Below, in pieces: positions 1 to 64,000 of a DNA stretch of 64,000 nt. Below the pieces are notes generated by a model, which ran no database searches, had not been told where the DNA came from, and worked only from the letters and a program-made list of their open reading frames with translations. Positions within the stretch are counted from its first letter, which is position 1; every line of letters begins with the position of its first letter. The stretch is from Rhizodiscina lignyota (lineage: Eukaryota): NCBI GenBank assembly GCA_010015805.1, contig ML978122.1, positions 2,700,453-2,764,452 on the forward strand, given 5' to 3'. The translations under genes and the position numbers were made by a program.

Positions 1-1962
1 CAGAGGCTGGTTGGCTGGCTGGCTCGGGATGCGCGCTGCACTGGCTGCTTCTGCCAGAATTCCGCGCCGCGAATGACGGCGGCATTGCTGCTCGTCGGTG
101 GCGGCGTGGGAGAGTGGGAGAGCGCGGTGTCTCTGAAGATCATGGCCTGTGCAAGGGCGACGCCGCAGGTACCGAACGTGACAAGACGCAAATCGTCAGG
201 GCTAATGCAAGCGAGCCAGACGAGAGTCACAAGATTGGAGCTGGATTCGGAGCATTTACGACGACGACGCTGCTCTTGCACTTCGTCCAGCGCAAGAGAG
301 TGGTCACCGCCAGAGGCTGCCTGCTGCAGCTTCGTCAGGAGAGGGCAGAGGCGGCAGCGTCATGTACGAAGTAAGTCGGCTTGTATGGCCGCCACCACGT
401 TGCTCATTCTCGTTCGTCAATCTGCTCGAGCCTCAATTCATCCCTTCGCGCGCCCTATCACGCGCGCGACACGTTCGAAAGGCCGTTCCCGTCTCGTCTC
501 TCCCGCGCAACATCCAGCAGATCACGCGCAGGCCAACCTCTCAGCTCTGCGCATCTTCAAAAGCACTTTGAGACCCCAAGATTGAGCGGTTCATGCGCCC
601 GGCCAATGGCGAGGTGCGCTCGCTTGAGCATTCCTTCGCCGCACCCTACTTGTCGTCCGACTCGCCATCTCGACTGTCAATTTCTCTGATCAATGCATCA
701 TTTTCCATCCAGCATCGTCAGGCGCGCTGCAGAGCCTTCGGCTTGCCCTGCCTCTGCTCCTCCAAGCAGCCATCCGTATCTTCCGAGCCGTGTCTGCATG
801 CTCTCCGAGTCCTTAGTGAGCTCAGCCTGGGGAAGAGGGGACTTCCCTCCAAAGTGCTGACTCGCGATGGATCTTCTCTCTGAAACCCACTCCGCACGTG
901 TCTAATCGTCTAATCGGCGTCCCGACACGCGTGAGACCCTTTTTCTGCCCTCACTGCCGTGGAGTCAGCGCGGAAAAAGAAGCTCGACAGGTCAGTGCAA
1001 TCGCTGCCCGTCACCAAGTGGCAGCGAAAGCCCGGTCGGAACCTCAGACGGGCACGCGCCGCGACCAGGGCGCAATTTCTACGCATGCCACTCATGTCCG
1101 ACCCATGCGTGAAAATAGCTCTCTTGCTTGAACCCGGGCAGACAGAGGGCCTCTTAGGCAGCGATCTAGGCCCGGTTCGTATTTTTCCTATATTGCTATG
1201 CATATTATTCCCGGCATGCGTAGCCCGAGTCTGCCAGCCGCGTGCCGCCCGCCTCTGCAACGGGTCTCTTCGATCCCTTGTGGCCTCGCAGAGTTCCCTC
1301 GGGACAGCTCATTCTCTATTGCAGCTGCACAGTCAGGCGGATACATGAGCGTATGCATATCACTGCGCAGTCTGCCGTCCCTCTTGAAATTAAAACTTGC
1401 TCTGTTCCCCGTCTGCCCCACAAGGGTCTTCATCAAACCTCGCTCTCGGCTGTCCCGATTCCCTCTGGGTCGAACTCCCTTGCACAGCATCGAGATCATG
1501 CCGAAATCTAGATCTTCGATTTCTTCGAATCGACTTTGACACTATTGCCGGATTGGGCAGGAGATATCTAGTGAATTGTTGAGGCGGCCGCGCTTCACCG
1601 TGGCCTAAGGGCCGCATTTTGAATTCTCCAGTCTTCACTGCAGTAGAAGGCACTACGTAAGCAGGCATGAATTGGAATCGCGTGCTTATCAAACTAGAAC
1701 AAGTCTGACAAGCCTTATCTCAACCTCGAGCCATTGATCATCGACTGTACACAGTAGAGCAAAAGTCAACATCCGGCACTGAAGAACATTTCCTGTACAT
1801 TTCTTCTATGTTCCGCGCGCCTATTCTAGCCGCGAGGCAATATGGCAGTCCTTTTCTATTCCTGCCTATATGTAACAGCCGCGCCAGTGAGGGAGATATC
1901 CCATCTTCCATCCGGACGCCATGCTAACCGAGTGCCATGAATGAAAACCCAAAAGGACATTT

Positions 1963-3534
1963 TCAAGGTTTGATCCACTCCATCTTGCATTTCTTATGCT
2001 CCTCTCGGTATCTCTCAATTCTAGCGAGATTCCACCCACTCCGCTTTCCGCCCTTCTTCTTGCCCAGTCTCATCGTCCTGCTCAGCCCGCACATCTTCGC
2101 CCTCCTGTCAAAGTTGAACTGGAAGCAGTCCCTCATCTCCAGACATGCTTCTCTGCATCCTTCAAAGCTTTCAATTGCGAGCCTATCCCGCTCGGACATG
2201 TCGTCATGCCTTTCGATAATCTCGTCCGTGCACAGGTTGTCCCATCCGTCCCGCTCGTCGGTGATGTTGTGCGCGACAAAGGCTTCAAACACGTCGCCGA
2301 ACGTGGGCGTGCGCGTCCCCGCGAGCAGATGGTTCTGCTCGTAGTGCCACACCGCCTCGATCTCTTCAGTCGACATGTGGTGAAAGGTAACGGCCGGGTG
2401 GCACCAGTGGTTATCGCCGTAGTCGAGGCTCGCTGGCGTCTCGCCCTGGATCATGGGCCAGCTCCTCGTCAGGTGGACGTCGTGGTCGAGCAGCGCGTTC
2501 GCGACGGTCAGGTCGCCGCAGCACGTCTCCATGGCCCACTTGTTGTGCTTGAGCTTCGACTCGGCGTCCTCCTTCGCCAGGATGCGCACCGCCGCGCTCG
2601 ACAGCACGTAGCCCGACCCGCCGTGCCCGAACTCCATGTCGCCGATCAGGTTCTGCGAGCCCATGTAGTACGGCTTGTTGTGGTCGAACTTGGCCAGCCA
2701 GGTCAAGAGGGTGGAGAAGAGGATGGACGAGTCGGCGTCGACGAACACGTACCACGACTTGTTGGGGTGCAGCTCGTACGACTTGTGCAGCATCGGCATG
2801 TTCTTGAACTTGTCGAGCTTCCACGCCTCGTCGACGCCTTCTTTTCCGAGGTTCTCGAAGGCGCTGCGGTTGTGGTTGTCGGGGAGGGAGTGCGAGATGT
2901 CCTGGAGCTTGGAGTAGAAGCGCCATTCGTCCGGCTGCCGCTCTTTGTCGATGTATTCGGGGAGGTGCTCGAGCGCGTCGAGGATTTCGATGCCTTCGAA
3001 GGTCTCGGCGACGTCGGAGAAGACGAGATAGTCGGGTGTGCAGGTGAATGTTGTGGTGAGGTGGATGGGTACTTTTGCGGAGACTTCTGTGGCGCCGGTC
3101 TTCATTACGAGGAGGATATCGTTGGCAAGAGGGTTTGGGGAGCAGTGGGGGGAGGTGGAAGCGAGCTCTTCAACCGGCGCGGAAGTCGTTTCGAGCTTTT
3201 GGTCTGAGGTTTCTGTGGGGTTGGAGGTTGATGCTTGTGATGCCTCTGGAGGAAAGGCGCCTTTCCAGGAATCATAGTGGATGGAGGACACGTTCGTTCT
3301 GCAAACGGTGAGGAAGATGAGGAGTATGAAGACCGCCGAGGCGATGTATACGCGGAGTCGAATAGGCTTAAGGCCTGCTCGAGGAAGCCGAATCGCGCCT
3401 CCAGAATTTAATGCTCCCATCTTGGGAAAAGCAGGCGAGGGTGAACGAGTGGACGGGTTGGAAAATGAACGAGAGTCGAAGGAATTCGGCGAGCCATGTG
3501 CGCTGATGAAAGGCTCTGTCTCTCTGCGGTCCAT
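1963..3534 (-). CDS. Glycosyltransferase family 31 (Fringe-like / core-1 beta-1,3-galactosyltransferase type), type II membrane protein
   Basis: Intronless ORF. First ATG at 3534 (MDRRETEPF; the track start at 3666 is TTG). TM segment VYIASAVFILLIFLTVC; motifs VMKTGATE, WKLDKFKNMPM, WYVFVDADS (DxD), FGHGGSGYVLS, CCGD, WCHPAVTFHH. Confidence 0.85.
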   Translation of the reverse strand: MDRRETEPFISAHGSPNSFDSRSFSNPSTRSPSPAFPKMGALNSGGAIRLPRAGLKPIRLRVYIASAVFILLIFLTVCRTNVSSIHYDSWKGAFPPEASQASTSNPTETSDQKLETTSAPVEELASTSPHCSPNPLANDILLVMKTGATEVSAKVPIHLTTTFTCTPDYLVFSDVAETFEGIEILDALEHLPEYIDKERQPDEWRFYSKLQDISHSLPDNHNRSAFENLGKEGVDEAWKLDKFKNMPMLHKSYELHPNKSWYVFVDADSSILFSTLLTWLAKFDHNKPYYMGSQNLIGDMEFGHGGSGYVLSSAAVRILAKEDAESKLKHNKWAMETCCGDLTVANALLDHDVHLTRSWPMIQGETPASLDYGDNHWCHPAVTFHHMSTEEIEAVWHYEQNHLLAGTRTPTFGDVFEAFVAHNITDERDGWDNLCTDEIIERHDDMSERDRLAIESFEGCREACLEMRDCFQFNFDRRAKMCGLSRTMRLGKKKGGKRSGWNLARIERYREEHKKCKMEWIKP

Positions 3535-5224
3535 AATTAAATGGCACCACGGTCGAATCCAAGTTAATGGTGTTGCACGGCGGGAAGCAACAGCGACATT
3601 AGAGACGTCGAATACCGAAGGAGGTTGAACGAGTGTAAACAGAAGGAAGGCAAAAAGGAAAGGCAAGATAGTACTCTAGGCTGAGGATGACGAGCAGACT
3701 GTGCCGCGGCGCGGAGCGTTATTCACATTATGTAGCATCGGTGACTTTCCCACTTCTCCTTTCACTTGCAAGGCTGCGTTTGGAGGCAATGCTTTGGCGG
3801 GTGCACTGCCAGCTCGTGTTCACGCCGCAGCCAGTGCCCGCTGTGCGACATCGACCTCTCCACATTTGCGTGCACGCCTATTGCCATATCCAGTAGGCAG
3901 TGCCCCGCCAGCCGATCCTTAAGATATTTTGGTTTGCGGTGCTTAACGAAGTACGGGCGCGCCGCCCAATCAGGCGGGCGTGTTAAGGAGACGCCAAGAA
4001 TAGGGATTCAGCGGTGGAGATGGTGATGCTCCGAATCGCTGTTTCAAGCGCGACCTCGCCCTAGCCTCGCACCAGCGTCGTATTATCGATACCAGCCGAC
4101 CATCGTGCAACTTGGCGCCCGGAAGATTTGGAAGCTTGTTCTTAAAGGTACATTGCTCGCTGGCCTGCTGCTTGCAGTTCATGCTGTTCGACTCGACGTT
4201 TCGCTTCCCAACCCGCGAGTTCAGAGGCATGACGGCTGTCATTAGCTAAGCTACGCCACTCCGGCCCTAGCCGGAAGCTGAAAAGGATCAGGATCCATCG
4301 AAACTGCTCGCCGTCGTCTCAAGGTCGCATGGAGCTTTACGAGGTACCTAGGGGTAACACGATTCTGTTCGCCGTCACCTGATGGAACGATGCGTGAGGT
4401 GTGGACATCTCACCGAGAGCTCCAAGCTGCTCCAGAATGCTCCACAGACGCTCTATCTGGGCGCGTTAATGCCGACCAACACCACCCACGCGACTTTGGA
4501 CAGGAGACTTTGATACGAGGCCGGAACGTTTCCGTTAGATTTTTCCAAAAGCGACACGAGACGACGCCATGGTAGTCCATTGTGCAATGCCGCGGGCCGT
4601 GGCTCACGACGTCCGTATACGACAGGCCTTGAACATGTTTAGCAAACTGACCGGACAAGAAAGGAGACGATTGCATGAATCAGGTGTGCAACAAGAGGCC
4701 CGGGATAGGATGTTCCATCTTCAATCGCTTGCGTGCTCTATTGAGTGACGGTACGACGTTGAAAGAAACTTCATCTTGGATGACAGGGACACCTTGACTC
4801 CGGCCCCCTATCGAGAAGGGATGTTGCTCGTTTGATTAATCAACATTGATACTTTCTCTACCGTACGCGCGGAAGTTGGTCTCGTTTTATCGCGTCCAAG
4901 TCAAGGAGAACTTCGTACGGCTGAGTCGCGTGCGTCGACTGCCCTCCTGAAAAGAGTGCACCGATGGATTTGAGTAGGTTCAATTTCTACTTGTGCCTGC
5001 TTAACTTTCGCCAGACCTTTGGTGTGGCTTGGCTATGGTCAACGTCTGAGTCTTTACATTAGTGCTTCGATCACACCCTAACATCTAAAAATGTTGTTTC
5101 ATTAGTGTACTAGTAGGATCTCCCTCTATCGGTCTAGTAATGATATAACTTTTGCGCGCAAAGCACGAGCAGCAAGACAGCATCGCTTGACTTGAAATAG
5201 AAAATATATCGGTATCTCTACCCC

Positions 5225-5581
5225 TCAATTGCGCCTGCGCTGCGAGAGGGGCTTCAACTCCCACACGACATCCCACGACTCTGCCGAACGAATGTCAATA
5301 GCTTGAACATCACGATACGACGATCTTAGTCACAACTTACCCATCTTCCCTGTACTTTTGTTCTTCCTGGTGATTCGGTGTGTGCGTATGCTCCCGCTCT
5401 TGGAGCCCGAGACCGCAGACGAAGTTGTGCTGGCGCTAGTCGTGGAAGACGCGGACGACGTTGAGCTTTGCACGGACGCCTCCGACTGCGGATCGCTCAT
5501 GCCCGATTCCATGCTATCGTGCCGCTTTGGGGGTTGCTTGGGAGGAGAGGGGGGCGTGGCGTCCGAGTTCTGTGACGACAT
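5225..5581 (-). CDS. Small Ser-rich hypothetical protein (~98 aa, 2 exons)
   Basis: ATG at 5581 (MSSQNSDATPPSPPK). Intron 5340..5281 (GTAAGT...TTGAC...CAG) joins in frame to ESWDVVWELKPLSQRRRN*. No family recognised. Confidence 0.4.
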
Positions 5582-6492
5582 TGCGATAGTTTGGGGAATT
5601 TGAGGCACAAAATTGATAGGATGCAGGTGTGATATGGCAGTATCTGTGGATGGAAGGAAAAGAGGATGGAGCACTGCAGGAAGCGAATATATCAACTTGT
5701 CGGCTTTCGATGTCCACCGTTTCCGGGCACATGTTGTTGGGACTCCCATCACATCCTCTCCGACATCACCATCAGGAGCTCGCTGAGAGGCTGCTCCGGA
5801 GTAAGTGCGGCATTATCCAAACGCTCGGAGACACACAAGGCTGATTTTGAATCTCTCAGGCACTTGACCGCCGCTAGCTGTCTAGCTGAGCGTCGCAGCT
5901 CGGTGAAATAATTAGCTTCGTGGACGGAGCCTCTCCCTTTCACTGCTCTATTCGTGACCTGGCATCGAACTCCACTACAGCAATAATGATTTTACGTGCA
6001 GAGACTCCAATAAATGTTTTGTCTCTGAAAGATGTGTCTGATGAAGAGGCTTTCACATGTAGTGTGGCACAAGACGAATCAGGGTAGGTGGTTTGATGAA
6101 TTCTCCAACGGTCTCCTTCCCCTCTTCACACAGTCAATTTGGGCGCGCCCCCTCAAGATTTCGGTCTCCCTCGTTCATCTCCTCTCATACTCCATTCTGT
6201 GTTTCTGTCTTCCATCTCCTCCATCTGCCTACCGTTCAAAATTCCACCGCCCATCAAACCCCCATTACACCCCAGGCTGAGGGGCATCTTTGCCCACTGT
6301 TAAGGGAACGGAGAGGCTCCACCAGATCTCTGCCGTGCTCAATCCCGATCCACAGGCTAGTACTGACGGTCGGAGCGATCCTCTGCACTCGTCTACACGG
6401 TATCCATCATCAGAATTCGCACAGCGGTCTTCTGGGCCCAACCTAGTTGTATTCTGTCAAGTGATATGCTTGTATCCTCGTCTTCATTAATC

Positions 6493-9400
6493 ATGCACAT
6501 ACTGCCATCGTTCCTGGCGCTACCAGCGTTACTGGCGCTCGGTACTGCCGCGTATGAAAGTAAGTCCACTGATGCCACCCTTTCCCTCAAAGAGATGGAC
6601 CACCTAATCAAAAATACGTAGAACCCTGGGAGAGACCGGATGCAGAAGGCATCGAAAGACCACTGATCGATCACGTCCCTCGCCAAAGCCAAACCTCCAA
6701 AGAATACAGGTGCCCGAAATCCAATGGCACGATCATCTACGGGGATGTCACTGGCCGTCCATTTGTCATCGAATGCTCCTGGGGCCGCCCGGGCCCTGCT
6801 ATGGTAACGTTATATGTCGACTCGATTGACGAATGTGTCCTCGCATGCGACGAAACGGAAGGTTGCGTTGACGTCAGAGAGGTATACGACCGCAACGGAC
6901 ATGCAGCCTGCTTCTTGAAAGCGGAGCTGTACGAGGGCACTGCCGATGAGAGGATTGTTGGAGCGAGGCTGCTCGGCACTGAGGCGGGGGACGATACCGT
7001 CATCGCCGAACGAGAAACTGTGGTTGTTGAAGAGACAGAGGAGCCGGAGACGGACGCTGGCAAGTCTTTGCTCCGGGTAACCGAAACCACCGTCATCATG
7101 CCAGCAGAAACCGTGTTCGCCGAACCAGAGACCCAGATGGTTGAAGAGACAGAAGAGGCAAACCCGGACACCGACGAATCTTTACATGTCGTAAGCGGAA
7201 CCACCATCATCATGCCAGCACAAACCGTGTTCGCCGAGCCGGAAACCGTAATTGTCGAAGAGACAGAAGAGACGGAGGAGGCAGACTCGGAGCCCGCCGG
7301 GTCATTTCTTGTCGTAAACGAAACCACCGTCATCCTTCCACCAGAACTCGTAATTGTCAAACAGACAGACCCGAATGCCAACAAGTCCTTGCTAGTCGTA
7401 AACGAAACCACCGTTGTCATCCCACAAAACACGACACTCCTCGTGAACGAAGACGGAGAGGTTCTCTTGAATGAGACGAGAGGCGGTGTTCCGGGCGTAG
7501 CGCGCTTGAATGGAAAGATTGTCCAGGTCGCCGTCCGCCCACCGGCAGCTCCAGCACCTGCACCGATTCGCATTACGGTGCCGGCTCAAGAGGAAGCAGA
7601 AGAGCCAGAGGATCCGGAACCGTTTGATGCACCTTCTCCGTCGTCTCCTAGACCACCTCCAAGGGGCCCAAGCCGGCCGAAGCTCGTCGCGATATACACG
7701 CCGCGTCCTCCGCCGGTGAACAATGACCCCGTCATTGTGACGAGTAGGCCACATCCGCCACGCCCATTGCCGTCGCCGAACCTTTTCGATCCACCCAAGG
7801 AAGTCTACGAGGAGATTGAAGAGGAGGAAGAGGGGGAAGAAGAGATCGAAGAGGAGGACGTCCACAAGCATCCGAAATATCATCATGCGCCAACCCATCA
7901 CCATCCGTTTATAGCACCCCACCCCGCTCCTACTCGTCCGCAAGGTCCACCCTGTATCGGGGAACAATGTGTGCAAAGAACCAGACAACACTTTTGCAAC
8001 CAGCCAGGAGGCTGCAGCAACTCTTATACCACACAGACATGTCCTGCGCAACACAGCCAATGGGGAAAGCGTGATGCCGTCCTTGGACAGGGATGCTTGC
8101 CCACTGCGGTCATCGACATGTTCAACAACAACAGAATCAACTACTACGACAGCAACGCGGACCCCGTATACTGGGGCAAGTTGTGCAACAGCTCCAACGC
8201 GGACTGCCCCGTCGTCCCGATCCTGAAAACTACGGACGCGTACATCCGGCCATGCAAATCTGGCGAGTGCGCAGATGTCATGCATATATCTGCGCGGAGC
8301 TTTGAGAGCGTAGACATGCCGAATGCCGAGAGCTACAGCAATGTCGTGGTTGGAAAAACAGAGTATAGCGAACCGAAGTGCCTATCTTGCCAAACGCGCA
8401 ACAAGCGTTCGGATGGCCAAAGTTCTAACTCGTCACACTCGGAGATCGAGTTTCATCCATATACTCCTCCACCTCGGATCCGGAATGCGCCTGTGACAGA
8501 TTGCGCGACTGGTCCTGAGGTGACATTGTCGCCCGTGCTTGACGAAACACTTTCGCCTGCGATGGGCATCGCTGGTTGCTCAGCATTCGGTGGATACGAG
8601 CAACGTTCTCAATACTCGACATACTCTAGCCCGCAGTATCAGGCAGCGCCATATCCAAGCCATTCGTATTACGGCTTTAATGACGGCAGCTACACCTCCA
8701 CCTGCACCTATGTGCCACCAACTACCTGCACAACTAGCTCAACATCTCAAGCAGTGACCTACGATTGCTACACTGCTCCTTGTGCGGTTGTTACGCCTAG
8801 CTCAGCGTGTCAACCAGTGGCTCACGACTCCTACGCCACTCCTTACGAAACTACTGCATCCATCTGGTCACCCACATCCTCGGTGGACTACAGCGTCTCC
8901 TCTGACTCCGAAGCTCCAGACGTGACCGAGCCGAGCACAGTGCAGCCGATCCCCGACGTTCAGTCAACTTCGCAAGTGGAAGTTCCTGCTACTCAAGGTG
9001 CATACGCCTCCTCTGAAGTGTCCACCGTCCCAAGCTCTTCGACTACAACATCATCTGAATCAAAGGCGCAGAGCACGGACGGCGTTTCCTACCCTGCGCC
9101 TACACACATTCTCAATTCGCCAACGCCATCCAGCTCCAGCGCGCCGGTGGCTTCTTCTTCTTCTTCTTCTTCTTCTTCTTCTTCTTCTTCTTCTTCTTCT
9201 TCTTCTTCTTCTTCTCCGTCTGTTGTTCTCACCTCGGCAACGCAATCCAGCTCTCGCACACCAGTGACCACTCTGACAGTGACAACTTCTCCGCCAGTGG
9301 CATCCTCTCAGGAACTGCCCTCTTTTCTATCAGCGGCCTCTTCTCAGGCATCAGCAGCCTGGTCTGAGGCAGTAGCTCTTTCTCAGGGAGTGGCGTCTTC

Positions 9401-10145
9401 TCTGACAACGGCATCTTCTCAGACTACAGACAGTCAGCCAACTTCCTCAGTTCAGCCTGCTGCTACCACATCGACATACACGTCTTCCGAAGTGTCTACG
9501 GTCCCAAGCTCTTCGATTACCGCGTCATATTCATCTTCATCGCAGCTGCAGAGCGAGCAAGGGGTTTCCTACCCTGCACCTACAACAATTCTGAACTCTC
9601 CAACTCGATCGAGCTCCAGCACACCAGTAGAGTCTTCTCCTGAAGCTGCAGTCTCTAACTCAGCAACGCAATCAGGATCCAGCACACCGGTAGCTTCCAC
9701 CTCTCAGCGCACAGTTCTCAATTCGCCGACACAAGCTCGCTACATCTTCCGGGGCGTTTCCTACCCTCCGCCTCTCAAAATCCTCAACTCTCCAACGCGA
9801 TCCAGCTCCCTCACAACAGTGACTTCTTCCTCTCAGCCTGTTGTCGCCAATCCGCCAGCGCGATCTTGCACCAGAACGCTTGTAATCGAGCAGGACGACG
9901 GACAGCCCATCGTACCTGCTCAAACGAGCAAGTGCGCTGCTCATCTGCCTACGTCTCCGTTGGCCGTCACGCCCACCCAGAGTTCATGGACTTCCGCAAC
10001 GCAGGAAAGCCCGGCGGAGACGTCGGGTGGCTCATTCTTTGACAGTTTGTTCGAAGGCGGAGCAGCTAAGGCTGAGAGATCGGCATTGGGGGGCGCAGGT
10101 GCTGCTTTGGTGGCGTTCATGATTGGTATCCTTGCGCTTTTCTAG
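6493..10145 (+). CDS. Secreted, probably GPI-anchored cell-surface protein: PAN/apple-like Cys domain, acidic repeats, Cys-rich middle, Ser/Thr stalk
   Basis: Signal-peptide exon 6493..6559 (MHILPSFLALPALLALGTAAYE). Intron 6560..6621 (GTAAGT..CTAAT..TAG) joins in frame to ORF 6801..10145. Apple-like motif CPKSNG...C..ACDETEGC...ACFLK; C-terminal small-residue spacer plus hydrophobic tail ALVAFMIGILALF. Confidence 0.8.
6995..7440 (+). repeat. Imperfect intragenic tandem repeats (ETTVIMPAETVFAEPET..VEETEE)
   Basis: Anchor G(A/G)AACCACC(G/A)TCATC-like at ~7083, 7197, 7320 and 7404 (spacings 114, 123, 84 nt; all multiples of 3). Confidence 0.85.
9153..9215 (+). repeat. (TCT)21 microsatellite encoding poly-Ser
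   Basis: Perfect TCT run in frame within the GPI protein. Confidence 0.95.
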
Positions 10146-10387
10146 ATCGTTATGGGAGAGCTGTTGAAGCACGAATGCCGTAAGTTTCATTCCACCGGTT
10201 GAAAGAGAGACGAAACGAATGCTGACCGAGGCCAGTTTCTGACCGTTTTACAAGATTGTCGAAGCCGGAGTATTTGAAGGATGTTGAAAAATCGTAGCTC
10301 TATCAGTCGCAGAATCTTTATAGTCTAATAGAATGTAATCTATCACCCTCTGTCTATTTGAGGTTGCTTCCGTGCCTCCGCAAATTC

Positions 10388-11840
10388 TCAACAGCCTAAA
10401 TATCTCCTCTCAACCCATCTATCTTCCGCATCACCAACCACTCGCCCAACCACAACTCTTACATCGGGGAACACGCTCAGAAGCCTGTTGACTCCCGTTC
10501 GACCTGCCGTGTACGTCACCACGATAATCCTATCCTCTGGGACGCCGTGGTCCACCAGAACCCGCACGGCCATCAATACCGCCCCGCCCCTGCAAACTTG
10601 TCCATCGAGGAGTAGGACCATCCCATGCTCAGCAATGTCCGGCGCCAGCGATAAGAAGTGCAGTTCCGGCTCCCCTGTAGACTCGGGTGTCTGGATTAGT
10701 ATGCGCCCTGTCCGGCAGTCCGGTATTACTCTTCTGAGGCCTGTTTCGAGGACACTGCCTCCTCGCAGAAGCACCACAGCAGAGACCTCGCGAGCTGATT
10801 TAAGGCCAATGTATAGATTACCTTCGGGGGTCTGGATCTGCGTGGCCTCGAATTGATTACACTCGCTCGCTTGCTCAATGAGCAGGCTTGCAAGACGGTC
10901 GAAGTAGAAAATGAAGACTTCCCTCTTCAGGTCAGGGTCGAGGAGTAAGGTGTTGATGCCCGTGATCTGCCGCGTCTGTTTCAGCACAAGTACATTTGCG
11001 CTCAACGGCGCGGCTTCCACCGCCTGGCCAAGTCTTCGCAGCTCAAGCTGATGCAGCGCAGACTTGTGTGATAAGATTTTGAGAATGCGGTCACTTATCA
11101 TCCCGATGGCGACCTTATTCTCGACGCCGCGCGGCACAATGATGTCCGCAATCTCGCGCTGCGGCTTCACCCACTTGTGGAAATTGGGCTTGACGAAGTT
11201 GAACCACTGCTTGATGCAGCCCTGGATGTCGCGGCCACGCTCCTCGACGTCACGCACCAGCCGGCGTGACAGGCACGTATCGGCGTCGGCCTCGCAGAAG
11301 ATCTTGAGGTCAAGCATGTCTAGGATGCGCTGGTCGTGCAGCGCGAAGATGCCCTCGAGGATAAGCACGTGCGGGGAGTAGATAGTTTGCGTTTTGGAGA
11401 TGCGCGCGTGCTTCTCGAACGAGTAGATTGGCACTTCGCATTTCTTTCTAGGAGGGATTCAGCGGTTTGGTCTTGATACTGATAAGCCCAGCGGTAAGAT
11501 GTACCCATTTTTCAGATCCTTGAGACGTTCCACGAGGATGTCAAAATCGATCGCCTGGGGGGCGTCAAAGTCGAATTCATTCTTGAACGCTTGAATGGAC
11601 TGCTCTGGTGTCAATGGGTTATAAAATGAGTCCTAATGATTCATTAGCCTCTGAATTTCGGCGCGGTGTCCAGGAATGGAGACAGACCATGGAGAGAATG
11701 ACGACCCATGGTAGATTGAGAGCAGCGACGACGGCCAGTGCGAGAGAGGTCTTCCCTGACCCTGAGCTTCCAGCAATGCCGATGATACTTGTATTCTGCC
11801 ATGGTGGTGAATATTGCTGACCTCGAGGCACCTTTTGCAT
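10388..11840 (-). CDS. URK1: Uridine kinase with C-terminal UPRTase-like domain
   Basis: Exons 11840..11688, 11632..11505, 11447..10388 (446 aa). P-loop GIAGSSGSGKT, DSFY, FDFDAPQAIDFD, ILEGIFAL, RDVEERGRD, ADIIVPRG. Confidence 0.92.
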
Positions 11841-12217
11841 GCCGTCAGTGGTGGGTAATGAGGCGGTCGGCTCGAGTTATGACAGTTTGATCATGATCCC
11901 AACAGCACTCTAACAATCAGCCTCTGATCCAAAGATAATCTCTACAAACTTCCAGATATTGATATGGAGGTTGAAAGCAGCTTGGCAAATCGAGTCTCAA
12001 GGATGGATAGTCACGTGCGCCAAGACCTGGAACGCCGCCTCAAAATTCGAGCTTCACCTCACCGGAAAACAAGCTTGCGAGCTTCACTTGCTCCTCCAAC
12101 ACTCTCTTCACCACCCTCCAACTCCTTCGCGGTTATGCATCGCGTTTCTCTCTACCATCTCACACGCTTGCTCATCCTCGAATCGAACCCACCGTCTTGT
12201 GCTAGGACCTCTTCGAC

Positions 12218-13527
12218 ATGGTACGTTAAGTCAATTCTTTCATAAAGCCTGCATCTTGTTAGCACCAACTCCTACGATGCGAACGCCAACCATACCCTGA
12301 AGATGTAATGAAAATAGAGCTGTGTATGCGAATTCTAACTATAAGCAGAGCACCTCCACCGTGTCGGCGGCGACGCCGTCGAAGCATCCTTTCGAGCGCC
12401 GCGTCGAGGAAGTCAAACCTTCAAAGACGTACGTCGCCCTCTCCTTCCCATATTCACGCTCCTATGATGTTGTCAAAAACAAATGGGAATCTCTCTGAAA
12501 ATTCCTTGAAGAGAACTATAATATTTGTCCTTTCTGAACTGCACGTTACTCTCACGATATTTCATTTCCAGGTTGAAGAGATCTCCTCGTTGTACTGACT
12601 TGAAAAATCTGCCAAACAGAGATCTGAATGCCATCATCATGGACTACTTCATCAGCGAGGGCTATCCCGACGCAGCTCGCATGCTTGCGAAGGAGGCCAA
12701 CATTAAGCCTACAGCCGATGAACATTCGATCTCTGAGCGTGTTGCTATTCGCAATGCTATCCACTGCGGAGACATACAGTCAGCCATTGAACGCATCAAT
12801 GAGCTCAACCCACAGGTTTGTACGCCCTCTGCTTTGTCTCCCTCTGTAATACATGATTATCCAAGTTTCATGCACCACTCTTACACCTTCGGGTAATGGT
12901 GAACACGACTCACACTTCAGTCCTCAGTATGATTTATTTTTGCAATAATTACACAGCTGTACTTGACAATACTTGACAAACAATCTGAGATAGCTAACAG
13001 CCTCCTCACAATAGATCCTCGACTCCGACCAGACCCTCCACTTCTCCCTCCTCAACCTCCAACTAATCGAGCTCATCAAACCCGTCATCACCTCACAATC
13101 CGCCGATCCGACCCCCGCCCTCGACTTTGCCACGTCACAGCTTGCCCCACGTGTTTCTGTTAATCGCGAATTCCTCGAAGACCTTGAGCGCACAATGTCC
13201 CTTCTCATATTTCCACTGGAGAGCCTGCAGCCGCAGCTTGCCAGACTCTTACAGCCGTCTTTGCGCATCGAAGTCGCCAGCAAGGTCAACGAGGCGATCC
13301 TCCAGATGCAAGGTAAGCGACGAGAGGCGAAGATCAAGGACTTGGTACGACTTAGAGCTTGGGCAGAGAACAAGGCACGCGAATCGAAGAAGGATATTCC
13401 AGCGAAGTTGACTCTGGGTCTGGATGGAGACAAGGACCACAGGAGAGAGCATGAGGATGGGCTGGATCATGATGATGACGATGATGACGAAAGGCACGGG
13501 AATGGCGCAGATATCATGGTGCATTGA
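12218..13527 (+). CDS. GID8: GID/CTLH ubiquitin-ligase subunit (LisH-CTLH-CRA), GID8/TWA1 family
   Basis: Exons 12218..12220 (ATG only), 12349..12428, 12620..12815, 13015..13527 (263 aa). LisH DLNAIIMDYFISEGYPDAA; CTLH IRNAIHCGDIQSAIERINELNPQILD; CRA region VASKVNEAIL...LVRLRAWAE. Confidence 0.85.
12460..12541 (+). ncRNA. Intronic box C/D snoRNA, U79/SNORD79-like (LSU rRNA Am guide)
   Basis: In GID8 intron 2. Box C-like ATGATGT 12464-12470; guide TGGGAATCTC 12484-12493 complementary to conserved LSU GAGAUUCCCA; D' CTGA 12495-12498; C' TGAAGA 12507-12512; D CTGA 12534-12537. Confidence 0.8.
12850..12936 (+). ncRNA. Intronic box C/D snoRNA, U32/snR40-like (SSU rRNA Gm guide)
   Basis: In GID8 intron 3. 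Box C-like ATGATTA 12853-12859; guide CATGCACCAC 12869-12878 complementary to SSU GUGGUGCAUG; D'-like CTTA 12880-12883; ACC-TTCG-GGT hairpin; C'-like ATGGTGA 12896-12902; D-like ATGA 12929-12932. Confidence 0.7.
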
Positions 13528-13984
13528 TTGACTTTATACTGGGCGCCAGGAATAGGCACAACTAGGGATTGTTTTTAGGCTCGGGCTGGGTTGTTTTTAC
13601 GTGTGCATAGCGATGGCGTCTGGCTGGATGGAGGCTCCCATCATGATAGTGCGGCTCGGGAAAAGAGCCTGACACCAATAACATACTTGCATGAACTATA
13701 TTGCGCCTCGTTATGCAGTGTAGTTACGTGACCGATGAGATTTGTTCAAGGCAAGCTCGTGAACTGTCAAAAGAGCTCCCAGCGAATATCAACCAGATGC
13801 TCGCCGCAGCTTCCCTGGAAGCAATCATTACTTCTAGTGGAGTCACGTTGATGGTCTCTACTCCGTACTGAACGTCACAAAAGCGTCTAAATGATGCCGA
13901 ATTGAGGGTCTCAATGTATGTGCAAGACTCCAAAAAGGCTGATGAGCTGTACGAAGGTGCTAGTCTCTCATGAGCGTAAGAGAT

Positions 13985-14320
13985 CTGCAAGAGAGCTCTT
14001 TTCCGCGACAACAAGAACCAAATCCTCTAAGACAGACTTTGTAAGCTACTTCCAGACAATCTCGAATGTAAACTCATCAACACGCGGAAGCTCCTTACAA
14101 GTGCTGAAGGCAACTGTACAATAGCGGCTCTGTATGCAGACTGTTCGAACGCAGGAAACTAGCTCCTTCGTATGGAGTATTTGATTGACAGCCTTTTGAC
14201 CTGGACATCTAATCTCTCTCATCTACGAAAGAGCTGTTTTCTGGCGAGCGAACTAAAGCTGCAACGGCGTCCCTTTTCTGTGATATCGAGAAGCTACTCC
14301 CTGATAACCTCAATGTAACT
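13985..14320 (+). repeat. Two degenerate copies (one partial) of a ~110-bp dispersed repeat
   Basis: 13985..~14078 and 14259..~14320 share CTG(C/T)AAC..CTCTTTTCCGCGA..AA and AAGCTACT(T/C)CC.GA(C/T)AA.CTC blocks with 23834..24112. Confidence 0.6.
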
Positions 14321-14451
14321 ATACCAACGTGAGAAAGTCTCTTAGAAATACTAGGGGAAACTTTGATAGCGTGGCTCCGCAGGCTGTTCGCTCTCTAGAA
14401 ACCAGCTCCTTCGTAATGAACGACAACACTGGGAAATACGAAAGCCAACAA

Positions 14452-15869
14452 TCAGAGGGGTATATCCTCCATCAACTCCACCGCGCCCTCCCTCGCAACC
14501 GTCACAATCACATCGCCCAACGTCTTCGTCGCAAATCCAGCCTCACAGTACGTGAAATAGTACTCCCATTTCCTTCTAAACATGTCCATATCCTCCTTCG
14601 ACATTGATCTCTTGCTGTCCGCTCTGAGCGCCGGCTTTATCCTGGCGTCAAAGTTGCGCAGGAAGGATTCACGCCAGAGACGAAGCGTTTTCGCGTAGTG
14701 CGGGCCGATGTCCTCGATGGAGGAGACGAGGAGGGAATTGTGCGAGCCGGATGTTAGGGCGGAGACGAGGCCAAATGTGGTGGGGAGATGGCCGCCGGGG
14801 AAGATGTAGCGACGGATGAAGTCGTCGGATTTGGAGTAGGCGTCGTATCTCTGTTCACGATTTAGCCTCGATTTCCCCGCCGGAGAAGAGATGGGAAAAG
14901 AAGGGGTCAAGGTACCGTCTCCGGCATCGTGATGCACTGGAAGCTCGCAATCCCGCCATCCTTCTTCAACAGCTTATCAACGCACCCGAAATACGTCGCC
15001 AGCCATTCTCGGCCCACTGCCTCAAGCATCTCGATGCTCACGACCTTGTCATATGCTTCCCTATCGTACGGCCGCGGACAATCTCTGTAGTCGCATAGTA
15101 GCACCGTTATCCTCTCCTCCATGCCTGCGTCCCTGATTCTCTTCTGTGCCAGCTCCTGTTGCTCAACGGACAACGTGAGGGATGTGACGCGACAGCCTGT
15201 CTCGCGCACTGCTTTGATCGCAAAGGAGCCCCATCCCGTACCGATTTCGAGAACATGGTCGGTAGGCTTGATATGGCAGTTGTCGATGAATCTTTTCAGC
15301 TTCCGCTGCTGAGCCTGATCGAGAGTCTCAGTCGCAGAGGCTGGGTGGGAGAGGGGTAGGAAAATGGGGCACGAGTATGTCATGTCAGGCGAGAGGAACG
15401 CGGAGAACATGTCATTGGAGATGTCATAATGTGCCGCAATGTTCAGTCGCGCGTTGGACAGGCTATTCGTCGCACGGAGAAGGCTGGAAATCGAGGAAGC
15501 CAGGGTTGAAGTAATGGTGCTGCCCGAAAGGTAGGAACGGTTGAGGATGAAGAGCCTGAAGAAGGACGTCAAGTCCGAACATGAAGTCTCACCGAGCATA
15601 TAGCTCTCCGCGAAACCCATGTCTGCGAACAGCGCTAGCCGAACCCAAAAAACATCTTTATGGACGGTCAGCGTGACATTGGGTAAGTCAGTGATAGCAG
15701 CAGTTCCACAAATCGTAACTTCGCCACCCAGCTCCTCGACTTCCAGACGTCCTATCTGTATGCCCTTAAGTAAGGAGAGGCTGAGGACACGCGATGTGGC
15801 CACGAGAGGATTCCACGCGAGGGTGCCGGCGTAGCTGCTCAGAGCGCTAAAGCGCTGGAGAACAGACAT
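14452..15869 (-). CDS. Cyclopropane-fatty-acyl-phospholipid synthase family SAM methyltransferase
   Basis: Exons 15869..14916 and 14850..14452. Motifs NIAAHYDISNDMF, DMTYSC, VLEIGTGWGS, SIEMLEAVG, FIRRYIFPGG, HYAKTLRLW, RKWEYYFTYCEAGF. Confidence 0.9.
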
Positions 15870-17032
15870 ATGGCACCAGGCGAGGAGACAGCAAGTTCCA
15901 ATTCAGCCTCAGCACGTTGATCGTTCGCGACTGGTTTGGTCTCCGGTAGGATCCACTGAAATTTGTTCAACCACGAGGTTGTGTAGTGGTAGTTCAGCTC
16001 TTAAGTCGTCTTTGCATGTGGCTACAATTGAGAGAACACGGATTGGAGAAAGGGAAGCAAGACCGCGCTATGCTGGACAAGAAAAGACGAAGCAAATGAA
16101 CTGTAGAGGCACACTACTGAAGAGGGAGACGCGAGATGACAGAGACATTTGAAAAAGTAACGATCCATGACACGACCACGCGGACACAGCGTCAACGCCA
16201 GACAATCGGTACTAACTCCGCTGTCGTTGCTTCGGATGAAAGCGAGACCTTCAATCCAATTGCACCACGACTCGGCAGCAGAGGGAGACTGCTCTCGCGA
16301 GGCATTTCGTGCGGCGCCATGCTGTTCCTGGAACGTATAATGACGTTTGCAAGAATCTACAAGGATTCGTGTGCAGCAGGAGGGCCCGGCATAGGGTGTG
16401 TCGGACGCCTCTTCCGCCGACATGGGGCCATGGCCGTGAGGCTCACGGGTACGTGCCGGGAAAAGAACGGGCGAGTCGAGTGCCAGCTCTGGTTGCTGTT
16501 TGTTGTGCTTACGATTGAGGGAGGTTCGATTGATCGCCCTCGATCTTGTGAGAGATGCCTTCCTTAGCCCCTCGATCTGCACCTGCCCCGCGCTAAAATG
16601 GCCATCCTGGTCAGTGGCGCATGAGCAGCGGCGCTGGAAAGTTCAACTTCCGGTTTCATGGCCCAAACATTCTGCTTTATTCAGTGTGATATCGAATTGT
16701 GTGTCAAGTACTTGTGCACGAGTGTAGGCCAGCGCGTTGAACGATCGGAATTGATGTTGGAAGCAACGTCTCCGGCAATGAGCTCCTGGTGTAGTCCTGC
16801 TTGATAGATCGCATCGAGTTCGATGTTGAGTGGAGTCTCCTCAATGGCAGCCGCCTGTCGACAAAATGGCTTGTGTTATCGGATCTGACTGCTCCGTAAT
16901 GTTTCTCACAGCTACAGCCAAGCTTAATAGTAATTTCTGTCCCAGAAGCCGGGGCAAACGTTAATGGTTGCGCGTCTCCTGTCTCGGATAGATCCGAGAT
17001 GAAGCTATTCCATTCTGGGCAAGAGTAGCTGG

Positions 17033-17052
17033 ACGCGTCGTTTAGGACGCGT
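17033..17052 (+). promoter_or_regulatory. Tandem MCB (ACGCGT) boxes upstream of RNase H2C
   Basis: ACGCGT at 17033-17038 and 17047-17052, within 56 nt of the ATG at 17089. Confidence 0.55.
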
Positions 17053-17088
17053 CTTGTTGAGTCCCAAGAATCATCACTTCAATCGAAC

Positions 17089-17682
17089 ATGCTGGCCATT
17101 CAAAAGAAACGCGAAAGCCCCAAAGTCGAAGCGCACGCACTGCCATGCCGTCTACACCACAGCGGCCACATCGACACGCGTAATCGCTGGAAGCCAGAGT
17201 CACAAGTTGACGGCACATCTACTGTCTACTTCCGCGGACGCAAGCTTCGAGGACGCACTATCAAGCTACCAGAGGGCTATGAAGGTACCAATTCTTGCCA
17301 AGATCATCTAGTGTGATTCATCTGACTCGCCTGGTAGGCCACATTTTAAAGACCACAGAAACACGATTACCGCAAAACGAACCACTTCCGCAGATACCTC
17401 CCGAAGATGCAAACGGAGACGATGATGAAGGTGAGGAGGATACACTTGTGGACGTAAAGGTAGTAGAGGATATTGGAACGTTTGAGCATATCACGGTTTG
17501 GGGTCACGATGCGGTACCAGGCGAAGAAGAGGATCCATATGCAAGAGGCATAAAAGAATGGATTGGACTTGCGGAAGCGGTAAGGACAATCGGACTTTCG
17601 CTAGGCATATACATGTTAACTGTTATAGATCCATGGAAGCCCGACGGAAAGGCACAATACAGACACGGGTCAGAAGGTGTAA
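17089..17682 (+). CDS. RNH203: Ribonuclease H2 non-catalytic subunit C
   Basis: Exons 17089..17284, 17338..17579, 17629..17682. Motifs LPCRLHHSG, YFRGRKLRG...LPEGYEG, VWGHD, GIKEWIGLAEAIH. Confidence 0.88.
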
Positions 17683-17892
17683 TCGCCGGAGTGACGAAGC
17701 CATGCCTCTGTTTATGGTCAGCATTGCCAGAATTCGAGATTCCCACTTTGTGAAGCAAATACCTGAGATTATTATTTCACGATCTCATAAACTTTGAGAA
17801 TCCCTTTCCGCCTCTCGAACCAGTGTGCACCAGCGCATTGAGTTATCGAGGAAACCACCTCAACCGCAGCTCCCGAGTTCTAACGCCCACTG

Positions 17893-18546
17893 TCAACCAT
17901 CGTCGTTCTCCTCCTCGCCGCTGTCTGGTTTATTTGCCATGGCATTGTTCTTCTGCATCCTATCCCACTCCCTTTGCTCTTTCACGAACGCCTCCTTTCG
18001 CATCTGATACCCCTCATGCTCTAGACATCTCACCCATACCTCACGGAATATCTCTGAAGCTTCGAGCTTTGTCTGCGCGTCCTTATGTTTCGAAGATTTG
18101 GCGAGCTCAGCGCCAGTATCTTTGTCATTGCGGCCCCCGGCGTGGTTAGCATAGCGCTTCGCGCGCGTCATGCCCTTCTAACGATTAGTCTGGAGTCGAT
18201 GTACAATGAGTCCAGACGGCATTGGTAGCAACAGCGTCCATAATAATTACGGGTGACAGAATGAATACAACTGAAGAGGAAACGTTTCCGAACCACTCCT
18301 CGATCTTTGGTAACCTACCATCTGAATAAACTTCCTGCACATGTCCATGCCCACAAAATCGGACTCCTCATGATACTGCTCAAATCTTTGCCATAGATCG
18401 CATGAGCTCTTGCGCGCAATCTGAGGCGTCTTGAAGCGCCATAGAGGTAACAATTCAGACTTGTACGGCTCGAAAGTGAGCACGCCTTGCTCGCCGCGGC
18501 CAATGCGATATGACATTCGTAGTGCTTTGTCTGTGCCTGCCGTCAT
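17893..18546 (-). CDS. DUF4385 family protein
   Basis: Two exons; intron ~18318..18175 with TAG/AAG tandem acceptors. Motifs YRIGRGEQGVLTFEPYKS..LPLWRFKT, DFVGMDMCRKFIQMGMTRAKRYANH. Confidence 0.8.
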
Positions 18547-19032
18547 TGTGGGATATTAATTATCGGTTGCCACTTGCAATTTGAAAGAAAGGAGTGACTC
18601 TAAAGAGAGTGAGAACATCGGCACTTTTTCTACGGGCAATCGGGGTCCCGATCTTCCTGCTTTACTCTAAATGCATTGACCGTCCGTGCCTGGAGATCGT
18701 GGCACGTCGTGGCGTCATACATCGTGAACATCATGAACTTCCAATTCAGCAAGAAAACTCAGATTCTTACGAGGTCAAAACTGTCTATCTGTATTTCCAC
18801 ACTAACGACTCAGTTCAACGACTCATGATATGCGGAAGGAAAGCCTGGCGGCCATGGCCGACGGATCGCATGACTACTTCCGCTGGTTATCTGGCCGCCG
18901 GTATCGTTAACTTAGCTCAGGATAGCCGATAGGCGCTAATAGTTTCTCGTTTTAGATGAAATTAATCAATTAAGACCGCTGAGATGTTCTTACAAGAACA
19001 TATGAACTATTTTCATTCATCAATCGGTCGCA

Positions 19033-20658
19033 ATGGTACTCAGAGCGAGCCACACTCCGTACTCGATTGCCTCAGTTCAACAAGCGATCAGCAATGGGAA
19101 GACTGTGCGTGCAATCGTCGAGGAGCACCTAAAGGCGATCGAAGAGCTGGATTCCAAGATAAATTCTATTACAGCACTTAACCCGCAGGCTCTGCAAGAT
19201 GCAGAGCAATTGGATGTAGGTACGCTCCTGGTGCTTCCGAGGCAGGAAATTAGCGAGAAAGATTTGGACAACGAGTTCTCGTCCAACAGTCTTTGGATCT
19301 GTTTTTGGAAGAAGTGATGAACTCTCAACTGACTCTTACAGCGCCTCGATTCAAGCAAAAGGGGGCCCCTCTTCGGTGTCCCTATTGTTATCAAGGACCA
19401 AATTGAGACTGCTGGAATCCCAACAGCATTTGGAAGCATTAGATGCAAGGACTACATTCCAGCAACCGATGCTACGCTTATCACGAAGTTGAAGGAGGCC
19501 GGAGCTGTGATCATCGCCAAATCTGTAATGCCAGATTGGGCCACATCGTGGTGGTCAACTTCTTCACTAAGCGGCACAACTAAGAATCCGTATGATCTTT
19601 CCCGGGAGCCTGGCGGCTCCTCCAGCGGAAGCGCTGCTGCGGTCGCATCCGCCATGGCAGTTGCGGGCATTGGTGGTGATACAGGCGGCAGTATTAGACT
19701 ACCATCAAATTTCTGTGGTTTGGTCGGTGTCCGAGTCACTCCAGGCCGTATTAGTCGCGATGGCATGTCCGCTCTTGTCACTACTCAGGATACGCCTGGG
19801 CCGATGACAACGTCTGTCGAAGATGCCGCGAAAATCTTGGACGTGATCGCTGGCTTTGATGAGAAAGACGAGTTCACCTCGATTAACGCAATAAAGCCCC
19901 TTGGCTCCTTTCAGACCGCCATTCAGGGCCCATCAATAAAGGGAAAACGACTCGGTGTCTTGCGGCAAGCCTTTGGCACTCACAAAGGAGTGACCAAAGT
20001 CATCGGCTCTGCCCTCGATCGATTCGCCCAAGCTGGAGCAGAACTCATTGATGTGGAGATCCCTGATCTAGAATACTACAAGAGCTATACTTTCATATAT
20101 CCTATACGATCAAAGTCAGACATCAACGGATTCCTCGCGTCTCGTAAAGAGCTCGCTCATCTTAAGATCGAAGATCTACAGGCAGCCGGAGAGTACCACA
20201 AAGCACTCGATCTGATCGATAGGATTGCGGTGGGCCCCGCGGACATGACAGAGGCTCCAGACTTCGCCGCTAAGCTGCTTGCTCAGATGAAATTCCAGCG
20301 TCTAACTGCTGCGATATTTGCGAAGCATAAGCTTGATGCGATGATTTATCCTACCTCTCAACTTCCGGCGCCGAAGACACAGGATATACTCGACATGCGG
20401 TAAGACACCAACTCAAGACTCCAATACTATATGAACACTAACGGTAAAAGGTGGAGCTGTGCGGACTACCCGACCAACACGATCATTGGAAGCCAGCTTC
20501 TCTGGTGTGCGATGTCCGTTCCAGTTGGCAAAACGGTCGATGTTGAAGAGGATCCCGATGGGCCTGAACTGCCGATCGGGCTTGAGGTTCTCTGTCTGCC
20601 GCTGGATGAAGAGCGCATGATGGCTATCGGTGCAGGGGTTGAAGCCGCAATGAAATAA
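19033..20658 (+). CDS. Amidase signature family protein
   Basis: Exons 19033..19215, 19342..20399, 20451..20658 (482 aa). GPLFGVPIVIKD, PGGSSSGSAAAVA, GGDTGGSIRLPS, LPIGLEV. Confidence 0.92.
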
Positions 20659-21287
20659 AGCACTAATATTCTGAAATGAAATCAGTGCTGCTTATATTGA
20701 CTGGCAAATATCCAATACCAATCCCGTTCTTACTGAACGGACGGGGTTGAGTTGTAGCAATGAACAGATAGGCTACAAAATGTAAACTGCCACACTGAGT
20801 TCTTCACTGGTTGATTACTCTACGATACCTCTTTCGGAAAATGCTGCACAGCTCTAAGCCCCATGCTTCAACATCTCACACGAACATCAAAATTTGCGCT
20901 TCGTGTACGCGATATACTCCTAGGGGAATACTGACCTCACCAAAGTCCATTTCCGCTTTCGAACCTGAGCATACAAGGGTTTAAAACTGAGCAGTGACTA
21001 AGCAACCTGAGTGCGTGGCTGTGTAATCCTGAGCAAGTAGATAACCGGCGTCCCAGATTCAGGCCACTCCCATGTTCAGTGGCCCAGCTCTTGACACATG
21101 GGCCAGTTTCTGGCACCAAGTAGCCCAGATTTAGGCCCCAAAGCTCGTTTATACTATGGGATTATGCGCGGCTAGGACTGTATTTAAATTAATAAATTAA
21201 TAAATTCTTTTTGCTGTGTCTTGAATCGTACCTCAAAATGTAGTCTCAAATGTGTATTCTATCTAGTTAGGCCAACATATCTTTCAC

Positions 21288-22202
21288 TCATACATATTTC
21301 GATCTTAGCTGGCTAATCAGTCGTACATCGTCACCTGAAGGCGCTGCTCCTATTATGCTTTCCGCCAACCCAAGCATCTCTCGTTCCCAGTTCGGCACTT
21401 GTGGGTTATTACGGATACTGGATACTCTCGTCAAGACCCAAAGCACTCCAGTAAGCACGAAGCTGGGCGCTGCAACACCAAGGTAGAATATGAACTTGGG
21501 CGTGATATCATTTCCAAGCTTCTTGGTCAGTGTGAGCCCTTCCCTAGCAGCGCCGGCACTGAGCCGTGCTTCCGCCCACGTTACTCCCGATTTCCTTTTA
21601 GCAGCCGCAACCAGCGAGCTCATAACACCAAGTGCCATGGCGGCACGTGTGCGCAGCCAGCTCTGCATATCAGGCTCGTAGACAGACGTGATTTCGGCGG
21701 AGGAGAAGATAGAGCGCCATTCGGGTGATGAGATGATGGTGATTTGGCCGAAGCTGAGAAATTGGTGCACCAATACTCCATCGTAGAAGGATGCCTTAAT
21801 CGCCGGGAATCCCATAATACAGCGTTCCTTGCCTAGGACGTCGAAGTACTTACCCAGCGATGCGAAAGTGTTAAACATGAATAGAAACTCTGTTGATTTT
21901 GGACACGCCTTTAGCGTAGCGAACAATGGCTCATCAAGTTGGTGCTCAGTGACGGTAAGGAGGACCAGGTCCCAGGGTTGTGCAGTATCGAGGGATCCAA
22001 CAGCCCTCACAGGAGTCTTCGTGATTTCCGTCGCTTTCTCCGACTTCTTCGCCAGCACACCGCCGTTTTCCTCGAGATTTGCAAGTCGCTGGCCACGGCC
22101 TACGATTGTGACATCGTGTCCGGCCTTGACAAGATGAACTGCAAATGCGCAGCCTACGGGTCCCGCGCCAATAATGGCAATCTTTTTCTTTTCTGCGGCC
22201 AT
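21288..22202 (-). CDS. Ketopantoate reductase (ApbA/PanE)-like oxidoreductase
   Basis: Intronless; ATG at 22202 (track start 22217 is TTG). Rossmann motif KIAIIGAGPVG, GHDVTIVGRG, WDLVLLTV, FMFNTF, DMQSWLRT. Confidence 0.8.
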   Translation of the reverse strand: MAAEKKKIAIIGAGPVGCAFAVHLVKAGHDVTIVGRGQRLANLEENGGVLAKKSEKATEITKTPVRAVGSLDTAQPWDLVLLTVTEHQLDEPLFATLKACPKSTEFLFMFNTFASLGKYFDVLGKERCIMGFPAIKASFYDGVLVHQFLSFGQITIISSPEWRSIFSSAEITSVYEPDMQSWLRTRAAMALGVMSSLVAAAKRKSGVTWAEARLSAGAAREGLTLTKKLGNDITPKFIFYLGVAAPSFVLTGVLWVLTRVSSIRNNPQVPNWEREMLGLAESIIGAAPSGDDVRLISQLRSKYV

Positions 22203-22426
22203 GACGGTTGAAGCCAAGGTTGGATGCGGTTATATAGGATACGCCACAGCGCATTTAATTTTACGGCCACTTGCAAATTACGGCCAATAGGACTGATCCT
22301 GCCTGTCTGGCGGCATTTCTTCGGTAACAAAGACACCCCTGTAAGTGCTCCGTATATATTTATCTATGTTAACCAAGCATATATCATTCTTCTGATTGCA
22401 AACACAAAGCCTACCTAACCATCAAA

Positions 22427-23191
22427 ATGCGCCACCACAAGATTCGCTACAATAATGCTCACAAGCAGGCGCAGTCACCTTTCTTCAGCCTACCGAATGA
22501 GATCCGTCTTCTCATCTACAACTTCATGATACCCTCGGAGCTTGATGTCTATCAGTTCAATGCCTCAGACCCTGGAAACCAGGGATATACGAGTCAATGG
22601 GTGCTCTTCTGGCGTGGCAGGGACGAGTTCGCGGAGAAAGTCGCGGGCTACTTGGACTCGACTCGCACCGTGTGCAAACGGATGAACACCGAAGCCGGCC
22701 ACGAGTTCTTCAACAGAGTCCACTTCCAGCTGCACATAGGTTGTTACAAGCAATCCAACCCCCTCCAGTACGAACAGTTACTTTACCCGCATGTGCAGCA
22801 CCTTGAGCTTCGCCTTGGCGACCGCGGCCCTGACGAGAGGATACGCAAAGAGATCAAGTCGGCCGCGGAGCGATTTGTCAACTTGAAGACACTCAGAATC
22901 CAATTTCTCGACTCCCCCATGTCCACGGTTAGCTCCGAGGATAGAGGCAGGAAACGCCTCAAAAAGTCCGTCTACGACTACCTGTACCGGCAAGGCGGAA
23001 CCCATGATCTGCTTTATGCGCTGGGGGCCTTCAAAGTTAGCACTACTGTCACCCTCACGTACTATCCGGACTTCTTGCTCGAACCACTCAGCGAGTTGGG
23101 TGTCGAGCGCACCCTCTGCGAGATATCCAGAGCTGGGGGTGTGACGAAGGAAATTGGGGAAGAGTACTACTCACTTTGCTCAACGTTATAA
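22427..23191 (+). CDS. Hypothetical protein with N-terminal F-box-like motif
   Basis: 254-aa ORF starting QAQSPFFSLPNEIRLLIY, later RTVCKRMNTEAGHEFF; a pattern common in Pezizomycotina F-box-like families. Confidence 0.65.
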   Translation: MRHHKIRYNNAHKQAQSPFFSLPNEIRLLIYNFMIPSELDVYQFNASDPGNQGYTSQWVLFWRGRDEFAEKVAGYLDSTRTVCKRMNTEAGHEFFNRVHFQLHIGCYKQSNPLQYEQLLYPHVQHLELRLGDRGPDERIRKEIKSAAERFVNLKTLRIQFLDSPMSTVSSEDRGRKRLKKSVYDYLYRQGGTHDLLYALGAFKVSTTVTLTYYPDFLLEPLSELGVERTLCEISRAGGVTKEIGEEYYSLCSTL

Positions 23192-23833
23192 CTCAGATTG
23201 TTTGCTGACTGGCCTCTTAGAGAGCGAGAGTCCGTCACGTACTCCGCTTCCGCGATCGTGCCGACGGTGCCGACAGGAAGAAGGGGGAGTTAGTGCAGTA
23301 GCTTGTGAGTGTTGATGGTGGTGGTGGAGGGGGAGAACTTGGGCTTGGCCGCGAGCCTTAACCAACGGTGGGATGATGGCGGACGGGGCATGGTTGGGTA
23401 CGAAGGTATGCCAAAAGTATTCATACAGTAGCAGAGGAAGAGCAGTATTCCCAAATCAAACAATACCTCAAGCAGCCATGCGAACGCAGCAGGAGAATAA
23501 TCACGAAGCACACTTCGCTCATTCCAGGCACCGTGAACAGACGAACCCAACCTCTATCAACGCATGTACATAGAATCTCGGCTTCTGAACCGTTCTCTGC
23601 TCATTCAGAATTGTCAAGTTCTCACATTGCGCCGTGAATGCCATATGTACAAGGACATTATCACCGTTGCAAACCTCTGATGCAACATGCTTCATAAATA
23701 TCATATGTATTGAAAGCCGAGACCGAGAGAGTAGTTGACATAGTAATCTAGACTCTACTCGCTCTGGCCTTCCTCTCCTGGTAAATACATAGTCGTGATA
23801 GTGAACACAGCTCTTATCATAGGTGTATGAGAG

Positions 23834-24112
23834 CTGTAGCGGAGTCTCTCTTCCGCGATAACGAGAAACAAATATCCTGAGGGAGGACTTGTGAGCTACT
23901 CCTCGATAAGCTTGAATCTAAACTCATCGTTTGCGTGCGGGTCCTGTAACAACGTCTCTTTCCGCAATAATAAGAAGCAAACCTCCCAAGGCAGACTAGG
24001 AAACCTACTTCCCGATAAACTCGAACTTGACCTCATAGTCAGCGGATGATACTTGCAACGGGGCCTCTTCTCCGTGACAATGAGAAGCAAATCTTCTAAG
24101 GCAGGCTTGAGA
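23834..24112 (+). repeat. Three tandem degenerate ~110-bp units (third partial)
   Basis: Units start at ~23834, 23944 and 24053, each containing (T/C)TCCG(C/T)(G/A)A(T/C)AA..AGAA.CAAA; related to 13985..14320. Confidence 0.7.
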
Positions 24113-24142
24113 AGGCATCGTGTCTCGCCGGTGTTGTGTTTA

Positions 24143-25544
24143 TCAGAATCCGGCTTGAGAAGGCGGATTATCGTGCGTTTCGAAGTACTCCATCAATTTA
24201 GAAATGAGCTTCGCGTTGATCTGCTAAGATGTCAGTCTCCCAATGCCCCAAACGCCGCCAATCGAGGATACGTACCTCCTCAGCCTCCGTCACCAACTTA
24301 TCCAACTCCTCCGGCTCGTCCGTCTTGAATCTCGCAGCCTCCTTCAAGCCCTCGTATTTCTCTCTAAAGCTCTCCGCCAAACTCTTTGTCTCCTGGTGCT
24401 GCATGCCGAACTGAATCGGGTCCGCGCCCCTGTCGATGTTCTTCTTGAACCCCTTCAGCGCCTTGTCCACGCGCCGCTTGACCTGCCAGAAGCGCTTAAT
24501 CTCCTTCGGATAGTCCGTTTCCTCGTACGGCTTGTTGTACACCGGGTTGTATTGCTCGTCCTTATCGGCGTCCAGAATCTTCAGCCACTCGTAGATATGC
24601 CACTTAAAGTCTGGATGCGGGAAATGGCTCAGCAATATCCCTGGCTTTGCTTCTTGAAGTTGGTAAAAGTATGCATTGAACCACGACCTCGGCACGTATA
24701 TCATCTCCTTCTTGAATTCTTCGTCTTTCTCCGTAAGCCGCGCGAAGATGGACTGCTCTTCGAAGACGTAATCTTCATCCTGGTGGTAGTGCTTGTACGT
24801 CATGGTGCGCGTCATAAGGTTCAGCGACCACTGGCATACGCGGATCATTAGGACGCCAGCGTTCAGGCCGTTCCAGTCGCGGCCGGCGATCCAGTTGATG
24901 TGTGAGAAGTCGGAGGGTGGCTCAAAGATTTCGAGAGGGATTTGCTGGTTCATGACGATGGAGTCGACGTCGAAATAGCTGTGGCACCATCGCATTAGCG
25001 CTCTCGGAAGAAGATGTTAACTGCATCACAGGGGCCCATACAATAACCACTCAACTCGTTCGTCTGCTGGCTTATACAGCTCGTTCAGTAGAACCGTCAT
25101 GATGTACGCGACCTTGTTGAACATTCCATCCGCCGCGTTCTCTCTTGCCATATACAGAGGGTATCCCCACTTCTTCGCATGATCAATGTGCGTCTGCAAC
25201 GCCTTCTCATAGAGGATATCCTCAAATCCACTCGCCACCGCGACCTTTGCAAACCGTGGCTTCTTATCCATCATCGTGGCGTTCGGCTCGATCGTCAGCG
25301 TCCCGTTTCCCAAGGGCATTGTCGTGTTCTCCGGTATTTGGGATCCGCTGAAGTTTGTTGGGACGCTATGGAAGCTAATGACAGAGCTCGACCACGGCAG
25401 GTGCATGCACAGGAGCACGAACGAGGCGAACATAAAGAATGCGACGAGAGGTGAATGCTGCCGGGCAACGATCTCTATTCTTCTCCATGGCGTATGAAAT
25501 CGAGGATCTTGCCAGACAGGCGTTACTGCCGTCCAGCCCATCAT
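24143..25544 (-). CDS. Glycosyltransferase family 34 (GMA12/MNN10 type)
   Basis: Exons 25544..25042, 24978..24276, 24220..24143. N-terminal TM; FNKVAYI, EWLFYFDVD, RDWNGLNAGV..IRVCQWS, EEQS, PRSWFNAY, HFP. Confidence 0.85.
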
Positions 25545-27066
25545 GGGAGCTGGCCCAAGGGCCGGAAGTTGTAGAAGATATCGGGAATTCGTAATGAGTG
25601 AGATGCGCCGATGGTTAGACGTAACGTGATATGGAGATGAATGGTAGTGAACGCGACAGTGCTTTAGTCATTCATGGCGGAAGACCCATCAGAGTTGTCT
25701 TCAATAGATCAAGTCAGATAACTTTTTTCCCTGTCGTCCTGCGGTGCCTCGTTTTGCGATACAAGATCCCGCTGACGCAAGGGACTACAGCAGAGCAAGG
25801 AATGTACCGTCACACGAAATAGTTAAAGTAGGAAGGACCAGACCCTAGACAAAAGACAGAATTGAAACAAAAGGGAAACGAGGATAGCAAAGGGATTGTC
25901 GGTGGGGGAAGATCTCGCCATGAAAATCGCAAACAGGCCAAATTTGTTCCTCAGCGCTGTCCGCGTGGCATCACCATCCTAGTCCGCTTTTGCGGAACAG
26001 TCGTCTTCAACTAGTCGCTACAACGGCAGTAGTGTGCTTCAACGCTGAAGAATACGATCCACTAAATCGCCGTATCTAGAAGGGCCACGGACGGCAGCTT
26101 TTGAAACCTCCTCTTCCTTTCTCTTTCCGGATAAGAGCAGCTGTTTTTAGCAAAGGACGGCGCGACCTGTCGAACGAACGACGCAGAGACACCGGAAACG
26201 ACGCGACGCTAGGATCCGATTTTTTGCTTCATGCCCCACAGACTCTGGGTGACAGATCCAGGCTTCATCCAGCTCTGACTGGCGCTTTCGCCATGTTCCA
26301 TCCCCTGACTTTGTAAAGTGTCTGCATGGCCGAGAGACAGAACGGCGATCGTTTTCCACCCGCCGACGATGTCTCGGCAACGTGCATGATAGGGTCCCCC
26401 CTTTGTCTCTATCCGTGTTATTATGGCCTTCATCGATTCATTCATGCGGTACTGCCCACGAAGATAAGAATAGCCAGTAGCTGAATCGCTGGTGGCGTAA
26501 CACGAAGTCGCACCTGTGATCGCCGCAAGGTTTCGTTGAAGTCGGGGCAAACCCTGGCGCCGATGTCGTACCTTGCATCAGAAGCCGCACTTATTCCCGT
26601 ATCGCATGCTTCCAGAATCGCTGAATGGCTGTGTCGATTTTACGAAGTCATAGCCAAGCCTCATATCCGATCACGAGAGTATTTTTGTATCACAGCCTAG
26701 GGAGCGATGTCTTAAAGAGTTAGAGTAGGCGTCGAGAAGTTTCCTGAGTAATGTAATCAGCCGAGTAACTGATCACCTAGTACTTGCACATGTCTGCTAC
26801 GATGGTCTGGAATAATTACATTGCGTGTAGCGCATAGTTTATAATATTCTACAATCATGCTACAATCATCAGACTTAGTAACGTAGAAATGTATGACCAC
26901 CCTCATCTATCCAGTGGGTATCACAATGAAGACAATGAACCCAACGCCATGCACCGTCCTTCCTTGAGCGCCATAAATCTTAGAGCACGTGCCTTACCCA
27001 GGCGTCGAAAAGCCCTTTCTGAAACTGCTACAACGCCGTTAGCCTATCCCGCAGCGCTGAAAGTCT

Positions 27067-28941
27067 CTACCAATTCCATGTTCTGGAGCTTGCGGTAAAT
27101 ACCGGTGGCTTCCAGATCAACTTGTCAGCATCAAGTTGGTGCTTTGGCTTTGCCTTCTCTTTCTCCTTCTGCTTGTTGTACTTCTCGACGACGGCGTTGG
27201 GCAGTACGATGACGTACTGGTTTTTCTGAATATCGTCAGATTCGGGCACTAATTGGATTGCTCCGTAATACGTCTTCCGGACAGTCCTGGGAAAGACGTG
27301 CCAAGTTAACGTAGAGCATAAAAATTTCAACTTACCGAGTACCTCAGCATTCCTAAGAACGATAATGTGTGGATGATGTCGTTGGTCTGCATCGCAGTTT
27401 GCGCTGCAAGGTCGTCGATGTTGACGTCAGTGCGATCAGGTTGGAGGATGAGATCAAGAAGGATTTCCTGCCAGTACGCGCGATAACCAAGCAGACCGAG
27501 ATCGCTAAGGGGTTTCTCTGGGCTGCCCAGCTTGCTCTCGCGTTTCGAAAGCTCATAGGAGAAGGCCATCAAAAGTCTACCAAAGCCCTTGCGCTGGTGC
27601 TGCGGAAGCGTAAGGATACATGCGACGTTGTAATTGTCCGCTGATTCTTTCTCCTTGGAAAAGTATCCGACAAGATGGCAGCCTCGGTCGTCTCGTACGC
27701 ACATGCAGTAGAACAGGAAAGGATCCACGTCATAGTAGAGCGTCTTGTGATCCAGGAATAGCTTGCTGAGCAGACATAAATTTCTGCACCATGTCCTCTG
27801 TCGTCGGCCGTCAATCTCAAAGAAGCTGACGTAATCATCGCGGTAGATTTCGTTTCCTGGAGGGTGGAGAAGTGTGCACTTCAAACGATGGCGCTCAAAC
27901 TGTTTCAGCTCGCCAAAGTAGCCCAGGCAAAACTCGCAGATGTAAACTACGTCAACATCATTGAACTCTTGTGGGTATGGTGAGAAGTACCATGGCTCAA
28001 TCTCATGCTTGCCCATCTGTATTCGAGTGAGATTGCGGACTCGGTTGACTTCCGCTTGATTTTGTGTCATGGAACCAGACGTTCGCAGCTTCTCACGCTC
28101 TTCCTCGACCGTTTTCTCTTCGTTGTTGCCAATTTTTGCCGAATTTACGGCATCAGCAATGTCGATGATATCCATGGCATCGCCATCCTCTGGCAAGGGG
28201 GTGCCTTCGTCATCGAGGGCGAAAGACACCTCTCGATTCTCTTTGCCACCAGCACGCGATGGCCTTTGGGTCTTGTTTGGTAAACTTGAAGCTTCTGAGG
28301 GTGCATTTGAGTCTTCTCTCTTCAGTTGCTCTGTCTTCATCTTCTTGTTCTTATCCTTCTGGCTCTTCGTGTCGGCTTTGGATGTGGCCTTGTTGCCTGA
28401 CTGGCCGCCTGACTTCTTCTTGTCTGGCTTTTCTGGTAGTGGCCACTCAACTTCTCGGGACAAGTCGACGCGCTCCTGCTTGACCCATTCGTCCAAACGC
28501 TTGTTAAACTCGTCGTAATGCACATAGTAATTAGGTTTTCCTTTGCGAGTCTGAATGGCCAGAATTTCTGCTTTTCGATATTCGCCATCCTAATCAAAGT
28601 GAGCAAGAATCATATTGGTTGGAGGAGAAAGTGGTGGCAGCGAACAGCCATGAGACCCTCATTGACATATGGGTGGGCTTTGAGGCGTCTCGAGGGCGAA
28701 ATGACCCTGCCCTGTCGCAGTCTCCAAGATGCGAGCAAAATATTGAAAACTGCTCACCTTTTCAACCATAGCCTTCACGCCGACGCTGTGTCTGTACGTT
28801 AGCAGGCTGCTCCTCAAATGATCATTGTAGCACAGCGTTGCGCTGGTTCTCATACCTCAACGTATCGAAGGTGGCGAAACCCTTCACTCGGGGCTCCTCA
28901 GCCTCCGCAGAGGCCTCATCTTCTTTGTCACGGGGAGCCAT
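27067..28941 (-). CDS. ESA1: MYST-family histone acetyltransferase Esa1 (NuA4 catalytic subunit)
   Basis: Four exons: 28941..28856, a short exon ending 28758, 28589..27336, 27225..27067. Chromo-barrel [62 protein letters not shown]. Confidence 0.95.
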
Positions 28942-29315
28942 GATGCAAAGTAGATGCTGACGAAATTTGGCGATGAAAACTATGGAATCGAATTGTTGTT
29001 GTCGCTCGAAGTTGGTTGTCTTGATGACGGCGCTTAAAGCTTTGCGACCGGTGGGTTTGTCTTTCAGCGTGGGGAAGGGTCGGGGTGGCACTAGCTACCT
29101 AAAATTTATGTCACCAAAATTTCTAGTGGCCTTCTTGATCGCTCACCCTCGACAAAACAAAGGACCACGATTCACGATCTGTTCGCTTCTCAAAAGAGTG
29201 CAATTCGAACCTCGAAATTCCTAATATTTTCCGCGGCCTCACGTCCTACCGAGACTTCACCAAGGCCGTCGCATTCATCTCTACACACTCCAACACCATG
29301 ACGAGGTAGCAAGCG

Positions 29316-30344
29316 ATGGAGCCAAGCAAACTTTCCAGCAATTGGAAAGCATTGCAAAAGAAGCTCCAGAAAGAGAAGCCTAGCAGCACACAATCAGCAT
29401 CGCTCAAGCGTAAAGCACGGGACGAAGACACACAAACCCAACCTCACAAAAAGCCGAAGCTTGCTGGCAAAACCAAGCCCACAGTATCAGTGACAAGGAC
29501 ACAAGTTAAGAGCAAGAGGAGGCATATGGCAGGGGAGATCAATGGCTCTCGTGCACGATCCATCAGCGCTCCTTCGAAGCCTTCAAAAGACATACAGACA
29601 CGATCATCACTTAAGTCATATGCCTCAACAGCAGACCTGAAATCGACAAATGGAAACGTCGACGCTCACATCAACGAAGGGAACTCCTCTATATCAGTCG
29701 CAGGAAAGTACATCGCACTTGACTGCGAAATGGTCGGCATTGGTCCTCCTCCCCATGATTCATCCCAGCTCGCACGTGTCTCTCTCGTCAACTTCCACGG
29801 CGACCAAATCTATGACTCCTTCGTGCTGCCCAAACTCCCCGTCACAGACTACCGCACGCACGTGTCTGGCATCACACCTGCCCTCCTCACGCAAGGACGG
29901 ACATTCGAAGAAGTGCAAACGGACGTCGCGACGCTCCTACAAGGAAGGGTTCTGGTGGGGCATGCGATCAAGAATGACCTCACAGTCTTGATGCTAGGAC
30001 ATCCAAGGAAAGACATTAGAGACACGAGCAGGCATAAGCCGTTCAGGGAGACGTATAGCAACGGCGGGACGCCGAGTTTGCGGGTGCTGGCGCAGTCGAT
30101 GCTTGGGTGGGAGGAGTTTCAGAAGGGGAAGCATAGCAGTATTGAGGATGCGAGGGCTGCCATGATGCTATTCAAGAGGGAGAAAGAGGGGTTTGATGGC
30201 GAGGCAATGAGGAAGTTTGGGTCCCAGAAGCATATGTCAGGTGCGAGCAATGGAGTTGAAGAAGCAGATGATGGTGCAAACAGCACAGGAGACACAGTTG
30301 CTGTTAAGAGCAAGAAAAAGAAGAAAAAGAAAAAGAGGAAGTAG
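29316..30344 (+). CDS. REX4: RNA exonuclease 4 (DEDDh)
   Basis: N-terminal LSSNWKALQKKL; IALDCEMVG, ARVSLVNF, DYRTHVSGI, LVGHAIKND, IRDTS, HSSIEDARAAM; poly-Lys tail. Confidence 0.92.
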   Translation: MEPSKLSSNWKALQKKLQKEKPSSTQSASLKRKARDEDTQTQPHKKPKLAGKTKPTVSVTRTQVKSKRRHMAGEINGSRARSISAPSKPSKDIQTRSSLKSYASTADLKSTNGNVDAHINEGNSSISVAGKYIALDCEMVGIGPPPHDSSQLARVSLVNFHGDQIYDSFVLPKLPVTDYRTHVSGITPALLTQGRTFEEVQTDVATLLQGRVLVGHAIKNDLTVLMLGHPRKDIRDTSRHKPFRETYSNGGTPSLRVLAQSMLGWEEFQKGKHSSIEDARAAMMLFKREKEGFDGEAMRKFGSQKHMSGASNGVEEADDGANSTGDTVAVKSKKKKKKKKRK

Positions 30345-30979
30345 TCATGTCATTCTCTCTAGATACAACTACCCGAGCTCAACGATCGTCTCCGGCACAA
30401 AGTTGATGCAATACATCGAGAACAATGTCATATTCCTCAACTAGGTCAACTACTTCCCTCCGAAGATCGGTGCCATCGTGGGCCCTCACTTTAACCTCAG
30501 CGACGATAGAGAAACTACTCACACGGAAGCGATGATGAGGTACACATCTCGAGTATACCATGGTGGCGATCCGGCCTGTCATGACCTTGCTACCTTAGCA
30601 AAAGCCCGGCGAGAAGACAAATATGATAAGGACGAAGACGAGGATGAGACTGGTAACGACTATGCTAGTGGGAAAGACTATTACGCGATCCTTGTCCTTG
30701 CGTTACTCAACAATCTATCAACGAATGATGCTGAGGACTTGCTCGGATGCAACGAAGCGCGGTATCCAAGCCGCTAATACAACCTATACAGATGCTATAG
30801 AACGGCCGAAAGAGCAGCCTGTGGATGTAGAACTTATCTCTATCTAGCGAGCCAAAGGCTATTGCACATTCATCATCCTTCGTGTCACCTTGTTCGATTT
30901 TTCCTTTGAAGTCACTAAGATTGTGAGACGGCGTAGCGCGATAAATCCCAAAATTGCATCCCACTTAAGCAAACCATGT

Positions 30980-32271
30980 TCAAAACTCCATATCCTTCCC
31001 CCCTGCCTGCCCTCCCTGCGCCTCCGTATCGCCCTCCACTGGCGGCAAATTAAACGCCCGTATCAAAAACTTCCTCCGACTAACCACAAAGCAAAGATCA
31101 TCCCCCCCTTCAGCAACACCCTTCCCCTCTCCTCCGCCCCTCTCCGTAAACACTGGCAGCGCATGCACCCGCACCATCCCCTGCGGTTTCTCCTCCTCCT
31201 TGCTACCCGGCCGTGTCGCGGTGCTAGCGTCGAAAGTATGCGGGAAGGGTTGCAGCTCGGCCACTCCGTCGACGAGGCGCTCGATCCAGCGCGTCAGGCC
31301 GGTGGAGCGGGGATGTAAGGATAAGGGGAGGGAGAGCATTGCGGTGAGGCGGCTGGTGTGTAGGCGGAGGAGGGCACGGAGGGAGTGGAGGAAGCGGAGG
31401 ATGTGATCGGGGGAGGGGGAGTGGGCAGGGTAGTAGGCGGGTGAGAGGAGGGAAGGAATGATGAGGCGGTGAAGAGTGTCTGGTTGGGAGTTTGAGATGG
31501 AGGATTGGAGCGAGGTGATGATGGGATCGAAGGGTGATGATGTTGGTGTTGGAGAGAGGGGGATGTAGTTGATTTGTTTTGCGGCTGGGGGAAAGTCGAG
31601 ACGTTTGGTGAAATCGAAAGTATGGCAGAAGTGTTCCGCGGGTGGAGGAGTGCTGTCCTTCGTGTCGGTGGCATCTCCGGGCTGAGGCTGAATCCTAGAC
31701 GGAATAGGTGCTGATGAGAGACATTAGTAGATGCAGGTTCCTCAAATGATACTTGTTTGAACACGAGATTGAATGATATTGAGCTAGTATACAGGATTAT
31801 CCGGGAACAGATGTGGCCCCAAAACTTACCTCGCTCGCCATGTGAACCTAGTCTCTCATACCTCCAGGCAATCTTCATCTTCTCTTGATCACTCTGCGAA
31901 GGTGATGTCTGTTTCTGGCCATCTGAAATACTCTCGCCAATGGCGCCAGGTAACTCTCTTCCCCAGCGGTCACCCACACCAACTAGATGGACTTGGTGGC
32001 CTTGCAGGATGCCTTCAGCCGCGAAACATCGTAGGAGCGCGCTTGCATAATCCGTGGTCCCTGTCTCTTCGATTAAGAGGGAAGTGCCCAGAGATAGACC
32101 TGCATTTGCAGCGAGTAGCGCGTCAAGCGACGAACATCCGGTTGATGTGGTGGGTTGGCCTGTGATAGGAGACGGACGTATCCCAGGTGCTGAAGTGCCC
32201 GGCGATCCCGTTGAAACTGCAGACGTTCGATTTGCTCGACCAAGGGGAACACTACGTTTACTGAATGACAT
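30980..32271 (-). CDS. ELP4: Elongator complex subunit 4 (PAXNEB)
   Basis: Exons 32271..31830 and 31710..30980. GIRPSP..GQPTTSTG..SLD.LL, LLIEETGTTDY, FAAEG, MKIAWRYE, FCHTFD.TKRL, FNLPPVEGD. Confidence 0.9.
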
Positions 32272-32696
32272 CCTAGCTCTTTCTTAAAGGATTTTCCAGT
32301 TGCAAAAGGGTCGTCAAAATATTCTTCGGTGGGGCCTCAACTTGACTCCCATGGATTATTTTGCAACGGTGCCAGCATTGTGACAGGATCATCCGATTTC
32401 AGCACATGAGCAAATGACGTACCAGTCCGCGGAATGAAAATAAGAATGAGTTATGCTTCGATATGCTTTGTTTTCATTGTTCATGCAGGATATGACATCG
32501 GACGAACCAGGTTGACGGAAGCGACACCGCCGCGTCTTGGCAGTCCCGCTCCCGAACCTTGAATTGGAGAGCCTCATCAAAGCTCACCATCAAGACTCAG
32601 AGCTCCTCATCGAGCCAACAACTCATCTCCACTCCACTCCGGCCGGTCCATCTCCTGACGTCGCTATCCTCACTCGGCGAGCGCCAACGAGCCACA

Positions 32697-33159
32697 ATGC
32701 CGTTCCTAAGACCTCAACAACCCGTCCAGGCCGCGCGCCTCCTCGCCCGCACGTCCACAGCGAACGCACAACGCACCTTCACCTCGGCAGCATCGAGACA
32801 AGCGGCAAGCTCACATGAGGAGGATCACTATGACCCACCAACTGGGTGGTTGTGGGGCATACCGCCAGGGCAGAAGTACGAGAAGGAGGGCTGGGAAGGC
32901 CTGATGTACTATGGCTTTGTGGGAAGCTTGATCTTGGCGGGCGTTGCATACGCATTCAAACCAGACACAAGGTATGATTGGCACCGTGTCTCAAGTTCGG
33001 CGACCTCGGGATCTGTGACCCCAGGAGTCGAAGGGTTCCCTAGTCGGTTATGGCGGATGCTAACATCAGGACAGCATACAAACATGGGCACTCGAGGAGG
33101 CGCGGAGACGATTGGAGAAGGAGGGCATCTTGGCCGACCCCGACGACGAGAAGAAGTGA
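32697..33159 (+). CDS. Mitochondrial complex I ESSS subunit (NDUFB11 homologue)
   Basis: Exons 32697..32971 and 33075..33159. Presequence, then YDPPTGWLWG..PGQKYEKEGWE, TM, KPDTSIQTWALEEARRRLEKEG. Confidence 0.88.
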
Positions 33160-34606
33160 TCTGTCAGCGCGGCAACATTTCCTTTGTTACGGACTGGCAG
33201 AGATAGAGTGGGAGAAAGGGTGAGCTGCGCTTGCTTCGTCGCTCGGATTGGCATGGTCCCATAATGAAGATCGAGATGCCCTTCTGACACTTGTACATAC
33301 TTCATTGGGAAGGCAGCGCTAGTGCTTCTGGTTATCTAGACAGCGGAGCAGTCGGAATTGATGTTATTTTGCTCAGTACAGCTATTCCGTAACCGGTACG
33401 GCTCTCGTCTCTCGGGAGTCGGCCTTTGTGTGTCGCGATCAGTGAGCAACAATAGACCGTCAAGAGCTGGAATCCTTATCAATCATCGGACATGTTTCTA
33501 CACCGCACCGAGAGAAGAAGTATTCGAAAGCCCCATGTGGTAGTACCTGGTACCCTGTTCTGATTGGCTGGCTTATGATGACTTAAGCTGCTAAAGTTTG
33601 GGGCAGACGTTATAGTGTCGGGGTAGTTTGGACTCCACAGAAAGCTGTTCAGTGAGAGAGATGACTAAAAGCTGACTTGTGAGACATTAAATCACACTGA
33701 AATAGACAGTTCAAGTACGAAGGTAGCTATTTCATCTGAGAAATCTATATATGGAAACTGTACTTGATATTCAGACGCCCAGCGAGTGGAGGTTTCAGAC
33801 AGCCTGAATCGACATTATAACTTAACAGTCCACCTTGCCAGAACCAGATCGGCAGGTTCCACCCCTTCTTCTCACTACCACGCCCTTTTGCATGAAGGGA
33901 TGCCAGACCTGGTGAAAGCTTATTGCGATGATGATTCTCGGAAAATAAGAACTAGCTAATATACTGCTGACATCGATCGTCCCATCTTCGCAGAAGGACG
34001 ACGGAAGGAGCACTTCGACCAGAACCCTTGCGGTATCGGAAATGCTCTTCGTGTCCAAAAGCATGCTGGTCTGGAACCTGGCGGAATCTCAGGCATGCTC
34101 ATTGGAGAGCAAGGAGTTGTCTTTACTCGGCGGCTGTGGATTAAGAGATACGAGTTGAGTAATGCCATGCTGACCTTGGAGATTCAGTGGCACGCGCACA
34201 GCGATTATCGAAGGGAGAATCAGTACTTCCTCCCTACTCGTACGCGTGGTGTCGATAAGCGACCAGTCGATTTCTTCCAAGTTCCGTTCTATTTGCCTCT
34301 TTTCATAGCCTGTATACGCCAGCTCTGTAAGAGTTGCGCGAAGTTTCCAAATCTTACTTAGCGGGTAGTGGCCATGATGAGGTGCTATTGCGTGACAAAG
34401 CGCAAAGCACCTGCCATACCGCTTCTTTCAACCCCAAGCATCACCATGGGAAGGCACGCGTTTCAAATGTGCTCACATGTAGAGCCGGTGTATATATACC
34501 TGTGGACCTGGATCTAAGTGAGAATGGCGTGCTTTTTCATCCTGCTTAAGAACTTCCCTTTCGGTACTCCATTTCACTCAAAGAATCCACTCCAGCTTGA
34601 CTAGTC

Positions 34607-35919
34607 ATGGCGCCACATCTTGAAGAGCCAATTCCCATCCTTGACTCTCATATTCCCGTTAATGGAATCAATGGGACAAAGAAGCAGCAGCAGGCTTCTG
34701 TACTGAACTACGTGCCTGGCCGAACGGTTACCGAGTCTCACGAGGACTATGCCTACCATGACCTTCGTCCGTCATTCCCCGATATCAAACTCGAGGCGTT
34801 GACAGAGAAGCCGTATGTGGACAAAGGTCTTGAGGGCGACCCACAGTTCCGTAACCTCCTTGCTTCTGCGACGGACGTCTTCGATTACACGCCAAAGATC
34901 GGCACAGAGGTCTCGGGTGTTCGTCTTACTCAGCTCAACGATGCTCAGAAGAATGATCTTGCTCGGCTCATAGCCACCCGCGGCGTCGTCTTTTTCCGCA
35001 GCCAGGAGGATTTTGACATTGAAGCGCAGCTTGAGCTGGGAAGGTATTTCGGCCGCTTGCACCCTCATGCCACCTCAGCAGTTCCGAAGCGTGAGGGACT
35101 GGAGGAGGTGCTGGTGGTGTGGAAAGGGGATGGGTCTCAGGACATGAGAGCCATGTTCGCGCCAACCTTCCTGTGGCATTCCGATGTAAGCATGTCCCTC
35201 ACCTTGCACTACAAGTATACTAACATTGCTCAGGTCTCGTATGAAGTGCAGCCGCCTTCGTACACTTCTCTTCGTCTTCTCACTGGTCCACCGCGTGGTG
35301 GCGGAGGTGACACTCACTGGTCATCGCAGTATGCCGCTTACGACGTGCTATCGCCATCCATGCAGAAGTATCTTGAAGGCCTGACAGCTCTGCACACTTC
35401 CGAGATGCAGGACAGCGGCACTCGCGCCCTTGGCCGCTCCGTCCGTCGAGATAGTATCGAAACGGAGCACCCACTCATCCGCGTCAATCCCGTCACAGGT
35501 TGGAAGAGCCTGTATTACAACCCTGGCTTCGTCACAGCGATTGTCGGTGTGCCGAAGCTCGAGAGCGACCACATCATGGCGTACTTGAACGAGGTGATTG
35601 CTACGACGCAGGAGAATCATTGCCGCTTCCAGTGGGGAAAGTACGACATCGCATTGTGGGATAATCGGGTCTGCGTAAGTCCTTCGAACTGACATGATCG
35701 CTGAAAGCTTTATGATTAGCAGTGCTAATGATGGATCAGAATCATACCGCATCGTTTGGCTTTACACCGCATCGTCGCCATGCTACACGCGTGACCGTGC
35801 ATGGTGAGCGCCCGTACTTCGATGTCGGTGGCCAATCTCAGGAGGAAGAATACAACGAAAAGTACGGATTGCCTCCCGTGGATAAGAACGGAGCTGGTCC
35901 GAAGAACTACAATGACTGA
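34607..35919 (+). CDS. TauD/TfdA alpha-ketoglutarate-dependent (sulfonate) dioxygenase
   Basis: Exons 34607..35185, 35234..35674, 35740..35919. TPKIGTEVSG, RGVVFFR, WHSDVSYE.QPP (HxD), GGDT, HPLIRVNPVTG, WDNRVCNHTA. Confidence 0.92.
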
Positions 35920-36753
35920 GCATAACTGCCATGTGGTGTGGGCAAGAATGTTGAGTATGACTTGGAAATGTAGAAATGGATCAGAGCGTTCGAGCGTAAA
36001 CAAAACATTCACGAAAGTAAGTGGTGTGATGTGAGATAGGGGCCTGCGTCATTCCCGCCTATTGTGCGGGGACGCTATTTCTCTTACTTACCCATATATT
36101 CAAATTTCAGATGTCTGCAATCGTTCAATGACCTGCCGCAGCCATATGGTGTTGAGTCCCGTGACATAGGGGCTCCTCCTGTCATGTTTTACTATTTCTT
36201 ATGTGCGTGCATGTTTGTTTGCTCGTTTGCGTCGCGGAAGCCAGGGGCTGGTAGGTTTTCCCAAAACGCTGCGCTGCTAGTGTTAAGTAGCCGCCCAGTA
36301 CCAACCCCTTCCCACCAGCCTCAAGCTAAGAATATCGGGAGGCTAGTCTTGAAACATAGTAACGAGGCTGGTGCATTAGTCTCTTTTCATAATTTAGATG
36401 GCTACGGAGGTGGTTGGTGATCGACCTTTTGGGAAAACCTATCAATTTGGGCGAAGGGGCGGAGCAGGACGTCGGCGAGGCGACAAAGGGACGACGGCAG
36501 ACTTTGAGGGGGTTTCTAAAGTATCAGCGTGCGCGCAGCCTTGCATAATAGCTCTTTTAATAATCAACGTGTACAAGGGATCTCCTTGGCCTATCCCACT
36601 CATTTCTTGGGCATCGCTGAACGCAGGTCACAATGCCGGGGATGCGATACCAAGTGAGGGCGAGAGACAGGAAGGTGCTCTGAGGCATCGGTGTGTGTAC
36701 GGCCATAGTATAATAGTTCTTCTTGATATTCCTAGACTCCAATATGTACAATG

Positions 36754-36756
<3 letters not shown>

Positions 36757-36784
<28 letters not shown>
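36757..36784. repeat. (CT)14 microsatellite just 3' of the NDUFS4 stop
   Basis: Perfect CT run. Confidence 0.9.
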
Positions 36785-36787
<3 letters not shown>

Positions 36788-36802
36788 CTCCACCTCGGTC
36801 GC

Positions 36803-37574
36803 TCATTTCGTCGGAATCTTCTTCAACGGTTTCGCGCTATGCAAGAAATTGTTCGCATATGCCTTCGGCACAAACCTCCGCTCATTCGGCTCCTGAACAA
36901 AGTACTCATACCCCTGCTTCTCCGCAAAACGTATTGCGTCGTCCTTCGACTTGAACGAGATACGCTCGCCCTGCATGAAATCCGCCGAGCTCTGCCATCC
37001 GATTAATGGGTTCTCCCAGCGGTGGCCCTTGGGGAGAGGGTCCCAATCCATCTGCCACGCGTGGGAGTGCCAATCGCCGGATTGAGTTGCTGTTTTGGTG
37101 GGGCGGAAGATACTAAGGAAAGGTATCAGTCAGTATGCGAAGAATGTAGAGCGATTGGCGAAGGCGTTATACCGGACAGTGCGCGCCTGCAAGTCGACTG
37201 GAGCTCCTGAAAGAACTGCAGCGGGGGTTGTGTCGCCGGGCTCGCTGCCGTCCATTACGCGCTTTGGAATTGGGGAGAAGGTACTGGTGGTCTTGTTAGA
37301 GAACATTGAGTTGAGACCAGGCCATGTCGATGCCTTACGAGGTCCGATAATCAACGGCAACATTGTAATCTGGTTCGTGCCTCGGTCGTGCCTCTGCAGC
37401 GCCCTCCTGCCTGATCATTTGCGATTCGCCCGGTTGTGCAGCAGGTGGTTCATTGGGGCTCGATTGGACTGTATTAGCCGCCAACCTGCGCGCAGAGTTG
37501 CTGAAATGTCTTGACGAGAGCTGTGAGGCTCTAACAGCCTGTTGGAGGCGAATTGACCGCTGCAATGCCGCCAT
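36803..37574 (-). CDS. Mitochondrial complex I 18/21-kDa subunit (NDUFS4 homologue)
   Basis: Exons 37574..37339, 37283..37173, 37112..36803. RTVRIFRP.KTATQSG, RWENPLIGWQSSAD, F.SKDDAIRFAEKQGY, KAYANNF. Confidence 0.92.
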
Positions 37575-37811
37575 GGTGAGCTGTTTGTTGATATTGCTCA
37601 GATGTGGCGCTTGAAGTGATGTCGAGCAGCGGGCCTTGGCATTCGGCGGAGGACGACCGGGAAGTTTGCGCAGCGATTTTGAGCTCCAACATCAACAAGC
37701 TTGACCGACAACAATTGAGTTCGTTGCGCATCAGTGAGCTCTGTAAGTTCATCGGATTGAGCTGATGAAGCTGTTTGAGGTGCAATTGCTAACGAGAGCA
37801 GTCCGGCCAAG

Positions 37812-38486
37812 ATGAGTTTCGTTACAAGGCGTGCGCTTTCTACCCTTATTCCCCCGAAGGTAGGTTTGAAGTCACGATGGGTCAATGGAGAGCTGAGCTA
37901 ACTCTTACGCACTCTATAGGTTGCTTCTCCTTCTGTACGTATTCTCTAATTACTGAATACCTCGTCTACGGCGTTGTTGTATCCCCATCGATCAGCCGTA
38001 CCACCGACGTTGCACATCTCCTTCCCAGACCATGCTGAAGATGCCCGCGCTTGTCCACAGTTATACAGCAATACATAAATTTTAAGGAGGCTTAAGAGGT
38101 ATAGAAGAGCTAATGATTCTAAAGGGCATCGGAGCGGCTCAGGATGCTGTCCGTATGCAAAGAGTGGTGAGCTTCTACGAGAAGCTCCCACGCGGTCCTG
38201 CTCCTCCAGCAAAGCCAAGAGGAGTCCTCGAGTGGTACCAAGCGAAATATTTCGGGGACAAGCCGTCTGCTGCCCGTACGTTTGGATGTTTCCGTCAAGT
38301 GGTTCCGATTAGAGTTGCTAACTAAATGCTCTATGTAGCCATCTGGCATCTCATTGCGGCCCTCTCACTCCTCGGCTATGCACAGAACTACTACTTCCAC
38401 CTTCGTGAGTCAAACCAGGGCATGGCTTGGCGTCGAGTGGATTGCTAACGAAAGTGACAGGTCACCACAAGAACAATGCGCACTAG
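37812..38486 (+). CDS. ATP17: Mitochondrial ATP synthase subunit f
   Basis: Five exons: 37812..37859, 37920..37934, 38125..38275, 38339..38404, 38461..38486. RRALSTLIPPKVASPS, RVVSFYEKLPRGPAP, YQAKYFG, YYFHLRHHKNNAH. Confidence 0.92.
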
Positions 38487-39280
38487 ACCCGAGACTGAAG
38501 GCAGCAGTATTACGTTAACGCGGTTCGAATCGTAGCAAGGCTTTGCATGTAAATATAAGCTGGAAGTGGAAAAGTAGCATAGAACCAAGCGATTGTACTA
38601 TTCAATTCCTACCTACTGAGTCAGCCCGACGGGATCACTGGCCTATATATGACATCACGTTGGCCGTTGTCGCGGATGAGATCGCGTTCGTACCCAGCTT
38701 TGCAGTCTTAGTAGAAACACGTCGGAACGAGTGATATATCTAACACAGCTTACGAATCGGAGTTTTGATATACCTACCGTCCGGCGCGTCGTTGATGATG
38801 CAGTCTATCCAGTGCCAAGCCCGTGACTTCTGCCGAAGCCATCCTCGTGCCACGACGACATCTCCTAGCTAAATCATCAACCTCCAAACTCTCGCACAGC
38901 AGCGACGTGTGTTTCCTTTCTTTTTCCCTTGCGCAGAGTCTGCCTTAGGAGCAGCTTGCGTTTCTTCGGTGAAGTACCTCCCAGATCGCGCGACCTTACC
39001 GGTGTCCTTCAGCCTCTTCCGAACGAACACGGACGTCACCGATCTCATCACCTCGCGTTAAGGCCCAAAGATAGAACGTTTCTGCGGAAGCGCCAACTCA
39101 TCGAACCGTGGCGACTTCCATATCTTGACACCAGGTATGCTTTACGCGCCCCCGCGATCAAGCGAATGGTCTTCGCGATCAGTGCCAAGGCCTACACGCT
39201 ACCTTCACAAACTTTACTCGGATAAAGAGAACTTTGCTGATTCTGACGTTATTTCATCCTTTACAGACACAGAAATTGTT

Positions 39281-42200
39281 ATGGCAGAGCAGATCACCCA
39301 AGATGTGGTAAAGGAAGTACAGTCGATGGGTGAACCATCGCCCATCGACGAATCTGCGACAACGACCAGTCACTTCGCCGCCGGCGACGGCCAGGCACAA
39401 CCACCACTTACCAACGATTCCCCTGCCCCGGCAGACCCGAAGTTAGTCGAGAATGCAACAGTGGAACAAGTTCTGGGAGTTGAGGAAGGACGTGCGGCTA
39501 CACCCTCGATCGTGGAAGAGAGTGTCGATGGCTCGCTACAAGTACCAAGTGAGGAGACTGGAAGTAATGCAGCTATTGTGGATCTGAGCGGCGGTTCGGA
39601 CACGGATTCAAGTAGGCCGGATGTGCTTGAGTTGGGCAAGGAGGGCGCTGGCCATGTGCGATCAAATTCGATCAAGAAGCCGGCGACCTTCAAATCCGTC
39701 TCGGTCACGAAGAGCTTTCTTGCCAAAGCGGCGACAGCTTCACCTGCCATTAAAGGTGTTACTGACAGAGGTAACTCTTCTTGGCTTTTTCTTGTGCGCA
39801 GTGACTCCTGACACAGTCCTTAGGTCCATCTCCGGCGTCTGGAAGCACCTCTGTGGCTCAATCTGCGAGGCCTCGTTTAGTAGCAAAGTCTGGAAGTGGC
39901 GGCTTGACCCCGCGCTCTGCTCTTTCCAAGGTGAACGGTGGAGTTGGAGGTCCAGACGCTAGCAAGGTCTGGAATAAGAATCGACGTGAGTTGCGACTGC
40001 CTTGTATCACTCTCCGACTCAAAGTATCTTATCTTTCTCACAGCTATTGCTCCTCCGCCCCCGAAACAATTCACAGATGAGGAACTCAAGCAGCAGTATG
40101 GCATTCACATGGCCACAAGACTGCAAGCTGACGAGACCGGAAAAGAAGCGAAGTGGGCTGACATAGACGACGATGAAGATGACTGGGCGCCTGAATCTGT
40201 CGAATGGATGGACGGCACGAAATCTAGTGTGGTTGCTGGCGAGACTATGCCATCAATGGCCCCCGAAGACGAGGGACGCCCGGCCATGCCTGCACAGGAG
40301 GAGCATCCAGAGATGCCGAAGCCCCCTTCAGCTCCCGTTCAGCGCCCAAGTTCCACTTCGGGGACAAAGACCATCTTGAAACCTGGTGTGCATGCTCAAT
40401 CTCCGGTGAATCAAGGGAAGCCTGGCAACGGCTTGGTTCTGAAGGGCGCTGCTGAGAAGCCAACACTGGTCGCAAAGTCTCCCGCTCCAGTTCCTGTCAA
40501 GTCTCCTTGGGCGGCTTTGCCACCAGTTGATAAGGTTGTTCCCATTGCTCCGCCCGTGCAACCACCGTTTCCATCGAGATTTGCGCAGAGAGACCCGCAT
40601 GGCTTTGATTCACTCCCGCCGGTTTCTAGTGCGAAGGAAATCGCCGCCGATGACTTCAGTCGTGCTTTTCGCGATGAGCAAACAAGTCGAACGCTTTTCG
40701 ATTCGAAATCGGGCCGGTACGAACCCGTGAACGAAACTAGGCGAGGTTCGGTGCGTGACCAAGGATTCCGCCAGCCCGCACTCTTGCAAAGACCAACGGC
40801 GCAAGACCAAAGGACAGCACCTGCAGAGCCATCGGCGGCCTTCCAAACGTCGCGCACCAGTGCGGAAGGTTCGTGGGGAAGACGTCGCGCATCGTCGAGT
40901 GTTAGCGGAGGCAGCGGAAGCTTGGCGCGAAGAATGTCAATTGGCAGGCCGGGAGATGCCGCACTCCCAGCCCTCGATATTCAGACACAAACACAACAGC
41001 GACGCGAATCTCAGTCGTATAGTGGCTCTGGAGTGAGTCCTGTTGACAGTTTTCGCAGTGGTGGTGGGCAATTTGCTCAGATGTCACAAGACGCACGGAC
41101 CCACGCCAGTCCATCAACACCACGGTGGCAACGACCTTCACCAATGCTGGCGCCCGGGCAACCAGTTGAGAATGCTATTAACACTAATACTGCCCAAGAA
41201 ACGCCTGTAGATGGAGAGCCTGCAATTCCGCCAGAGGGTAATGAGTCTCATGCTGAAGCCGTTGCGCGGCAACAGCGTCTCATGACCGAGAAGATTGAAC
41301 GCGCGAAGCAAGCGAAGTTGCGGCGGGAAGAAGAGGAGAGGCGGGAAGAAGCGGCAAAAGCCGAGAGGCTTAGACTAAAGATTGCCAGCCTCGCCCCGCC
41401 ATCGCCGAAACCGAAGGACAATGGCGATGATACCACAATTGATGGCGAGTCGACAATAGCAAAGTCTTCAATAGACCAGCCTCCCCAATCACCCCTTCAA
41501 GACCTTTCAAAGGCTTCCCCTCCGAATCCTTCTCTCCTTCATTCTCTTCCCTCTCCACTAAAACCACCACTTCCTTCAGCAAATGGTGAACCCGCACAAT
41601 TCGGCTTGATCAAACTTCACCCAGCTCAAAGCTTCAGAAAGCCTTCGTCAGAACTTCAATTCTCAAACAAATCTCCATCTATTCCCACCAATTTGTCGTT
41701 CTCGCAGCCTCTGGAAGGCTCCCGACCGGCAGTTTCATCATTTCAGACTACACCAGAATCACAACCAATCTCGAGCACCACTGCAGAAATGGGTCCTCAA
41801 CCCAACATGGCTCCTAAGAGCCCCACCCCATGGACTGCTCCCGCCACCACTGGCAACATCTGGGGTCCAAACGCTGGTAACCGTGGACTCGGCAATGGCA
41901 CTTTCTCGACCAACACGGACAACACCCCAGCTCAACGCGGCGACCGCCACAATCGCATTGCAGGCGGTGGTGCGTTTAGCAATGGCCGCTACACTGCCTC
42001 TGGCGCGGGCCCCCCTCCTGCACAGCAGTCAACCACTCCAATGGCGGCAACCCCTTCCATGTCTGCATCGAATTCCATGTGGGACACCGCCTCCTCCTCC
42101 ACCGGCCTTTGGGCACAGTCCAAGAAGAATGGCAAAGCCGACAAGGAAAGGCACGCGAAGACCCGAGAAGAAGGCTCTGGCATGCACTTCGCTTTCAAGA

Positions 42201-43537
42201 GTCGCCATGTCGCTCTCGATGAGGAGACTGGCAAGCGCACTGGCGAGGTCATGGTGACCACTGATGGTGGTGACATCTCCTTCACTCCCCCTGGTCTCAC
42301 CAACGGCCACACCCAGTCAACTGCAGTCACTCCATCTGCCAGCACCCAGTCTGAGCTTGTCGACTCTATTGCTCAGCCAATTCCTGCTAACGACGTTCCC
42401 ATCAACCGCGCTGTCGGCGCTGAGCGTGCCCATGCTCAGGCAACCTCCAAGCCTGTGTCTCGCTTCTTCCCTGCTCGCACTGGCTCGAACTCGCCTCCAC
42501 CACCGGATGCTCTGAACAACGAGCTCATGGACGGCAATCCGAAGACTCCTGGCGTCAAGTTGCCCGACCCGAAGCCTCAGGTCAAGCTCCCTCCAGCTCC
42601 GACTCACGCTGTTGAGAATGTCACTCCTGTTCAATCTACCTCGATGCCAGTCCTTACGAGCCAACCCCAGCTTCCCATCGCTCAGCGTTCCGAGTGGGCT
42701 GACAGGATTGACCACCTCGTGCATCCTAATAAGACAACCAAGGCTCAACTTGACGCGGCCAGGGCTAAACTTGACGCGTCTACGAAGACTTTCCTGGCAA
42801 ACGCTCCTCGTATGAGCGCAACTCGTTATGGCTCTCCTCCTCGCAGGGCTGCTAAGCCTGTTGCATCCTCCTCCATCGAGACCTTGGACATGGGCGCCGG
42901 CCCGGCTACCTCGCGCAATGGCGCAACTGTCTCCCTGCCTGCCACCTCGCTCACTCAGGCGCCTGTCAAGCGCTACGGTTTCACGATCGACACCTCGGCT
43001 TCTGTCACTAGCAAGAGCACTGCTGAGGAAGACTTCCTCGAGGAGCGCGAATTCGGTTCCCGTCCCATCGTCAAGCTGCCAACCGTTCCGCACATGGCTG
43101 CGCACCTCCCGCACATTCCTCCACCTCCTGCCGCTCGTCACCCGAACAGCCGCTTCCAGCGCGCCGATCCTCTCGAAGTCCTCAGCGGCGATCCTACCAA
43201 CTCTGTCATCGACGTCAAGACGAACCCCAACGGCGTGGTCGTCAACATCCATCTTCACGGCATGGTCCAAGTCAAGACCAAGACGGTTCACATGGTCCCT
43301 CGCAAGCCGTTCTACAATCCCCGCTCCTATTCTGGCCGTGGCAACAAGAAGGGTGGCAACAATGGCAAGGATGGCGAGAACTCTCGTCCGGGCAGCCGCA
43401 AGGCCTCGAACGTCAACATTCCTCAGGCTGGTCCATCCTCTTCTCAGGGCAATCCGTCTAGCCCTCGCACTCCTCGTGGTGGCTTCCCCCGCGGTGGTTG
43501 GGCAAAGAAAGGCCCAGGCAATGGTTTCTCTGGTTGA
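39281..43537 (+). CDS. Large, mostly low-complexity protein of unknown function
   Basis: Exons 39281..39770, 39824..39985, 40044..43537; probable 5'UTR intron 39135..39266. Motif islands FKSVSVTKSFL, VWNKNR, FTDEELKQQYGIHMATRL, KWADIDDDEDDW; charged coiled coil; RGG-containing tail. Confidence 0.8.
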
Positions 43538-46526
43538 TCACTTCAACCACACACCTCACTCACACTTCGTCAAACTTTGGTGGTCAAGTCCAACTTGGGC
43601 CACACACGACACTGGCATTTTGTCAGCTTTGGTGATCAAGTCCGATCACGGCTCTCTGGGATCGGTATAACATGCTTCTTCTTTCGACTTTCGACTTTTT
43701 CCACAACAGCACTAGGGATTACTACCATTGAATCGACTGCCTTCTTCGCGAATGGGCATGCTCTTCTCTGTGAAGGGCCTGATGGTCATCTTTGGTAGTC
43801 ATGGATCCCTCTACGCATCGGCATGTCACTATTTGACACTCAGCCGCTGCTGGCTTATGGTACCCGCTTGATGTACCTAATTTTCTCGACTAAGCTTCTG
43901 CGACTGCTTTCTGACTTTTCTTTTTCTTTTCTCTGGGCTGCTGGATGGTCTGCATGTGTATCACTCTTTAATTTCGAATCGAACGAAACAACATACTTAA
44001 GAAAACTTGATTGTGCCTGCTCTTGACTTGACTGTGATGTGTGACTGAAGTTGATCTTGCACTGTGATTCTCTGCCTCCCACTTCCAGCCCATCTGCTAC
44101 ACGTGACACTTCCAAAGGCCCTGACCGAAACAAATCCGTGTTGAACCAAATAAAGAGTGGTTCGAATACGCAATTGGTCCCATTTCTGGAAGTGAGACAG
44201 TTCCCGAAGGTGAGGGAGCGTTGCGTCACAGCTTGAAGACATTGCATTGCCAAGGTACATAGATACTCTCTCCAATCAAGTCAGACTCTATTTCCTGAAG
44301 CTTGTATTCAAATAAACGGCCTCTAAGCTAAACCGGGCTGTCGGTGAGTCGCATGCTAGGCACGGGCAGTATTCGAAGGTGACGAAGAAGGTGCGACAGC
44401 GCCGCAACTTCCTCGAACTGCTGAACCGCATGGCCTCTTCAGTTAAGACTGATTCTCCAGTCTTCATTAGATCTCCCAGTAAACAGCAAATTGCATCAAG
44501 TACTCTTGCCCCAAGAGCGAAGTTTGTTCATGTTGGACCTCTTTGACTTCACCACTTTATCATCTCCAACGTCTGCCCTCGAAACACCCTTTTCGGACAG
44601 CCTCGCTGGGATCATCCAGGGGGCAATCTAGATCGGGTTGTGAGATCTATTTTCTCTGCAGATCTGGCGTATGATGTTTCAAATCATCTCACATCTCTTT
44701 TGCTGCGTCTTTTTCGTTCAGCTTATGGCAGATCCTCTCGACAGTCTACGCGTCGGTACCCAAGTACCATAGAATCATTTCTTCTTTCTGGCGATTGCTT
44801 CAAAAGGAGAGCAATTCTTTTTATTTTTGAGCCATGTTGACGCCATGGCGCGCCACTACTTTCGGTTAATGCGAGACATCCCGCGTTCCCCACAAGGCTG
44901 AAGAGCCTCAGAAGTACGCATTACGTACACGCGGCGCGGTGGTGAAACATACACCTTCATGGACGATCTCATGCATCCGCACAATACCATGATCATACCT
45001 ATTCTTAAGTCTCACGACAACGGAAAGAACGGTACTGGTAAAGCAGCAAACGACAGACGAGTTTGCTCGCGTGCCATCCAACATTTCGGATGTGATGGCC
45101 GTGTCTCGCCAAGGCGCCGGCGGGCTGATGTGTGACAAGTGACTTTTACGAGTGTCCAAGACTTTTTTCGAATCCCACTCAACCTACTTCGGCGAACTTC
45201 GAGGAGGCTTCCAAGCGGTTATATCTGCATCAAGAGTATCCCTACTACGCTCCATACACGCTCATCTGTCCGTCTTCGGATGTCGTCAGGCGATTCACAT
45301 GCTTCCGTACTCTCCGTCTTATGGAGGTACAGCGCTGTGCATGTTACCTATAAACCTTCCTCGTACAGCAGATCTCCAGCAAGGACAGGGGAAACCTGCG
45401 GCTCTCTCGCTGCCGAAGCATGTGGCATTCCACCAACAGGCACTTGCGCTCGCAGTTCCAACGACCCATGGGCCTCGTTTAGTCGCCTTCCCGGTCCCGT
45501 CTTTGCACCTGCGTCTTCCAGCAGCATGGCAGGACCCGTTATCTCCCGCCGCGCTAAACTAGTCTTGGCAAAATAATGCGTTATCAGAGTGACAAGTTGA
45601 CAACTCAATATCAAAATTCGTTCTGACTCCTGGTTGGCTCTGTTCGTGAATTGTCTGAAATTGGTCTTTTCTCGGCGCGCGTTGGCTCTCAGCATAGTAA
45701 TACAGATTACCTACAACACTGCTCTGTACGGCTGCAGTGCTGACTGTGGAACCAATGGAACCTGGAGAATCAAGCGTTTCCGCCAAGTCGTTTGCCTATC
45801 TCTGTGCTCCTCTGCCAACTTCTGCTCCAGCCGGCTCGGCGCTTCCAGTATGACTCGGTTTTTCGCTTCCACTGTGGTCTAGAGAATTTGGAAGCACATT
45901 TCAATGAGTCCACAGAGTCCTTATCAGTTGCCAAGAGGCTCTTGCCAGCGGGTTCCACTCCCACGCCCCCTGCGCCGCTCAACATTTCGCGGAGGGATGG
46001 ACGTGCGCGTGGGAGTCGCGCACCCAAGTCACGCAATAAGACCCCTGTGGACCTCCGTGGAACCCAAATTTTCAAGAGCCAAGCTCGTTAACACCTGGTC
46101 TGGGCGAGAATAAATGGGTCGACAAAAGTCTTGGGATTCTTAGTCGAGATAGCTCCCGCGACATGGCGAGGAAGAGCGAGGCTCCCCGGGTTTGGCATTA
46201 TTTTGGGGATGACAATTGACCCAGGTCGCTCCTGATATATCAGCTTGGCATTGGTGGAACCCCAGTATAAGCATGCCCCATTTTCCTCTTTCTTTCGGTT
46301 TTTGATCTCCTTGTCTGTCAGATTTGTTGTCAAGCTTCCCTATACAAGACCTCGCCGTAAGATTGGCGACTGGAGTCGACAAGGTCGCTGTTAACAATAG
46401 GAATATTGTTTGAGGCACAAGAGGCAGAAGTTTCACCGTCGACCAATCGATCGGAAAGAAGAGGATTGAATTAAAGAGCTAGGAATTCTTTGGATCTTTT
46501 GCATCCGAGAAAACAAATTCGCAATC

Positions 46527-48265
46527 ATGTCGTACGCTTCGGACAAAGTGGTATGTGTGATCTCGTGCTCTCCTTGTATAGCTTGACTCGCGCTCTTCCC
46601 CAGATTCTTCATCTGCAGAGTGTGCTCCCTGCTAACGACTGTCATACGAATAGCCCGTATTCGATCCAGCCAATCCCAATGGCGGCGACTCTCTCAACAT
46701 CGACGTGAATGCACAGTATGTAGGATTCGAGTACCACTACACATGTACGTATCCCTACGTCGAGCCTCATCAATACCATGTCGGCAATGGTCACTTTTGC
46801 GAATCACACACTAACTGGTTGTCAAGACCTCGTCTTCTGCGGCTTCATCGTCTGGCTCATCATCCCCGGCATCGGTCTCCTTTATGGCGGTCTCGCGCGC
46901 CGCAAGTCCTCGCTCGCGTTGCTCTTCCAATCTCTCATGGTAGCAGCGGTAACGACCTTCCAATGGATGTTCTGGGGCTACACTCTCGCCTACTCGAGGA
47001 CGGCCGGCCCCTTCATCGGCGACATGGCCAACTTCGGTCTGAAGAACGTCTCCGCTGCGCCCTCTCCGGGAAGCCCTGTCATCCCCGAAATCGTCTTCTG
47101 CCTTTACCAGATGCTTTTCTGCGCGTGTACCGTGCAAATCGTCATCGGTGGCAGCTTTGAGCGCGGCAGGATCATGCCTTCGCTCGTCTTCGGCTTCTGC
47201 TGGGCCACCATTGTATACTGCCCCATCGCTTGCTGGACATGGAACGCCAATGGCTGGCTCTTCAACCTCCCTTCGCTCGACTTCGCCGGTGGTGGGCCTG
47301 TCCACATCGCTTCTGGTTGGGCAGCGCTCGCATATGCACTTGTGCTCGGCAAGCGTAGACACGCCGGCGAGAAAGAGCACGGCAAGCCGCACAATACGAC
47401 CCTCGTCTTCCTGGGCACTGTTTTGATCTGGTTCGGTTGGTTCGGCTTCAACGGTGGCTCCGCTCTCAACGCGTCGGTTCGCGCCATGGTGGCTGCGTTC
47501 AACACCAACACTGCTGCCAGCACTGGTATTCTCGGCTGGGTGCTCGTCGACTACATCCGCCACAAGGGCAAGTTCTCTGTGGTGGGCGCATGCGAGGGCG
47601 CTATCGCTGGACTGGTCGGCATCACACCTGCTGCTGGTTATGTTAGCCCGTGGTTGGGTGCTCTCATCGGATTCCTCACTGCCGTTGTATGCGCGTTGCT
47701 GCAGGATCTCAACAAGTGGATTCATATCGATGAGGGTATGGAGGTCTTCAAGCTGCACGGTATCGGTGGTATGGTTGGCAGTTTCTTGACTGGTATCTTT
47801 GCGCAGTGTGAGTACTTCTCATATCCTTCGATATCAAATCACCGCTGACATTGACCAACAGCATGGGTATCCGCCCTTGACGGCACAACCCAAGCCCCCG
47901 GCGGCATCGACGGTGTCGGCGTGCAAGTCGGTCGCCAATTCGCCGAGATCACCGCCATCTCATCCTACTCCTTCGTCGTATCCTGCATCCTGTTGCTCAT
48001 CCTGAAGTACATCCCTGGCATGAACCTGCGCATCAGCGAGGAGGCGGAGATGATCGGTCTCGACGTCGACCAGTTCTTCGACGAGCAGATCGGCGACTGG
48101 AGCATGTTCGAGCAGCTGGAGGCGCGGACGCTCGAGAGCTCCAAGAGCGAGGGGCCAAGCAGTCGCGCGATCAGCGTGAAGCAGGATGAACCGGTTCTCC
48201 CGAAGGGCGTGCTTATGGAGGGCATGGAGCCAAAGGTCACGTCTGAACCGCAGATTACGCAGTGA
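46527..48265 (+). CDS. Ammonium transporter (Amt/MEP family)
   Basis: Exons 46527..46550, 46654..46744, 46827..47807, 47862..48265. PGIGLLYGGL.RRKS, DFAGGGPVH, WFGWFGFNGGS, GLVGITPAAG, HGIGG. Confidence 0.95.
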
Positions 48266-48566
48266 TTTGCGCGTTTTTGGGTTCTGTTTCGTGCAGCTTG
48301 GAGAGTTTATGTCAATATTTTGATTATTCGAGATTTCTTAAGCGACTCTGTATTTGGACCTGATATCCTCTGGCATTGGTGTAGTTGTATCTGCACTATC
48401 TCTTGGAGACCTGATAATTAGAATGCCCAATTCGATGGTTTATCTCCGGTGATCAGACCTGCCCGTCATTAGGTCATTGTTTAGATTACATAGTATCAAA
48501 CATCTCGTCAGTTTCTAAATCAATGACTTCGCAGAATCGGTGTCTCTCCGCTTCTAACCCAGCGGC

Positions 48567-50676
48567 CTAGACAGTTGACTCCAGAAAACGTGGCGAATTT
48601 TCGAGGAGTACCTTAACTTTTCCAATCAGTTCTTTGAGTTGCGGATGGCTCGTGACAAGAAACTTTCCCCCCCCGGAACGAATGACAAATTGAGCGATCC
48701 GAACACAAACCGAATGAAGAGATTGCGGGTTTTGGGCTTGGGGCTTGGGTTCGTCGAACATCTTAATTACAATCTCAAGAACCACCTTCATAAATATGGT
48801 CTGCACTAGACCATCCGATAGGGCAAAATTTGATACTTTACTGTGTGAGATTCGATCCGAGTAAAGAAACTCCTTAACTGTGTAGTGGGCCAGTGAAACA
48901 TACTCTGTATCGCCGTTAGGTATCAGGGAAATCAAGCTTCCACATCTATCCTTTAGTGTGTTGCGGTCATAAAAGCCGACATTCCCGTAAAGACTGCCGA
49001 GGCGGAAGAGTACCGCTGGAAGAAGCACATTGGTGGTTATTAGTCTGGAGGGCATCTGTCGGATATTATTGACAGCACAGGTGAATATAAGTGCCAATCG
49101 AACAAATTCGTGATCTTCCTGTGGTAGGAATTGAAAGATCCGTTCGTAAGTTTCATCCAAGGTTTTCGGTAACTTCGATATTGCGATTCGGACATCCTCT
49201 CTGCTTCCGAGTTTCTGAATCACATCTATCTGGCACACTGCCCATCGAAACCTGTATGGAAGTAAGTCAACGAATCCAGATAAGGGCAGGCTCAATATGC
49301 GTGAGTTGAGCCGCACTTTGATTCAGAGAAAAAAGAAAGAAAAAACACTAACATTCCCTTGGCTCCCTCCGCCAACGCATCTTCCACTTCCGTGACCAAG
49401 CTCGGTGGCCAGCTTTGCAACTTTCTGTTTGATGCGAGAGCAGAATGGACATACCGCCGAATGTCATCCGTTACCAACGGATTATTCATAGAAACACGCA
49501 ATGAGATTTCGGAGAAGCACACTTCAATATCATAATACTCTCGACTTGTTGCAAGCAAGCGCACTTTGTCGAACCTGTTGTCAGTCGCCAGATCTCGAAT
49601 AATCTTCAGCAGATCCTGTCGCGACTGGCTCTCATCCACGGCGTCAATTACGACGAAGACAGCTTCAAATTCTTCAAGAATTCCCTCGAGTGCATTCAAT
49701 GATTGCGACATACTCGGCGAATGTTTCAGCTGGAATAGCCGCTCAATCTCGGCCGGAATCAATTTACATTGGCGACAAAGCTGACCGAGTAGCCACTGGA
49801 GAAATGGAGCTGCTTCGTCCTGGTTTCGTGCGAAATTGCAGTAGTAGGATACACATACCACAGGTTTGTGTTTCACGGCTGTGGCATTTTGCTTGGGACA
49901 GATTGCTTGAGCTTGTTCGACCAGGAAGGATGCCAGAATAGTCTTGCCCGCTCCAGGAATTCCGTGAATCCATAAGAATCTAATTTTGCCTGCAAGCCAT
50001 TCTTGCCATTCTGTGGAACGAGTCATCCATAGGCCGGTATGGTCCTCTCGAAGCCTCGAGGCATTATTGTGGTTGACCGATGGGTTGGTAGTCTCGAGCC
50101 AGGTACAAGTTTCATTCAGTTCAGCGGCCGTCAGGGTTTGATTGATCCATCTAAGGTTCTTCTTGATATCCTTGATATCTGACCTGTGATCGCCGTAAGA
50201 CTACTATCAACTTGACAGGGATTTCACACTTACGTCAAGTCAAAAGTCAGTGCAAGTGATATGGAGACTTTGTGGTGGGAAATGATATCGATCAACTTCT
50301 TTGCGGAGTTCTCTTTGAGCGGCCATGCAAGATACTCAGCCGCGGTCAGGATCTTCTGTCTCTTGCCACGTATAGTTCTCCTGTCTGATGGTAACAATTT
50401 CTCCAACTGTGCGAGCGATTTTTGACATTCTGCTATCAGCCCATCATCGCTGGCGAGCTGGCTTAGCACACGAGGCTCGGGGCCTGACTCATTTTTGAGG
50501 AGAAACTCAAGGTTTTCCAGAACGACTTTCAGTGAAGATATTTCGATCAGAACTACTCGGATGTCGCGTGGACAGTCGCGTATCGCTTCGATGTAATACT
50601 TCGTAAGGCCAATGACTCTGTCGGCGAGTTGAACGAGGCTGACGACACTGGCAAGGAAAGCAACAGCTTCGGCCAT
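48567..50676 (-). CDS. NLR-type STAND protein: HeLo-like N-terminus, NACHT, winged helix, no C-terminal repeat array
   Basis: Exons 50676..50234, 50183..49353, 49251..48567 (652 aa). N-terminus MAEAVAFLASVVSLVQLA...LAWPLKE; Walker A GIPGAGKT; Walker B VFVVIDAVDE; GMFRWAVCQ, LPKTLDETYERI, LAHYTVKEFL. Confidence 0.88.
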
Positions 50677-51619
50677 GGTGGGCTACAGGTACTCCTTTGC
50701 AAAGTTCATTGATACCAGCGCGGGATTGAAAGGAGCCTACAATATATATGCCATTCGCTGTATGCTAACGAGGTGATGAAAAGTCGAGAGTGGTTTGTCG
50801 TGGAACGCTCTCCCGTCTGAACGCAACTCCACACAGCCACACCACAGCCACTCTTTGTATTGGTGCCTACTCCGTTCCTGATACCTCGGCTCAAGTACAG
50901 GCAAGGCATACTCATAACCACAGAGTTTATGAGAGACTCGGCTCTTTTCATCATGCATGCACCATTAATGAGAAAATTAAATAGCTTCACTGAACAGAGC
51001 GATTCGCGCGCAATCTGCTGAGATTCGGATTGCCAAAAGTAGAAGTGGAGAATACCACCCAGTTGGATATTATGATAACATTTGGAGCCGAAAAGAAGTC
51101 AATAAATGGCTTTCACAAGCTTCTCTACTTCATAAAACCACACAGAATGAGTACTCTATATCTGCGGCACCCACTCTCCGTTCTTGAAAATTTACCAATG
51201 TAGGAGCCCCTTCCCATGGATCTGTTTTACTCCACCTGCGCCAGCAACTGATTCCACACTACCGTTCACCTCTGTTCAGTCACATCTCAATCGCGCGTCG
51301 GAGAACCTTCAGCTTCTTTGTCTTCTAGTTTTCTCAAACCACACCTTTCGAGACTACAACTAATACGCATCTCGAAGCTCAAATTTCAGTAACTCTTCCA
51401 CATATCCTCTGAGTTCTTCTTAAGGCAGATCAATTATCTCCTGACAAATCCATAACGCACTACATATTTCAACCCTTCCTTTCAGTTTCGACCTCACCAT
51501 AAACTACTGGACCATCACGACCGCCACCAGCCGATATTCGGCCCGACGGTCGCATATTGAATAGTCTTATTGACGCCTTCCTCTCCTCGTTCAGTTCAAC
51601 CACCTCCGAAGTCACGACT

Positions 51620-52694
51620 ATGGACGACTTCTCGAGCATAGAGCGCGATTTACATGCGCTCGCATCGCAAGTCGACATTCTCCATGCGGCGGGTGGAATT
51701 CAGCAAGAAAAGAAACATGTGACGCTTGTGCTCCACGGCCTTCGATTCGCTGACAGCATCTGCATGCCACCTCGAAACACTCCCCTTCTACCGATCCTCA
51801 AGAAGCATGTGAAGGATCTAGTGAAGACGCCGCAGTTTTACTTGAACGGCGACATCGTCACAGGGACTATGACGGCAAATTCACTGGAGGCGAGCGATAA
51901 CGACGTCGTCAATGTCGTCGAGAAGGGGATGTTCAAGGCCGTCATCACGTACAAAGACGGGAGCTATGAGCCTTTGGAATACAGCATAGCCGCTGAGGTG
52001 CGGATGCAGGACGTCTTCGAGGCGTATGCGCGCGTGAAGAAGATCGACTTGGAGGGCGTTCGGTTCAAGTTTGGCAGGAAGATAATATCCCCGGATGACA
52101 CGACAGAAACACTTGTGCTGAAAGACAATGCCCTCGTTCGTGCAATGACCGTAGCAGAGGCGGAGCAGGAAGACCTGGACTTGGAGCTAGGCCTGTCTGG
52201 AACTGTCGCGCCTGAGAAAGTCCGTCGTCGCAAGGAATCAATAAACCGGGTCTCCAAAGAGAGAAACGTCCAAAGATCGGTATCTCGTGGTCGGAAGCGT
52301 ACACGCTCAGTACCAGCATCGCTTCATAGCTCCAAGGGCGATGGGAAGATCCGTATCTTCTTCCGCAGCGACCGTGACAAATTTCCCAGCCGTATGTATC
52401 TCGTCGACCCGACATCGAAGTTGCACCACTACTTCACAGCATACACTCTCAGCGTCAAGCAGGAGGAGTTGTTGTTCTTCAAGCGCATAGCAAATTCGTA
52501 TATCCGGCTTCATGGAAAGCAGACTGCGAATCAGGCAAGTTAACCTTTTCGCACGGCCTTCGGAGCAGAAAAATAACCTTTGGTAGTGGCGTCTGCGCGA
52601 CGGAGACGATGTCTTCGTTTTCGATAATGACGTGCTCCCTTCTATTCAGAGGCGATCCGAGTCTCATGCTACTAGTGTGGTTCTACGTAGATAG
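51620..52694 (+). CDS. Protein with three tandem ubiquitin/SUMO-like (Rad60-SLD type) domains
   Basis: ATG at 51620. Domain ends TANSLEASDNDVVNVV and FKFGRKIISPDDTTETLVLKDNALVRA. The third domain is completed by a GC-AG intron 52535..52586, giving LHGKQTANQWRLRDGDDVFVF. Confidence 0.65.
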
Positions 52695-54896
52695 GGTTTA
52701 CAGGGTACTTTAATGGAGGCTATGGAAACAGTGCCAATGGACGGCACATGTACTGTGAATGATGAAGAACAATATGAAATCAATTGACAATACCGAGATT
52801 GCATTGATCTAGGAAGGTTGGCAAGCTGTTGAAGCTCCAAACCGTACTGTGCCGCCGCTGGAAAGCAGTACGAGATGCTGAAATGAAAGCGGAGAGAAAT
52901 GACACTTTCAACAATAGAGTTGAAGAAACAGAAGGGTATTCACTGAGCCCGACATCGTAGGTTGAGATCCGCTGTGAGGTGCCCGATTCTCGTCAACGAC
53001 TCCAGCAACTTCTTCGTCATCGGCCGGCTCGCTGCGTGCGTGTTGCTCGGCAGGCTCTGCATTTGCCACGCATTGTGCCACGCGTTGTGCCTCTTGGATA
53101 CGCGTCGAGCGTTGAGCCGGCTGCTCAGATAGCCCTGCGACTGATCCATCCTGCACTACCGTAGCCTAACTGCGCCTGGGGTGCCTGACTGGCTTCCACG
53201 TTGTCTGTGGTGCGGTGGCCAGATTAGAATCGAGTGCCTCTGTCCCTTGTGGTGCCCACAGTGGACGCGTGGCGTTTCACTTTGTTCTCACTACAGTAGC
53301 AGAACAACCGGAAGATTCGCCGATGTCAGAACCGAAGATTTAGATCCATTGTGGGAACGAAGGGCGAGGGCAACACCAGAGCTAAACCTAGGTAATTTTT
53401 TTTAGACTTGATCGCGAGAGCATATTTCCTTCCATCCGGGACGGGAAAGGCTGCCGCCGTTCACAGAACCACTAGCTTACATTTTGTAGAATAGAGCCAT
53501 CGACCGTGAAGTCAGGAGTGGTCCATCAAAGACGATTCGCGTAGTTCGACGTGTAGTAGCCACAGCGGAAGTGTCCCGTCTACCGATACCTAGAGCACCG
53601 AACGGAATGTGAATTCTGGTACCCGGTACCGAGCTAGCTCCACGACACTATTAAAACTAGTAGCGGGAACACACGTGTCGAGGCGGAGTCCATCAATGCT
53701 GAAAAGGTTCTCGACGTGGCCGTGGAAAGGCGATAGAAGAGAGGGCGTTTTCAATAATCAAAGCGGACTTGAATAGCGTATGGAAGTGGCAGAAGAAGGC
53801 TCGCGCGGAAAGAAAATGGGCTGCAACAGCGTGTGGAGGCGCAACAGAAGAAGTATCTTCTTCAGGTACGCGCGCGACAATACTAATAGCAGATATCAGG
53901 CCAGCGGGCCGTATCATCGTGTGGTGTCGAACGGCAAGTCCGGGCCTCGAAGCGCTTGGATTTGAATGCAGGTCCCCCTTTTCTAAAGGCGTGGAGGTGA
54001 AGGCTAGGCTTGTCTTGGCATGGGGCGACCCACTGAGGCTTAAAGCTTGTGTCTATCCAAATTCCAGCCATACGCCACAGCGGGCCTCCTCCATCAACTC
54101 GGGGATTTCGTCCGACCTTCGTCGAATTCAACATCGTCTTTTCCTAACCGAAGCGCCAAGCCCCTGAGTCTCGTCATTTAACAGGCGCTTTCACCGTGTT
54201 GAAATGGGCTCCACCGTGCTGGTAGCTTGGTAAAGCTTGTCTTCAGCGCCCGTCAGGGGACCCGCTGCTTATTGCATCTCTGATCTCCATGTGCTCCATG
54301 GATCTGTTCCGTGCTGATTGGCCCTTTATTCGTGTTCTATTCCTGCTTTCAGGGAGGTTCTGCTCAGCCCTGCTCTCACTCTCGCTTCACATGCATTTCA
54401 TCCCGTTTCAATCCCCTGAAATGATAGAGAATCACGAGTCAGTTTCTCACACCCTAGCTAAGTTATCACACGATGAGGTTAGTCACATTTCAAGCGCAAG
54501 CACGCTAAAGATACCTCCGCTCGTGCCGTCGCGTCGTCGCGTGGCCGCCAGGTTCAGCATTGTCCATCTACCGCCTCGACTTGTTCCTTTTCACTTGTCT
54601 GTTCGAGATCCATCTCGTCTCTTTGTGGCTTCAGCTGCGTCGCAAGCTTCTCCACTGACATCGGGAGTCCGGAAGGGCGATGTTTCCGCTTTAAAGCCAG
54701 CATTCGCCCACTCGACCTGCGATGAAGCTCTTTGCGTAGCAATTGCTGTGACGTCTGCTCACCTTGTCCGCTTACTTTACCTGTCATTCGTTACTATGAG
54801 ATAATCGTTGGAATCTCCATATATATTGTTACTCTCTCACCGTCACTCGTTTTACGCTCGTTCATTCCGGACGCCTGTCCGTCAAGATACCCTAAG

Positions 54897-55955
54897 ATGT
54901 CGTACATAATGTATTCATTGTTAATACTCCAAGCCACCCTCGCAACCGCATTCCCTTTCAACATCTTCGGACACGAGAGAACAGAGGCTTTCACTCCCCA
55001 GAAAAGGGCCACCACTAACAAGTATATGTTTGTCTTGTACGTTGTATTACTGATTCTACCTTTGTCTGTCTACTAATACCTACCAGTGGCGATTCATACA
55101 GCTACACTGGCTTCTCCTGGTCCAAAACTCTTCCAAGTGCATCTAATCCAATCGGCAACCCTTCATTCCCATCAACGAGTAACACCGTCGGCGGAAAGAA
55201 CCTCAATTATGTCGAACATCTTACTGCGACGTACAACAAATCCCTCCTACTCACGTACAACATGGCCGCAGAAGGAGCCGATGTAAACAAGACTCTCATC
55301 AATCCCGTTGTCTCTACTACCGACTTTAATCAGCAAACCAGCCTCTGGAACAGCAATGCCGAAAACCACCAGAAGGTTACCGGGTGGACAGCAGCAAACT
55401 CCGTCTACCTTATGTGGTTCGGTATCAACGACGTTTACAGAGGATATAATACAACGCTCGGCCTTTCAGACCCTGACACTCTATACCAAACCGACATGAA
55501 CGATCTATTTCAGCTCGCTATACATATGTATCAGAAGGGCGCCAAGAACTTCGTCTTCCTCACAGTCCCACGTAAGCTCGCACCAGTCCTCTTTCTATTG
55601 TTACGTGCATATCAAGCTAACAGCGACATCAGCGATCTACCGCACCCCACTTGTCATGTCTCTGCAGAACTCCACAAAAGCCACCGAAGACATCTGGAAC
55701 GCCAAGCTTCAGGATTTCGTCTATCGCTTCACAATATCCCACAATGTAGTTACGTCTCTCATCAACACTACGGACGTCTTCAACGAAGTCTTGGACAATC
55801 CCACCCAGTACGGTGCACCCAACAACACATGCTTCAACTCGGATGGCGTGAGCTGTTTATGGTGGGATCATTTCCATCCAGGGAAGGTTATACATCAGAA
55901 GATCGCAGACAAGATCGCCGGTGCGGCAAATCTCACTACGTGGTTTTCTGCATGA
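54897..55955 (+). CDS. Secreted SGNH/GDSL acetylesterase (CE16-like)
   Basis: Exons 54897..55036, 55087..55571, 55633..55955. Signal peptide, KR site, FVFGDSYT, WFGINDV, GAKNFVFLTVPP, WWDHFHP. Confidence 0.88.
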
Positions 55956-56744
55956 GCGGCATAGACAGTTCTGGCGGTACTATTGTGCAGGGCAACATTC
56001 AGCGGGCGTACAAGGTGGAATCAAATTCCAGAATTATCGGAGCATCGGAATAGAGGGCTTGAACGATTAGATGCTTGTAATGAGGCCATTTGCTGTTTGC
56101 AGATTGTCACCGAACACACGTGGTAGCTTCTGTACATAAGATTGATTAGAAGCTCGCAAATACATGTACATACCAAGAAAGGAATAAGAGCAGATAAGCC
56201 GCATGCTTGAGATCTAACTCTGGATACATCCGCGGGAACATTGAAGAAGAGCTGAGAATTCAAACTGTATGCCAGGCATCGCATCTGAGATAAGACTGTA
56301 AAAGAATCCAATAATATTACTTAATTTAGCACCCATACAGTACTGAGGGACATGGAGTCCTTGCTCACTCGGCAATAGAAGCGCCGACCGCGGAAATTAA
56401 ACCGTCCGCCAAAGACGAGCGCGACACATAAGATCCTGTGACACTCGCGACTTGGGGAACTAACGAGCAATGATATCACCATTTGCAAATCAACTCGCAA
56501 TCGCAGCATCTGTGACATGGACTGCATGCGCGAATAACTAGGAACGTTAAGATCCTCCAGTGAACGCAGACAATCTATCTAGGAGCCCCAGCCTATGATG
56601 CGACGACATCATTGGAAGTGTTAGTATCGAGGGAGGTAACGTCATTATCGAATGCATTTCATGTTCTCCTCTGTCTATTAATAATTTTGCTACACTCAAA
56701 CTCTCGTATTTCCAGTCATCTCTACCAGCCCCGGGCGAAGAAAA

Positions 56745-58447
56745 ATGTCTACAGATCCTGTTGGCGCTGAGCCGAGACAATTTCAAGATGATGAGGAGAC
56801 CCTGCGGACAAGAAAAAGTTCTGACGTACAGAAAGGCGACCTGGATGCTGGAGTAGATCAGGACGAAGAAAATCAGCATAGTGCACCAAGGCCAGTAGGA
56901 TTTTGGGATCCGAAGCTCAAGAACGCCAGAAAAGGGGCCTTTTCGAAATGGATCCTCACAAGTACGTCAAGATGAACCTTGTCCAATTTCAAGAATGGTT
57001 AACTGTGCCTCAGCTGTCGTGCTCATGATATTCATTTTGAGTGTACTAAGTATCTGTATGTCTGTTGCTCCCTTGCAAAGCTCGGAGAGAATAATTTGAG
57101 TCAGACTGGGCGGTGTTCTTCCATCTACCGAAAAACATCCAGTCTTTGGTCGTGTACATCGTCGACTTTGATGGCCTTGCACCATACGATACGACTGGAC
57201 ATCCTCCACTCGTAGGACCAGCGATTGTTCAGCTTGCGAACCAGATGCGGCAGCAGACTGGACCTCCGACGAGTACTCTCGGATACGGCGCACTTCCGCC
57301 CTCGCACTTTAATAACGACCCAATCCAGGTCCGTCAGGCGGTCTAAGATTGGGATGCGTGGGCGGCAATCATTATCAATCCCAATGCCACTGCCATGTTG
57401 TATTCCGCAATTGAAAACGCCAATAGCTCGTACGATCCAATGGGTGCATGCCAGCTAGTGTATCAGTATTCTCGAGACGACACAAATTTCTACGACTTCA
57501 TCTTGCCTTCTCTCAGCCAGCTCATGACGCAAGCCACCAGCATGGTGGGAGAGAAATGGGCTCGTACGGTCTTTGCTAATGCCTCGGACCCTGCTGTGGT
57601 GCGCGGTATACAAGCAGCACCGCAAGCAATCAGTCCGGCAATTGGTTTCTCGCAATACAATTTGCGGCCATTCTACCCTTACACTGCCATTCCGGCTGTG
57701 AGCATCGGACTCATCTGTATGTTTCTCTTGACGGTTATTTATGCGTACTAACTACCATTTTAGATTTGATCATCATATCCTTCTTCTCGTTCTCTTTCTA
57801 TTTCCCGATTCACGCCAAGTACATCAAACCGGAAGGCCATCCCCCTCTACATTTCTGGCAATTAATCGTCTGGCGCTGGATCGCCACTATCGTCGCATAC
57901 TTCTTCCACTCGCTCGCCTACTCTTTTATCAGCTTAGCGTTTCAGATCAATTTTGGCAGCAACCCGGTTTCCAGCACCACAGAGCCCACCATCGCCACCG
58001 CCGGCAACCCCGGAGCTTACGGCAACGCGACGTTCTTGGTATATTGGATGCTCAATTTCTGGGGCATGATTGCGCTGGGCCTCGCGTGTGAAAACATGGC
58101 GATGCTTGTTGGCATGCCATGGACTGGGCTATGGTTGATCTTCTGGGTCATCACGAATGTCTCGACAAGCTTCTACGACATCGATATCGAGCCGGGATTC
58201 TACTCTTGGGGCTATGCATTTCCGTTGCATCAAGGTAGGCTCATGATTCACGTTCTCAACGACGTACTGACATATCCCGGCAGTGGTGGAAGGCAGTCGC
58301 CAGATCTTGTTCGATCTGCATTCTCGGATCGGTCTTAATTTTGGTATCCTCATCGCCTGGGGTGCCGTAAACACTGCGCTATTTCCGTTCATGTGTTACT
58401 GGATGCGGTACAAGACAAAACATGGCATGCATGAGTATTGGGCGTAG
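56745..58447 (+). pseudogene. SNG1/DUF3533 (nitrosoguanidine-resistance-like) membrane protein with one in-frame stop
   Basis: Exons 56745..56961, 57014..57055, 57105..57716, 57764..58234, 58284..58447. Motifs YIVDFDG, AVSIGLIYLIIISFF, WLIFWVITNVSTSF, WGYAFPLHQVV. TAA at 57344-57346 interrupts VRQAV*DWDAWAAIII. Confidence 0.7.
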
Positions 58448-58773
58448 CTTGAGCTTGTTAATTCTCCCTTACGCCTGTCATGCTGTATCATACTGTATAT
58501 GCATAATTTGAATTCCATTTTCATTGCCGAGAGTAACTGTAGCGGTCTCATGCCGCTAAATAACATTCATCGCTATCTAACATCCTGGGTATTATTCATG
58601 ATTCACCATAATTCCATAGCGGTCTCATGCCGCAGGGAAAGCGGGATTTGTTGGGTATCATTCGTGATTCTCCTCCGAAACTCCGAAACTCCATAGCGGA
58701 ACAGGGCCGCAGAAACAAAACATGACAGAACAGAAAGACTTCCTTTTGAGCAAACTCCACACTCCGGAAATAT

Positions 58774-61700
58774 CTACATCGGAGTAGAGAAAGCAGTGAG
58801 AAGTTCACCCCAAATGGTGATGACGTGCCACAGGATTCCATAATTGGCGACTATCGACTTAGACATGCGCGATTCGATCATAATCGACGCAAAAAGCATG
58901 AGGAGCGACGATACGACAAGGTAAAGGGCGGTGAGGAAAGGCTTCGGATGCAGTGATGTGGTGAGCGGCGAGGTGTTGGTGACTGAACCGGTCGCGTTAT
59001 CATCTTGGAATGATTCGAGCTGATGGGCGAGTTAGTCGCGAGCGGCTTGTGGGTTATCTTGGAAAACTTACACATTGTAGAGTCCGCTTCTTGAGCATCT
59101 CCTTTCGACGACGGTTCTTCTCGGTCCGCTTTATCGGTGTCGGAATCTCGAACTTGAACTTCGTGTCTTCCGTGTCGACAATAGCGGGGTTGACGATATC
59201 TTCTATCTCCTCGACCTCTTCAATGGTGGTGAGGGTTGAGAATGAAGAAGTGCGTGATGTGGTTGGCGATTCAAATGTCGGCTTCGGAAGGGTAGTCAAG
59301 CCGAAATCGAAACACTGTTCAAAGTCACCGAAGTGTGTCGACTCCGCCTGCCGCTTGAAGCAACTAAGTAAGTTCTCATTTGGCATCCAAGGTTCATCGT
59401 CGTCTGTGTCGTCGTCATAGAGTGCCAGTCGACTAACTCGACCATCTACTGGTGAGTCAACACGAGAGTGATGATCAGAACGTCCTGAGGTTTCAGATGA
59501 CATGATACGGGCTGACACTCGCTCTGGTGCAGGAAGAGCTTCGCCATCGTCTCCAGTAATTATGATCATGTCGTTGTCCTCCTCATCCTCAGAGGAAATG
59601 GGAGAGTCAGAATCATAAGGCACAGCTGCAGCGAGAGCGTGCGGCTTGATAACTGGTGTAAGGCGAATCAATGCTTGATGCGCTGTGTTCTCGTGGAGTT
59701 GCGACTCGGGATCTAGTATCTTGCGCAGCGGAGAGTCCTCTTCATACAGGATCAACTCATGAGTCTTCTGGGGCATCTCATAAATGCCAAGCAGCTCGAG
59801 CTTTTCGCTATGTTCCGCCGGGGCAGGAATAGGAGCATTGCACACATTTGGGCGAGGATCAAGCTCGCGAGAGAGGTGAGTATCCTGTAGTGCCGCCGAA
59901 TCCTCCAGCATCGCCTTTAATTCCTCTGGAGACAGATCAAATATGTTTAGCTCTGTTGCTGAGGTCGTTGTCGAGCCAGAGTCGTTACTGCTATCGAAAG
60001 GTACGAATTCCACCGCATTTGGATCGAGGCCGCAAATATCTGGCTGAGGCATTGATGGGCTAACAGTTGGGACAAGTGCAGAAGATTGTCCAGATGCTGC
60101 AAGAATCAGGGCTTCCAGGTTGTCCTCTGGGTATCCATACGGATTGGACACTGGCTGCAATGCCACCTCGGAGACAGTCTCATAGCACTCTTCCGCGATT
60201 GAAAGTGCAGAAGACTGTCCAGATGCTGCGAGCATTAGAGATGCGAGGTTGTCCTCCGGATAGCCATACGGGTTGGATGCTGGTTGCAAGGCCATGTGGG
60301 AGACGGTCTCGTCGATTTCGTCCGCGGCTGCTTCTTGCTCGATAGCTCCAAAACCATCTGTATCCAGAGTTGAGGTCGGTTCTCCATATGGAGCTCCAGG
60401 AGCGTGGATATCCAGACCTGCGAGAACAGGCGACGAGGATGTCCCAGATGGAAAGCTGTAGAGATTGGCATCTCCGGGAGTAAAATAAACATCCTCATGC
60501 GTGATGTCGTCGACCCTGCCAGTATGAAAGAATACCTTTTCGTCGTACTTGAAAGGGTCGCGGATTCTTATGTCAGTCCATCCGAAGTTCGCCTTGAGCT
60601 CGTCTACCAAACAGGTCGCGCAGTATTCGTAGCCAGGGCAAGGATGGCGGAGACGACAATCGGTTTCGCCCAGTCCATATCTACCGTAAATGTGGCTCTT
60701 GAAGAGGGGTTGCTCGTTGCCTTGAGAATAGCTCCGGCCCATGTAGAGCTTATCGGGTAGCATGTATTTGCTCATATCGGCTGGGGGCTTCTCGGAAATT
60801 GTGACGCGGTCGTCTTCGTGAACTTCAGCGCAGAGGCCTGAGCTACCATTTGGCCCATAGTAGCGAAAGTCCAGGGCAGTCTTCACGGTCAGGTGTTCCG
60901 CTTGTTCCTCCATCTTCATGAGATTGGCAAGGCGACGCCGATCATCCTCTGCGCCTAGCCGAAGCATCTCGTCCTCTTCATCCTCTTCTGAGGGCATTAT
61001 TGAACGAGCCTTCGCTGCCCAATCCGAGTCCTTGCCTGCGAGAATAGTATCTTGGATGCCTGTCTTCGTGGGGCCACCGATGATGTCTTGGATCTGCGCG
61101 TGGCCCAGTTCGTATTGCATTTGTACAGAGTTGACAACTAGTGGCTCCGTGGCAGGCATGGTAGTTGTAGAATTATGAGAAACAGTATTGTTAGACTCTT
61201 GCGGCGAATCGTTGGATGGGGAAGACGGTGGCGAGGTTGCAGAATCGTTGTGCTCGCTGCTGCTCTCATGAGTGTTATCGGGCTCGTTGTTAGACTCCGG
61301 ATTCCCTTTTGACGCATTGTACTCAAAAAGTGTGTGGCGCACATCTGGAGAGCGCATGACAGGGACCGTGCCGACAATCGGAGGCCGAACACCCCAGTCG
61401 GCGGGCTTGGGAACTTCATCGAGACCAAGTCGCTGGCTCAACAGATATTCATCCAGATCAGCCTTGCCATCCTCTTCAAAATACGATAGCTCGTCATCAA
61501 AGAAGGAATTGCCTTTAGGAATGATCATTTTTGCGCAGTCGTCGAGCAACAACTGCGCAGAGCCAATGCCAAAGCGTTCGCGAAATCGATCGTGCGTATT
61601 GATAATGTTGCCGAAGGTTTCCCGGGGCGTGAACTCGGAGCCGGCAAAACGTTCAACAGGCGGAAGCGCGTCGTTTGTGACTTCACCATCATTGAGGAGG

Positions 61701-64000: not shown

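Follow-up and report, generated by a model that had tools for sequence, protein, structure and literature searches.

A conserved intronic box C/D snoRNA in a GID8-like gene is predicted to guide methylation of 18S G1271 and of LSU helix 47 in filamentous ascomycetes

Using a comparison of orthologous introns together with pairing against the rRNA of other fungi, our work here describes a box C/D snoRNA in intron 3 of a GID8/TWA1-like gene of Rhizodiscina lignyota, a feature that we regard as virtually certain to be real and whose two antisense elements correspond to two sites in rRNA. The stretch of DNA analysed, 64,000 nucleotides of one contig, is referred to as the window, and the features are collected in Table 1. 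We propose that splicing and trimming would release a double-guide C/D snoRNA from intron 3 of the GID8-like pre-mRNA and that this RNA would assemble with Snu13, Nop56, Nop58 and Nop1 on a C/D kink-turn whose stem II has U-A where G-C is usual. Its D' guide would then direct 2'-O-methylation of 18S G1271 (yeast numbering), while its D guide would invade the 3' strand of LSU helix 47 and direct methylation of A1474, close to where the peptide tunnel opens. To this reading as a whole, that of an intron-derived double-guide snoRNP for G1271 and A1474 and an orthologue of Neurospora crassa Nc CD55, we assign a probability of about 0.65. What carries it are properties that can be read directly from the compared sequences, namely conservation, complementarity, register and pair-preserving variation.

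Table 1. Coordinates of the intron 3 snoRNA, its host gene and related features (window positions unless another locus is given)
Feature	Position	Strand	Remarks
Host gene, GID8/TWA1-like LisH-CTLH protein	12218..13527	+	exons: ATG 12218-12220, 12349-12428, 12620-12815, 13015-13527
Intron 3, snoRNA host, third intron of the gene	12816..13014	+	199 nt
Predicted mature box C/D snoRNA	12848..12935	+	~88 nt; ends inferred from usual trimming near C/D boxes
Box C ATGATTA	12853..12859	+	U for G at position 6; U6 in 48/48 cores
D' guide	12868..12878	+	11 bp with 18S; C12875 (+5) opposite G1271-equivalent; 10-mer in 48/48 cores
Box D' CTTA	12880..12883	+	CATA in 34/48 cores; C1 and A4 invariant
Short D'-C' hairpin ACC-(TTCG)-GGT	12885..12894	+	3 bp, UUCG loop; dispensable
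Box C' ATGGTGA	12896..12902	+	terminal GA invariant
D guide	12913..12927	+	13-15 bp with 3' strand of LSU helix 47, yeast 1471-1485; T12924 (+5) opposite A1474
Box D ATGA	12929..12932	+	A1 pairs with U6 of box C; ATGA 46/48, CTGA 2/48
U79/Nc CD14-like C/D snoRNA	12464..12540	+	in intron 2 (12429-12619), same host transcript
Afu_190 (RF01498) gene	L125 1439-1529; G000:C1 near 1793900	-	69.4 bits; 18S G562 guide

Results

Host gene and neighbouring snoRNA

The host exons encode LisH and CTLH domains, and the protein is identical to a database entry labelled Rhizodiscina lignyota and has one relative labelled glucose-induced degradation protein 8. Intron 3 runs from GT at 12816 through a branch-point-like GCTAAC at 12993-12998 to AG at 13014, with box C following the 5' splice site at a distance of 37 nt (range among the 48 cores compared below, 24-69 nt). 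The snoRNA of intron 2 has the same guide as Nc CD14 and scores 27.3 bits against SNORD79, under the Rfam cut-off. Since a U79-like guide motif lies upstream of the intron 3 snoRNA in 45 of 47 orthologous loci, the other two being too short, the GID8-like gene is host to a conserved snoRNA pair. A by-eye comparison of intron 1 in ten loci gave nothing in common that would point to a third snoRNA.

Several gene models and transcripts touch on these introns. In the public protein model P0001 the acceptor lies further upstream, which adds 16 residues (12572-12619) missing from every aligned homologue; it is probably a mis-called splice site and possibly an alternative acceptor. At another locus (L070, 391-399) a spliced transcript retains 8 nt ahead of the usual intron 3 acceptor, which suggests a frame-shifting alternative 3' splice site. 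Peptides derived from the snoRNA stand inside six of 120 database proteins (P0013, P0031, P0055, P0070, P0073 and P0107), so gene callers have read into the intron, and a Trichoglossum gene model holds at the intron 3 position the peptide TSVLSM, the translation of the D guide and box D and thus an indirect sighting of both.

Conservation in orthologous introns

Orthologous loci were sought in metagenome contigs, the query being an alignment of the upstream exon, which kept their choice independent of the intron; the best 80 of 241 confirmed loci were taken. Among these best 80, six represent spliced transcripts and another breaks off within the RNA; the full snoRNA arrangement is present in every one of the 73 informative introns (73/73). 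Three motifs were fixed in the search expression, yet no informative locus failed, so the expression exerted no selection. The comparison yields 48 distinct C-to-D cores of 72-87 nt, the window's own included. Across these, columns of the two antisense elements and the box cores show 83-100% identity, the majority of them 100%, and most columns of flanks and spacers ~30-60%; this conservation of the snoRNA elements is far above chance. The preliminary description had read an intronic C/D snoRNA at 12850..12936, and its reading is borne out: all the elements it named are in their places and kept in the 73 informative introns, and the intron alignment sets both antisense elements above the flanking intron.

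Some of the host proteins share 86-96% identity with named proteins of Thermoascus, Talaromyces, Penicillium, Mytilinidion or Pycnora, relatives that we take to be Eurotiomycetes or Dothideomycetes. The loci sampled lean towards close relatives of the query, and none of them has a Sordariomycete reference for comparison.

Box architecture

In stem II of the kink-turn the sixth nucleotide of box C is paired with the first of box D, so that a G-C to U-A exchange amounts to one compensated change. This pair is U-A in 46 of the 48 cores, with the GA cores of both boxes invariant. In two related cores (L033, 1740-1846; L040, 1739-1845) box D has reverted to CTGA and U6 of box C is still there, so that stem II contains a U-C mismatch; these two cores count against a strict C6/D1 requirement. 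Internally, the C-x-x-A of D' and the terminal GA of C' are invariant, which marks out an internal D'/C' motif. According to Canzler et al., 4.2% of fungal C/D RNAs have box D position 1 replaced, mostly by A (PMC5824354). Divergent D'/C' motifs are described as frequent and mostly active, one of those tested being inactive, and conserved arrangements of boxes and guides can lack activity (PMC3116282). All four boxes do deviate from consensus, as had been remarked, but the C/D deviation is a single compensated pair of the kind found in yeast snR41 and the D'/C' divergence is ordinary.

Between D' and C', a stem of at least 3 bp with varied sequence occurs in 33 of 48 cores, one clade has no stem, and RNAalifold returned no consensus secondary structure; the hairpin is real in those 33 cores but dispensable. 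Single-sequence folding of the snoRNA is unremarkable (z -0.09), as expected for C/D RNAs. Searched against Rfam, the 64-kb window gave no family at gathering score, and the only match over the snoRNA is snoMe18S-Gm1358 (19.9 bits, E 2.6, cut-off 50).

The D' guide and 18S G1271

The nuclear rDNA of the source organism was not found in the assembly, and pairing was thus assessed on the rRNA of other fungi, drawn from 37 eukaryotic rDNA contaminant loci in bacterial assemblies and Rfam-confirmed for the 8 sources scanned. These LSU loci (L086-L122) lie in bacterial and archaeal species-representative assemblies; among them is a fungal rDNA array of 24 kb that holds a group I intron (L095, L097, L101). 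Viral contigs gave no LSU motif match; they hold two SSU pieces of uncertain origin.

On the rRNA of other fungi both guides have at least 10 nt of complementarity ending 1 nt before D or D'. The D' guide, CATGCACCAC at 12869-12878 followed by T 12879, forms 11 bp with 18S and sets D'+5 on the G at position 1270 in L095. That G corresponds to yeast Gm1271, human Gm1328 and Arabidopsis Gm1275, and is given as methylated in all three (PMC8583080). The helix is statistically weak taken alone (at least 11 bp in 10 of 300 shuffles), so the case rests on invariance and on register at a known site. A pattern joining box C to the G1271 guide has one match in the whole genome, the snoRNA locus itself (one control hit).

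We consider it highly likely that the D' guide directs methylation of 18S G1271; the +5 register claimed earlier for it holds on the 18S of other fungi. The element could conceivably serve instead as an accessory to a nearby 18S modification such as cytidine acetylation, whose site presumably lies ~9 nt downstream of the G1271 target, a role that would suit the degenerate D'/C' motif and the classing of Nc CD55 in N. crassa as an orphan. We hold this to be highly improbable: the +5 register is exact, the site carries the methyl group in yeast, human and plant alike, the pattern has its sole genome match here, and there is the near-identical guide of fission-yeast snR40, with D' CTTA in two species. 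An extra-pairing element of the yeast snR40 type was considered and rejected: ACTCAC after C' is poorly conserved, and the 18S upstream of the target differs in L095 and L109.

The D guide and LSU helix 47

The best partner of the D guide (CTTCAGTCCTCAGT, 12915-12928, directly before box D) in fungal rRNA is CUUUGAGGACUGAAGU in the LSU core, with 13 bp at -21.3 kcal/mol (L095, L097, L120), a helix length reached in none of 300 shuffles; the window's guide extends to 15 bp on L086. Helix 47 is the best mature-rRNA duplex for all seven guide variants, at -14.7 to -21.3 kcal/mol against -11.6 to -16.9 kcal/mol elsewhere. With yeast numbering anchored on C1437, A1449 and G1450 in three yeast-like 25S contigs, D+5 falls on A1474.

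The helix with LSU begins at position 2 from box D, and every one of the 48 cores has U at +5. Over guide positions 2-14, four of five substitution types leave the pairing intact by exchanging G-U and A-U pairs (G to A opposite U, and C to U opposite G at three positions), and five positions opposite A or C never vary; a single homologue (L084) breaks the helix, adjoining the target. Because the homologues are related and independent substitution events few, this support is moderate. On the rRNA side, LSU pair 1457/1475 covaries fully, being C-G at 13 of the 37 loci and U-A at the other 24. Of the 48 guides, 40 place a C across from position 1475; this base suits helix 47 in its G form and would be mispaired with the A form of the yeast type. 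The D guide thus very probably pairs with the 3' strand of helix 47, to judge from these alignments. The preliminary description had seen in this element an orphan second guide: a conserved guide it is, but it is not an orphan.

That description had also pointed to a partial match with a variable-region stretch of LSU, ACUGAGGAC. Here the match reaches 11 bp with the yeast-like LSU L117 but only 9, 6, 6 and 4 bp in L086, L119, L120 and L095, the four other scorable fungal LSUs; it leaves the invariant 5' CTTC unaccounted for and is broken by common guide variants. We regard it as yeast-specific and largely refuted, with next to no chance of being the true partner.

Non-ribosomal targets for the D element, whether an mRNA, an snRNA or the anticodon loop of tRNA-Phe, are likewise unlikely, and we would give them only a slim chance. 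Exact 13-nt complements occur in the genome once beyond the locus itself and once in a second search, within long open frames, but about one such match per pattern is expected by chance in 33 Mb, and L001 has no Rfam match at E<=1. The tRNA-Phe loop, which we take to complement ~8 bases of the element, would leave invariant positions 3 and 5 unexplained, while helix 47 accounts for positions 2-14. A genome pattern search for tRNA-Phe gave no match and bears neither way on a tRNA target.

The main rival to methylation of A1474 is pairing without it, in which the D element would act on helix 47 as a folding chaperone that delays closure in the pre-60S particle, leaving G1271 as the only methylated site. 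The D-guide target strand is itself paired within rRNA as part of a stem, and C/D RNAs that do not methylate may have non-consensus boxes. Chaperoning would also agree with the rRNA maps considered below, where we found no report of methylation at A1474. It sits less well with the register of the helix, whose start at position 2 is the one classically used for methylation, with the invariant +5 U, and with yeast snR41, which methylates with an identical box pair. We judge that the D guide probably directs methylation of A1474 and that chaperoning alone is unlikely, if the least so of the alternatives.

A1474 in known methylation maps

We know of no methylation at A1474 in budding yeast. No report of one at this position came up in a full-text literature search, whose scope did not take in the Chaetomium thermophilum 2'-O-methyl table, the online tables of Canzler et al. 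or the Aspergillus fumigatus supplements. The C. thermophilum equivalent is A1457 (offset 17), four bases from pseudouridine 1453, with helix 47 near the tunnel exit (PMC12723226). In human LSU, where the equivalent is A2388 in current numbering, the list in PMC5597630 has nothing between Cm2365 and Am2401; the Arabidopsis list in PMC8583080 has Cm1479 (yeast 1469) and nothing at 1484, the counterpart of A1474. The N. crassa listing, which holds predictions only, has no A1455 methylation (PMC2780460), and the guide motifs were not found in the T. rubrum supplements.

A coincidence of numbering led us to consider equivalence with human SNORD68, whose target lies in the same LSU neighbourhood. 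SNORD68 acts at Am2401 (2388 in the old numbering), which corresponds to yeast 1487 and lies downstream of A1474 by 13 nt (PMC6124571); A1474 is thus not the SNORD68 site.

Discussion

By combining conservation of the guides with the behaviour of their rRNA partners, our study outlines how one intron could supply guides to both ribosomal subunits. We lean towards the view that a lineage-specific 2'-O-methyl at A1474 occurs in most filamentous ascomycetes, Aspergillus-like and Dothideomycete lineages among them, that it is absent from yeast, human and plant maps, eroded in Neurospora and guided by an uncatalogued family, and that the double 18S targeting of budding-yeast snR40 is split over two genes in these fungi. 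A published orphan snoRNA would thereby receive targets, its range would widen from one genus to several fungal classes, and a snoRNA family missing from Rfam would be added. The prediction of a methylation in helix 47 is specific and cheaply testable, and the region has been linked to the peptide tunnel's final constriction (PMC12723226). The proposal would also name the RNA responsible for Gm1271 in filamentous fungi, and suggests that where the CD_43/Afu_190 family was predicted to serve G1271, the prediction should go to the intron 3 snoRNA instead. Since the mechanism is ordinary C/D guiding, we see this as a solid specialist result and no new kind of system.

The closest published RNA is Nc CD55 (EU780979), which Liu et al. 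2009 (PMC2780460) cloned, verified by Northern blot, found to be intronic and described as an orphan; Canzler et al. 2018 describe it as restricted to Neurospora, and the original paper is the only one on it that our literature search found. Nc CD55 likewise has box C AUGAUUA and box D AUGA, the guide CAUGCACCAC, CACUUC before box D, and D' CAUA after G as in 9 of our 48 cores, and it is the single entry with that box C in the Neurospora list. By eye, the two thus have in common the rare box pair, the D' guide and the intronic position. CD14, which is U79-like, and CD55 are both intronic on chromosome IV (PMC2780460). Nc CD55 differs in being 137 nt long with a long D'-C' insert, and its D guide is cut to a 7-nt complement of the LSU site (by eye), from which we infer erosion in Neurospora. 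The intron 3 snoRNA would accordingly be an orthologue of Nc CD55 in which the D' guide is kept on both sides.

Yeast snR41 offers the nearest parallel for the boxes: it has the identical compensated pair of C ATGATTA and D ATGA, with an active D-adjacent guide for Gm1126 (PMC3116282; PMC4344503), while its guides and targets (18S 541 and 1126) are unrelated to ours. Vertebrate SNORD32 (U32), Drosophila snoMe18S-Gm1358 (RF00533) and plant snoR21 share the 18S target, and the RF00533 consensus holds an identical 10-mer guide. The intron 3 snoRNA falls outside SNORD32/snoMe18S-Gm1358 nevertheless, scoring 19.9 bits against 50 and differing in the LSU target of the second guide; that of SNORD32 is Am1524, unrelated to helix 47 (PMC5597630).

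Yeast snR40 (RF01201) also has a D' guide for 18S Gm1271, nearly identical in fission yeast. In budding yeast, however, the same element also guides Gm562 and the box D guide serves Um898 of 25S (PMC4344503). The intron 3 snoRNA, by contrast, forms just 6 bp at G562 (by eye, L095), and its D guide is unrelated to the 898 guide, so the earlier remark that the second guide is not that of yeast snR40 holds. With RF01201 there is no match at E<=10, and none at the gathering score: the G1271 D' guide is present, and the U898 D guide and the shared G562 guide are not. The snR40 alignment of van Nues et al. covers Saccharomycotina and Schizosaccharomyces only (PMC3116282). The label U32/snR40-like given to the intron 3 snoRNA is therefore apt for its G1271 guide but not for its family, there being no family at Rfam gathering score and the genome's snR40 relative being the separate Afu_190 gene. 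That gene is the genome's best snR40 match (28.9 bits, E 0.017). About 500 nt from it, on the opposite strand, lies an snR36-like H/ACA snoRNA (L125, 2055-2203, + strand; 47.6 bits, above cut-off). Afu_190 and its counterpart Nc CD43 are fungal C/D snoRNAs too, filed with snR40 (CD_43) by Canzler et al.; contrasting with the intron 3 snoRNA, Afu_190 is a separate gene with a guide for 18S G562. Judged by these guides, the two 18S jobs that budding-yeast snR40 performs with one element seem to be split between two RNAs in the source genome.
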